DNA of 64,000 nt, taken from NCBI GenBank assembly GCA_950097015.1, contig CATNEN010000005.1, forward strand, positions 1,612,001 through 1,676,000, written 5' to 3'. Every line of letters begins with the position of its first letter. Position 1 is the stretch's first letter. The notes under the pieces are model-generated. The model made no database searches, was not told the origin of the DNA, and saw nothing but the letters and a program-made list of their open reading frames with translations. Of this stretch, positions 1 to 64,000 are shown piece after piece. Both the position numbers and the translations under genes were made by a program. This DNA comes from Macrostomum hystrix. Lineage: Eukaryota > Animalia > Platyhelminthes.

Positions 1-184
1 TTATGGACTCTCAAAGGGGCAATTTGCTAAGGATTATAATCAATGGGATAATTTAATGGGGACTACTATAAACGGAATAATTTATAAGGGATTTTTACGA
101 ATGGGGAAATTTACTAGGGATAAATTTCGATATAACAATTGACTGCGGCATAACTAAGTAGAATAAAATTTAATCATTCCCCAC

Positions 185-1099
185 CTTAAAATTATCCTCC
201 TTATCAATGTACTCGTCCGAAAAAGCCGCAGCCGCTCCAAAGACGGCCACTTTACCGCCGCCGCCGCCGCCGCCGCCGCTGCCGACGTTGCTAACGGCGC
301 CAGATCTGCCGGCAGTTGGCGGAGGCGCCGACGCGGCACCGGAAACTGCGAATGCGCACACCGGCCTATTAAGCGGAAAAGCCACACTGCCAGTGCTCAG
401 CACAGCCACGGCTGGCTTGGCCACATTCAGCGTGGCGCCGTACGGATAGACAAAGTGCAGAGCCGACTTGTGGGCCGAACTGGTGTCGCCGCCGCCGCCG
501 CCGCCGCTTAAGCCGCCAATGACTGGCAGTAGAGTCTTACCGGCCGCTTCGCTGATGGCTCTATTGAGTACACCGTTGGGTACATAGCACTCTTTAGGAT
601 GAAAGTACTTATAGTAGGCCGTGCGCACAACACAGTCGCTATTCACAGAGATGCCCATCTCTTCTAGAAAGAAGTTCACGTTAGTATCGTAGCGAGACTC
701 TCCGCCTTCGCCCATGAGAACCAGAATGCTGCCACCCTTGGCTAGATAGGCTTTCATTGCGTCAAACTCCGACACTGAAAATTTCTCATTCGGCAGAGCG
801 ACCAGAAAAATTCTGGCCTCGTTAAGGCGCGCCTCCGTGACTTCGTCTTTTAGGCTAACAATTTTCCAAGACGATTTCAACTTTCTTGTCAGAGTTTTGA
901 AGCCGTAGCTTGGGCCAAAGGCGTCATGCTTTGTGGCGTTGATCAATAGGACATTGCTACCGACAGGACCAGTTGCCGGGGCGTCCGTATCTCGGCTACC
1001 ATTCATAGCTGCAGCAGATTCTATTGGAGCTGGCATTTTTACACTGTGAGTTGTCCGCGTTGATTTGCTCAAATCTGGAATGGTTTTATTGCGAAACAT
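185..1099 (-). CDS. IFT52: Intraflagellar transport protein 52, first large coding exon; gene continues left of the window. Start is the ATG at 1099 or at 1036.
   Basis: Translation has IFT52 GIFT-domain motifs: KLKSSWKIVSLKDE, LMGEGGESRYDTNVNFFLEE, YYKYFHPKE, FVYPYGATLNVAKPAVAVLSTGSVAFPLNRP, FSDEYIDKEDN. The exon ends at an AAG|GTGGGG donor (184/183). Confidence 0.95.
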
Positions 1100-1793
1100 A
1101 GCAAATAGTCGCATTGCAATTAGTTAAATGACATCTGCAGCCGACAGCACAGCCGCAGCCTTCTATTTAAGTGTCTTGCTAAAGGATACTAATTGGTCCA
1201 GTGGGGTGGGGAATCGAACCCCCGACCCCCGACCATAATAAAGATAATGAATGTCAAGAACTGACAATAAAAATTAAAAGTACAGCTTTTAACGGATTGA
1301 TAAAACGTAAGCAACAAAAATAAAGTGTCGTTATAAAGTACACTAAAACTGCTTCTTTCGTGTTGAGATTCGAACTCGCGACGGCTCAATTGGAAATTGA
1401 GACAACGCTATTTTCCCAGGTGAAACACCACGGGGAGGTATTTCAAATACCCACTGCCTAATTCACGATAGCTCCCAAACCGAATGATCGATGTACGTGA
1501 ATGTCCACCATTTCGAATAAAAAAATTCATTCTTTTTGTTTCATTTGGGGCGGTATTCGGGCCTAGACAAAAACGAGATCTTAGTGTCTTAGAAACCAAA
1601 CATTTAAACTAATAATATCAAGTCACGAGTCGAAATGAATTTAGCTTTACTCAAAATGCTGCTTTGTTGAAAGCCAATTCTTTATTAAAAGCAAATTTTA
1701 GACAAAAAGACAATGTATAAAGTTGCATATTTGATTTAAAGGAAAAATTCACACAAAATGAAACAATGAAGTAATGAATCTCTTAACAAAGAT

Positions 1794-1946
1794 TCAACAT
1801 TTTCCGCTATCAAACAGCTCCAAGAAAGCTGTGTACTTTGGTCTCAGTTCCGCCTTAGCCGGCACAATATGACCGGCAGGGTGACCAAGAAATGACAAAT
1901 GAACAAATAGAGATAGCATTGATTCAGTCAGCTCTCTGGATATCAC
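1794..1946 (-). CDS. OVCA2: OVCA2/FSH1 serine hydrolase, exon 2 (catalytic His)
   Basis: Acceptor ttcccgcag|GTG at 1947/1946. Reads VISRELTESM...GHPAGHIVPAK...stop and is in phase 0 with exon 1 (GEVDQ|VISRE). Confidence 0.85.
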   Translation of the reverse strand: MISRELTESMLSLFVHLSFLGHPAGHIVPAKAELRPKYTAFLELFDSGKC

Positions 1947-1984
1947 CTGCGGGAAATGATCGGGGTGCGGCGTTAGCACACTTA

Positions 1985-3010
1985 TTTAAATTGGAAATAG
2001 TCTTCCCAAATGTCACTCTTTCCTGATGTCACTCGATCCTAATGCCACTCTACCCCAATTTCACTCGATCCAAATGTCAGTCTATCCAAATTTCACTCGA
2101 TCCAAATGCCGCTCTATCCTAATGTCACTCTACCCTAATGTCACTCTATCCTAATGTCACTCTATTCTAATGCCACTCTACCCTAATGTCACTCTACCCT
2201 AATGTCACTCGATCCTAATGCCACTCTTTTCGAATGTCACTTTATCCTAATGTTACTCTATCCTAATGCCACTCTACCCTAATGTCACTCTTTCCTAATG
2301 TCACTCTACCCTAATACCACTCTATCCTAATGTCACTCTATCCCAAAGTCACTCTATCCCAATGTCACTCTATCCTAATGTCACTCTATCCTAATGTCAC
2401 TCTATCCTAATGTCACTCTATCCTAATGTCACTCTATCGCAAAGTCACTCTATACTAATGTCACTCTATCCTAATGTCACTCGATCCTAATGCCACTCTT
2501 TTCGAATGTCACTTTATCCTAATGTTACTCTATCCTGATGTCACTCTATCCTAATGCCACTCTACCCTAATGTCACTCTCCCAATGCCACTCTACCCTAA
2601 TGCCACTCTTTCCTAATGTCACTCTACCCTAATGCCACTCTATCCCAATGTCACTCTATCCTAATGTCACTGTATCCTAATGTCACTCCTAATGTATCTT
2701 AATATCCTAATGTCTATCCTAATGTCTATCCTAATGTCATTCTATCCCAATGTCACTCTATCCCAATGTCACTCTCCCAATGTCACCCTCCCAATGTCAC
2801 TCTATCCCAATGCCACTCTATCCCAATGTCACTCTATCTTAATGTCACTGTATCCTAATGTCACTGTATCCTAATGTCACTCCTAATGTATCTTAATATC
2901 CTAATGTCTATCCTAATGTCTATCCTAATGTCACTCTCCCAATGTCACTCTATACTAATGTCACTCTATCCTAATGTCACTCTCCCAATGTCACTCTATC
3001 CCAATGTCAC
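1985..3010. repeat. 16-bp minisatellite (CCTAATGTCACTCTAT)n filling the OVCA2 intron
   Basis: Tandem degenerate copies are visible directly in the sequence. Confidence 0.95.
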
Positions 3011-3014
3011 TCAC

Positions 3015-3569
3015 CTGATCAACTTCGCCGCTAACCACCATGCACGGCGTATTCAATTGTTTGACATAGTAGTCCTCGTGACTTAGGCAGGGACTTTTAA
3101 ACGGAGCAAACAATATGCCGAATTTCGGCAAGAACTTTGCTTGAATGTCCTCCAGGTGACGCAATACAAGAAATGCCATAGCCGCGCCCTGACTAAAGCC
3201 TAGCAGGCCGTCGTAGGCGCATTTCTGCAACTGTTTCACAACAACCTCCATAGATTCGTCCAGCCCGTGCTGCCAGTCGCTTTTCTCCGTGGCATTAAAT
3301 TCGCCGCCGCGCTTCGAAAACCACCAGGCCCGCTCGGTTATATTAGCCGCTCCGTTTAGGCATGGGAATCCGCTATTGTTACTAGCTTCGACTGTGCTCA
3401 GATTAACATCAGCAGCCGATGGCGTCTGAACAGCGTGCGGAGCGTCGATAAAATCAAAGTGAACAGATTTGCCGGAGCTTAAACGTTTTATTAGTTTACG
3501 AAATGCGCCGGTTTTCTGGCGAAACGAGGCGCCTGTCTGACGGTAGCCGTGTAGGCACAGGATTCTCAT
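3015..3569 (-). CDS. OVCA2: OVCA2/FSH1 serine hydrolase, exon 1
   Basis: MRILCLHGYRQ start, F.DAPH, AWWF, GLLGFSQGA nucleophile elbow and GEVD catalytic Asp. Donor CAG|GTGAGT at 3014. Confidence 0.9.
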
Positions 3570-3669
3570 GCTGTCTGTGTCGCCCGCTGTAGACTTCGCC
3601 TCTGCTACCGATGTTGGCGACGAATGCGATGATTCTTGCGTTGCTGACTGGAATGCAGATGAGTTCAGT

Positions 3670-4140
3670 TTGAGATTAGATAAGACAAAAATAGATGAGA
3701 TTAGATAAGACAGATAGATAAGATTAGATAAGACAGATAGATGAGATTAAATAAGACAGATTGATGAGATTAGATGAGACAGATAGATGAGATTAGATGA
3801 GACAGATAGATGAGATTAGATGAGACAGATAGATGAGATTAGATGAGACAGATAGATGAGATTAGATGAGACAGATAGATAAGATTAGATAAGACAAATA
3901 GATGAGATTAGATAAGACAGATGAGATTAGATGAGGCAAATAGATAAAATTGAGATTAGATGAGACATATAGGCAAGTTTGAGATTAGATGAGATGGATA
4001 TATAAATGTGATATATGAAATATATAGATGAATTTGAAATTCTATCAGACAGATAAACAAATTTTAGATTAGACGAGAAAAATAGATTTAGGTGTGAGAC
4101 TAGAGGAGATATTAAAGTATATATAATTCAAGATAGAAAT
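3670..4140. repeat. ~23-bp degenerate repeat (GATGAGATTAGATGAGACAGATA)n
   Basis: Tandem copies are visible and decay toward the right. Confidence 0.85.
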
Positions 4141-5194
4141 GAGTGACTTGTGAGCGTAATGAAGTGTCTGAACCAGTGAAATTTTGCTAGAAAAAAATTG
4201 TCCAACAAAAAACGCGCTTTTTTAGAATACGATTGTCAATGACACTTTATTAAATTGCTAAAAATAATAATAGCTAGGTCTAGCTTAGCCATAAACTGTC
4301 ACTTAGTCCATCAAAATTTATGGAACTATCGTGTGTTAAATGCAAGCACTCATAATTTTGTATAAACGGCCTTTATATCTTTTAGAAAGATAAATAGAAG
4401 CATAGGCATCATTGTGTATTACTTCTCTTGTTGAAACTTATACGGCACACGAGTTTATACCGTAAAAGTACATTTCGTCTATTCTAATCCGAGAATGTGT
4501 GCACTAACACTATTTTAATACTAGCCTAGTGTAGAGACAAAAAGAGACCCAGTTTGTATTTATTAATACAATCGATTGTGAACTCAATGGCTTTTCCATT
4601 TAGATAGTTCAGTTGCTCGGCATTATTACTAATTATTTATCTAGGCGGTTGTGAATATAACATATACCCTGATGGTATTGTATTAGACTTAGACGTGGAA
4701 TACACAGGAAGGTTAAGAGAAATGGAATAGATAAATTTGGCAAAACATGGCAACTGAGTCTAATGTTGAGTGCGATTATAGCTTTTAATTATTCTTTAAT
4801 AGAAACGATATTTCATACTGAGATTAGGCTAATGTCAGACACATATTAGACTATGAGATTAGACATTGTTACTAGACGAGACATTGAGTTTAGACTATGG
4901 GATTAGGCACTGACATTATACCCTATTTATCTCAAACTAGCCGGTTTGTTGAACAAAATACCCCCCCTGAAAGTATGCAAATTTTGTTACCTAAACTAAG
5001 CGAAAATGTGTGACCAAAAATTAACAAAAAGTCTTCACCAGTCCAAGACCAATGAGAACAGGGATAGATTGTGAGAACACCTGCCCCAATCAAGAGCAAC
5101 CAACTCTTAGAAATATAATTGCATCGGAGGCAACGTGCAAACAATCGTGCACAACTTTAACGCTTAGATAGGTTTAAAATTTTTGCAAATTGAA

Positions 5195-5882
5195 ATGGAA
5201 ATCAAAATCAACAACTTGACTTATAAATTTACTGACAGACCAACGGAACTATTAGAGAAGTGTGAGGCTTTGATGAATGATTCAGCTCAAAGCCAGTCTG
5301 CAAGCCAAGATCTGATGTGTACAACTGCAACTCTACTAGGAGCAATCTACGCCTACGCATTTCCAGTGTTGCTAGCTGTTGGCTTCGTTGGCAACGTTTT
5401 GACCATAGTCGTGCTAGGATTTAAAAGCGTAATTGTGACTCGGCATAACATCTATCTATGCGGAGTTGCGTTTGCAGATAGTCTGCACCTAATATTTGTC
5501 GGCTTCGGTTGGCTATTTCTGGCTAAAGGATTGCCATGGGCAACAAAAGGTAGCTACTACGTCTACCTGATGAACTTCGGAGTGTGGCCGTGTCGCCTAT
5601 ATAGATTCTGTGCTGGCTTAGCTAGCATCTACGCATACAATGCATTCCTGTTGGTGGCCGCTAACCGATGCCTAACCATGTACTTTCCGTTTCGATTCGT
5701 CAACAATGGCAATAAGACTGCGATTAGGCTGACCGCGGCCACGCTGCTAATTAGTGCGCTAACCGCTTTGCCATTTATCATTATGATGGGCTATGTCACT
5801 GTGCCAAGCGAGGGCATTGTTTTCTGCTGGCTGACCGATACTAGTGAAGCCTTTCAGCTCTACGATGCACTCTATGTCAAGG
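5195..5882 (+). CDS. Rhodopsin-like (class A) orphan GPCR, exon 1 (TM1 to start of TM5)
   Basis: GFVGNVLT (TM1), NIYLCGVAFADSL (TM2), WPCRLYRF...AANRCLTMYFPFR (TM3), TM4, and FCW in ECL2. Donor AAG G|GTGAGT at 5883. Confidence 0.85.
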
Positions 5883-6486
5883 GTGAGTCGCTTGAATATA
5901 GATTATACAGTTTATTGACAATACACCGCAACTGCTTTGAAAGGACTCCAAATGTTTCTAATGGGATGAGGTTCGAACTCTCGACGTATCGGCTAGTTGC
6001 AAGCGATATCATAGTAGAAATACTTCGAGGGGGTATTTCAAATAGCCAAAATTTTCTGTTCTTTTTCTGTATCTCCCAAAATATTGTTGACTGTATAGTT
6101 AATTATTATATTTTTGAACATATATATATACTCACACACTGAGGTTTATAAATGATCTTTTTTAGCTATCCTTTTTACGACAGTAATTGACAATAACCGC
6201 TGAATATCTCGAGGGTGCCGACTCGGACGGATTTGAAAGTTAGTTCATTGTAAAGGGAGGAAAATTGTGATCTTATATATGGTGGAATTTCAAGAAAATC
6301 GGCTATCGGCTGGTTTGGGAGCTAACATGAAGTAGGAAGTGGGTATTTGAAATACCTTCTGGTCTTTATAATGTTCAATATGTATATAGGGAAAAATAAT
6401 TTTGACATGCACAGCATAAACAAACGAAGGCAATGGTTTAAACCATGCAAAAACATTTAATTTATGATAGTTTAATCATCTGACAG

Positions 6487-6911
6487 GTATCGCTCAACTG
6501 TTTCTAATCTTCGTCATAAATCTAGCGCTGCTAGTGAAGATAGCGCAAATATCAAGAAAGCATAAACGTTTGCTGAATAATAACAGCAGCAACAGCAGCG
6601 GCATCAGGACGACGGTTCCAAGGCAACTGGACACAGAGGAGATAAAAGCCACGCTGGCTGTGGTGGTGCTGTCTGTTCTAGTTCTACTGTTTGCAGTGCC
6701 AGCTGCTAGCCTAGGCCTAGTAAGCTACATTATAGTCTATCACAGAGTCAATTTTAATAGTCTAGAACTGCAACTATTGTGGAACTGGTTAGATATCAGC
6801 CTGTTCTTGGTGTTCCTAGAGCAGGCAACTAAATGGATTGTCTACGTTATACAGAATCGATCATTTAGAAGCAAGCTGATCATCTATCTGACGTATCGCA
6901 GGAGAAGCTAA
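6487..6911 (+). CDS. Rhodopsin-like orphan GPCR, exon 2 (TM5-TM7 and helix 8)
   Basis: Acceptor tgacag|GT at 6486/6487, phase 1, matching exon 1. Reads GIAQLFLIFVINLALLVKI...EIKATLAVVVLSVLVLLFAVP...WIVYVIQNRSFR. Confidence 0.85.
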
Positions 6912-7846
6912 CTATTTTTTAGGACTGAAACGTGTCATTGTTTGTAAAACTTATTTGTACTTCTTCATTCATGTATACAATTATCAAGCCATTTTCATTA
7001 AACTGCGAAACATTTCTGGTAGGACAATTCAAAAACTGTTTATTTCTGTAGTTTAAATTTACTTTCTAACAATCGCATACTTTTCCTTCACCATTTAAAT
7101 TCATCATATAAAACATTCTGCGCGCGATAAAAATTGCTTAACTACTAACAGTAGTGATACTAGTATAAGTAGTTTTTAGACATTTTGCTTTACAATTATT
7201 TATGATTTTGGCAAATTAACACTGTAACAAGAAAATTATACAGCAAAATTTTCTTACCATTCACAAAAGTGATATTGCTTTAAAAATGCATTAAACTTAT
7301 GTTGTCAATGCAATACTTTCTGTGTGCAACAAAAAGTAGTTACATAAAGATAGAAGATATGAATCAGGAAAGACACTAGAAACTAATTCTAATCTAGAAG
7401 TCCTTGAGCAAGATCTGGACTTTGGACAGGAGCTTGCTGATGCTTTTAATAAACCATAGCAAGATATTATTTCTACTTTTTATGAGAAGCTTCACAAACT
7501 GAAGAGTAAATTAGGAATTATGCAATAATACTGTCAAATTAGTATAAATATCTTACCAGAAAACAACAGAAAATACTTAAAATAAATTTGAAAATTATTG
7601 ATTATAACATAATGTTATCAATTATGGTTAAAGTAAGGAAACAATGTCTTCAATAAACCATAATTTAAATACTAATGTGCTTCATTACTTTTTTACATAT
7701 TTATACAACAAAATCAAACATAAGGTAAAATACACTTTTTAAGGCACTATGAAACAGCCACTAAAGAGACTCATTTTATGATGAAGAGCAAGCTGAAGCC
7801 TTTGTTGCCAAGTGCTTGCCAGAAATTCTTTTTGATCTGTGGAGCC

Positions 7847-8890
7847 ATGGATTTCACTCAAAAACAGCACAGCATTACTTGGCCTACACCCTCTGTCATA
7901 TGAGGTTGAATGGTGCTGAAATTCTGACTCAACTGAGCACAATTCATGGGCCTAAAGCAGTATCCAGGAGCACTTTAAGCTGGGGTGTATGGATATGGCA
8001 GATTTGCCAAGGTCTGGACAACCTCCAGCGTGTGCTGGCTTACCAAAAGCTCTGGGTGATTAAATCCTTGACCTTATAGAAACCAATGCTTAATTGACAA
8101 TCCACAAGATTGCCGACTATTGGACACACCAAAGTCAACTGTCCATCTCTGCTTTCAAAACATGGATCTGGTCAAGCTGAGTGCTCAGTGGTTTCAAGGA
8201 TTCTTACCTCTGACATGAAGATGTAGCAAGAGCAGACCTGCCAGGGCAATCTGATGCTGGTTGATCAACATAGAGGATAGAGCTCTACCCATTCTGTGGT
8301 GGTCACTGGAGACAAAACTTGGGTCCCCTACTTCGACCCTTTGACCAAGAATGAGTCCAAGACTGCAGACAATGAAAGATTCTGACCCACCCAACAATAC
8401 CCATTGCCAGAAGGTGATGCTGTTGCTCTTTTTTTACTGTCATGGGCCACTGACAATTGACTTCCTGTCCATTCAGGCCAAATGCCACTGTCTGTTCGAT
8501 GGCTACATTGATTTGCTAAAGAAGCTGAAGGATATCCCAAACAAGTGGAGAACTCCAATGGAGCCAATGCTACTTCATCATGACAATGCTTGGCCTTACA
8601 CTGCACAAAAAACATGCAAAGCAATAAAAACCCAATTCAACCTCTTGCCTCACCTACTGTATTCACCAGACCTGGCACCAGCTGATTTTGCCATCTTTCC
8701 GAGGCTCAATCAGCTTTTGAGGGGCAAAGTTCATGCCAACAATGACTACCTTGAGCAAGAAGTATGATGGGTTCTTGTCCTCAAAATGCCAAGGCAGGCA
8801 TATACAGATACCATTGATGGCATGCTTACCCAGTGAAAGAAGTGCATCCAACTGAAAGGTGACTTTGTTGAGAAGGTTTCAGTTGCCACT
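7847..8890 (+). pseudogene. Decayed mariner (D,D34D-type) transposase
   Basis: Frameshifted pieces: HTH region (AEILTQL..HGPKAVSRST), DLPRSGQP, VVTGDKTWV, LHHDNA, YSPDLAPADF, GDFVEK. A TIR-like end (..CACATCCCTTGTA) lies at ~9120-9156; no matching left TIR was seen. Confidence 0.85.
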
Positions 8891-9689
8891 GAGGATGACA
8901 TCAGATTTTTTTTAAGATAGCTGATCTTCTGTTTCCTTTTGTTCTATATGTCATTCTTGCTTATGTATTTAGATGCAGTACCCCACTGCAGTTAAGGAGG
9001 CATAAATTTTGAACAGTTAGTGATATTTTCAGAATTTTTTTTGTGTGTCATTTGTAAATAAAGCCACTATAAAATAATTTTGTTGTTGTTACTCTTGCAA
9101 GCTGTTGAAAAGAGTTATGTCAAAAAGTCCTGCGACCTTTTGCACATCCCTTGTATTAAGGTTCAAAAGTTCTAGCCTTAAACATTTAAGCCTCAGCCTC
9201 AAACATGTACATTTTATCAGGCACCTGAATATTGAATGGTGGAACGAAGTAAAGCAGTATTTGCTTAGAAAATGCACTGACACCCCATACTTTTGTCTCA
9301 CAATCCCTTGTCATTAAGACTCTTTGCTTTTGTCTTGTGGTCTCCTCCTATTAAGACACAAAATTACATAGCAATGGTGTTGTTACAAATTTTAACCAAT
9401 AGTCAATACCAATGATGCACATTTAGCTGCTTGTCATGTCCAAAGCCATTGCATCAGGCCCTAAAACTCAAAATTCCAATGAACCCTTCATTATATAAAT
9501 ATTAAAAAAGCATAAATATTGGTTCATGTACATTGTTGAGTCATTGGTGAAAAATGTGACATTAGCACAACTTGTATTATTATTTGTGTCAATTGTTCAT
9601 TGTTTGGTAGTCTTCGAATTTTCAGTGAAAATGGTAATGTGTTATGGTCTTAGTATATAAAAACTATATAGGCCTATCACTACAGAGAC

Positions 9690-10020
9690 AAGAATGGGTT
9701 TAATTAAAGTTTGAAAGTATATGCAAAGGCAAGAATTCCAAGGAGAGGGCTGTTAAATAATATTAGTTTACAATCGCAGGCTATAGCATATAAATATAGC
9801 GGCTATAATGCTTTGAGTTATCTCTTGTGTACTTCAGTGGACAACAGATTTTTGTCATCGGCAGGCTATTTTTGTAAATGATGCTACAATACTTTGTACA
9901 CAAAATATTTTATAGGCTATAGCCTGCGATTGTAATTGTAAACTAATATTTATTTAACAGCCCTCTCCTTGGAATTCTTGACTTTGCCTACATTTTCAAA
10001 CTTTATTTAAACCCATTCTT
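9690..10020. mobile_element. MITE-like element with ~100-bp terminal inverted repeats
   Basis: AAGAATGGGTTT...GAATTCCAAGGAGAGGGCTGTTAAATA...ATCGCAGGCTATAGC (9690-9787) is the reverse complement of 9916-10020, apart from small indels. Confidence 0.8.
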
Positions 10021-10419
10021 TGTACACAAAATTATACAGCCACATGTAATTTGTTTAAGAGCTCAGTAAAGTATATCTAAGAACGCAGTCTCAGCTAAGC
10101 TCCGAATGTCCTTTGTAAATGTTTTAACCTTTTTTAAATAATCTTTCGTAGAACAACCTATGGAATGTACGGTTCATTTGTATTGACTTCAATTATTTTA
10201 ACAAGTAATAATACAAACTATGCTAAAATTGTTAGTTAAGAACAAGTTTGTTAGTAAATTATTTTTAAATGTTCTATTTACTAATCTGAAGAGTACTTTT
10301 CGACAAGCTAAATGAAAAAAGTACGACATTACGGCGAAAGGCCCTTTTGTTTAAGAGATAGAATGACAGCAAAACTTTATGCCACATTGCGCCTATATTT
10401 AAACTAACAAAAGAGCGCA

Positions 10420-10574
10420 GGGTGGATGGGCCTCGAGGGAGATGCAAAAAGTGGCGCGAGCGAGTATAAGCTTAGCAAGCCGGCTGGCTGGGTGCACCAA
10501 CGCCACCTCAACGACTGAGGTTGAGGGGTTTACTTTCGGCTGCACTGGCTCTGGCCAGTCGCGTGTTGATTTTT
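10420..10574 (+). ncRNA. Candidate unknown Pol III-type small RNA (speculative)
   Basis: GC-rich ~155-nt island in AT-rich DNA. TATATTTAAA at 10394-10403, T5 run at 10570-10574, hairpin CCTCAAC/GTTGAGG at 10506-10526. No known family was recognised. Confidence 0.2.
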
Positions 10575-11313
10575 GAAATACCCTCGTGCATGGTCTTTTA
10601 CCAGGCAGAAAAAAAATTGCGTGCTCTCTCTAATGTTATGGATGCAAGTCAAATTTATGAAAAGTTTTACCTCGGAGCATAATAAAAAAGAGTTTCAACG
10701 ACATAACTGGTTGAGCAACGAAATAGACGTTACAATACAAAAAGGAAGGACTATATGCATGGCGAGAGAGACCTTCACGAGCGAGACTAATGCATGCTAC
10801 ATTGTAGCGACAATAATGGACGCAGCTCAAATTGAGGCCCTTTTTGCTCAGAAGTATTCCAATTAAAAGGATATTGCAAGGCAAAAACTCTGCCTCTCTT
10901 AGGCTGGCAAACTAAGTTTTTTAGTCGTGTTTAGACAACGAAATATATTCCAATAGATATTCTAAGGGAGGTATTTTATCTGGCTATCCTGGCTCATCAC
11001 TCTTGAACTAAGGCCGCACATTTTCGTCTCCGACTCGTCGATTGTCTAGATAGAAAACTTAAATTGAAATTCTCATTTTACTTCGACACGGGCCAGCTGC
11101 GGCCCTCAAAAGTCTAATGAGACAATGTCAGAATTTGCTAGTCTTTTATCGCACACACTTAATATAAGTCTAATTGAGCTGAAACAATAGCAATCAGAAA
11201 TGGAGGGCATTGAAGCATATTTTCCGTTTTTTTACCAAAATCCTGCAGTCTTTTGTACTGCTATATTCAACTAGAAATTAATGGTCACACGTACTCTTTA
11301 AACCCATTGGCAC

Positions 11314-11323
11314 TATATATAAA
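11314..11323 (+). promoter_or_regulatory. Probable TATA box of the lysozyme-like/VWA gene; likely 69-nt 5'UTR intron at 11426-11494
   Basis: TATATATAAA about 190 bp upstream of the ATG at 11509. Donor CAG|GTGAGA at 11426 and acceptor ccccctcgcag| at 11494. Confidence 0.45.
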
Positions 11324-11508
11324 CGAAACAATTTCGTAGGTAAGTTTGCAACAATATTTAATTTCCGTCTTGTTGGTAGTTATACGGAACTTATCGATAC
11401 AATTTGTGCGCTAATATAATTTCAGGTGAGATTTTGTTCCTTCAATTGGTGTTAAAGCTTTTGAAACAACAATCAAGTCGCCACCCCCTCGCAGGAACGA
11501 CGTCGAAA

Positions 11509-13116
11509 ATGGCCAAGATAGCCATAGTCCTACTCTGGTTGGTCGCACAAGTTTCGCTCGCAAACGCTACCGTGGATGCCACTCTCCAGGCCAAAGCTAA
11601 CGGAATCGATGTGGTCCGTTCGACGATTAGCAAGATTCACAAGAGCTGCATATTTCCGAACGACTTCGGGTTCATGCTGCGCGTCGCATTGGTTGAATCT
11701 AATTTCGGGGAAAACTCGCATACATTTCGGACTGACGCGGCAACTGGTGGCAAAGGTATATGGCAGATGGATCGCATTGGATTCGACGACACGAAGCTTG
11801 TGAACAAAGCTACTCTAGACAAGGTGAAGGAGAAGTTCGGCATCGATTGGACAACAATGACGTACGCATCTGAAAACATGAACGTACCGCTCTATAATGC
11901 TCTCGCCGCGCGCCTTCTCCTGTACCGCAAACCAGCAGCCATTCCACCTGGAGTTGAGGCGCAGGCCAACTACTGGAAAACCTACTACAACTCCGCAGAG
12001 GGTAAAGGCACAGTGGCTGACTTCATCAACAAAGTCCAGAGCAGGCCTATCTGTGGCACAGTTGGGGCTGATCTACTCTTTATTCTCGACGCAAGCGGTA
12101 GTATTGGTTCTAGCAGCTTTGAGCTAATGAAGCAGGTGCTAATATCAGTAGCAAAAAAGTTCACCATCGGACCCTCAGCAACACAGGTAGCCGTGATCAC
12201 TTTTGACTCTCAAATTCAGAAACGGATTGACTTTGGAAATTATCCAACTTTCGGCTCTCTCACGACAGCCATCACTAATCTGAGATATACGGGCGGCGGC
12301 ACCATGACACACCTCGCACTGAATCTCGTGGCAAGCATGTTCAGTTCTGCCCGGTCTCTGGAACTCGGTTTTCCTCGGGTGGTAATCGTGCTGACTGACG
12401 GTGCTTCAAATAGCCCTACAGGAACTGTACAGGCAGTAAACAGTTTGAATGCCTACGGCTGGCTTGAACGCTATGCCGTCGGCATGGGAAGCGGAATAAA
12501 CAACGCGGAGCTACAAGCCATAGCTTCAGCATGCTCGAACGTCTATTTGATTCCAAACACCAGCTATATAGCCGCGATCACCGATGATCTGTACGATCTG
12601 GCCTGTCGATCTTCTGTTGCTCTGCCACTGGCCGAAGGCAGCACCGGATATGCCACTATGAGAGGTAGCCTGAATCCAGGAACCAGACGCAACGCTCGCG
12701 ACACGTCGGTATCTCGCGAGAAGGGGAGGACTTACGCCTTGATGTTGACTTCCGGCAGAGCTACTCTGTATGTCTCACGCAGTATGGAGAACCCCAGCTC
12801 GGCTTTGAATGACTTTTCGGCTGTGGCCACGCCATCGAGTCCCGGCCTGGTGTTTGTGAGCTCCAATGACCTGAAGGCTTCGCCCTTGCGACGGAAGCGT
12901 GACACATCGAACGCAACTACGAATAGTAATATCTATTTGTCCATTGTGCCCGCGGATGACAGCGCGTCCGTCAACTTCTGGCTCGACGCCCGTGACGGCG
13001 ACTTCCGCAATTTCTATCGGAATTCCGCTCCCGGATGCCATGCGAATGACCGCTGGCCTAGACTTGCCTGGATCGTCTCCATGATGATTCCAACGATTAT
13101 CGCTGGCAAATTCTGA
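11509..13116 (+). CDS. Secreted, probably GPI-anchored protein: signal peptide, lysozyme/transglycosylase-like domain, VWA domain, furin site and hydrophobic tail (535 aa, no coding introns)
   Basis: Signal peptide MAKIAIVLLWLVAQVSLA. Lysozyme-like motifs ALVES, GIWQM and YWKTYYN. VWA with complete MIDAS (DASGS at 12088, GGTMT, LTDG). RRKR at 12889-12900; the C-terminus RLAWIVSMMIPTIIAGKF has no cytoplasmic tail. Confidence 0.85.
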   Translation: MAKIAIVLLWLVAQVSLANATVDATLQAKANGIDVVRSTISKIHKSCIFPNDFGFMLRVALVESNFGENSHTFRTDAATGGKGIWQMDRIGFDDTKLVNKATLDKVKEKFGIDWTTMTYASENMNVPLYNALAARLLLYRKPAAIPPGVEAQANYWKTYYNSAEGKGTVADFINKVQSRPICGTVGADLLFILDASGSIGSSSFELMKQVLISVAKKFTIGPSATQVAVITFDSQIQKRIDFGNYPTFGSLTTAITNLRYTGGGTMTHLALNLVASMFSSARSLELGFPRVVIVLTDGASNSPTGTVQAVNSLNAYGWLERYAVGMGSGINNAELQAIASACSNVYLIPNTSYIAAITDDLYDLACRSSVALPLAEGSTGYATMRGSLNPGTRRNARDTSVSREKGRTYALMLTSGRATLYVSRSMENPSSALNDFSAVATPSSPGLVFVSSNDLKASPLRRKRDTSNATTNSNIYLSIVPADDSASVNFWLDARDGDFRNFYRNSAPGCHANDRWPRLAWIVSMMIPTIIAGKF

Positions 13117-13709
13117 GAGATCAGCACTATAGGCAAACGGCATCAACGGGTTTATCATTGTTATTTAACAGTAGAAAAGACCAGGCGTTTTTTAAATGAC
13201 AACATCTAGAACATTTTTTTATCCAAAAGGTCAAGATTACTTCTAATTTCATTTATTTTTCTGGAAAAGTAACACTGACAATTTTTTTTTAATTTTGAAA
13301 AACCGCTTTTCAAAAACTGTTCTACTCTTCTGGTTGTTGCCCTGTCCTAAATGACATTTTCACCTTTGTACCTGTAGCTAAGCTTAGTATCTTAAATAAA
13401 TGTTCGAAAACAATTTTTTAATCCAGGTTTTTTATCACTAAAGTAACTGTCGTGTCGTGGCTGGCTAGCCAAACTTGAGCCGCAAATGGGCGAGAGGTTG
13501 TTATTTATTATATTTGGCACTGCACATAGATGTACATGCAGATACGAGTAAAGCATCAGCTAATAGATTAGACGGTTAGGCATAAGCGTACATTGACAGA
13601 CAGAGCAGGCGGGGAGAGAGCAAGCAGTCCTAAACTCAGCGCCAATAACAATTGGGGTGCAGCCCCACACTGCGCACTTCAAGTCAAGTCACGATACAAC
13701 ATCCCCTCA

Positions 13710-14850
13710 TCACCAACGAGGAGACAGTCGGTCTGGGGCGACTCCCTTGGTCGACCTGCAGCTTCGTCGGGGCTCCGGTGTAGCTTCAGCGGTCTGCTGC
13801 GGTGGTGCCGCTGCGTCTGGCCGCTGGCTAATAGGTTCCGGGTTCCGGCCGCCTTCGTCAGGGTTCCGGCCGCCGTCGTCAGGGCTCCGACCGGCATCGT
13901 CAGGATCCCGGCCGCCGTCGTCAGTGTTGTCCGTAACTTCCGCCCGACTTGGACTCGGACACAAACGCAGCTGATCCCGGTGTGCCAGCACAGGCCTGTC
14001 GTCCTTGTCCCGGGTGACCACGGCCGTGTTGTGGCCGGCCTGTACCACAAAGCGGACGGTCTCAGCCGGCACCCCCGGTCGCGACTGGTAGACGAGCGGC
14101 GCATCGGTGTCGAATTGGAGGGTCAGCGGACTTCGCAGCTGTCGCCCCATAAGCGCAGACGGACTGCCACGCCCGTCGCCCCGCGGAGTGGCCCGGTAGT
14201 TAAGCAGCAGCTTGGCGAGGTACGCGTCGAACCTGCCCTGGTGCACGGCGAAGGCCCGCAGCCCCTTCTTGACGGTCTGGACCATGCGCTCGGCGCACCC
14301 GTTTGACTGCGGATGATACGGCGGCGAGTGCATCGGCGAGCAGCCGATCTTCTTGAGCCACTCGTGCAGCTGCTGGTCACGGAACTCCGGAGCATTGTCC
14401 GCCACCAAGGTATGCGGCACACCCAGGCGGGAAAAAATCAAGCGGAGCACCTTGATGACCGTCATCGCGCTCTTGTCGGCAACAGGCACCGCTTCCGGCC
14501 AGCCGGAGAAGGCGTCCACCACAATGAGCAGCAGGCCGAAGCCGGGAACGTGAGCATGGTCCATGTGCACGCGTCTCCAGGGACCATTTTCCGCCGGCCA
14601 GGTGTGGCACGTTCTGGCAGGCATTGGACGGATCTCCGCGCATCGCTGGCATTGCTTGACGAAGTTTTCGACGTCCTCGCAGTGACCCGGCCACCAGGCT
14701 TCCAGCTTGAGTCGATTTCTTGTCGCTAGGGCACCGCAGTGCGAGTCGCCGTGAGCCGCTCGCAGCACGTCTTGCCGCAGCCGGCTAGGCGGGACCACCA
14801 GGTCTCTCAGGCAGACGACGCCACTCTCCACTGAGAGCTGCTGGCGGACG
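13710..14850 (-). CDS. Retrotransposon integrase (HHCC zinc finger + DDE core), uninterrupted frame
   Basis: AHGDSHCG...WWPG...CQRC, then VHMDH, VADNAPEF, YHPQSNGCAERMVQTVK, YRATP and SPSALMGR. No gag, protease, RT or RNase H is present. Confidence 0.9.
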
Positions 14851-14901
14851 GCTTTATACGGTCGCTCCGCTGCCGAGCAGTTGTTCCACGCATTGCTGCG
14901 G

Positions 14902-14919
14902 ATCCTGCTTGCGACGCCA
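14902..14919 (-). promoter_or_regulatory. Primer binding site, complementary to a tRNA-Ser-like 3' end
   Basis: The + strand reads GATCCTGCTTGCGACGCCA, like eukaryotic tRNA-Ser 3' ends (..ATCCTGC-N7-G-CCA). The exact tRNA was not verified. Confidence 0.6.
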
Positions 14920-15369
14920 TTGTCGTGTCGTGGCTGGCTAGCCAAACTTGAGCCGCAAATGGGCGAGAGGTTGTTATTTATTATATTTGGCACTGCACAT
15001 AGATGTACATGCAGATACGAGTAAAGCATCAGCTAATAGATTAGACGGTTAGGCATAAGCGTACATTGACAGACAGAGCAGGCGGGGAGAGAGCAAGCAG
15101 TCCTAAACTCAGCGCCAATAACAATTGGGGTGCAGCCCCACACTGCGCACTTCAAGTCAAGTCACGATACAACAGTAACTTTTACAGACTCAAAAAAAAT
15201 TTGTGTAGTGTAGTCTGAAGTAATGTAAAAGTCAAGTTTATTGCTTGAGGACACAGATCGTTCCAGTGGAGTAGGGAATTCAACCACAAGGCTGCAACCG
15301 CCCAATAATAATTACCGTAATGATGTTTGCAGGAGGGCTGCGGGCAATGGCACATCATTTGGTGACAGT

Positions 15370-16209
15370 AGACCCGCAGCCAGCGAGGAGGCAATTCTGC
15401 CTATTTCTCTGACTGCTGAGCACAGCAAACAACAACACGCTGTTCTGTTGGAAAATACAGCGTCACAGGGCGCCTTTCAAGGCCTGGGAGATAACGAAAG
15501 CCGCGCCGCCAGCAGTCCGGAGCGCCGGCGTCTACCAGCAAGGAGTCGACGTAGCGCCGAGTGCGCGCCTGCCCTCGCCGGTAGGGTGCCTGCAGCGTGA
15601 GAAGCAGCACCCCATGCACCGGTTGCGGGCAGTAGGACAGGACAGGCTGGCGCGGCGATAGAGCGCCGCATTGTTGACATGCTCCCGGCCGATCTTGAAG
15701 ACAGCGCGCAGCAGGCCAGCGTGCGCGGCATCGACCTGATGTTCGAGCACGTCTGTGTCCATGTTCAGTGTCCATGTCTCGGCGTTGTATAGCAGGACGG
15801 TCTCGACCGCCGCCTGGAACAGCGCCGCTCTCTGACAGTCAGGCATGGCCTTGGACTGCAGGACGGTCCTCACGGGACGGAAGGCCGACCATGCAAGCCC
15901 GCGGCGACGTCACAGATCTTCGCGAGCGTCAGGCACCAGACCGCCGAGATACACGAACGATTGGCAACGCAGTAGCTCGGTTGCCTGCCTGTCAACGCCT
16001 CGGCAGAAAATTGCAGTCCCGGTGTCGACCGGCACGCCAAGCACGACGGTCTTCTTGGGAATGGCGACGATGTGCGCCAGGGTCCATTCGTTGAGCACAC
16101 ACGCACACGTCAGATATTGTACGTAGGCACACGCTCACACAGATGTGTACATCTGCCCTGTACATCTGTCATCGTCAGGCAGCGTACACTCTCACTGCGC
16201 CTTGGAGGT
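15370..16209. repeat. Unclassified ~165-bp dispersed repeat interrupted by an RTE-like LINE; an intact copy lies at 18253-18411
   Basis: 15370-15424 joined to 16092-16209 aligns by eye with the contiguous sequence at 18253-18411. Confidence 0.8.
15425..16091 (-). mobile_element. 5'-truncated, internally deleted RTE-like LINE with 8-bp TSD
   Basis: WTLAHIVAIPKK fused to TVVLGVP, then YLGG, AVETVLLYNAETWTL and RRGQARTRRYVD. (GTT)-type tail. TSD TGAGCACA at 15417-15424 and 16092-16099. Confidence 0.85.
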
Positions 16210-16920
16210 TGGCCCTCAAGGGCGCAAATTCCACAACAAGCCCCCAAGCCCTCTCTCCACGGCTGCGCCCCAAATGAATGTGGCCTCGCCGCGGAATCGA
16301 GCTCATGGACCTTGGTGCGAGAGGCAACTCGTTAGACCGCTTTGGAACCTGCAAACCCCAATTATTTGGAAGATCTTAAGAGAAACTACGTTTTGAATGA
16401 AGGGTCTATTATATAATATGAAAAAGATAGAAAATTTTGCGAAGCAAGCCTCAGGTTCTTGTGGACTAACTGTGACGATAGAACCCGCTTCGCTAGCACT
16501 AGCTAGCATTCAGACTAAAAAAGTACAGAAAAGACAATGCTATGTGCTTCAGTCTATGGTTATTAACCGCGAGGGGCAGAGTGAGAAGGGGGTGTAGGGG
16601 TGAAGCCCACACTTCCTACTTCCTACTTGAAGTACCATGTTAAACTAAGGTATTCCTTGAATATGGTCAGCTAAACTTTAGTCGATGAACCACTGTAGAG
16701 CGCCATCAATGCGCAAAAGGACATTGAACAACGCTGAGCAAGGGTTTCAATGAACATCGTTAAACTATGTCTATGGGGAATTCCCAATTCCCAGCGCGCA
16801 GCGCGCAGCGCCTGAGGTCATAGACAGGTCAATAGCCGGTATATATTCTTACAATAACGCGCATCCTACGTGCGCCTTAATGTCACCAAAAGTGCATAGT
16901 AATGTCCTTTTAACTGGTAT

Positions 16921-17325
16921 ACCATCCTATCCTATCCTATCCCCTCACATCCTATCCCATTCCATCTCATCCCATCCCATCCCATCCCATCCCATCCCAT
17001 CCCATCCCATCCCATCCCATCCCATCCCATCCCATCCCATCCCATCCCATCCCATCCCATCCCATCCCATCCCATCCCATCCCCTCCCATCCCATCCCGT
17101 CCCATCCCATCCCATATCATCCCATCCCATCCCATCCCATCCCATCCCATCCCATCCTATCCTATCCCATCCCATCCCATCCCATCCTATCCTATCCCAT
17201 CCCATCCCATCCCATCCTATCCTATCCCATCCCATCCCATCCCATCCCATCCCATCCCATCCCATCCCATCCCATCCTATCCTATCCCATCCCATCCCAT
17301 CCCATCCTATCCTATCCCATCCCAT
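16921..17325. repeat. (ATCCC)n pentanucleotide microsatellite
   Basis: Seen directly in the sequence. Confidence 0.98.
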
Positions 17326-17832
17326 CTACGCATCGAACTAAAATTGCTCTGTATAAACCTCGATGGCGAATCCATATAGGTTCAGTACAATAAAAAGTAA
17401 TAATTAAATCAATAAAATATAATAAACAAAAATATAGAGATGTATATACATTGTGAAATTTTGTGAGCATAAAACTTATGCATACAAATTATATGGACCT
17501 CGAGGACAATCGTTGCATACCTCGACAATGTAGATTTTTTGTAATTCGCGAAGTTGTTTAGTTAAATAAAACGAAAACTTTAGACCGTGATCTCGATATT
17601 CATGCCGATTGGTTGATTTTTTGGGAGATTCGGAAAATATAGTTTTGTGGGTACTTTTTGGCGACTCAGTTCACCAAACCGTAAAATCTGTTTCTTAAGT
17701 GTGGTAAGTGTGCCGGCCACTCCAGTCCATGGACTGAAAAGCTTTGCCACTGGCTGTTCATGTGGCCCAACTGGGCTAGGTGTCCTTTACTTTAAGATGC
17801 TTAAGAATGCCACGTGTTCATTCCACCATAGT

Positions 17833-18147
17833 TCATGTGTCCGTGGCGGAGGCAGCGGGGCAGAACTGGAGCCGGAAAATCAGCCAGAACAACTCGGCCA
17901 GTTCGGCGATGCAGATGACTGTGATGCCGCTGAACAGGGACAGCAGGCCGCCTATCTGGCTTATGAAGGCCGACAGGCCGAGTATGTAGTTCTCGGTGAC
18001 TTTCTTGGCCTGGTTACTGTTGAACTGAAACACCACACTGATTAGGTTGTCCTCCAGGTAGGTCGCATTGGCCAGAAGTTTTACAGCCTCCTCATCGCGA
18101 CTGCCCGAGCGCAACTGCAGTGCTGAGGTGTACACGCTTAGCCGATC
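17833..18147 (-). CDS. DEG/ENaC-family channel, last exon (TM2)
   Basis: Acceptor caacag|GAT. Reads NLISVVFQFNS...ENYILGLSAFISQIGGLLSLFSGITVICIAELAE, the DEG/ENaC TM2 signature. Confidence 0.85.
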   Translation of the reverse strand, partial: DRLSVYTSALQLRSGSRDEEAVKLLANATYLEDNLISVVFQFNSNQAKKVTENYILGLSAFISQIGGLLSLFSGITVICIAELAELFWLIFRLQFCPAASATDT

Positions 18148-18252
18148 CTGTTGACGGCGGTTCGCAAAACATGTAAAACGCATGATGCTCTACTGGTTAG
18201 TAGTCTAAGTAGATCTAAGTAGATAATAAAAATGGTGACATTTAGTGACACC

Positions 18253-18411
18253 AGACCCGCAGCTAGCGAGAAGGCAATTCTGCCCATTTCGCTGACTCCT
18301 GAGCACACACGCGCACAGATACTGTACGCAGGCATAAGCTCACACAGGTGTGTACATCTGCCCTGACTTTCTCATCGTCAGGCAGTGTACACTCTCACTG
18401 TGCCTTGGAGG
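18253..18411. repeat. Intact copy of the unclassified ~165-bp repeat, inside a DEG/ENaC intron
   Basis: Matches the split copy at 15370-16209. Confidence 0.75.
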
Positions 18412-18565
18412 AGCTCAGGGACCTTGGTTCAGAGTATCAGCCACATGATTCCTCATTCTTTAATGCATCAGCAACTCCTCCAAAAGTTGGCTTCAGAGTA
18501 TCAGCCACACGAAACTGGTCTTATAGTAAACCTTTCAGAACACATTAGTTAAAGTACATCGCCAC

Positions 18566-18934
18566 CTTCATGAGCTGGTGCGCAGTTGTGTTTAGCACAT
18601 AGCGTTGAAAAAAATCCAACGCTGAGTTTGCGTCGATGCCCTTGGCTTCGCTGCGGGCCACAGTGAAGCGTACTTGTGTGCAGAGCGGGTCGCATCGCGG
18701 CTTGCTGACTGTCACGTTCGGGGGCAGCTTCCCGTCCAGCTGCATGAGACAGGTGAGTCTGGTCAGGTCTAGACGCGGCGGTGAAGCTGTGAGGTTCTGC
18801 TTCAAGCATGGCGGATAGTCAGCATCGTCCGAGTGTTCGTCTGGTTGAGAGTGCGGTAGGCAGCTCATCGAGCAGTTGCAGAATTGCTGAATGAGGTCCA
18901 AAATAAGTGTGTCTGAAATTCTATGATCAGAATT
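18566..18934 (-). CDS. DEG/ENaC exon 3 (Cys-rich thumb region); acceptor position is approximate
   Basis: IQQFCNCSMSCLP...PPC...TC...RCDPLCTQVRF cysteine pattern. Acceptor aagcag|AAT and donor AAG|GTGGCG, both phase 0. Confidence 0.7.
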
Positions 18935-18977
18935 CTGCTTGCTATAAAAGTTCAGCAACTAAAAACGCATCGCCCAC

Positions 18978-19361
18978 CTTATAAGAATCGTGCCTTCCAA
19001 GGAAGGTGCACAGATCGGTTGTGTACTTCACCCGCCACTGCCGTCCGGCAATGTACAGATCCAGTGGCTGTGGAGTTTCAGCAACGCAATCGCGCTGGTA
19101 GACCGTCTGAGTGACCTTCACGTGCACGAAGCTCTGGGTGCCAGGCGAGAGTCTCAGGCCGTCGCTGATGTCCACAGGATACACGTCGCGCTCGTGCAGA
19201 TAGACAATGGCGCCAATTTTCAGGCTCTCAGTGTAGTCCATGATGCAGCGGTTGCAGCGCAGGCCGTCTGTGTCCGAGTCCAACAGGATGTGCAGGACTA
19301 GGCGATAGGCCTCGCCCTCGCCAGACACGTCAATTGTTGAACAGGAGAAATAGCCGGGAAC
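18978..19361 (-). CDS. DEG/ENaC exon 2
   Basis: Acceptor tccccag|GTT. Reads VPGYFSCSTI...GAIVYLHERDVYP..SDGLRLSPGTQSFVHV...RDC...YTTDLC. Donor AAG|GTGGGC. Confidence 0.8.
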
Positions 19362-19454
19362 CTGGGGAGATTCGGAAGAATCCTTCTGTTACAAAAAGCT
19401 TCTACAACAGTCAGATACGCGTAAACTTTGTGAAACTATCCAAACGATTTCAAC

Positions 19455-19796
19455 CTGTGTCTTGTGCACTCGACCGCAGGGTCTCGATCGCTTTACACCG
19501 TCCTGAGAGATGTAATAAACTCGACAACTCTCTGCCAGAACAAGCGGGTCTTGACTTGCGGCAGCGCGAAGTTCAGCCGCATCTAGCTGATCATGATAAG
19601 CCATCGGGGTGAGCAGCTCCTCGATGTAGGCCGTCAGGTTGGCGTCCCGATCATATGCGGCGGCGATTTCGCGAATCCGCTCAGCGTAGCTGCGCGGCGT
19701 CAGCGGCAGCGTGCGCAGCGCGTGCCGGGTGGCCGGACTGGCATCGCACACTGTGACGCTGGGAAACGGCGGTCTGGGCGACCAAGGCATCCAGGT
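19455..19796 (-). CDS. DEG/ENaC exon 1, 3' half (downstream of the LINE insertion)
   Basis: TWMPWSPRPPFPSVTVCDASP matches the FPAVTVCN-type motif. Donor CAG|GTTGAA at 19454. Confidence 0.8.
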
Positions 19797-22700
19797 GGGG
19801 GAGCTTTCGCGACCCCGAGCGCGCCTGGCGCGCTTCCCAATGCTGCCGCCTTCACGTGGCGGGACCGTCCGGACTCACCCCCGGCGAAGTGCAGCGCTCA
19901 CCCTGGACATCGTCTGGGGACAGGACACCTCGGGTTTTTCCCAGCTGGACCAGCCTCACCGGCTCACCTGGCCCAGCTGCTCCTCCGAGCCGGCGACGTG
20001 GAGACCAACCCTGGGCCACCAACGTCGTACTCATGCGGTGGCTGCAGCACTAACGTCCACAGCTTTCGCATTTTACAACTTAACGCCGCCGGCCTCCGCG
20101 CCCGTAAGCTCGAACTCCTCCATTTCCTCGAGGCCAAGTCCATCGATGTCGCCTGTGTTCAGGAGACGAATTTGACGGCGACCGGGTCCCTCCCAAGACT
20201 GCCGGGCTGGCAATTTGCCGCCCGCAGGGACCGTCGAGCCAATCGCGCTGGCGAGCCGGCGGAGACGCCGCACGGCGGAGTCTGCTTCCTGATCAAAGAA
20301 GGTATCGACTTCTCCGAGATCCAGATGCCACCCCCCAAGGCTGTCAACTCGGCCACGGAAGCCTCCGCGGTCACTATTCACGACTCGCGTATCGGCCGCC
20401 CACTCTCGATCATTAACCTCTACATCCCACCGGTCCGTGCAGGAGACGGACGGGTCAGCGACTTCGAACCAGACTGGCTCCCATCCGGCCCCGACACCGT
20501 TATCCTCGGCGACATTAACGCGCACCACGGGATGTGGGACGAGAGCTGCGAGACCGACGACGCCCTGGGGACCGAGTTCGAAAACTGGGCCACGACGTTC
20601 GACTACGTCGCGCTTAACGATGGCTCCTTCACCAGAATCAGCCCCAGAGGCCTGACCAGCGCCCCGGACGTGACCTTCGTCCCGGCCAACTGGCAAGACC
20701 GGATGACCTGGAAGACGGAGGCACACATCGGATCCGACCATCTCCCTATCGTTATCGAGATTCGAAACAGCTCCAAGAGGCCCCCTAAGCGGAAACGGGT
20801 GACCCGCTTCGCCTACCATAAGGCCGACTGGACCCTATTCCGCGAGCTCATTTCCGAAGAACTCAAGCATTGGCAGCATCGCCCACCACGCTCGGTCGCT
20901 GGTGCAACCGTTAAACTGAACCACGCCATCCGTTCAGCCGCTCGAGGAGCGATTCCGCAGGGCTCGCGCCGAGCCCCAGTAGCATGGTGGTGCCCTGAGG
21001 CCGAAGCTGCGTGCACCGCCAGACGTCAGGCCCTCGAAGCTCTCCGCACGGATCCTGACAACGACGAGCTCGCCGCGGCGTATCAAGCCGCGGGTGCTTT
21101 CGCCACCGCGTCCATCCGTAGGGCCAAGGAGGCACTCTGGCAAGAATTCATATCCGACAACTACAATAAACTGGACTCGGCCGCGATCTGGAGAATAATC
21201 CGAGTTCTCGACGGGCGGACACCGGCGGCCAGACCATCCGCAGCCATCAAGGACTCGGCCAACCGCTGCGCCACCACGAACTCACAAAAGGCCAACCTTT
21301 TCTGTAGAGAGTACGCAACGGTCGCGCAACTTCCTAAAGACAAAGTGCGGGACCACACAGTCAAACTTGAGGCCAGAAGAGCCCTTGATGAGCCCTGTGC
21401 GTGCAACGGACAACGCCTGGGAATGTGTGCTGACTTCGACCTAGAGGCGCTCACCCGAGCCCTCCGCGCCATCCCGAGCCGGTCCGCCCCAGGGCTAGAC
21501 GGGATTTCCAACTTGATGCTGAAGAATCTGCCGCCAAAGGGGATCGAGCTCCTCCTCTTCACCATCAACCTTTCTTGGCGTAGCGGCCAGTGTTGCGCTG
21601 CCTGGAAAATCGGCGACATCAGGCCGATACACAAGCCTGGGAAAAGCCCGGACGCGACCTCCAGCTACCGCCCCATCTGCCTCCTTTCCTGCACGGCGAA
21701 AGTCGCGGAACGTCTGGTTAACGAACGCCTCACGCACTACCTGGAGTCCGAGAACCTCATCCACCCGGCCCAGGCCGGCTTCCGCCGCGGTCGCTCTACC
21801 GAAGAGCAGATTGCCGCGGCATCCCAGTACGTCTTCGACGGCTTCCAGAAGAAAAAACCGGCAAACCGTACAGCGATGCTGTTTGGGGACTTTTCGCATG
21901 CATACGAGCGCATGTGGCGACAGGCCCTCATCGCTAAGTTACGCCGTAAGAAAGTCCCGACCTGCACGCGCCGCTGGATTCACTCGTATATCTCCGATCG
22001 ACGTGCCATTGTGACCTGGGACGGCAATCAGAGCCCCCAACGCCTCTTCCCTGAGGGCCTCCCCCAAGGCTCCGTCATCGCCCCGACTCTGTGGACGGTG
22101 TTCGTCGATGACCTGTTGGAGGATGCCCCAGAGGACATATTCTCTCTGGCGTACGCCGACGATACGACCTTTGGCGCACAAGGCACGAATTTGAAGATCT
22201 GTGAAGCAAGACTGCAAAGCGCGGCGAACTGGCTCGTCGAGTGGTGCACGACTTGGAAAGTCGACCTGAACAAATCCAAAACAGTCGTCACCTACTTCTC
22301 CCTCGACCCACGTGAGACAAACGGCAAGGCGAGACCAAATATCAGACTCGGAGACATGCCAGCCCCATTCGAGGAACACCCCAAGATGCTGGGCGTGTAC
22401 CTCGATTCACAGCTCACGTTCCGCCACCATGCGGCGGTCCAAAAGCGCAACCTGCAGAAGCGGACAGGCGCCCTGAGGTGCCTTGCTGGTCGAGACTGGG
22501 GGCGCGACCCGAGATCTCTCAGACAGCTTTACCGCACCTACGCGGAAGCGGCGGTCCTACACGGCGCCTCCTCTTGGATGAGCTTTGCGTCCGACGCCTG
22601 CCGCCGGGAAGTTGAGACCCAGCACCTCGCCGCAGCGCGCGTTATCTCGGGGTGCTGCCGATCCACCCCGACTGCCGCGCTCCTCAAAGAGGCCGGACTG

Positions 22701-23932
22701 GCTCCACTCAACACCTCGGCTACGGCCGCTGCGGCTACGCTGATGGAGAAAACCCGGCGAGCAAGACAACAGACACCGCTCAGAACGCTGGCCGAACTCG
22801 ACGTTCAACCGAGAATCCGCGCTCACGGCAACCACGGCGATTTCAGACGCAACTGGAGGACGGAGGCCAATGGCCTGATCGCCCGCGCAGGCCTCGCGGG
22901 ATCCAAGCGCGAACCTGACAACGTGCCACCGCCTCCCCTATCGCCTAACGACAGGATCCACTTCGCAGCGGAACTCGCCAAACCGACCAACCGGGAGGAT
23001 CCCCCGCACGTCAGACGCCAAGCCGCACTGGAGACGCTGGACCGGCTTCCGGAACCCGCCTTGGAACTCTGGACCGACGGCTCGGCCTCCGGAGGCACCA
23101 ATAGAGGCGGATCCGGTGCGGCCCTGTTCATCCGCGGAGCCGCGCCAATCTACCTGACTGCTCCAGCGGGCGCGTTCAGCTCTTCTTTTAGGGCGGAGGA
23201 GTGTGCCCTCCGCATTGGTCTCCTAGCAGCCCTGGAGCGCGTCCCATGGCCCGGCACGGCAGAACTGCGTTGCGCCACTGATTCGCAGGCCCTCATCCGA
23301 TCGCTCGAACAAGGCCCGCACTCTCACCTGTCCCCCTGCGGCCGGGACATCTGGCGCCTCCTCCTCAAAGTCCCTGCGGACCACCACGTGACTATCCAAT
23401 GGGTCCCAGGACACTGTGACCTGAGGCGCAACGACCTGGCGGACAACCTCGCAAAAGACGCCGCCAGACTCCCACAAGACCAAGCGGAAATCGACCTAAA
23501 CAGTGCCAAGTCCGCGATCCGCCGCACACTGGCCGCCGAGGCTCGCGCTGCCTACGAAGCGGACCCACACTGCCGGACGCACCGCGCTGCCTTCCGCGAA
23601 GACCGCAGGTCCGAGGCGACTCTCAGCAGACGCGAGTTGATCACGCTAGCGCAACTTCGCACGGGCCACTCGCCTCTGCTGGCCCAGTACCGCCACCGGA
23701 TTGACCAAGAACAGCCCGCGTCCTGCGGGCACTGCGGACACCAGGAGGAGGACCTGAAGCATGTGATGCTGGAATGCCCAGCTCACGCCCAGACCCGCAA
23801 CCGCGTCCTCGGCCCTAACCCGACGCTGGCCATCCTATCCGACGACGGCCCCCGTGTCCTGTCCTATCTCCAGGCGATAGGGTCGCTGACCCGACCCCCG
23901 GACCTGCCCGGCCAGGAACGTCTAACTAACTA
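19797..23932 (+). mobile_element. Apparently full-length Ingi-like (I-group) non-LTR retrotransposon inserted antisense in DEG/ENaC exon 1
   Basis: 16-bp TSD ACCAAGGCATCCAGGT at 19781-19796 and 23933-23948; (CTAA)3 tail. One open frame encodes 2A, APE (LQLN, QET, GDINAH, SDHLPI), RT (YRPICLL, QAGFR, PQGS, YADD), RNase H (TDGS, AEECA, TDSQA, WVPGH) and CCHC. Confidence 0.95.
19953..20018 (+). other. 2A-like ribosome-skipping (StopGo) peptide LAQLLLRAGDVETNPG/P
   Basis: Exact D-V-E-x-N-P-G-P motif at 19995-20018, preceded by a Leu-rich helix. Confidence 0.9.
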
Positions 23933-24263
23933 ACCAAGGCATCCAGGTCATTACAACGTCGCCGCGACGATAGACAATGCTCAGGCTGACTATGTTGTAC
24001 AACAGGAATGTGAAGAACGCCAGGACGGCGACGGTCCAGAGGGCTCGTTGGCAGCTGGAGTGTGAGCTGAGGATGCGTGGCAAGCCGCGCACCGAGGTCT
24101 TGCGCATGCAGTCAATTAACAGGCGCTTCACCTGGCTGCGACTCGGTTGAGACACGGCCTGCGGAGCTGGTGACTCAATCGTTGCTGCGTTCATGGAGCC
24201 CTTGTTCGCCTCGATACAGCCAAACGGTGGTGGCAATCGGTTGATCTCAACCTTGGACGACAT
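23933..24263 (-). CDS. DEG/ENaC exon 1, 5' half (N-terminus and TM1); start codon probable
   Basis: MSSKVEIN...RKTSVRGLPRI...QRALWTVAVLAFFTFLLYNIVSLSIVYRRGDVVMT. Removing the LINE and one TSD restores the frame into 19780. Confidence 0.8.
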
Positions 24264-24357
24264 TTCGGCTTCCAAGGTTAGAGTTGTGTAGTTGTTCGAG
24301 CTTATGACTATTTCTGTTTCTGATGTGCCGTCTGAAGCTCCTCGGATGTCGTCAATT

Positions 24358-25735
24358 CTCGCAGAATGTCGTCTGATTCTCACAGAATGTCGTCTGATTC
24401 CCAAAGAATGTCGGCTGATTCTCACAGGATGTCGTCTGATTCCCACAGAATGTCGGCTGATTCTCACAGAATGTCGTCTGATTCTCACAGAATATCGGCT
24501 GTTTCTCACAGAATGTCGTCTGATTCCCACAGAATGTCGGCTGATTCTCACAGGATGTCGTCTGATTCTCACAAAATATCGGCTGTTTCTCACAGAATGT
24601 CGTCTGATTCTCACAAAATATCGTCTGATTCTCACAAAATATCGTCTGATTCTCACAGAATGTCGTCTGATTCTCAAAGAATGTCGTCTGATTCTCACAG
24701 AATATCGGCTGTTTCTCACAGAATGTCGTCTGATTCTCACAAAATATCGGCTGTTTCTCACAGAATGTCGTCTGATTCTCACAAAATATCGTCTGATTCT
24801 CACAAAATATCGTCTGATTCTCACAAAATATCGTCTGATTCTTGTAATAACTAAGGCCGAGGCTATTTTTAGTGAGCAGACAAAACTCTCAATCTTTACT
24901 GCCACGCTGAGCGCGCGTCCATATATTATTTGCTAGAACTGGGGTGGCGACACCCACCCCACTCCGCAACCAATCAAACGACCCAGGTGTACACCTGGGC
25001 CTGGCTCACGTGCGTACGCACACTACAATTCTCACAAAATATCGTCTGATTCTCACAAAATATCGTCTGATTCTCACAGAATGTCGTCTGATTCTCACAA
25101 AATATCGGCTGTTTCTCACAGAATGTCGTCTGATTCTCACAAAATATCGTCTGATTCTCACAAAATATCGTCTGATTCTCACAAAATATCGTCTGATTCT
25201 CACAAAATATCGTCTGATTCTCACAAAATATCGTCTGATTCTCACAAAATATCGTCTGATTCTCACAAAATATCGTCTGATTCTCACAGAATGTCGTCTG
25301 ATTCTCACAAAATATCGTCTGATTCTCACAGAATGTCGTCTGATTCTCACAGAATGTCGTCTGATTCTCACAGGATGTCGTCTGATTCTCACAGAATGTC
25401 GTCTGATTCTCACAGAATTTCGTCTGATTCTCACAGAATGTCGTCTGATTCTCACAGTATGTCGTCTGATTCTCACAGAATGTCGTCTGATTCTCACAGA
25501 ATATCAGCTGATTCTCACAGAATGTCGTCTGATTCTCAAAGAATGTCGTCTGATTCTCACAGAATATCGTCTGATTCTCACAGAATGTCGGCTGATTCTC
25601 ACAGAATATCAGCTGATTCTCACAGAATGTCGTCTGATTCTCAAAGAATGTCGTCTGATTCTCACAGAATGTCGTCTGATTCTCACAGAATGTCGTCTGA
25701 TTCTCACAGAATGTCGTCTGATTCTCACAAGATCT
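24358..25735. repeat. 21-bp minisatellite (ATTCTCACAGAATGTCGTCTG)n in two blocks (24358-24843 and 25027-25735) around a unique ~185-bp island
   Basis: Seen directly. The 21-bp period explains the 7-aa repeat ORFs in the track. Confidence 0.97.
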
Positions 25736-26339
25736 GATCTGGTTCTTTAGGAGTATCAACTGAATCTTTCAGACTGTACTAAACCAACCTTCTGAACGAA
25801 CAGCAAATCATTTCGAATGCTTTAGTGGAAAACAAGAAATAGTCATAGCTTTTCACGATAGTCTGTCCTTTAAGTTTCACCCTTCGTATTCATCAAGTAA
25901 TTCAGTGTGCAACAGCTGCACAAGCTTGTGTTAGGCTATGCTTTTTCTGAATCGGTTGCACCTGTGTACTGGGAAACGTCTATTCGTGTTTCCGCTAGGC
26001 AACCAGTCCCGTAAGACCTATCGCGGAAACGTCTATTGGATTATCGACCGCTGTAGTGAAGCACCACTAGTCAAATCTTCATCTAAAAATATTTTGCCTT
26101 CCTACCTGACCAGGTCATTTCATCGCTAACAATTAGCAAAAGATTGGTTGACATAGAATATCTCACACTAGTTAAACAAATGTGTAAAAGTGCTAATACA
26201 CACGCTAATCTGCTAGCTGGATTGCTTCTCTCGTTTAGATCATGAAAAACCTGCACTTTCCGTCTTGAACAAATATGACCGAATAAAGTAGGTCAACCAG
26301 ATTTCTACCCCTCGTTCAAACACCACGAACCACTGGAGA

Positions 26340-27568
26340 GAAGAGAGACAATGCTGATGGGAGAGAGACAAGGCTGATGGGAGACAGAGACAAGGCTGAT
26401 GGGAGAGAGACAAGGCTGATGGGAGAGAGAGACAAGGCTGATGGGAGAGAGACAAGGCTGATGGGAGAGAGACAAGGCTGATGGGAGAGAGAGACAAGGC
26501 TGATGGGAGAGAGACAAGGCTGATGGGAGAGAGAGACAAGGCTGATGGGAGAGAGAGACAAGGCTGATGGGAGAGCGACAAGGCTGATGGGAGAGAGACA
26601 AGGCTGATGGGAGAGCGACAAGGCTGATGGGAGAGAGAGACAAGGTTGATGGGAGAGAGAGACAAGGCTGATGGGAGAGAGAGACAAGGCTGATGGGAGA
26701 GAGAGACAAGGCTGATGGGAGAGAGACAAGGCTGATGGGAGAGAGACAAGGCTGATGGGAGAGCGACAAGGCTGATGGGAGAGAGAGACAAGGCTGATGG
26801 GAGAGAGAGACAAGGCTGATGGGAGAGAGAGACAAGGCTGATGGGAGAGAGAGACAAGGCTGATGGGAGAGAGACAAGGCTGATGGGAGAGAGACAAGGC
26901 TGATGGGAGAGCGACAAGGCTGATGGGAGAGAGAGACAAGGTTGATGGGAGAGAGAGACAAGGCTGATGGGAGAGAGACAAGGCTGATGGGAGAGAGAGA
27001 CAAGGCTGATGGGAGAGAGAGACAAGGTTGATGGGAGAGAGAGACAAGGCTGATGGGAGAGAGAGACAAGGTTGATGGGAGAGAGAGACAAGGCTGATGG
27101 GAGAGAGACAAGGCTGATGGGAGAGCGACAAGGCTGATGGGAGAGAGAGACAAGGCTGATGGGAGAGCGACAAGGCTGATAGGAGAGAGAGACAAGGCTG
27201 ATGGGAGAGAGACAAGGCTGATGGGAGAGAGAGACAAGGCTGATGGGAGAGAGAGACAAGGCTGATGGGAGAGAGACAAGGCTGATGGGAGAGAGAGACA
27301 AGGCTGATGGGAGAGAGACAAGGTTGATGGGAGAGAGAGACAAGGCTGATGGGAGAGCGACAAGGCTGATAGGAGAGAGAGACAAGGCTGATGGGAGAGA
27401 GACAAGGCTGATGGGAGAGAGAGACAAGGCTGATGGGAGAGAGAGACAAGGCTGATGGGAGAGAGAGACAAGGCTGATGGGAGAGAGAGACAAGGCTGAT
27501 GGGAGAGAGAGACAAGGCTGATGGGAGAGAGAGACAAGGCTGATGGGAGAGAGAGACAAGGCTGATGG
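26340..27568. repeat. 20-22-bp minisatellite (GACAAGGCTGATGGGA(GA)n)
   Basis: Seen directly in the sequence. Confidence 0.97.
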
Positions 27569-28038
27569 GAGTTGGCTGGCTAGGTGGGGAGTTGGCTGGC
27601 TAGGTGGGGAGTTGGCTGGCTAGGTGGGGTGTTGGGTGGCTAGGTGGGGAGTTGGCTGGCTAGGTGGGGAGTTGGCTGGCTAGGTGGGGTGTTGGGTGGC
27701 TAGGTGGGCAGTTGGGTGGCTAGGTGGGGTGTTGGGTGGCTAGGTGGGGTGTTGGGTGGCTAGGTGGGGAGTTGGCTGGCTAGGTGGGGAGTTGGGTGGC
27801 TAGGTGGGGTGTTGGCTGGCTAGGTGGGGAGTTGGCTGGCTAGGTGGGGAGTTGGGTGGCTATGTGGGGAGTTGGCTGGCTAAGTGGAGAGTTGGCTGGC
27901 TAGGTGGGGAGTTGGCTGGCTAGGTGGGGAGTTGGCTGGCTAGGTGGGGTGTTGGGTGGCTAGGTGGGGAGTTGGCTGGCTAGGTGGGGAGTTGGCTGGC
28001 TAGGTGGGGAGTTGGCTGGCTAGGTGGGCAGTTGGGTG
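27569..28038. repeat. G-rich 20-bp minisatellite (GTTGGCTGGCTAGGTGGGGA)n
   Basis: Seen directly; the same family recurs at 30915-31750 and 33020-34430. Confidence 0.97.
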
Positions 28039-28359
28039 TTTTTTTATTAAAAATATGTCATTAAAAAGTTTTGCTTTGAGTGCAAGAATAACGTTTGACG
28101 CATGAAAACTGGGCTAGAGAAAAGGGGTGGTCGGGTATCGGGAAAGCCACTCGTTCTATTAAAGCGCAAGGCAGAAGCCCTAAGCCTTGTCTCTCGAAAC
28201 GAAACTTAAAAAGCTTTCTTCTGGCTCGTGTCCACCGCCTTTCACGCCGTCCAACTTGAGCGTGTAAAGCCAAGTCTTTTGTTTTAGACAGATAAGGAGC
28301 AGTGTCCCAGTTTTTATTAAAATAAATTCAGCTTTTTACTTTTTAATTTAAAAGCAGCA

Positions 28360-28441
28360 ATGAACAATTGGAAAGTAATGCTAATGCAAAGCGCTTTGGC
28401 CAACATGTTTGCCGATGACGAGGACTCTGCGCCTATCTCAT
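28360..28441 (+). CDS. PIM-family kinase, probable exon 1
   Basis: ATG at 28360, open to the donor T|GTAAGT at 28442. Phase 1 matches the acceptor tttgacag| at 28530. Confidence 0.65.
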
Positions 28442-28530
28442 GTAAGTTAAATCACGCTCAATTTTATCTTTTGAAGCAAGCCTGCCTGAAAACATATCTC
28501 CCATCCTTGCTCAATCCCATACTTTGACAG

Positions 28531-29645
28531 TTGAAGTACCGAAGCGGCAAGAGCAAGTGGAACAAGAGGTGGACCATTCGCCAACAGCGCTGCCCACAGA
28601 TTCGGCAGCAGATTCCTTGGAGTGGCATCGTCTGGAGGACTTCCGCCGCTGCTACATGGTTGGCACCGAGATCGGTCGCGGCGGCTTCGGCCGAGTCTAC
28701 AATGCCACCAGACGTTGCGACGGCGCCGAGTTTGTAGTTAAGGTCATGGAGAAGAGAAAGATGACCTGGCATAAACTGCCCTGCGAGAAACAAGTCCCAG
28801 TCGAAATCATGCTGCTGCACAAGTGCCGCAACGTCTCTGGCATTGTTCAACCAGTCGAATACTTTGAGGGCGAGCACGAGTGGCTGGTTGTCATGCACAG
28901 ACTCCGCCGCTGCAAGGACCTGTTCGACTACATCTCTAACAAGCGCTACCTGGACGAGTCCGAGGCTAAGCGTCTGCTCCGTCAGCTGCTGCACACCCTG
29001 GTTGACTGCCATCACACCGGCGTGCTGCACCGCGACGTCAAAAACGAGAACCTGCTGATCGACCTGACAGACGGCTCTCTGCGCCTAATCGACTTCGGCT
29101 CCGGAGCCCTGCTTAGAGAGGCCGACTACACTGACTTCAATGGCACCCGGGTGTACAGCCCGCCAGAATGGATCAGGTCGCACCGCTACAATGGCAAACA
29201 GGCCGAGGTGTGGTCAATTGGAATCCTACTGTTTGACATGGTCTGCGGCGACATACCGTTTAAACACGACGACCAGATCTGCGACTGCACGCCCGTGTTC
29301 AAGCGCAAGATTAGCAGCGAATGCCGCGACCTCATCTCCGCCTGCTTGCAGTGTGACCCGGCCAAGAGACCCAGCCTGGAGCAGATGCTGCTTCATCCCT
29401 GGCTTGTTGCCGAGGAAACTATTGAGCCCAACTCTATGCCTGGGACGACAAAGCTGTCCACCCAGCAGCAGCAGCAGCAGCAGTCAAACATGCCGCCTCC
29501 GCCGCCGCCTTCGTCGTGCGCCTCCCTGGAGGAGCTGGAGTCGGTTTACTCGTCGTCCAGAATAGCTTCGGCCGCGTCGTCGTTCTCAGATTATCGTCCC
29601 TGCAGCCACGTGTGCAAGGACTCTGGCTACGGCGGATATTGCTGA
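28531..29645 (+). CDS. PIM: PIM-family Ser/Thr kinase, exon 2
   Basis: GRGGFGRVY, VPVEI, DLFDYI, HRDVKNENLLID, LIDFGSG, YTDFNGTRVYSPPEWI, HRYNG and VWSIGILLFDMVCGDIPF are diagnostic of PIM kinases. Confidence 0.92.
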
Positions 29646-29849
29646 TTTTCTGTCAGCCAATGTTTGCTCTTTTTTATTGTCCTGTTTTAGAATTCAAATT
29701 GGCGCCAAAACTTACGTAAAAGTTCGTACTTCGGACATGTAAAATTTTTGGTTAGTTTTGGCGCCAGTTTAAATTTCACTAGCTCTTTCAGGCCCCCCCT
29801 CCCTGTAAAGTCCCTCCGTTGGCCTAGACCCCTCACCCTCCCCTACCCT

Positions 29850-30330
29850 CTCTCTCCTCTCCCCTCACTGTAAGGTCCCAACCCACCCCTCCCTGTAAGG
29901 TCCCTGGTTCGGACCCCCCGCCCCATAAGGCCCCTGGTTTAAACTCCCCTCCCCATAAGGCCCCTGGTTTAAACCCCCCTCCCTGTAAGGTCCCTGGTTC
30001 GGACCCCCCGCCCCATAAGGCCCCTGGTTTAAACTCCCCTCCCCATAAGGCCCCTGGTTTAAACCCCCCTCCCCATAAGGTCCCTGGTTCGAACCCCCTC
30101 CCTGTAAGGTCCCGGGTTCGACCTCCGTCCCCATAAGGTCCCTGGTTCGAACCCCCTCCCCATAAGGTCCCTGGTTCGAACCCCCTCCCCGTAAGGTCCT
30201 GGGTTCGACCCCCGTCCCCATAAGGTCCCTGGTTCGAACCCCCCTCCCCATAAGGTCCCTGATTTGAACACCCCTTCCTGTTGGTTCCCCGGTTCGAACG
30301 CCCCTCCCCATAAGGTCCCTAGTTCGAACC
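29850..30330. repeat. ~28-31-bp minisatellite (CCCCATAAGGTCCCTGGTTCGAACCCC..)n
   Basis: Seen directly in the sequence. Confidence 0.9.
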
Positions 30331-30409
30331 CGAATAATCATGTAGCGATATTTTAGTCAACAAAATCTCTGCATCAGCTCTTTGTATCTCAATGTGTTGT
30401 ATACAGCAA

Positions 30410-30552
30410 TGAGCATTTAGCAATGAGCTTTTAGTGATAAGTGTTTAGCAATGAGCATTTAGTGATGAGCATTTAGCAATGAGTGTTTAGCGATGAGCAT
30501 TTAGCAATGAGTGTTTAGCAATGAGCATTTAGCAATGAGCATTTAGTGATGA
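30410..30552. repeat. 14-bp repeat (GCAATGAGCATTTA)n
   Basis: Seen directly in the sequence. Confidence 0.85.
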
Positions 30553-30607
30553 GTGTGATATGGTGATACGTACAAGTTGTGTGGGCTGTAGGATGCTGCA
30601 TTGGAAC

Positions 30608-30910
30608 AGCTGAATATGCCGATGCAAAAAGTGCAATTGCAAAAAGTGCAAATAGCTGCGTGTCTTGTGCTCGATAAAATATTGTTTTCAATTTTGTCGG
30701 TCGTGTTTTCGTGCATTGAGGCGCAAATAAATATTCTCCCCTCCATTCTAAGAAGGGCTCTGGTAGAGCATGTTTTGGTCTTCAACTGTTCATTTATTTT
30801 ATTTCAGCTGCAGTGAGTGTAGGTGAGGCTCAGGGGCCTAGGTGAGTCTGGTCATGCGACTTGGTCATTAGAGCAACTGTGCATTTATGAAGTACTGGCG
30901 ACTTGATCCA
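30608..30910. repeat. Unclassified dispersed repeat shared with 60586-60885
   Basis: 30608-30748 matches 60586-60732 in direct orientation. About 30842-30909 matches ~60815-60883 in inverted orientation. Confidence 0.75.
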
Positions 30911-30914
30911 AGGT

Positions 30915-31750
30915 GGGGAGTTGCTAGCTGTGGGGGAGTTGGCTGGCTAGGTGGGGAGCTGGCTGGCTAGGTGGGGAGTTGGCTTGCTAGGTGGGGAGTT
31001 GGCTGGCTAGGTGGGGAGTTGGCTGGCTAGGTGGGGAGTTGGGTGGCTATGTGGGGAGTTGGCTGGCTAAGTGGGGAGTTGGCTGGCTAGGTGGGGAGTT
31101 GGCTGGCTAGGTGGGGAGTTGGCTGGCTAGGTGGGGTGTTGGGTGGCTAGGTGGGGAGTTGGCTGGCTAGGTGGGGAGTTGGCTGGCTAGGTGGGGTGTT
31201 GGGTGGCTAGGTGGGCAGTTGGGTGGCTAGGTGGGGTGTTGGGTGGCTAGGTGGGGTGTTGGGTGGCTAGGTGGGGAGTTGGCTGGCTAGGTGGGGAGTT
31301 GGCTGGCTAGGTGGGGTGTTGGGTGGCTAGGTGGGGAGTTGGCTAGGTGGGGAGTTGGGTGGCTAGGTGGGGAGTTAGCTGGCTAGGTGGGCAGTTGGGT
31401 GGCTAGGTGGGGAGTTGGCTAGGTGGGGTGTTGGCTAGGTGGGGAGTTAGGTGGCTAGGTGGGGTGTTGGCTAGGTGGGCAGTTGGGTGGCTAGGTGGGG
31501 AGTTGGCTAGGTGGGGTGTTGGCTAGGTGGGGAGTTAGGTGGCTAGGTGGGGTGTTGGCTAGGTGGGGAGTTGGGTGGCTGGGTGGGCAGTTGGGTGGCT
31601 AGGTGGGCAGTTGGGTGGCTAGGTGGGGAGTTGGGTGGCTAGGTGGGGAGTTGGCTAGGTGGGGTGTTGGCTAGGTGGGGAGTTGGGTGGCTAAAAGGGC
31701 AGTTGGGTGGCTAGGTGGGCAGTTGGGTGGCTAGTTGGGGAGTTGGCTAG
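30915..31750. repeat. G-rich 16/20-bp minisatellite, second block
   Basis: Seen directly in the sequence. Confidence 0.95.
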
Positions 31751-31844
31751 TTTTTTATTTTTTGTTGGATAATCATTTCTGTTCACAAAATGATTCCAGG
31801 GCTGTCTATTGTCGCGCCAGTCTGCGATGGGTCTCAGGTCAGCA

Positions 31845-32430
31845 AGAGAGCGAGAGCGACAGAGAGCGAGAGAGCGAGAGCGAAAGCGAGAGCGAAAGCG
31901 AGAGCGAAAGCGAGAGCGAAAGCGAGAGCGAAAGCGAGAGCGAAAGCGAGAGCGAAAGCGAGAGCGAAAGCGAGAGCGAAAGCGAGAGCGAAAGCGAGAG
32001 CGAAAGCGAGAGCGAAAGCGAGAGCGAAAGCGAGAGCGAAAGCGAGAGCGAAAGCGAGAGCGAAAGCGAGAGCGAGAGCGAAAGCGAGAGCGAAAGCGAA
32101 AGCGAGAGCGAAAGCGAGAGCGAAAGCGAGAGCGAAAGCGAGAGCGAAAGCGAGAGCGAAAGCGAGAGCGAAAGCGAGAGCGAAAGCGAGAGCGAAAGCG
32201 AGAGCGAAAGCGAGAGCGAAAGCGAGAGCGAAAGCGAGAGCGAAAGCGAGAGCGAAAGCGAGAGCGAAAGCGAGAGCGAAAGCGAGAGCGAAAGCGAGAG
32301 CGAAAGCGAGAGCGAAAGCGAGAGCGAAAGCGAGAGCGAAAGCGAGAGCGAAAGCGAGAGCGAAAGCGAGAGCGAGAGCGAGAGAGCGAGAGCGTGCGAG
32401 CGAGAGCGAGAGAGCGAGAGAGCGAGAGCA
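31845..32430. repeat. 12-bp repeat (GCGAGAGCGAAA)n
   Basis: Near-perfect array; it is the source of the ES/RAKA/ERKR ORFs in the track. Confidence 0.98.
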
Positions 32431-33019
32431 AGTGGCAGGGAAGGAAAATAATAACATAGGATGAGTACTTACGGCGTTCCCACCAGAGTACTGATACGTC
32501 TGAGGGGCGTGCCTTCTCGCCGGACCCGCACCCAGAACGCATTGGCACAAACGATCCCGCACCTGTGCGGGTTTGACTTGCATGTTTACCCAGATGGCAA
32601 ATTTGCCAACTGGGCAAACAAAATGTCCACCGACAGGTGCCGGCTCAATTATTCGAGCTCCCATGCCTTCAGGGCCCCACTGCACTAGCTCCTCCACCTT
32701 CATCTTGTTGTTGCTGGTTAGCGCTGGTTGTCAAATGAAGAAATCAGCTGAGAGTCGGTTGGTTGGTTGCAGGTCCCGTTGCTGTTGCTGCTGCTGCTGA
32801 CACGGGGTTTTACTGTTGCTTGTAGGGTTAGGCTTAGGGTTAGCTGTTGGCTGACCGAAAAGCTGAAATGCCATAGATATCTTGCCACTATATCAGCTAT
32901 AAATATATAGCGTTCGTGATATGATATTCATTGGTTCATGCTGTTTCTAATATTATTGTGCACAAAACATGGAGCATTGTTTTTTTGTTCATTTTTGCTT
33001 TAGACTGGAGAATGAGATG

Positions 33020-34430
33020 AGGGGTGGCTAGGTTGGGAATTGGGTGGCTAGGTGGGGAGTTGGGTGGCTAGGTTGGGAGGTTTGTCGGGCTAGGTGGGGA
33101 GTTGGCTAGGTGGGGAGTTGGCTGGCTAGGTGGGGAGTTGGCTGGCTAGGTGGGGAGTTGGCTGGCTAGGTGGGGTGTTGGGTGGCTAGGTGGGGAGTTG
33201 GGTGGCTAGGTGGGGAGTTGGCTGGCTAGGTGGGGTGTTGGGTGGCTAGGTGGGCAGTTGGGTGGCTAGGTGGGGAGTTGGCTAGGTGGGGTGTTGGCTA
33301 GGTGGGGAGTTAGGTGGCTAGGTGGGGAGTTGGCTAGGTGGGGAGTTGGCTAGGTGGGGAGTTGGCTAGGTGGGGTGTTGGCTAGGTGGGGAGTTAGGTG
33401 GCTAGGTGGGGTGTTGGCTAGGTGGGGAGTTGGGTGGCTAGGTGGGGAGTTGGGTGGCTAGGTGGGGAGTTGGCTAGGTGGGGTGTTGGCTAGGTGGGGA
33501 GTTGGGTGGCTAGGTGGGCAGTTGGGTGGCTAGGTGGGGAGTTGGCTAGGTGGGGTGTTGGCTAGGTGGGGAGTTGGGTGGCTGGGTGGGCAGTTGGGTG
33601 GCTAGGTGGGCAGTTGGGTGGCTAGGTGGGGAGTTGGCTAGGTGGGGTGTTGGCTAGGTGGGGAGTTGGGTGGCTAAAAGGGCAGTTGGGTGGCTAGGTG
33701 GGGTGTTGGCTAGGTAGGGTGTTGGCTAGGTGGGGTGTTGGCTAGGTGGGGAGTTGGGTGGCTAAAAGGGCAGTTGGGTGGCTAGGTGGGCAGTTGGGTG
33801 GCTAGTTGGGGAGTTGGCTAGGTGGGGAGTTGGGTGGCTAAAAGGGCAGTTGGGTGGCTAGGTGGGGTGTTGGCTAGGTAGGGTGTTGGCTAGGTGGGGT
33901 GTTGGCTAGGTGGGGAGTTGGGTGGCTAAAAGGGCAGTTGGGTGGCTAGGTGGGCAGTTGGGTGGCTAGGTGGGGAGTTGGCTAGGTGGGGTGTTGGCTA
34001 GGTGGGGAGTTGGGTGGCTAAAAGGGCAGTTGGGTGGCTAGGTGGGGTGTTGGCTAGGTAGGGTGTTGGCTAGGTGGGGTGTTGGCTAGGTGGGGAGTTG
34101 GCTAGGTGGGGAGTTGGGTGGCTAAAAGGGCAGTTGGGTGGCTAGGTGGGCAGTTGGGTGGCTAGGTGGGCAGTTGGGTGGCTAGGTAGGGAGTTGGCTG
34201 GCTAGGTGGGCAGTTGGGTGGCTAGGTGGGGAGTTGGCTAGGTGGGGTGTTGGCTAGGTGGGGAGTTGGGTGGCTAAAAGGGCAGTTGGGTGGCTAGGTG
34301 GGGTGTTGGCTAGGTAGGGTGTTGGCTAGTTGGGGTGTTGGCTAGGTGGGGAGTTGGGTGGCTAAAAGGGCAGTTGGGTGGCTAGGTGGGCAGTTGGGTG
34401 GCTAGTTGGGGAGTTGGCTAGATGTTGGCT
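33020..34430. repeat. G-rich 16/20-bp minisatellite, third block
   Basis: Seen directly in the sequence. Confidence 0.95.
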
Positions 34431-35493
34431 AGTTTTTTATTTTTTGTTGGATAAATCATTTCTGTTCACAAAATGATTCCAGGGCTGTCTATTGTCGCGC
34501 CAGTCTGCGATGGCAGAGGTGGCAGAGGTCACCGCTGAGGTGGCAGAAGATGAGTGGTGCCCCTTGCACCATTTAAGCTGCTGCCAAAAGTTGCTGGCCA
34601 ATACGTGCCGTAGGAAACATTGTCCAAGAGACAATGATTTCTACGCAATCTGCAATCGGCCAGGCTGCTTTTGGGGGCAAAATTCATGGTGCGAGGGGCC
34701 AGTTCCTTCGTGTTCTAAGCCGTCTTCGCCGCCTAAGCCTGGTTTAGACTGGCAAAGCTGCACTGTGCGGACCGCTTCTGCAAAATATCGTTGGTCCGTT
34801 CGTTTGGCTGCCAAACGTGCCGCAACTGGCAAAGTGCCAAGCCTAGCCACGCTGGCCAGTCTGGCGGCTTGCAGAAGCGGACCACTGCCACTGCACTTAT
34901 GCAGTCGTGGTGTGCGGAAGGTTTTGGTCACCGACCTATGAATGAGTGACCCCTTAACGAAAAAACGGCCCTTTTCAGGGCCACCACATTCGTGATTCTT
35001 GCGTTTAGTCAACTCTTTTAACTCCGCCATTGCCGGTCCCCAGCCCGGATGAAAAAGGAGGAGGGAAAGAAAATATACACATGCTCACGTTCGTGTCACT
35101 GTTTTTTCTGTTTTCGTTTTTGATAAAACTGTCTTGCCATTTTCCACTTGAAATGTCTCATGATGCTTTTTGTCTTTCTTATTTTCCGCATTACTTTGTA
35201 AATTACGTTGTAAACCTAATAAAAGTTGTAAGCCTAGGAAGGCAACAATCGTGCAAAGGCCTCCAAAGCTATAAAAACCCTATAGAGCAGTGTCAGACAC
35301 GCTGGCAGACACCCTACAGTGTCTGTAAGTAAAGCCAGGTGCCAACTTACAACTAATCAAAACTGTAAAAATTTCAGTTTAGTTGTGGTAGCTGTATATC
35401 TCAAAAAGAGTTACAAATATTTCGTCTCATATATCTACTGTAGAATTTGTCTCATATTGACTTCTTGCAAGTCAAAGTCCAAGCCCTGGATTT

Positions 35494-36274
35494 CTTAGAC
35501 CTAAAAAGTGAAACTTTGACTTCTTGCAATTTTAAAGTCCAAGCCGGCACCTCTAGATGGTCGGGACAGAAAGTTGTGGCTATTATAGATTCCGGTTGAG
35601 TCCCCCGAGATTGTCTATTGGGTGCCAACTTGAGCTCTGAGCGGCTACCTAACTTGTCAAAGAGCAATACTACTTATTCGAAAATTGACCAAATCGAAAT
35701 TTCAGTCATTGGCGGGCAATGTTGGAAATGATATTTCTCGACTAGAGGTTGACGCCCTGAGTCTAGAGGCGCCAGTCCGGCACCTCTAGATGGTCGGGAC
35801 AGAAAGTTGTGGCTCTTTTTAGAATTTTATGAGTTTGACTTGTTATCAGTCAATGTCCTTGACTTTCCATAAAGTCAATGCTTCCTACATCCTTCTCGGG
35901 CCGATTCGAGACAGTTCCCGAGGTCCCCGGGAACTGATTTTGGTGTCGTTCGAAAGGCCTGGCGATGCTCTATAGATTCCGGTTGAGTCCCCCGAGATTT
36001 TCTTTTGGGTGCCAACTTGGGCTCTGAGCGGCTACCTAACTTGTCAAAGAGCAATACTTATTCGAAAATTGACCAAATCGAAATTTCAGTCATTGGCGTG
36101 CAATGTTGGAAATGATATTTCTCGACTAGAGGTTGACGCCCTGAGTCTAGAGGCGCCAGTCCGGCACCTCTAGATGGTCGGGACAGAAAGTTGTGGCTAT
36201 TTTTAGAATTTCATGAGTTTGACTTGTTATCAGTCAATGTCCTTGACTTTCCATAAAGTCAATGCTTCCTACAT
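35494..36274 (+). repeat. Tandem ~384-bp hairpin-rich repeat (left arm, about 2 units)
   Basis: GCCAGTCCGGCACCTCTAGATGG recurs at 35771 and 36155; the first unit is internally deleted. Confidence 0.9.
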
Positions 36275-36278
36275 TTCG

Positions 36279-37722
36279 TCTTGACTTACTTGACTTAGCG
36301 GCAGGGGGCCTCCATGACGGACGCAGCGAGGAGGCGGCTGGTGCCGCCCATATCGCTAACCCCTGGCAGCCAGACGGCCTCCAGCGAGGCGGTGCCGCTC
36401 AGGGTGGTCCGTCGGTCGGTTCCGCCGCGCGATCTTCCTCGCCATAGGCTGGGAAGAAATCAGCTCGGCCGGTATCCCGGAGGAAGTGGGCGAGCTGTGG
36501 GATGTTCTCGGGCGAGCAGGCTTCGGCTAGAGTCGGTGCCGGCCCGAGGTGTTTTAGCCTAGCCCGGGTGAAGGCCGGGCAGTGGCAGATGAAATGCTCG
36601 GCGTTTTCACGTCCGGAGCAGCAGAAGGGACACGTTTCCTCAGGCACGTGGCCTTGGAGGTAGCGGTGTCTGGTGAAGCAGCCATGTCCCGAGAGGGCCA
36701 TGGTGACTGCTCTCAAGTCTCTGCGGTTTAGCCTGAGTAAGGCCTTTCGCAGGTTACTAGAGGGGGTTGGCACCGCAGCCCTGGACTGGCGACAGTTCAG
36801 GGTGCTGGACCATCTCCTCCGATGCTGGGTCTCCATCCAGCGGTTAATGCTGGAGTTGACAACAGAGGCGGGGATCGGGGATTCCGGGCCCGGGCCCATC
36901 AGGGAGCTGGCTGCTCCAGCCTTTGCAAGCTGGTCCGCCATCTCATTCCCTGTGAGCCCGGCGTGCCCAGGGATCCACATCAGCTCCACCTTGTTAGACT
37001 GCGCCAAACCGTTTAACTGGGTGTTGCAGTCCAATGTGGTTCTGGAGCGAGAGGTGCAGCGACTGAGGGCCTTGAGGGCTGCTTGACTGTCGGAGTGAAA
37101 AAAGATCCTCCGGCCAGCCAGCTGCCTCTGGCGCAGCTCAGCCGCACAGAAACTGATGGCGAGCATTTCGTTTTGGAAAACGCTTGAGCTCTTGCCACAG
37201 TATTGGGAGTGGGTCCAGAGGACCTCGCCACCCGAGGCGACGCACACCCCGAATCCCGATTTACCGTTCATCAGGGAGCCGTCAGTGTAACAGTGGACTG
37301 CGGGGTCATCCCAGCAGTCCTTTACCTCATTACGAGGGAAGATGCTGACTTTGTACCTGTGGCTCCGGAGTAAAGTGGCCGGGGCCCCGTCCGAAAGGAT
37401 GGTGAGCCCTCCGCACTCGCCCAGAGTTTTCAGGCAGAGGTCAGAGTGGGGCAGAAGGGAGCGCTTCGAGAAGGCTCGCGAATTCTGGAAGGAGACACCC
37501 GCATCAAGGAGACGACGGGTGGACTTTGCCGCTTCCCCCTTAACGAAAATGTCAATGGGTGTAGCGTTGAGGAAAGCGTTCATGCCTTCGAAGGGAGTGG
37601 AGGGTGAGGCGCCCAGCGTCATACGACAGGCTCTGCCCTGCACCCTATATAGCGCCTCCAGGTTCTTCTGGACGCCCATGGCACTGGCCCAGATGAGGCC
37701 AGCGTAAGCGACTGACGGTCTT
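36279..37722 (-). mobile_element. 5'-truncated I-group (Loa/R1-like) LINE: end of RT, RNase H and CCHC
   Basis: [48 protein letters not shown] and [25 protein letters not shown]-type tail at 36279-36297. No TSD found. Confidence 0.9.
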
Positions 37723-40700
37723 GAGACCCGATTCCTATGAGAGCCGATTCCTATGAGAGCCGATTCCTATGAGAGCCGATTCCTATGAGGGCCGATTCCT
37801 TTGAGAGCCGATTCCTATGAGAGCCGATTCCTATGAGGGCCGATTCCTATGAGAGCCGATTCCTATGAGAGCCGATTTCTATGAGGGCCGATTCCTATGA
37901 GAGCCGATTCCTATGAGGGCCGATTCCTATGAGAGCCGATTCCTATGAGAGCCGATTTCTATGAGGGCGGATTCCTTTGAGAGCCGATTCCTTTGAGGGC
38001 CGATTCCCATGAGGGCCGATTCCTATGAGAGCCGATTCCTATGAGGGCCGATTCCTATGAGGGCCGATTCCTATGAGACCCGATTCCTATGAGAGCCGAT
38101 TCCTATGAGAGCCGATTCCTATGAGAGCCGATTCCTATGAGAGCCGATTCCTATCGGTTCCTATGAGACCCGATTCCTATGAGAGCCGATTCCTATGACA
38201 GCCGATTCCTATGAGAGCGGATTCCTATGAGAGCCGATTCCTATCGGTTCCTATGAGACCCGATTCCTATGAGAGCCGATTCCTATGACAGCCGATTCCT
38301 ATGAGAGCCGATTCCTATGAGAGCCGATTCCTATCGGTTCCTATGAGAGCCGATTCCTATGAGAGCCGATTCCTATGAGAGCCGATTCCTATGAGAGCCG
38401 ATTCCTATGAGAGCCGATTCCTATGAGGGCCGATTCCTATGAGAGCCGGTTCCTATCGGTTCCTATGAGAGCCGGTTCCTATCGGTTCCTATGAGACCCG
38501 ATTCCTATGAGAGCCGATTCCTATGAGAACCGATTCCTATGAGAGCCGATTCCTATGAGAGCCGATTCCTATGAGAGCCGATTCCTATGAGAGCCGATTC
38601 CTATGAGAGCCGATTCCTATGAGAGCCGATTCCTATGAGAGCCGATTCCTATGAGAGCCGATTCCTATGAGGGCCGATTCCTATGAGAGCCGGTTCCTAT
38701 CGGTTCCTATGAGAGCCGGTTCCTATCGGTTCCTTTGAGAGCCGATTCCTATGAGAGCCGATTCCTATGAGAGCCGGTTCCTATCGGTTCCTATGAGAGC
38801 CGGTTCCTATCGGTTCCTATGAGAGCCGATTCCTATGAGACCCGATTCCTATGAGAGCCGGTTCCTATCGGTTCCTATGAGAGCCGGTTCCTATCGGTTC
38901 CTATGAGACCCGATTCCTATGAGGGCCGATTCCTATGAGAGCCGATCCCTATGAGAGCCGATTCCTATGAGAGCCGATTCCTATGAGAGCCGATTCCTAT
39001 GAGGGCCGATTCCTATGAGAGCCGATTCCTATGAGAGCCGATTCCTATGAGAGCCGATTCCTATGAGACCCGATTCCTATGAGGGCCGATTCCTATGAGA
39101 GCCGATTCCTATGAGAGCCGATTCCTATGAGAGCCGATTCCTTTGAGACCCGATTCCTATGAGAGCCGGTTCCTATCGGTTCCTATGAGAGCCGGTTCCT
39201 ATCGGTTCCTATGAGACCCGATTCCTATGAGAGCCGATTCCTATGAGAACCGATTCCTATGAGAGCCGATTCCTATGAGAGCCGATTCCTATGAGAGCCG
39301 ATTCCTATGAGAGCCGATTCCTATGAGAGCCGATTCCTATGAGAGCCGATTCCTATGAGAGCCGATTCCTATGAGGGCCGATTCCTATGAGAGCCGGTTC
39401 CTATCGGTTCCTATGAGAGCCGGTTCCTATCGGTTCCTTTGAGAGCCGATTCCTATGAGAGCCGATTCCTATCGGTTCCTATGAGAGCCGATTCCTATGA
39501 GACCCGATTCCTATGAGAGCCGGTTCCTATCGGTTCCTATGAGAGCCGGTTCCTATCGGTTCCTATGAGACCCGATTCCTATGAGGGCCGATTCCTATGA
39601 GAGCCGATTCCTATGAGAGCCGATTCCTATGAGAGCCGATTCCTATGAGAGCCGATTCCTATGAGAGCCGATTCCTATTAGAGCCCATTCCTATGAGGGC
39701 CGATTCCTATGAGAGCCGATTCCTATGAGAGCCGATTCCTATGAGAGCCGATTCCTATGAGACCCGATTCCTATGAGGGCCGATTCCTATGAGAGCCGAT
39801 TCCTATGAGAGCCGATTCCTATGAGAGCCGATTCCTATGAGACCCGATTCCTATGAGAGCCGATTCCTTTGAGACCCGATTCCTATGAGAGCCGATTCCT
39901 ATGAGAGCCGATTCCTATGAGAGCCGATTCCTATGAGAGCCGATTCCTTTGAGACCCGATTCCTATGAGAGCCGATTCCTATGAGAGCCGATTCCTATGA
40001 GACCCGATTCCTATGAGGGCCGATTCCTATGAGACCCGATTCCTATGAGAGCCGATTCCAATGAGAGCCGATTCCTATGAGAGCCGATTCCTATGAGAGC
40101 CGATTCCTATGAGAGCCGATTCCTATGAGAGCCGGTTCCTATCGGTTCCTATGAGAGCCGGTTCCTATCGGTTCCTTTGAGAGCCGATTCCTATGAGAGC
40201 CGATTCCTATCGGTTCCTATGAGAGCCGATTCCTATGAGAGCCGGTTCCCATAGGTTCCCATGAGAGCCGGTTCCTATCGGTTCCTATGAGACCCGATTC
40301 CTATGAGAGCCGATTCCTATGAGGGCCGATTCCTATGAGAGCCGATTCCTATGAGGGCCGATTCCTATGAGAGCCGATTCCTAGGAGAGCCGATTCCTAT
40401 GAGAGCCGATTCCTATGAGAGCCGATTTCTATGAGGGCCGATTCCTATGAGAGCCGATTCCTATGAGGGCCGATTCCTATGAGAGCTGATTCCTATGAGA
40501 GCCGATTCCTTTGAGGGCCGATTCCTATGAGGGCCGATTCCTATGAGAGCCGATTCCTATGAGAGCCGATTTCTATGAGGGCCGATTCCTATGAGAGCCG
40601 ATTCCTATGAGGGCCGATTCCTATGAGAGCCGATTCCTATGAGAGCCGATTTCTATGAGGGCGGATTCCTTTGAGAGCCGATTCCATTGAGGGCCGATTC

Positions 40701-43700
40701 CCATGAGGGCCGATTCCTATGAGAGCCGATTCCTATGAGGGCCGATTCCTATGAGGGCCGATTCCTATGAGACCCGATTCCTATGAGAGCCGATTCCTAT
40801 GAGAGCCGATTCCTATGAGAGCCGATTCCTATGAGAGCCGATTCCTATCGGTTCCTATGAGACCCGATTCCTATGAGAGCCGATTCCTATGACAGCCGAT
40901 TCCTATGAGAGCGGATTCCTATGAGAGCCGATTCCTATCGGTTCCTATGAGACCCGATTCCTATGAGAGCCGATTCCTATGACAGCCGATTCCTATGAGA
41001 GCCGATTCCTATGAGAGCCGATTCCTATCGGTTCCTATGAGAGCCGATTCCTATGAGAGCCGATTCCTATGAGAGCCGATTCCTATGAGAGCCGATTCCT
41101 ATGAGAGCCGATTCCTATGAGGGCCGATTCCTATGAGAGCCGGTTCCTATCGGTTCCTATGAGAGCCGGTTCCTATCGGTTCCTATGAGACCCGATTCCT
41201 ATGAGAGCCGATTCCTATGAGAACCGATTCCTATGAGAGCCGATTCCTATGAGAGCCGATTCCTATGAGAGCCGATTCCTATGAGAGCCGATTCCTATGA
41301 GAGCCGATTCCTATGAGAGCCGATTCCTATGAGAGCCGATTCCTATGAGAGCCGATTACTATGAGAGCCGATTCCTATGAGAGCCGATTCCTATGAGAGC
41401 CGATTCCTATGAGGGCCGATTCCTATGAGAGCCGGTTCCTATCGGTTCCTATGAGAGCCGGTTCCTATCGGTTCCTTTGAGAGCCGATTCCTATGAGAGC
41501 CGATTCCTATGAGAGCCGGTTCCTATCGGTTCCTATGAGACCCGATTCCTATGAGAGCCGATTCCTATGACAGCCGATTCCTATGAGAGCCGATTCCTAT
41601 GAGAGCCGATTCCTATCGGTTCCTATGAGAGCCGATTCCTATGAGAGCCGATTCCTATGAGAGCCGATTCCTATGAGAGCCGATTCCTATGAGAGCCGAT
41701 TCCTATGAGGGCCGATTCCTATGAGAGCCGGTTCCTATCGGTTCCTATGAGAGCCGGTTCCTATCGGTTCCTATGAGACCCGATTCCTATGAGAGCCGAT
41801 TCCTATGAGAACCGATTCCTATGAGAGCCGATTCCTATGAGAGCCGATTCCTATGAGAGCCGATTCCTATGAGAGCCGATTCCTATGAGAGCCGATTCCT
41901 ATGAGAGCCGATTCCTATGAGAGCCGATTCCTATGAGAGCCGATTCCTATGAGGGCCGATTCCTATGAGAGCCGGTTCCTATCGGTTCCTATGAGAGCCG
42001 GTTCCTATCGGTTCCTTTGAGAGCCGATTCCTATGAGAGCCGATTCCTATGAGAGCCGGTTCCTATCGGTTCCTATGAGAGCCGGTTCCTATCGGTTCCT
42101 ATGAGAGCCGATTCCTATGAGACCCGATTCCTATGAGAGCCGGTTCCTATCGGTTCCTATGAGAGCCGGTTCCTATCGGTTCCTATGAGACCCGATTCCT
42201 ATGAGGGCCGATTCCTATGAGAGCCGATCCCTATGAGAGCCGATTCCTATGAGAGCCGATTCCTATGAGAGCCGATTCCTATGAGGGCCGATTCCTATGA
42301 GAGCCGATTCCTATGAGAGCCGATTCCTATGAGAGCCGATTCCTATGAGACCCGATTCCTATGAGGGCCGATTCCTATGAGAGCCGATTCCTATGAGAGC
42401 CGATTCCTATGAGAGCCGATTCCTTTGAGACCCGATTCCTATGAGAGCCGGTTCCTATCGGTTCCTATGAGAGCCGGTTCCTATCGGTTCCTATGAGACC
42501 CGATTCCTATGAGAGCCGATTCCTATGAGAACCGATTCCTATGAGAGCCGATTCCTATGAGAGCCGATTCCTATGAGAGCCGATTCCTATGAGAGCCGAT
42601 TCCTATGAGAGCCGATTCCTATGAGAGCCGATTCCTATGAGAGCCGATTCCTATGAGGGCCGATTCCTATGAGAGCCGGTTCCTATCGGTTCCTATGAGA
42701 GCCGGTTCCTATCGGTTCCTTTGAGAGCCGATTCCTATGAGAGCCGATTCCTATCGGTTCCTATGAGAGCCGATTCCTATGAGACCCGATTCCTATGAGA
42801 GCCGGTTCCTATCGGTTCCTATGAGAGCCGGTTCCTATCGGTTCCTATGAGACCCGATTCCTATGAGGGCCGATTCCTATGAGAGCCGATTCCTATGAGA
42901 GCCGATTCCTATGAGAGCCGATTCCTATGAGAGCCGATTCCTATGAGAGCCGATTCCTATTAGAGCCCATTCCTATGAGGGCCGATTCCTATGAGAGCCG
43001 ATTCCTATGAGAGCCGATTCCTATGAGAGCCGATTCCTATGAGACCCGATTCCTATGAGGGCCGATTCCTATGAGAGCCGATTCCTATGAGAGCCGATTC
43101 CTATGAGAGCCGATTCCTATGAGACCCGATTCCTATGAGAGCCGATTCCTTTGAGACCCGATTCCTATGAGAGCCGATTCCTATGAGAGCCGATTCCTAT
43201 GAGAGCCGATTCCTATGAGAGCCGATTCCTTTGAGACCCGATTCCTATGAGAGCCGATTCCTATGAGAGCCGATTCCTATGAGACCCGATTCCTATGAGG
43301 GCCGATTCCTATGAGACCCGATTCCTATGAGAGCCGATTCCAATGAGAGCCGATTCCTATGAGAGCCGATTCCTATGAGAGCCGATTCCTATGAGAGCCG
43401 ATTCCTATGAGAGCCGGTTCCTATCGGTTCCTATGAGAGCCGGTTCCTATCGGTTCCTTTGAGAGCCGATTCCTATGAGAGCCGATTCCTATCGGTTCCT
43501 ATGAGAGCCGATTCCTATGAGAGCCGGTTCCCATAGGTTCCCATGAGAGCCGGTTCCTATCGGTTCCTATGAGACCCGATTCCTATGAGAGCCGATTCCT
43601 ATGAGGGCCGATTCCTATGAGAGCCGATTCCTATGAGGGCCGATTCCTATGAGAGCCGATTCCTAGGAGAGCCGATTCCTATGAGAGCCGATTCCTATGA

Positions 43701-46700
43701 GAGCCGATTTCTATGAGGGCCGATTCCTATGAGAGCCGATTCCTATGAGGGCCGATTCCTATGAGAGCTGATTCCTATGAGAGCCGATTCCTTTGAGGGC
43801 CGATTCCTATGAGGGCCGATTCCTATGAGAGCCGATTCCTATGAGAGCCGATTTCTATGAGGGCCGATTCCTATGAGAGCCGATTCCTATGAGGGCCGAT
43901 TCCTATGAGAGCCGATTCCTATGAGAGCCGATTTCTATGAGGGCGGATTCCTTTGAGAGCCGATTCCATTGAGGGCCGATTCCCATGAGGGCCGATTCCT
44001 ATGAGAGCCGATTCCTATGAGGGCCGATTCCTATGAGGGCCGATTCCTATGAGACCCGATTCCTATGAGAGCCGATTCCTATGAGAGCCGATTCCTATGA
44101 GAGCCGATTCCTATGAGAGCCGATTCCTATCGGTTCCTATGAGACCCGATTCCTATGAGAGCCGATTCCTATGACAGCCGATTCCTATGAGAGCGGATTC
44201 CTATGAGAGCCGATTCCTATCGGTTCCTATGAGACCCGATTCCTATGAGAGCCGATTCCTATGACAGCCGATTCCTATGAGAGCCGATTCCTATGAGAGC
44301 CGATTCCTATCGGTTCCTATGAGAGCCGATTCCTATGAGAGCCGATTCCTATGAGAGCCGATTCCTATGAGAGCCGATTCCTATGAGAGCCGATTCCTAT
44401 GAGGGCCGATTCCTATGAGAGCCGGTTCCTATCGGTTCCTATGAGAGCCGGTTCCTATCGGTTCCTATGAGACCCGATTCCTATGAGAGCCGATTCCTAT
44501 GAGAACCGATTCCTATGAGAGCCGATTCCTATGAGAGCCGATTCCTATGAGAGCCGATTCCTATGAGAGCCGATTCCTATGAGAGCCGATTCCTATGAGA
44601 GCCGATTCCTATGAGAGCCGATTCCTATGAGAGCCGATTACTATGAGAGCCGATTCCTATGAGAGCCGATTCCTATGAGAGCCGATTCCTATGAGGGCCG
44701 ATTCCTATGAGAGCCGGTTCCTATCGGTTCCTATGAGAGCCGGTTCCTATCGGTTCCTTTGAGAGCCGATTCCTATGAGAGCCGATTCCTATGAGAGCCG
44801 GTTCCTATCGGTTCCTATGAGAGCCGGTTCCTATCGGTTCCTATGAGAGCCGATTCCTATGAGACCCGATTCCTATGAGAGCCGGTTCCTATCGGTTCCT
44901 ATGAGAGCCGGTTCCTATCGGTTCCTATGAGACCCGATTCCTATGAGGGCCGATTCCTATGAGAGCCGATTCCTATGAGAGCCGATTCCTATGAGAGCCG
45001 ATTCCTATGAGAGCCGATTCCTATGAGGGCCGATTCCTATGAGAGCCGATTCCTATGAGAGCCGATTCCTATGAGAGCCGATTCCTATGAGACCCGATTC
45101 CTATGAGGGCCGATTCCTATGAGAGCCGATTCCTATGAGAGCCGATTCCTTTGAGACCCGATTCCTATGAGAGCCGGTTCCTATCGGTTCCTATGAGAGC
45201 CGGTTCCTATCGGTTCCTATGAGACCCGATTCCTATGAGAGCCGATTCCTATGAGAACCGATTCCTATGAGAGCCGATTCCTATGAGAGCCGATTCCTAT
45301 GAGAGCCGATTCCTATGAGAGCCGATTCCTATGAGAGCCGATTCCTATGAGAGCCGATTCCTATGAGAGCCGATTCCTATGAGGGCCGATTCCTATGAGA
45401 GCCGATTCCTATCGGTTCCTATGAGAGCCGATTCCTATGAGACCCGATTCCTATGAGAGCCGGTTCCTATCGGTTCCTATGAGAGCCGGTTCCTATCGGT
45501 TCCTATGAGACCCGATTCCTATGAGGGCCGATTCCTATGAGAGCCGATTCCTATGAGAGCCGATTCCTATGAGAGCCGATTCCTATTAGAGCCCATTCCT
45601 ATGAGGGCCGATTCCTATGAGAGCCGATTCCTATGAGAGCCGATTCCTATGAGAGCCGATTCCTATGAGACCCGATTCCTATGAGGGCCGATTCCTATGA
45701 GAGCCGATTCCTATGAGAGCCGATTCCTATGAGAGCCGATTCCTATGAGACCCGATTCCTATGAGAGCCGATTCCTTTGAGACCCGATTCCTATGAGAGC
45801 CGATTCCTATGAGAGCCGATTCCTATGAGAGCCGATTCCTATGAGAGCCGATTCCTTTGAGACCCGATTCCTATGAGAGCCGATTCCTATGAGAGCCGAT
45901 TCCTATGAGACCCGATTCCTATGAGGGCCGATTCCTATGAGACCCGATTCCTATGAGAGCCGATTCCAATGAGAGCCGATTCCTATGAGAGCCGATTCCT
46001 ATGAGAGCCGATTCCTATGAGAGCCGGTTCCTATCGGTTCCTATGAGAGCCGGTTCCTATCGGTTCCTTTGAGAGCCGATTCCTATGAGAGCCGATTCCT
46101 ATCGGTTCCTATGAGAGCCGATTCCTATGAGAGCCGGTTCCCATAGGTTCCCATGAGAGCCGGTTCCTATCGGTTCCTATGAGACCCGATTCCTATGAGA
46201 GCCGATTCCTATGAGGGCCGATTCCTATGAGAGCCGATTCCTATGAGGGCCGATTCCTATGAGAGCCGATTCCTAGGAGAGCCGATTCCTATGAGAGCTG
46301 ATTCCTATGAGAGCCGATTCCTATGAGAGCCGATTCCTATGAGAGCCGATTTCTATGAGGGCCGATTCCTATGAGAGCCGATTCCTATGAGGGCCGATTC
46401 CTATGAGAGCTGATTCCTATGAGAGCCGATTCCTTTGAGGGCCGATTCCTATGAGGGCCGATTCCTATGAGAGCCGATTCCTATGAGGGCCGATTCCTAT
46501 GAGGGCCGATTCCTATGAGAGCCGATTCCTATGAGAGCCGATTCCTATCGGTTCCTATGAGACCCGATTCCTATGAGAGCCGATTCCTATGACAGCCGAT
46601 TCCTATGAGAGCCGATTCCTATGAGAGCCGATTCCTATCGGTTCCTATGAGAGCCGTTTCCTATGAGACCCGATTCCTATGAGAGCCGATTCCTATGAGG

Positions 46701-47159
46701 GCCGATTCCTATGAGAGCCGATTCCTATGAGACCCGATTCCTATGAGAGCCGATTCCTATCGGTTCCTATGAGAGCCGATTCCTATGAGAACCGATTCCT
46801 AAGAGAGCCGGTTCCGATCGGTTCCTATGAGTGCCGGTTCCTATCGGTTCCTATGAGAGCCGGTTCCTATCGGTTCCTATGAGAGCCGATTCCTATGAGA
46901 GCCGATTCCTATCGGTTCCTATGAGAGCTGATTCCTATGAGACCCGATTCCTGTGAGAGCCGGTTCCTATCGGTTCCTATGAGAGCCGGTTCCTATCGGT
47001 TCCGATGAGACCCGATTCCTATGAGAGCCGATTCCTATGAGAGCCGATTCCTATGAGGGCCGATTCCTATGAGAGCCGATTCCTATGAGACCCGATTCCT
47101 ATGAGACCCGATTCCTATGAGACCCGATTCCTATGAGAGCCGATTCCTAGGAGAGCCGA

Positions 47160-47585
47160 GATCAGGGCCGAGACGTGGACGCTGACTGATTCGCTAGAAC
47201 AGCAAGTCAACGCGGCGCACGCTGGCCTGCTGCGTGCCGCCTTTAAGATCAGCGACGAGCGGATCACTAACGCGGCACTCTATCGTCGCGCCGGCCTGGC
47301 CCGTCCGAGTGAACTGCTGCGACTTCGGCGACTCCAGCTTGCAGGCCACATCATCCGCGCCGAGTCCTACTGCCCGCAGCCGGTGCAGGAGGTGCTGCTG
47401 CTAACGCTGCAGGCACCCTACCGGCGCGGCCAGGCCCGAACTCGGCGTTTCGTCGACTGCCTGCTGGCCGATGCTGGCGCCCCGGACACTGCCGGCGGTG
47501 CGGCCTTTGTTCGCGCCCAGGCTCTGAAGCGTGCACTGTGACGCTGCCTTTTCCACCTGACAGCGTACTTTGTTGTTGTTGTTGT
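47160..47585 (+). mobile_element. 5'-truncated RTE-like LINE inserted in the satellite
   Basis: AETWTLTD...RRLQLAGHIIRAE...RRGQARTRRFVD...KRAL stop (47540), then a (TTG)n tail. TSD TAGGAGAGCCGA at 47148-47159 and 47586-47597. Confidence 0.92.
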
Positions 47586-50500
47586 TAGGAGAGCCGATTC
47601 CTATGAGAGCCGATTCCTATCAGAGCCGATTCCTATCGGTTCCTTTGAGAGCCGATTCCTATGAGACCCGATTCCTATGAGAGCCGATTCCTATGAGACC
47701 CGATTCCTATGAGAGCCGGTTCCTATCGGTTCCTATGAGAGCCGATTCCTATGAGAGCCGGTTCCTATCGGTTCCTATGAGAGCCGATTCCTATGAGACC
47801 CGATTCCTATGAGAGCCGGTTCTTATCGGTTCCTATGAGAGCTGGTTCCTATCGGTTCCTATCAGAGCCGATTCCTATGAGAGCCGATTCCTATGTGAGC
47901 CGATTCCTATGAGAGCCGATTCCTATGAGAGCCGATTCCTCTGAGAGCCAATTCCTATGAGAGCCGATTCCTATAAGACCCGATTCCTATGAGAGCCGAT
48001 TCGTATGAGAGCCGATTCCTATGAGAGCCGATTCCTATCAGGGCCGATTCCTATGAGGGCCGATTCCTATGAGGGCCAATTCCTATGAGGGCCGATTCCT
48101 ATGAGAGCCGATTCCTATGAGAGCCGATTCCTATGAGAGCCGATTCCTATCAGAGCCGATTCCTATGAGAGCCGAATCCTATGAGAGCCGATTCCTATAA
48201 GAGCCGATTCCTATGAGAGCCGATTCCTTTCAGAGCCGATTCCTATGAGAGCCGATTCCTATGAGGGCCGATTCCTATGAGAGCCGATTCCTATGAGAGC
48301 CGATTCCTATGAGAGCCGATTCCTATCAGAGCCGATTCCTATGAGGGCCGATTCCTATGAGAGCCGATTCCTATGAGAGCCGATTCCTATGAGAGCCGAT
48401 TCCTATGAGAGCCGATTCCTATGAGGGCCGATTCCTATGAGAGCCGATTCCTATGAGAGCCGATTCCTATGAGAGCCGATTCCTATGAGACCCGATTCCT
48501 ATGAGAGCCGATTCCTATGAGAGCCGATTCCTTTGAGACCCGATTCCTATGAGAGCCGATTCCTATGAGAGCCGATTCCTATGAGACCCGATTCCTATGA
48601 GGGCCGATTACTATGAGACCCGATTCCTATGAGAGCCGATTCCTATGAGAGCCGATTCCTATGAGAGCCGATTCCTATGAGAGCCGATTCCTATGAGAGC
48701 CGGTTCCTATCGGTTCCTATGAGAGCCGATTCCTATGAGACCCGATTCCTATGAGAGCCGATTCCTATGAGAGCCGGTTCCTATGAGAGCCGGTTCCTAT
48801 CGGTTCCTATGAGAGCCGATTCCTATGAGAGCCGATTCCTATGAGAGCCGATTCCTATGAGAGCCGGTTCCTATCGGTTCCTATGAGAGCCGATTCCTAT
48901 GAGACCCGATTCCTATGAGAGCCGGTTCCTATGAGAGCCGGTTCCTATGAGAGCCGGTTCCTATCGGTTCCTATGAGACCCGATTCCTATGAGAGCCGAT
49001 TCCTATGAGAGCCGATTCCTATGAGGGCCGATTCCTATGAGAGCCGATTCCTATGAGAGCCGATTCCTATGAGAGCCGATTCCTAAGAGAGCCGATTCCT
49101 ATGAGAGCCGATTCCTATGAGAGCCGATTCCTATGAGAGCCGATTCCTATGAGGGCCGATTCCTATGAGAGCCGATTCCTATGAGAGCCGATTCCTATGA
49201 GAGCCGATTCCTATGAGGGCCGATTCCTATGAGAGCCGATTCCTATGAGGGCCGATTCCTATGAGAGCCGATTCCTATGAGAGCCGATTCCTATGAGAGC
49301 CGATATTATGAGAGCCGATTCCTATGAGAGCCGATTCCTATGAGAGCCGATTCCTATGAGGGCCGATTCCTATGAGAGCCGATTCCTATGAGAGCCGATT
49401 CCTATGAGAGCCGATTCGTATGAGAGCCGATTCCTATGAGGGCCGATTCCTATGAGAGCCGATTCCTATGAGAGCCGATTCCTATGAGAGCCGATTCCTA
49501 TGAGAGCCGATTCCCATCGGTTCCTATGAGAGCCGATTCCTATGAGACCCGATTTCTATGAGAGCCGATTCCTATGAGACCCGATTCCTATGAGAGCCGG
49601 TTCCTATCGGTTCCTATGAGAGCCGGTTCCTATCGGTTCCTATGAGAGCGGATTCCTATGAGAGCCAATTCCTATGTGAGCCGATTCCTATGAGACCCGA
49701 TTCCTATGAGAGCCGATTCCTCTGAGAGCCGATTCCTATGAGAGCCGATTCCTATGAGACCCGATTCCTATGAGAGCCGATTCCTATGAGAGCCGATTCC
49801 TATGAGAGCCGATTCCTATGAGAGCCGATTCCTATGAGAGCCGATTCCTATCGGTTCCTATGAGAGCCGATTCCTATGAGACCCGATTCCTATGAGAGCC
49901 GGTTCCTATCGGTTCCTATGAGAGCCGGTTCCTATCGGTTCCTATGAGACCCGATTCCTATGAGAGCCGATTCCTATGAGAGCCGATTCCTATGAGAGCC
50001 GATTCCTAAGAGAGCCGATTCCTATGAGAGCCGATTCCTATGAGAGCCGATTCCTATGAGAGCCGATTCCTATGAGGGCCGATTCCTATGAGAGCCGATT
50101 CCTATGAGGGCCGATTCCTATGAGAGCCGATTCCTCTGAGAGCCAATTCCTATGAGAGCCGATTCCTATAAGACCCGATTCCTATGAGAGCCGATTCGTA
50201 TGAGAGCCGATTCCTATGAGAGCCGATTCCTATCAGGGCCGATTCCTATGAGGGCCGATTCCTATGAGGGCCAATTCCTATGAGGGCCCATTCCTATGAG
50301 AGCCGATTCCTATGAGAGCCGATTCCTATGAGAGCCGATTCCTATCAGAGCCGATTCCTATGAGAGCCGAATCCTATGAGAGCCGATTCCTATAAGAGCC
50401 GATTCCTATGAGAGCCGATTCCTTTCAGAGCCGATTCCTATGAGAGCCGATTCCTATGAGGGCCGATTCCTATGAGAGCCGATTCCTATGAGAGCCGATT

Positions 50501-52977
50501 CCTATGAGAGCCGATTCCTATCAGAGCCGATTCCTATGAGGGCCGATTCCTATGAGAGCCGATTCCTATGAGAGCCGATTCCTATGAGAGCCGATTCCTA
50601 TGAGAGCCGATTCCTATGAGGGCCGATTCCTATGAGAGCCGATTCCTATGAGAGCCGATTCCTATGAGAGCCGATTCCTATGAGACCCGATTCCTATGAG
50701 AGCCGATTCCTATGAGAGCCGATTCCTTTGAGACCCGATTCCTATGAGAGCCGATTCCTATGAGAGCCGATTCCTATGAGACCCGATTCCTATGAGGGCC
50801 GATTCCTATGAGACCCGATTCCTATGAGAGCCGATTCCTATGAGAGCCGATTCCTATGAGAGCCGATTCCTATGAGAGCCGATTCCTATGAGAGCCGGTT
50901 CCTATCGGTTCCTATGAGAGCCGGTTCCTATCGGTTCCTTTGAGAGCCGATTCCTATGAGAGCCGATTCCTATGAGAGCCGATTCCTATGAGAGCCGATT
51001 CCTATGAGAGCCGATTCCTATGAGACCCGATTCCTATGAGAGCCGATTCCTATGAGAGCCGATTCCTTTGAGACCCGATTCCTATGAGACCCGATTCCTA
51101 TGAGAGCCAATTCCTATGTGAGCCGATTCCTATGAGACCCGATTCCTATGAGAGCCGATTCCTCTGAGAGCCGATTCCTATGAGAGCCGATTCCTATGAG
51201 ACCCGATTCCTATGAGAGCCGGTTCCTATGAGAGCCGGTTCCTATGAGAGCCGGTTCCTATCGGTTCCTATGAGACCCGATTCCTATGAGAGCCGATTCC
51301 TATGAGAGCCGATTCCTATGAGGGCCGATTCCTATGAGAGCCGATTCCTATGAGAGCCGATTCCTATGAGAGCCGATTCCTAAGAGAGCCGATTCCTATG
51401 AGAGCCGATTCCTATGAGAGCCGATTCCTATGAGAGCCGATTCCTATGAGGGCCGATTCCGATGAGAGCCGATTCCTATGAGGGCCGATTCCTATGAGAG
51501 CCGATTCCTATGAGAGCCGATTCCTATGAGAGCCGATATTATGAGAGCCGATTCCTATGAGAGCCGATTCCTATGAGAGCCGATTCCTATGAGGGCCGAT
51601 TCCTATGAGAGCCGATTCCTATGAGAGCCGATTCCTATGAGAGCCGATTCGTATGAGAGCCGATTCCTATGAGGGCCGATTCCTATGAGAGCCGATTCCT
51701 ATGAGAGCCGATTCCTATGAGAGCCGATTCCTATGAGAGCCGATTCCCATCGGTTCCTATGAGAGCCGATTCCTATGAGACCCGATTTCTATGAGAGCCG
51801 ATTCCTATGAGACCCGATTCCTATGAGAGCCGGTTCCTATCGGTTCCTATGAGAGCCGGTTCCTATCGGTTCCTATGAGAGCGGATTCCTATGAGAGCCG
51901 ATTCCTATGTGAGCCGATTCCTATGAGACCCGATTCCTATGAGAGCCGATTCCTCTGAGAGCCGATTCCTATGAGAGCCGATTCCTATGAGACCCGATTC
52001 CTATGAGAGCCGATTCCTATGAGAGCCGATTCCTATGAGAGCCGATTCCTATGAGAGCCGATTCCTATGAGAGCCGATTCCTATCGGTTCCTATGAGAGC
52101 CGATTCCTATGAGACCCGATTCCTATGAGAGCCGGTTCCTATCGGTTCCTATGAGAGCCGGTTCCTATCGGTTCCTATGAGACCCGATTCCTATGAGAGC
52201 CGATTCCTATGAGAGCCGATTCCTATGAGAGCCGATTCCTAAGAGAGCCGATTCCTATGAGAGCCGATTCCTATGAGAGCCGATTCCTATGAGAGCCGAT
52301 TCCTATGAGGGCCGATTCCTATGAGAGCCGATTCCTATGAGGGCCGATTCCTATGAGAGCCGATTCCTATGAGAGCCGATTCCTATGAGAGCCGATATTA
52401 TGAGAGCCGATTCCTATGAGAGCCGATTCCTATGAGAGCCGATTCCTATGAGGGCCGATTCCTATGAGAGCCGATTCCTATGAGAGCCGATTCCTATGAG
52501 AGCCGATTCGTATGAGAGCCGATTCCTATGAGGGCCGATTCCTATGAGAGCCGATTCCTATGAGAGCCGATTCCTATGAGAGCCGATTCCTATGAGAGCC
52601 GATTCCTATGAGAGCCGATTCCTATGAGAGCCGATTCCTATGAGAGCCGATTCCCATCGGTTCCTATGAGAGCCGATTCCTATGAGACCCGATTTCTATG
52701 AGAGCCGATTCCTATGAGTCCCGATTCCTATGAGAGCCGGTTCCTATCGGTTCCTATGAGAGCCGGTTCCTATCGGTTCCTATGAGAGCGGATTCCTATG
52801 AGAGCCGATTCCTATGTGAGCCGATTCCTATGAGACCCGATTCCTATGAGAGCCGATGCCTCTGAGAGCCGATTCCTATGAGAGCCGATTCCTATGAGAC
52901 CCGATTCCTATGAGAGCCGATTCCTATGAGAGCCGATTCCTATGAGAGCCGATTCCTAGGAGAGCCGATGCCTTTGA

Positions 52978-55900
52978 GGGGGACTCAACCGGAATCTATA
53001 GAGCATCGCCAGGCCTTTCGAACGACACCAAAATCAGTTCCCGGGGACCTCGGGAACTGTCTCGAATCGGCCCGAGAAGGATGTAGGAAGCATTGACTTT
53101 ATGGAAAGTCAAGGACATTGATAACAAGTCAAACTCATGGAATTCTAAAAATAGCCACAACTTTCTGTCCCGACCATCTAGTGGTGCCGGACTGGCGCCT
53201 CTAGACTCAGGGCGTCAACCTCTAGTCGAGAAATGTCATTTCCAACATTGCCCGCCAATGACTGAAATTTCGACCTTGGCAAATTTTCTACTAAATCTAT
53301 GAGGGCCGATTCCTATGAGGGCCGATTCCTATGAGAGCCGATTCCTATGAGAGCCGATTCCTATGAGAGCCGATTCCTATGAGAGCCGATTCCTATCGGT
53401 TCCTATGAGACCCGATTCCTATGAGAGCCGATTCCTATGACAGCCGATTCCTATGAGAGCCGATTCCTATGAGAGCCGATTCCTATCGGTTCCTATGAGA
53501 GCCGTTTCCTATGAGACCCGATTCCTATGAGAGCCGATTCCTATGAGGGCCGATTCCTATGAGAGCCGATTCCTATGAGACCCGATTCCTATGAGAGCCG
53601 ATTCCTATCGGTTCCTATGAGAGCCGATTCCTATGAGAACCGATTCCTAAGAGAGCCGGTTCCGATCGGTTCCTATGAGTGCCGGTTCCTATCGGTTCCT
53701 ATGAGAGCCGGTTCCTATCGGTTCCTATGAGAGCCGATTCCTATGAGAGCCGATTCCTATCGGTTCCTATGAGAGCTGATTCCTATGAGACCCGATTCCT
53801 ATGAGAGCCGGTTCCTATCGGTTCCGATGAGACCCGATTCCTATGAGAGCCGATTCCTATGAGAGCCGATTCCTATGAGAGCCGATTCCTATGAGAGCCG
53901 ATTCCTATGAGAGCCGATTCCTATGAGAGCCGATTCCTATGAGAGCCGATTCCTATGAGAGCCGATTCCTGTGAGACCCGATTCCTATGAGAGCCGATTC
54001 CTATGAGAGCCGATTCCTATGAGAGCCGATTCCTATGAGAGCCGATTCCTATCAGGGCCGATTCCTATGAGAGCCGATTCCTATGAGAGCCGATTCCTAT
54101 GAGACCCGATTCCTATGAGACCCGATTCCTATGAGAGCCGATTCCTAGGAGAGCCGATTCCTATGAGAGCCGATTCCTATCAGAGCCGATTCCTATCGGT
54201 TCCTTTGAGAGCCGATTCCTATGAGACCCGATTCCTATGAGAGCCGATTCCTATGAGACCCGATTCCTATGAGAGCCGGTTCCTATCGGTTCCTATGAGA
54301 GCCGATTCCTATGAGAGCCGGTTCCTATCGGTTCCTATGAGAGCCGATTCCTATGAGAGCCGATTCCTATGAGAGCCGGTTCTTATCGGTTCCTATGAGA
54401 GCTGGTTCCTATCGGTTCCTATCAGAGCCGATTCCTATGAGAGCCGATTCCTATGTGAGCCGATTCCTATGAGAGCCGATTCCTATGAGAGCCGATTCCT
54501 CTGAGAGCCAATTCCTATGAGAGCCGATTCCTATAAGACCCGATTCCTATGAGAGCCGATTCCTATGAGAGCCGATTCCTATCAGGGCCGATTCCTATGA
54601 GGGCCGATTCCTATGAGGGCCAATTCCTATGAGGGCCGATTCCTTTGAGAGCCGATTCCTATGAGAGCCGATTCCTATGAGAGCCGATTCCTATGAGAGC
54701 CGATTCCTATGAGAGCCGAATCCTATGAGAGCCGATTCCTATAAGAGCCGATTCCTATGAGAGCCGATTCCTTTCAGAGCCGATTCCTATGAGAGCCGAT
54801 TCCTATGAGGGCCGATTCCTATGAGAGCCGATTCCTATGAGACCCGATTCCTATGAGAGCCGATTCCTATCAGAGCCGATTCCTATGAGGGCCGATTCCT
54901 ATGAGAGCCGATTCCTATGAGAGCCGGTTCCTATGAGAGCCGATTCCTATGAGAGCCGATTCCTATGAGAGCCGATTCCTATGAGAGCCGATTCCTATGA
55001 GAGCCGATTCCTATGAGACCCGATTCCTATGAGGGCCGATTCCTATGAGGGCCGATTCCTATGAGAGCCGATATTATGAGAGCCGATTCCTATGAGAGCC
55101 GATTCCTATGAGAGCCGATTCCTATGAGGGCCGATTCCTATGAGAGCCGATTCCTATGAGAGCCGATTCCTATGAGAGCCGATTCGTATGAGAGCCGATT
55201 CCTATGAGGGCCGATTCCTATGAGAGCCGATTCCTATGAGAGCCGATTCCTATGAGAGCCGATTCCTATGAGAGCCGATTCCTATGAGAGCCGATTCCTA
55301 TGAGAGCCGATTCCTATGAGAGCCGATTCCTATGAGAGCCGATTCCCATCGGTTCCTATGAGAGCCGATTCCTATGAGACCCGATTTCTATGAGAGCCGA
55401 TTCCTATGAGACCCGATTCCTATGAGAGCCGGTTCCTATCGGTTCCTATGAGAGCGGATTCCTATGAGAGCCGATTCCTATGTGAGCCGATTCCTATGAG
55501 ACCCGATTCCTATGAGAGCCGATTCCTATGAGAGCCGATTCCTATGAGAGCCGATTCCTAAGAGAGCCGATTCCTATGAGAGCCGATTCCTATGAGAGCC
55601 GATTCCTATGAGAGCCGATTCCTATGAGAGCCGATTCCTATGAGAGCCGATTCCTATGAGAGCCGAATCCTATGAGAGCCGATTCCTGTAAGAGCCGATT
55701 CCTATGAGAGCCAACTCCTTTCAGAGCCGATTCCTATGAGAGCCGATTCCTATGAGGGCCGATTCCTATGAGAGCCGATTCCTATGAGAGCCGATTCCTA
55801 TGAGAGCCGATTCCTATGAGAGCCGATTCCTATGAGGGCCGATTCCTATGAGAGCCGATTCCTATGAGAGCCGATTCCTATGAGAGCCGATTCCTATGAG

Positions 55901-58900
55901 AGCCGATTCCTATGAGGGCCGATTCCTATGAGAGCCGATTCCTATGAGAGCCGATTCCTATGAGAGCCGATTCCTATGAGACCCTATTCCTATGAGGGCC
56001 GATTCCTATGAGAGCCGATTCCTATGAGAGCCGATTCCTATGAGAGCCGATTCCTATGAGACCCGATTCCTATGAGGGCCGATTCCTATGAGACCCGATT
56101 CCTATGAGAGCCGATTCCTCTGAGAGCCGATTCCTAGGAGAGCCGATTCCTATGAGACCCGATTCCTATGAGGGCCGATTCCTATGAGAGCCGATTCCTA
56201 TGAGAGCCGATTCCTATGAGAGCCGATTCCTAGGAGAGCCGATTCCTTTGAGGGGGACTCAACCGGAATCTATAGAGCATCGCCAGGCCTTTCGAACGAC
56301 ACCAAAATCAGTTCCCGGGGACCTCGGGAACTGTCTCGAATCGGCCCGAGAAGGATGTAGGAAGCATTGACTTTATGGAAAGTCAAGGACATTGACTGAT
56401 AACAAGTCAAACTCATGGAATTCTAAAAATAGCCACAACTTTCTGTCCCGACCATCTAGTGGTGCCGGACTGGCGCCTCTAGACTCAGGGCGTCAACCTC
56501 TAGTCGAGAAATGTCATTTCCAACATTGCCCGCCAATGACTGAAATTTCGACCTTGGCAAATTTTCTACTAAATCTATGAGGGCCGATTCCTATGAGGGC
56601 CGATTCCTATGAGAGCCGATTCCTATGAGAGCCGATTCCTATGAGAGCCGATTCCTATGAGACCCTATTCCTATGAGGGCCGATTCCTATGAGAGCCGAT
56701 TCCTATGAGAGCCGATTCCTATGAGAGCCGATTCCTATGAGACCCGATTCCTATGAGGGCCGATTCCTATGAGAGCCGATTCCTATGAGAGCCGATTCTT
56801 ATGAGAGCCGATTCCTAGGAGAGCCGATTCCTATGAGACCCGATTCCTATGAGGGCCGATTCCTATGAGAGCCGATTCCTATGAGAGCCGATTCCTATGA
56901 GAGCCGATTCCTAGGAGAGCCGATTCCTTTGAGGGGGACTCAACCGGAATCTATAGAGCATCGCCAGGCCTTTCGAACGACACCAAAATCAGTTCCCGGG
57001 GACCTCGGGAACTGTCTCGAATCGGCCCGAGAAGGATGTAGGAAGCATTGACTTTATGGAAAGTCAAGGACATTGACTGATAACAAGTCAAACTCATGGA
57101 ATTCTAAAAATAGCCACAACTTTCTGTCCCGACCATCTAGTGGTGCCGGACTGGCGCCTCTAGACTCAGGGCGTCAACCTCTAGTCGAGAAATGTCATTT
57201 CCAACATTGCCCGCCAATGACTGAAATTTCGACCTTGGCAAATTTTCTACTAAATCTATGAGGGCCGATTCCTATGAGGGCCGATTCCTATGAGAGCCGA
57301 TTCCTATGAGAGCCGATTCCTATGAGAGCCGATTCCTATCGGTTCCTATGAGACCCGATTCCTATGAGAGCCGATTCCTATGACAGCCGATTCCTATGAG
57401 AGCCGATTCCTATGAGAGCCGATTCCTATCGGTTCCTATGAGAGCCGTTTCCTATGAGACCCGATTCCTATGAGAGCCGATTCCTATGAGGGCCGATTCC
57501 TATGAGAGCCGATTCCTATGAGACCCGATTCCTATGAGAGCCGATTCGTATGAGAGCCGATTCCTATGAGAGCCGATTCCTATCAGGGCCGATTCCTATG
57601 AGGGCCGATTCCTATGAGGGCCAATTCCTATGAGGGCCGATTCCTTTGAGAGCCGATTCCTATGAGAGCCGAATCCTATGAGAGCCGATTCCTATAAGAG
57701 CCGATTCCTATGAGAGCCGATTCCTTTCAGAGCCGATTCCTATGAGAGCCGATTCCTATGAGGGCCGATTCCTATGAGAGCCGATTCCTATGAGACCCGA
57801 TTCCTATGAGAGCCGATTCCTATCAGAGCCGATTCCTATGAGGGCCGATTCCTATGAGAGCCGATTCCTATGAGAGCCGGTTCCTATGAGAGCCGATTCC
57901 TATGAGAGCCGATTCCTATGAGAGCCGATTCCTATGAGAGCCGATTCCTATGAGAGCCGATTCCTATGAGACCCGATTCCTATGAGGGCCGATTCCTATG
58001 AGGGCCGATTCCTATGAGAGCCGATATTATGAGAGCCGATTCCTATGAGAGCCGATTCCTATGAGAGCCGATTCCTATGAGGGCCGATTCCTATGAGAGC
58101 CGATTCCTATGAGAGCCGATTCCTATGAGAGCCGATTCGTATGAGAGCCGATTCCTATGAGGGCCGATTCCTATGAGAGCCGATTCCTATGAGAGCCGAT
58201 TCCTATGAGAGCCGATTCCTATGAGAGCCGATTCCTATGAGAGCCGATTCCTATGAGAGCCGATTCCTATGAGAGCCGATTCCTATGAGAGCCGATTCCC
58301 ATCGGTTCCTATGAGAGCCGATTCCTATGAGACCCGATTTCTATGAGAGCCGATTCCTATGAGACCCGATTCCTATGAGAGCCGGTTCCTATCGGTTCCT
58401 ATGAGAGCGGATTCCTATGAGAGCCGATTCCTATGTGAGCCGATTCCTATGAGACCCGATTCCTATGAGAGCCGATTCCTATGAGAGCCGATTCCTATGA
58501 GAGCCGATTCCTATGAGAGCCGATTCCTATGAGAGCCGATTCCTATGAGAGCCGATTCCTATGAGAGCCGATTCCTATGAGAGCCGATTCCTATGAGAGC
58601 CGAATCCTATGAGAGCCGATTCCTGTAAGAGCCGATTCCTATGAGAGCCAACTCCTTTCAGAGCCGATTCCTATGAGAGCCGATTCCTATGAGGGCCGAT
58701 TCCTATGAGAGCCGATTCCTATGAGAGCCGATTCCTATGAGAGCCGATTCCTATGAGAGCCGATTCCTATGAGGGCCGATTCCTATGAGAGCCGATTCCT
58801 ATGAGAGCCGATTCCTATGAGAGCCGATTCCTATGAGAGCCGATTCCTATGAGGGCCGATTCCTATGAGAGCCGATTCCTATGAGAGCCGATTCCTATGA

Positions 58901-59511
58901 GAGCCGATTCCTATGAGACCCTATTCCTATGAGGGCCGATTCCTATGAGAGCCGATTCCTATGAGAGCCGATTCCTATGAGAGCCGATTCCTATGAGACC
59001 CGATTCCTATGAGGGCCGATTCCTATGAGACCCGATTCCTATGAGAGCCGATTCCTCTGAGAGCCGATTCCTAGGAGAGCCGATTCCTATGAGACCCGAT
59101 TCCTATGAGGGCCGATTCCTATGAGAGCCGATTCCTATGAGAGCCGATTCCTATGAGAGCCGATTCCTAGGAGAGCCGATTCCTTTGAGGGGGACTCAAC
59201 CGGAATCTATAGAGCATCGCCAGGCCTTTCGAACGACACCAAAATCAGTTCCCGGGGACCTCGGGAACTGTCTCGAATCGGCCCGAGAAGGATGTAGGAA
59301 GCATTGACTTTATGGAAAGTCAAGGACATTGACTGATAACAAGTCAAACTCATGGAATTCTAAAAATAGCCACAACTTTCTGTCCCGACCATCTAGTGGT
59401 GCCGGACTGGCGCCTCTAGACTCAGGGCGTCAACCTCTAGTCGAGAAATGTCATTTCCAACATTGCCCGCCAATGACTGAAATTTCGACCTTGGCAAATT
59501 TTCTACTAAAT
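52978..59511 (-). repeat. Four ~320-bp partial copies of the 384-bp repeat inside the satellite (52978-53296, 56252-56574, 56933-57255, 59189-59511)
   Basis: Near-identical to each other, reverse-complementary to the left-arm unit, with the same junctions in every copy. Confidence 0.95.
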
Positions 59512-59869
59512 CTATGAGGGCCGATTCCTATGAGGGCCGATTCCTATGAGAGCCGATTCCTATGAGAGCCGATTCCTATGAGAGCCGATTCCTATGAGAC
59601 CCTATTCCTATGAGGGCCGATTCCTATGAGAGCCGATTCCTATGAGAGCCGATTCCTATGAGAGCCGATTCCTATGAGACCCGATTCCTATGAGGGCCGA
59701 TTCCTATGAGACCCGATTCCTATGAGAGCCGATTCTTATGAGAGCCGATTCCTAGGAGAGCCGATTCCTATGAGACCCGATTCCTATGAGGGCCGATTCC
59801 TATGAGAGCCGATTCCTATGAGAGCCGATTCCTATGAGAGCCGATTCCTAGGAGAGCCGATTCCTTTGA

Positions 59870-60569
59870 GGGGGACTCAACCGGAATCTATAGAGCATCG
59901 CCAGGCCTTTCGAACGACACCAAAATCAGTTCCCGGGGACCTCGGGAACTGTCTCGAATCGGCCCGAGAAGGATGTAGGAAGCATTGACTTTATGGAAAG
60001 TCAAGGACATTGACTGATAACAAGTCAAACTCATGGAATTCTAAAAATAGCCACAACTTTCTGTCCCGACCATCTAGTGGTGCCGGACTGGCGCCTCTAG
60101 ACTCAGGGCGTCAACCTCTAGTCGAGAAATGTCATTTCCAACATTGCCCGCCAATGACTGAAATTTCGACCTTGGCAAATTTTCTACTAAATATTGCTCT
60201 TTGACAAGTTAGGTAGCCGCTCAGAGCCCAAGTTGGCTCCCAAAAGAAAATCTCGGGGGACTCAACCGGAATCTATAGAGCATCGCCAGGCCTTTCGAAC
60301 GACACCAAAATCAGTTCCCGGGGACCTCGGGAACTGTCTCGAATCGGCCCGAGAAGGATGTAGGAAGCATTGACTTTATGAAAAGTCAAAGACATTGACG
60401 GATAACAAGTCAAACTCATGGAATTCTAAAAATAGCCACAACTTTCTGTCCCGACCATCTAGTGGTGCCGGACTGGCGCCTCTAGACTCGGGGCGTCAAC
60501 CTCTAGTCGAGAAATGTCATTTCCAACATTGAAATGCAAGAAGTCAAAGTTCTACTTTTAAGGTCGAAG
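59870..60569 (-). repeat. Tandem ~384-bp repeat in inverted orientation (right arm)
   Basis: A complete unit including the ~60 bp missing from the internal copies, then a partial unit and a 38-bp terminal motif. Confidence 0.9.
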
Positions 60570-60959
60570 GTGCCGTGTCGGCGGCAGCTGAATATGCCGA
60601 TGCAAAAAGTGCAAGTGCAATTGCAAAAAGTGCAAGTAGCTGCGTGTCTTGTGCTCGATAAAATATTGTTTTCAATTTTGTCGGTCGTGTTTTCGTGCAT
60701 TGAGGCGCAAATAAATATTCTCCCCTCCATTCTACCCCTTCTCCCCTCCATTTAGTACAAGCCAGTACAGGCACTGTGCGAGGCGCATACGCGGGTGCGA
60801 GTTCCGCAGTCTAGGGATCAAGTCAGCTGTACTTCATAAATGCACAGTTGCTCCAATGACCAAATCGCATGACCAAACTCACCGAATAGTTGCAATTTCA
60901 ATTACTTCCCTTAAATTGCAGTAATTTAAACAACTAAATTTAATCTACTAAACTATCTA

Positions 60960-61424
60960 ATTTAAACTAACCCGCTATCGCTCCCACACGCTTCGCTTCG
61001 CTCATAGCTCTTGCTTCGCTCATAGCTCTCGCTTCGCTCATTTAAACTAATCCGCTATCGCTCCCACACGCTTCGCTTCGCTCATAGCTCTTGCTTCGCT
61101 CATAGCTCTTGCTTCCCTCATAGCTCTCGCTTCGCTCATTTAAACTAATCCGCTATCGCTCCCACACGCTTCGCTTCGCTCATAGCTCTTGCTTCGCTCA
61201 TAGCTCTCGCTTCGCTCATAGCTCAAAGGCCTAAAGTTTTAATTGCCAAAGTTAAAAAGTCAAAAGTCAAAGTCAAAGTTTTTTTATAAACAAAATAGGT
61301 TTCGCGTCTGTGCGTCAAACTTTTTTAGAATAAACATAAAAATATAATTGCAAAATTATATACAATAAAGTCAAAGTCAAAGTTTTTTATAAACAAAATA
61401 GGTTTCGCGTTTGTGCGTCAAACT
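60960..61424. repeat. ~70-bp compound minisatellite (CGCTTCGCTCATAGCTC-rich, 3 copies) plus a ~60-bp direct repeat (61263-61322 and 61368-61424)
   Basis: Seen directly. Possibly the remains of an LTR or leader of the adjacent Gypsy fragment. Confidence 0.75.
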
Positions 61425-61664
61425 AATAAGCTGGAGAAGAAGGCCCCACGAAGGAAGGCTCCGTAAAAAAAGAAGGCGGCAAAGACAGAAATTGTGATGA
61501 CGACTAGCTTGAAAAGACTTGAAAACTCGCTAGCTCGTAGCTAACAGACTGCAAGATTAATGGCCTTGAGTAGCCTCTTAAACCGGTTGAGTAAAGTAGC
61601 ATTCACTGTTAGCGAATTAGCGAACTAATTCGCGAACTAAAATTAATTTGCTTAATTTTGCCTT

Positions 61665-62528
61665 TTGCTTTTCAATATGCAGGCCTCCCGACCTCCCCCT
61701 CGATTCACTCACAGACCTCAGCAAACCAACCCCCCATTGCGCAACATTCCCTCTCTGCTTAACACAGATTGGCGCATTGTTCACTCGCGTAAACACCCCA
61801 TGCGATCTGCACCCACGCGTCATGCACATGTAAATGCTCCTGCACCCCACGCGTCGGCACAGTTTGCTTCATCCCCCATTGCTCTTGCTAAGAATATGTT
61901 CGCCCCCATTGCTCATGAATTTGACATGCCTATGTCTGAGGAATTTACTCCCGAGATTGAACCTGCCGCTAAGTCCGTCACTAAGCCAAAGGCAGTCAAA
62001 TCGAAGTCCAAATCCAAATCGGAAGCCAAGCCTAAATCTCCTAGGCCAACTAAGGTTGAGCTTGTCACCCAGAAAAGCACTGAAGCTATTGTCATCGGCA
62101 GTATCGAAAAAGAAGATGTTCCTTTCCTTCTTGATACTGGAGCCCAGAATAATTTCCTAAGTAAATCTGTCTGGTCCAAAATCTTTAAACCCGAACAGAT
62201 TGAAATGACCGCAAAACGAGTGACCACCTTTGATGGCACATCCGTCCAACTAGAAGGAGAAGTGGTAGCCCCAGTAAAATTCGGAGACCTAGAGATAGAG
62301 ACAGAGTTCCTATTGTGTGGTCATGACTGTGACAATATCTTAGGCATGGAATTCTTTGTCGAGCATTGTGAAAGCATCCATTTATCTAAAGGCATGCTCA
62401 TTCTGAAGAAAGGCCCATGTATCCCAATGCAGTATACTCGACTCCCCATTAGAATCTGCAGAGTTTACACCCAGCGGCCTGTCACAATCCCCGCTAATTC
62501 CGCTCTGAGAATCCAGCTTGAGTCCTAA
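61665..62528 (+). pseudogene. Gypsy-type gag-tail/aspartic protease remnant
   Basis: FLLDTGAQNNFLS catalytic motif and ILGMEFF. Stop at 62528, with no RT downstream. Confidence 0.8.
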
Positions 62529-62585
62529 ACAGAAAACGTCGTCGATCCCTAATCAGAAAACGTCGATCCCTACCCTGTAAAAAAT

Positions 62586-62730
62586 TCGGCTGCTTCTTCG
62601 GCGGTTTTTTTGTGCGAAATAGGAGTGGAATCTACCAAAATCCCCCTATCTCGCAAGAGTTAAAAAAACCACACAGGAAGCTGCCGATATAACCGCAAAT
62701 TGTGCGGAAACCGCCGAAGAATCACCCGAA
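62586..62730. mobile_element. Small inverted-repeat (MITE-like) element
   Basis: TTCGGCTGCTTCTTCGGCGGTTT and AAACCGCCGAAGAATCACCCGAA form a 23-bp inverted pair with few mismatches. Confidence 0.5.
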
Positions 62731-63084
62731 CCAGTGGCCCATGGGACAACCAGAGAATTAGTGTGCTACGCACATAATAGTGCAATAAAAGAAACTTCTG
62801 AATTTTTTTGTTACAATTGGCATGGCAAACTATGCTTAGTAAATGCTGTTACCTCACAGACTGCCAGGGAGTTAAGCAACCGCAGCGTTTCAAATGAAAC
62901 TCCAAGTCTATTGTTTTTCGTCTTATTGTCGGACATTAGTAGCTACAGTTGACTTGAAGTTCCAGGCCGACTGAAAAAAGTTTAATATTTATACAAATTG
63001 GAATATTTTATTTACCGCAAGATATTACTAAATAACCTAGTTAGAGCCGAACTACGATTCCTGCCATGATTAAATGATTATGTC

Positions 63085-63278
63085 CATATTTTGTCTATGA
63101 TTGTCTATGGCTTTAGCTACGATTCCATGAGTGTCTATGACTTTAGCTACGATTCCATGAGTGTCTATGGCTTTAGCTACGATTCCATGAGTGTCTATGG
63201 CTTTAGCTACGATTCCATGAGTGTCTATGGCTTTAGCTACGATTCCATAGGAGTCCATGGCTTTAATAGGAGTCCATG
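63085..63278. repeat. 30-bp tandem repeat (GAGTGTCTATGGCTTTAGCTACGATTCCAT)n
   Basis: About 5 copies, seen directly. Confidence 0.92.
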
Positions 63279-63279
63279 G

Positions 63280-64000
63280 CTCATCTGTGACCTCGAGCTA
63301 CGCGATCCGCTCTACCGTCCGCCAAAGCGGCCACCGCGGCGCTACTACCGCGCTCTCAAAGACGCCGGAACGCACTGCCACTTCGCTAGCGCCTTCATCA
63401 CTGCGCTCGGCGGCAAGCGTGGAGGTGCCGAGTACGCGGATGTGAGCGCCGCAGTACGAGCCGCCGCGGAACAAGCGGTCCCGTTGATGCAACCGGCCCA
63501 GCGTGGGCAGCCGGTCTGGCAAGACGACCCCGCGATTCAGCAAGCGAGGGAAGATCTGGAAGAGCTCCGTCTGAGCAGGCGACCTACTCGCGAGGCGGAG
63601 GAGGCTCTGGCGTCTGTCTATCTGCAGCGGCAGCAAGCCGCAGTTGATGAAGTTGTCAGGGCCGTCTCTGCCGCTGGGCCCGACGCCAGAGGGCGCGTGG
63701 CCTGGTCCGCCATTAATGCTCTGACAGGGCGGAAGCGGCGCATCCAACTGAATCTGGCAGGCGACACTGCAGATGAGCGCAGAAACGAGCTACGCGAGTT
63801 CTTCGCCGCCATAGTCAACGCGCCGCCACCCCCGCTGCCCAACATCCTGACGCTGCCGCCAGAGACGCCGTTGCCGTCAGAGGACAGTTTTAACGTTGCA
63901 CCAGTCACCATGGCTGAAGTCTTAATGCTCGCCCAGAAGACGCCGGGCGGCAAGGCGCTGGGTCCGGACGAGGTGCCCATCGAGGCGCTGCGCATCCACT
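63280..64000 (+). mobile_element. RTE-like LINE ORF: end of APE, linker and start of RT; runs off the window
   Basis: My translation from 63280 is open to the end: LICDLEL...VW.DDP.I...AWSAINALTG...ELREFFAAIVN...FNVAPVTMAEV...KALGPDEVPIEAL. It is absent from the ORF track because there is no stop in the window. Confidence 0.85.

Follow-up and report, generated by a model that had tools for sequence, protein, structure and literature searches.

A lysozyme-like domain with phage relatives joined to a VWA domain in a predicted surface protein of a Macrostomum flatworm

What kind of protein is encoded by the long ORF that begins at position 11509 of this flatworm DNA, and could its N-terminal domain have come from a phage or a bacterium? 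An earlier note, made from the letters alone, had described an intronless surface protein in which a lysozyme- or lytic-transglycosylase-like domain, possibly of horizontal origin, is fused to a VWA domain with a full MIDAS metal site.

The gene, its transcript and its C-terminal region

In the window, the whole stretch of 64,000 nucleotides that was analysed, positions 11509-13116 of the forward strand form a single uninterrupted ORF of 535 codons with its ATG at 11509; the stop codon is at 13114-13116 and the product has 535 amino acids. The reading frame extends about 500 nt beyond 12620, where the gene had been supposed to end, and takes in a beta-sandwich of about 130 aa and, at the C-terminus, a hydrophobic tail. 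The gene is genuine, of flatworm (Macrostomum-type) origin and expressed: in three samples, RNA contigs match it with 100% identity and are colinear over the coding sequence, coverage starting at 11374 and reaching about 13452-13477. Contigs from two runs share a joint that skips 69 nt in the 5'UTR, with the boundaries GTGAG...CTCGCAG, and the description "intronless" thus holds for the coding sequence but not for the transcript. The gene has no paralogue elsewhere in the 64,000 nt. LTR-retrotransposon-like and LINE-like ORFs flank it. The features of the locus are listed here.

11314..11319, forward strand: TATA-like box, a pattern match about 55 nt upstream of the first RNA-covered base, with a putative promoter role
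11374..11425, forward strand: 5'UTR exon 1, minimum extent, without an ATG (RNA contigs X4 and X5)
11426..11494, forward strand: 5'UTR intron, 69 nt, GT..AG (spliced RNA contigs)
11509..11568, forward strand: signal peptide, aa 1-20 (hydrophobic N-terminus, predicted cleavage after A-N-A)
11569..12051, forward strand: lysozyme-like domain of the phrog_3108 family, aa 21-181 (profile, model, structural matches, conservation)
12070..12564, forward strand: VWA domain, aa 188-352 (Pfam PF00092, PDB matches, conservation)
12613..12996, forward strand: C-terminal beta-sandwich, aa 369-496 (full-length AF2 model; conserved in relatives)
13021..13113, forward strand: GPI-signal-like C-terminus (sequence; similar hydrophobic tails in homologues)
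13395..13400, forward strand: AATAAA polyadenylation signal in the 3'UTR (sequence pattern)

The full-length AF2 model (pLDDT 85.2, pTM 0.81) has strands across residues 369-496, with low pLDDT at 459-471, and a dibasic RRKR (aa 461-464, nt 12889-12900) lies in this low-confidence loop of the beta-sandwich. The region is conserved in the relatives P0047, P0046 and P0028. Pfam and NCBIfam scans of it returned nothing meaningful, and a search with the features of the sandwich gave only weak PPC/UPF0669 leads, which make a PPC-like fold a tentative candidate. The extreme C-terminus consists of small residues (NSAPGC..AND), a short spacer and a hydrophobic tail (aa 518-535); the homologues too have a terminal hydrophobic tail, followed by 0-3 residues, and their N-termini are hydrophobic leaders too. 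The protein is probably secreted and membrane-anchored, and the form of its tail is consistent with GPI anchoring.

The N-terminal domain and its phage relatives

Neither aa 1-184 nor aa 20-184 matches any Pfam model, even at E 10; in particular, there was no Pfam match to the SLT/GH23 models (PF01464 and relatives) and no relevant NCBIfam match. Since a word-index search with this domain of 160 aa gave three short relatives only, an exhaustive profile search was needed, and a 7-sequence profile then recovered 4944 cluster representatives at E<=1e-3, 2932 of them at E<=1e-10; the motifs are not a chance resemblance. The motif coordinates given earlier proved exact: ALVES starts at aa 60, with the putative catalytic Glu63 at nt 11695 (codon 11695-11697), and GIWQM starts at nt 11755 (G83-I-W-Q86, 11755-11766). 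The W156/Y160/N161 motif runs from 11971, YWKTYYN starts at aa 155, and NVPLYNALAARLLL is likewise found in the protein. Glu63 is kept in 123/124 homologues, a Ser or Thr follows it in 124/124, Gly83 is present in all 124 and Gln86 in 112 of them.

The YWKxYYN..GKG motif had been likened to uncharacterised phage and bacterial proteins, and it indeed marks a phage family, phrog_3108, whose annotated function is "unknown". The phrog_3108 profile matches the domain with E 1.9e-20 (aa 55-178 align to positions 30-154 of the 160 in the profile), and the phage members match the family model with E 3e-25 to 4e-53. Four of them, phiKO2 gp54, PMBT28 AUZ95556 and the proteins of PSA28 and B8b, show 29-38% identity by tblastn, equal length and identical conserved residues; they differ from the flatworm protein in being free-standing proteins of about 160 aa without a signal peptide. 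PMBT28 is a Salmonella phage, PSA28 a Pseudomonas phage and B8b a Pseudoalteromonas phage.

The AF2 model of the domain alone (pLDDT 95.7) suggests what kind of enzyme this may be. All of its 50 best VIA-align matches are lysozyme-superfamily enzymes, with lytic transglycosylases leading (MltE Z 9.0, MltC 8.8, phi6 lysin 8.5, phiKZ gp144 8.5, Slt70 7.9) and 112-143 aligned residues, a Z of 8-9 being middling by the tool's own scale. Foldseek found no match in the PDB at E<=0.001, its weak matches (E above 0.5) coming from the same superfamily families, so that the fold assignment depends on VIA-align, which was run exhaustively, and on the uniformity of its match list. According to the predicted structure, the domain has the fold of the lysozyme-like superfamily (alpha+beta, two lobes enclosing a substrate cleft), as had been proposed from the motifs. 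Glu63 ends helix 55-64 of the full-length model, and secondary structure and alignment would place it in the substrate cleft.

The proposal that a helix-terminal Glu-Ser is followed by a GxxQ motif was borne out, as both align with the catalytic motifs of T7 gp16 and EtgA. With hhalign, "LRVALVES...GIWQ" pairs with "VAWTES...GMMQ" of T7 gp16, Glu37 included (E 3.7e-4, with a probability of only 36% over 36 columns), and a profile search of PDB sequences gave a weak match to the ES/GIMQ of EtgA (E 0.13); a designed protein, 9i38, that appeared in the latter search was dismissed as spurious. In these alignments E63-S64 and G83-I-W-Q86 correspond to SLT motifs I and II at the usual spacing. They stop short of the motif III region, where Y159-Y160-N161-x3-G165-x-G167 is present and conserved; this Tyr/Asn-rich motif near the C-terminal end of the domain we take to be reminiscent of the AYNxG of SLT enzymes. 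The likeness to the family-1 SLT enzymes (the T7 gp16 N-terminal domain, MltE/Slt70, EPEC EtgA) thus comprises the lysozyme-like fold (EtgA Z 5.6), the helix-terminal Glu-Ser with G-x-x-Q about 20 residues on, and the deployment of such a domain by phages in an ejection protein. However, the N-domain is only 10-16% identical to them in structural alignments and has no Pfam SLT match, and its family has an extra helical segment between the motifs and a hallmark of its own, W-K-x-Y-Y-N-x-x-x-G-x-G-T.

The gene neighborhoods of the phage members are suggestive. In PMBT28, in whose genome no other lysin is annotated, a holin (phrog_785) and an Rz-like spanin (phrog_89) are encoded immediately downstream of the homolog, and in phiKO2, gp54 comes after gp53, a holin-like protein with three hydrophobic segments. 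We do not claim phiKO2 gp56 as an o-spanin, for its annotated frame contains no lipobox. In P0038 the domain is at the C-terminus of a protein that takes the place of gp15 in a T7-like contig. Position in the genome suggests an endolysin role for phage members, and the two kinds of position, endolysin slot and T7-like internal-virion or ejection protein, point to peptidoglycan cleavage.

The fusion to VWA and its distribution among animals

That a VWA domain with a full MIDAS follows is confirmed: Pfam PF00092 matches aa 188-352 with E 7.3e-33 (114.7 bits, the cut-off being 23.8), and D194-x-S196-x-S198, T265 and D297 are all there, the MIDAS residues being kept in 18 of the 20 aligned fusion proteins. 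The two cysteines taken to bracket the N-domain, C47 and C182, are probably not partners. In the alignment C47 co-varies with C342 inside the VWA domain, and C182 co-occurs with C366, the two standing where cysteines commonly bracket a VWA domain. We would expect the pairings C47-C342 and C182-C366, the former an inter-domain disulfide, and the co-variation of C47 with C342 suggests that the N-domain and the VWA domain are locked together.

The junction between the two domains recurs in flatworm, brachiopod, mollusc, mite and echinoderm proteins, being common to Lingula, Amphiura, Acanthaster, Haliotis, Halotydeus, Medioppia and M. lignano, and VWA is present in 30 of the 36 long relatives with a signal peptide. 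One annelid protein has the lysozyme-like domain with CBM_14 in place of VWA. The members in which the chitin-binding CBM_14 accompanies the domain are those of Haliotis, of Owenia and of a mollusc cluster of 82 members; the structural match to the mollusc cluster has a TM of 0.75-0.87. By sequence comparison, the uncharacterised fusion is present in at least six animal phyla. Mollusc members of the family resemble the shell matrix proteins Pif/BMSP in having VWA and then CBM_14, whereas in the flatworm the protein lacks a chitin-binding domain and there is no shell. Pif carries a dibasic cleavage site, RMKR (PMC11291548); no lysozyme-like N-domain is described for Pif/BMSP in that paper, and the words "lysozyme" and "transglycosylase" are absent from its text. 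A cnidarian "putative matrilin-2" cluster, known only as an Atlas cluster, is similar in placing a phage-lysozyme-type domain before VWA (TM 0.54 over aa 97-516), but there the enzyme domain is Pesticin (PF16754), of the T4-lysozyme/pesticin type and so of another family.

Because the junction recurs across animal phyla, the family is an old animal one and not the result of recent transfer. That this flatworm acquired the gene recently by horizontal transfer, or that the assembly carries bacterial or phage contamination, could be read from the intron-free coding sequence and the phage relatives of the N-domain. Such an origin is nonetheless very improbable, given the spliced 5'UTR intron in the transcript, the retroelement-like ORFs on the flanks, homologues at 58-76% identity in Macrostomum-type data, and a fusion that spans six phyla and whose gene is split by introns in another eukaryote. 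In the tree the known phage members form a clade apart from the animal sequences (98% support); a single eukaryotic clade was not rejected (AU p 0.51), the groups for this test having been picked after the tree had been seen and the labels "eukaryote-like" and "phage-like" of unnamed metagenomic proteins being heuristic (signal peptide, architecture). We found no synteny with the M. lignano locus (BOX15_Mlig019589g1), where the coding sequence alone aligns, at 69% DNA identity. The link to the phage family is therefore not the trace of a recent or Macrostomum-specific transfer.

Proposed function and its alternatives

The reading that we favor, and consider rather probable, is that of a secreted, probably GPI-anchored three-domain protein in which domain 1 is a peptidoglycan-cleaving enzyme tethered by VWA. 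Domain 1 (aa 21-181) belongs to a large unnamed lysozyme-like family. Glu63, at the helix end and next to a Ser, would be its general acid, and the GIWQ hairpin and the W156/Y160/N161 motif would line a glycan-binding cleft; the domain would cut the MurNAc-GlcNAc backbone of the bacterial cell wall, as either a muramidase or a lytic transglycosylase. The MIDAS-complete VWA domain, probably rigid against domain 1, would bind an acidic ligand via a metal ion and so tether the enzyme to matrix, mucus, partner proteins or microbial surfaces. The beta-sandwich and the lipid anchor would place the protein at the cell surface, and the dibasic loop may permit its proteolytic processing or release. We infer catalytic activity, with peptidoglycan as the substrate, and a "binds then cleaves" mechanism that could serve antibacterial defence, as part of immunity, or digestion. 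Such a defensive or digestive role is also that proposed for the animal lysozymes (g-type GH23, c-type, i-type/destabilase), which are secreted members of the same superfamily (Z 5.9 for g-type, 6.7 for destabilase, 5.8 for c-type). They nevertheless have other motifs and no detectable sequence relation to the flatworm-type family, which is fused to VWA and the beta-sandwich and is probably surface-anchored.

Two other readings concern what the domain does in animals. The substrate there could be chitin, as CBM_14 occurs in mollusc and annelid members and a GH23 chitinase, that of Ralstonia, is among the best structural matches (the top one with Foldseek, and at Z 7.7 with VIA-align), with GH19 chitinases also among them; the protein would then be a matrix-remodelling or digestive glycanase, acting on chitin or on a different beta-1,4 glycan, whether from the animal's own matrix, from its food or from fungi, and not an antibacterial one. 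We regard this as unlikely: both phage contexts, lysis cassette and ejection protein, demand peptidoglycan cleavage, the Macrostomum protein and most of the fusions have no chitin-binding domain, and CBM_14, where present, could just fix an antibacterial enzyme to a chitinous lining. We give similarly little weight to the idea that the animal domain no longer cleaves and has become a glycan- or peptidoglycan-binding module of an adhesive or extracellular-matrix protein, much like other VWA proteins of the matrix, although the best PDB matches of the VWA domain are matrix proteins (collagen VI and a mussel thread matrix protein), relatives go by the names of "collagen alpha" chains in databases, and inactive proteins of lysozyme fold exist, alpha-lactalbumin being in the structural match list. 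The catalytic-type Glu is kept in 78/79 signal-peptide (animal-type) sequences, along with the S/T, G83, W156 and Y160, and this is the constraint expected of an active site.

Beyond the peptidoglycan-cleaving reading for this protein, we put forward a broader proposal, more tentatively: that the family may be an unrecognised class of animal cell-wall-cleaving enzymes beside the c-, g-, i- and T4-type lysozymes, sharing an origin with the domain of phage endolysins and ejection proteins, welded to VWA before the protostome/deuterostome split and still active as a surface "bind-and-cut" antibacterial module from flatworms to echinoderms. It is unusual for a glycan-cleaving enzyme to have a conserved fusion partner such as a MIDAS VWA; together with the co-varying cysteine pair, this yields a model that can be tested, in which a ligand directs the cleavage of cell walls at the surface of an animal. 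As RNAi and in situ hybridisation are feasible in Macrostomum lignano, this idea can be addressed directly. Our literature search found no description of the N-domain family, and the papers on AXL3 and on Pif/BMSP had no bearing on it. If active, it would be a new enzyme family both for phage biology and for invertebrate immunity or digestion, explaining what phrog_3108 does, along with thousands of proteins now called "hypothetical" in lysis cassettes and ejection proteins, and revealing a lysozyme-type animal enzyme now hidden under the names "collagen alpha chain" or "uncharacterized".

The gene and its surroundings

The coding sequence of this gene is a single uninterrupted frame of 535 codons, the longest open reading frame (ORF) of its neighbourhood, and it lies among the following features of the window:

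11314, forward strand: TATA-like box (sequence pattern)
11426-11494, forward strand: intron of 69 nt in the 5'UTR, GT..AG (GTGAG...CTCGCAG)
11509-13116, forward strand: the 535-codon ORF
aa 1-20 of its product: signal peptide
aa 21-181: lysozyme-like N-terminal domain (N-domain), without a Pfam model
aa 188-352: VWA domain (Pfam VWA, E 7.3e-33)
aa 369-496: C-terminal beta-sandwich (full-length model, pLDDT 85.2, pTM 0.81)
13395, forward strand: AATAAA (sequence pattern)
13710-15029, reverse strand: integrase-like retro-element ORF of 439 codons, directly downstream of the gene
19593-23933: LINE-like ORF of 1446 codons

The earlier note, made without database searches, had ended the gene at 12620, where the VWA domain stops, but the frame runs 165 codons further. 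Its description of the gene as intronless holds for the coding sequence but not for the gene, which is spliced, its intron being confined to the 5'UTR. RNA contigs of three small public runs (one study) are 100% identical to the window from 11374 to ~13470, and two of them skip this intron. The part of the mRNA that the contigs cover has no ATG before 11509. Within the region 13446-13477, 30 nt (13448-13477) are common to several unrelated RNA contigs, which diverge beyond this point; the end of the 3'UTR may contain a short repeated element that blurs the exact transcript end.

With their retro-element and LINE-like ORFs, the surroundings of the gene are eukaryotic. The ORF directly downstream resembles the integrase portion of an LTR retro-element, with a zinc-finger-like pattern (H..H..C..C) and a long acidic/Gly-Arg-rich tail. 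Elsewhere in the window, positions 26000-34000 have a strong strand asymmetry (GC skew reaching +0.56 and AT skew +0.28 in 2-kb bins) and numerous overlapping ORFs on both strands, a pattern expected of low-complexity or tandem-repeat DNA. The composition of 38000-60000 is unusually flat (GC 0.50-0.54, skews near-constant over ~22 kb), with no ORF of at least 200 codons; this is possibly a long repeat array.

The N-domain and its phage relatives

Neither Pfam nor NCBIfam has a model that matches the N-domain, even with the threshold at E 10. It does match, at E 1.9e-20, phrog_3108, a PHROG phage protein family of 'unknown function', and tblastn found free-standing proteins of ~160 aa, 29-38% identical, in phages of Salmonella (PMBT28), Pseudomonas (PSA28) and Klebsiella (gp54 of phiKO2), among others, which bears out the phage affinity suspected in the earlier note. 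Phage clusters were also ranked first, independently, by a protein language-model search. An exhaustive profile search gave 4944 cluster representatives at E<=1e-3, 2932 of them at E<=1e-10; the family is very large, unnamed and common to animals and phages.

The fold predicted from a 124-sequence alignment of the domain (pLDDT 95.7) gave weak Foldseek matches in the PDB (E>0.5), nearly all of them lysozyme-superfamily enzymes. Exhaustive VIA-align comparison found seven chains at Z>=8, and all 50 of the matches listed belong to the lysozyme superfamily: MltE (Z 9.0), MltC (8.8), fungal muramidases (8.7 and 8.4), phi6 lysin (8.5), phiKZ gp144 (8.5), Slt70 (7.9) and a GH23 chitinase (7.7), together with muramidase effectors of type VI secretion (T6SS), FlgJ, destabilase and lysozymes of the g- and c-types. 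It is the uniformity of this list, rather than the Z values (on their own in the tool's middling range), that argues for the lysozyme-like fold proposed in the earlier note.

The motifs on which that proposal was based are all where it had placed them: ALVES with Glu63 (nt 11695), GIWQM (nt 11755), NVPLYNALAARLLL and YWKTYYNSAEGKGT. In the predicted models a helix terminates at Glu63, and a loop and a short hairpin bearing GIWQ come next, which is the arrangement expected in lysozymes. With hhalign, 'FMLRVALVES...GIWQ' was aligned to 'LLRKVAWTES...GMMQ' of T7 gp16 (E 3.7e-4, probability 36%), whose Glu37 is the residue of the gp16 lytic transglycosylase motif; the family profile also aligned with the ES/GIMQ motifs of EtgA (E 0.13). 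Conservation of the Glu in homologues, the test that had been set for it, was found in 123 of the 124 aligned sequences; the next residue is Ser/Thr in 124, and Gly83 (124), Gln86 (112), Pro146 (123), Trp156 (121) and Tyr160 (119) are similarly kept, as is Asp88, past the GIWQ hairpin, in 96. The animal-type sequences with a signal peptide are conserved as tightly (Glu in 78 of 79).

Among the phages, PMBT28 has, directly after its homologue, a holin matching phrog_785 at E 7e-27 and a spanin of the Rz type (phrog_89, E 1e-5), and no other lysin is annotated in that genome. In phiKO2, gp54 is preceded by gp53 (101 aa, three hydrophobic segments), which from its sequence looks like a holin. A second context is provided by P0038, a database protein of 853 aa from the T7-like podovirus contig L010 (10001-12562), with the lysozyme-like domain at its C-terminus. 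A T7_gp14-like gene precedes it and a 1514-aa gp16-like gene, with no Pfam match on record, follows; its position is thus the gp15 slot, among the internal virion proteins, which pass through the cell wall during infection. This T7-like phage may carry its cell-wall-cutting domain on a different internal virion protein than T7 does. The domain is likewise C-terminal in many further proteins that are 600-1250 aa long and lack a signal peptide, one of which also has Phage_lysozyme2. The lysis-cassette and ejection-protein contexts are mutually independent, and both call for peptidoglycan cleavage as the predicted role of the phage relatives.

Architecture and distribution of the animal proteins

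Among solved structures, the VWA domain is closest to collagen VI alpha-3 and to the mussel proximal thread matrix protein. Its MIDAS had correctly been read as complete: the five ligands (D194, S196, S198, T265, D297) are present in this Pfam-matched domain and kept in 18 of 20 aligned fusion proteins. Cys47 of the N-domain (nt 11647-11649) and Cys342 of the VWA domain (nt 12532-12534) are both present in ten aligned fusion proteins and both absent in seven, a co-variation which suggests an inter-domain disulfide that would lock the enzyme domain to the VWA domain; Cys182 and Cys366, which flank the VWA domain, are also present or absent as a pair. In the full-length model the only disordered, low-confidence loop of the beta-sandwich (459-471) contains RRKR (aa 461-464, nt 12889-12900), a possible proprotein-convertase site, and relatives have similar basic sites at the same position (RTKR, RRKR, RRRR, FKR). 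A terminal hydrophobic helix follows the beta-sandwich. The order of small residues, short spacer and terminal hydrophobic stretch, alike in the homologues, looks like a GPI-anchor signal.

The nearest proteins have 76%, 71% (Macrostomum lignano BOX15_Mlig019589g1) and 58% identity to the 535-aa product; the M. lignano locus aligns with the window in the CDS only, at 69% DNA identity, and the window accordingly stems from a related flatworm of Macrostomum type or contains a diverged paralogue. Of 36 long relatives 30 have a VWA domain and five CBM_14, some also EGF, MAM or LDLa. Named members come from Lingula anatina (XP_013385192.1, 'collagen alpha-1(VII) chain' in the database), Amphiura filiformis (XP_072021860.1), Acanthaster planci (XP_022080169.1), Haliotis cracherodii (XP_071097398.1), Tegillarca granosa, the mites Halotydeus destructor and Medioppia subpectinata, and Owenia fusiformis. 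The VWA domain starts at most ~10 residues past the lysozyme-like domain in Lingula, Amphiura, Acanthaster, both mites and M. lignano, and a VWA-type match begins at the same junction in Haliotis; the Owenia protein has two lysozyme-like domains and CBM_14, without VWA. A mollusc Atlas cluster that has VWA and CBM_14 can be superposed on the entire model at TM 0.75. Spliceosomal introns split the fusion of lysozyme-like and VWA domains on the eukaryotic contig L001, with a GTAAG donor directly after the lysozyme-like domain.

The tree sets the characterised phage proteins apart as a clade of their own (98% support) and groups the window protein with other Macrostomum-type sequences (97%) inside a large clade of mostly signal-peptide proteins. 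A single clade of the 34 confidently eukaryotic rows against 22 phage/prokaryotic rows was not rejected (AU test, p 0.51), the groups having been picked after the tree was seen and the labels of rows without a species name being heuristic. Given the distribution of named members, the intron-split fusion and the tree, the animal family is old in bilaterians; it is plausible that the domain was transferred between animals and phages or bacteria.

In a cnidarian Atlas cluster named 'putative Matrilin-2' (490 aa), VWA is joined to a domain of the Pesticin/T4-lysozyme type (PF16754, in 92% of members); the cluster superposes at TM 0.54 on residues 97-516 of the full-length model. Its phage-type lysozyme domain differs from that of the flatworm protein but occupies the same place before VWA, and the architecture may therefore have arisen more than once.

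Proposed function

We propose that the protein is secreted and then tethered, probably via GPI; that its lysozyme-like domain, in which Glu63 would act as the acid, would cut the glycan backbone of peptidoglycan either hydrolytically or by transglycosylation; and that the MIDAS would bind an acidic ligand carried by matrix, mucus, a partner protein or a microbe. The dibasic loop may permit processing. The CBM_14 partner domains of some relatives and the GH23 chitinase among the structural matches would also suit an enzyme directed at chitin, a reading that we consider improbable. No likelier is a non-catalytic binding module, a reading that the conserved Glu contradicts. That the gene is a recent transfer or a contamination is scarcely credible in view of its splicing, its flanking retro-elements and its wide distribution.

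No Pfam, NCBIfam or PHROG annotation assigns the N-domain a function, and no published description of its family was found in the literature searched, absence there being no proof. The N-domain represents an undescribed family of the lysozyme-like superfamily, set in a conserved and likewise undescribed animal architecture.
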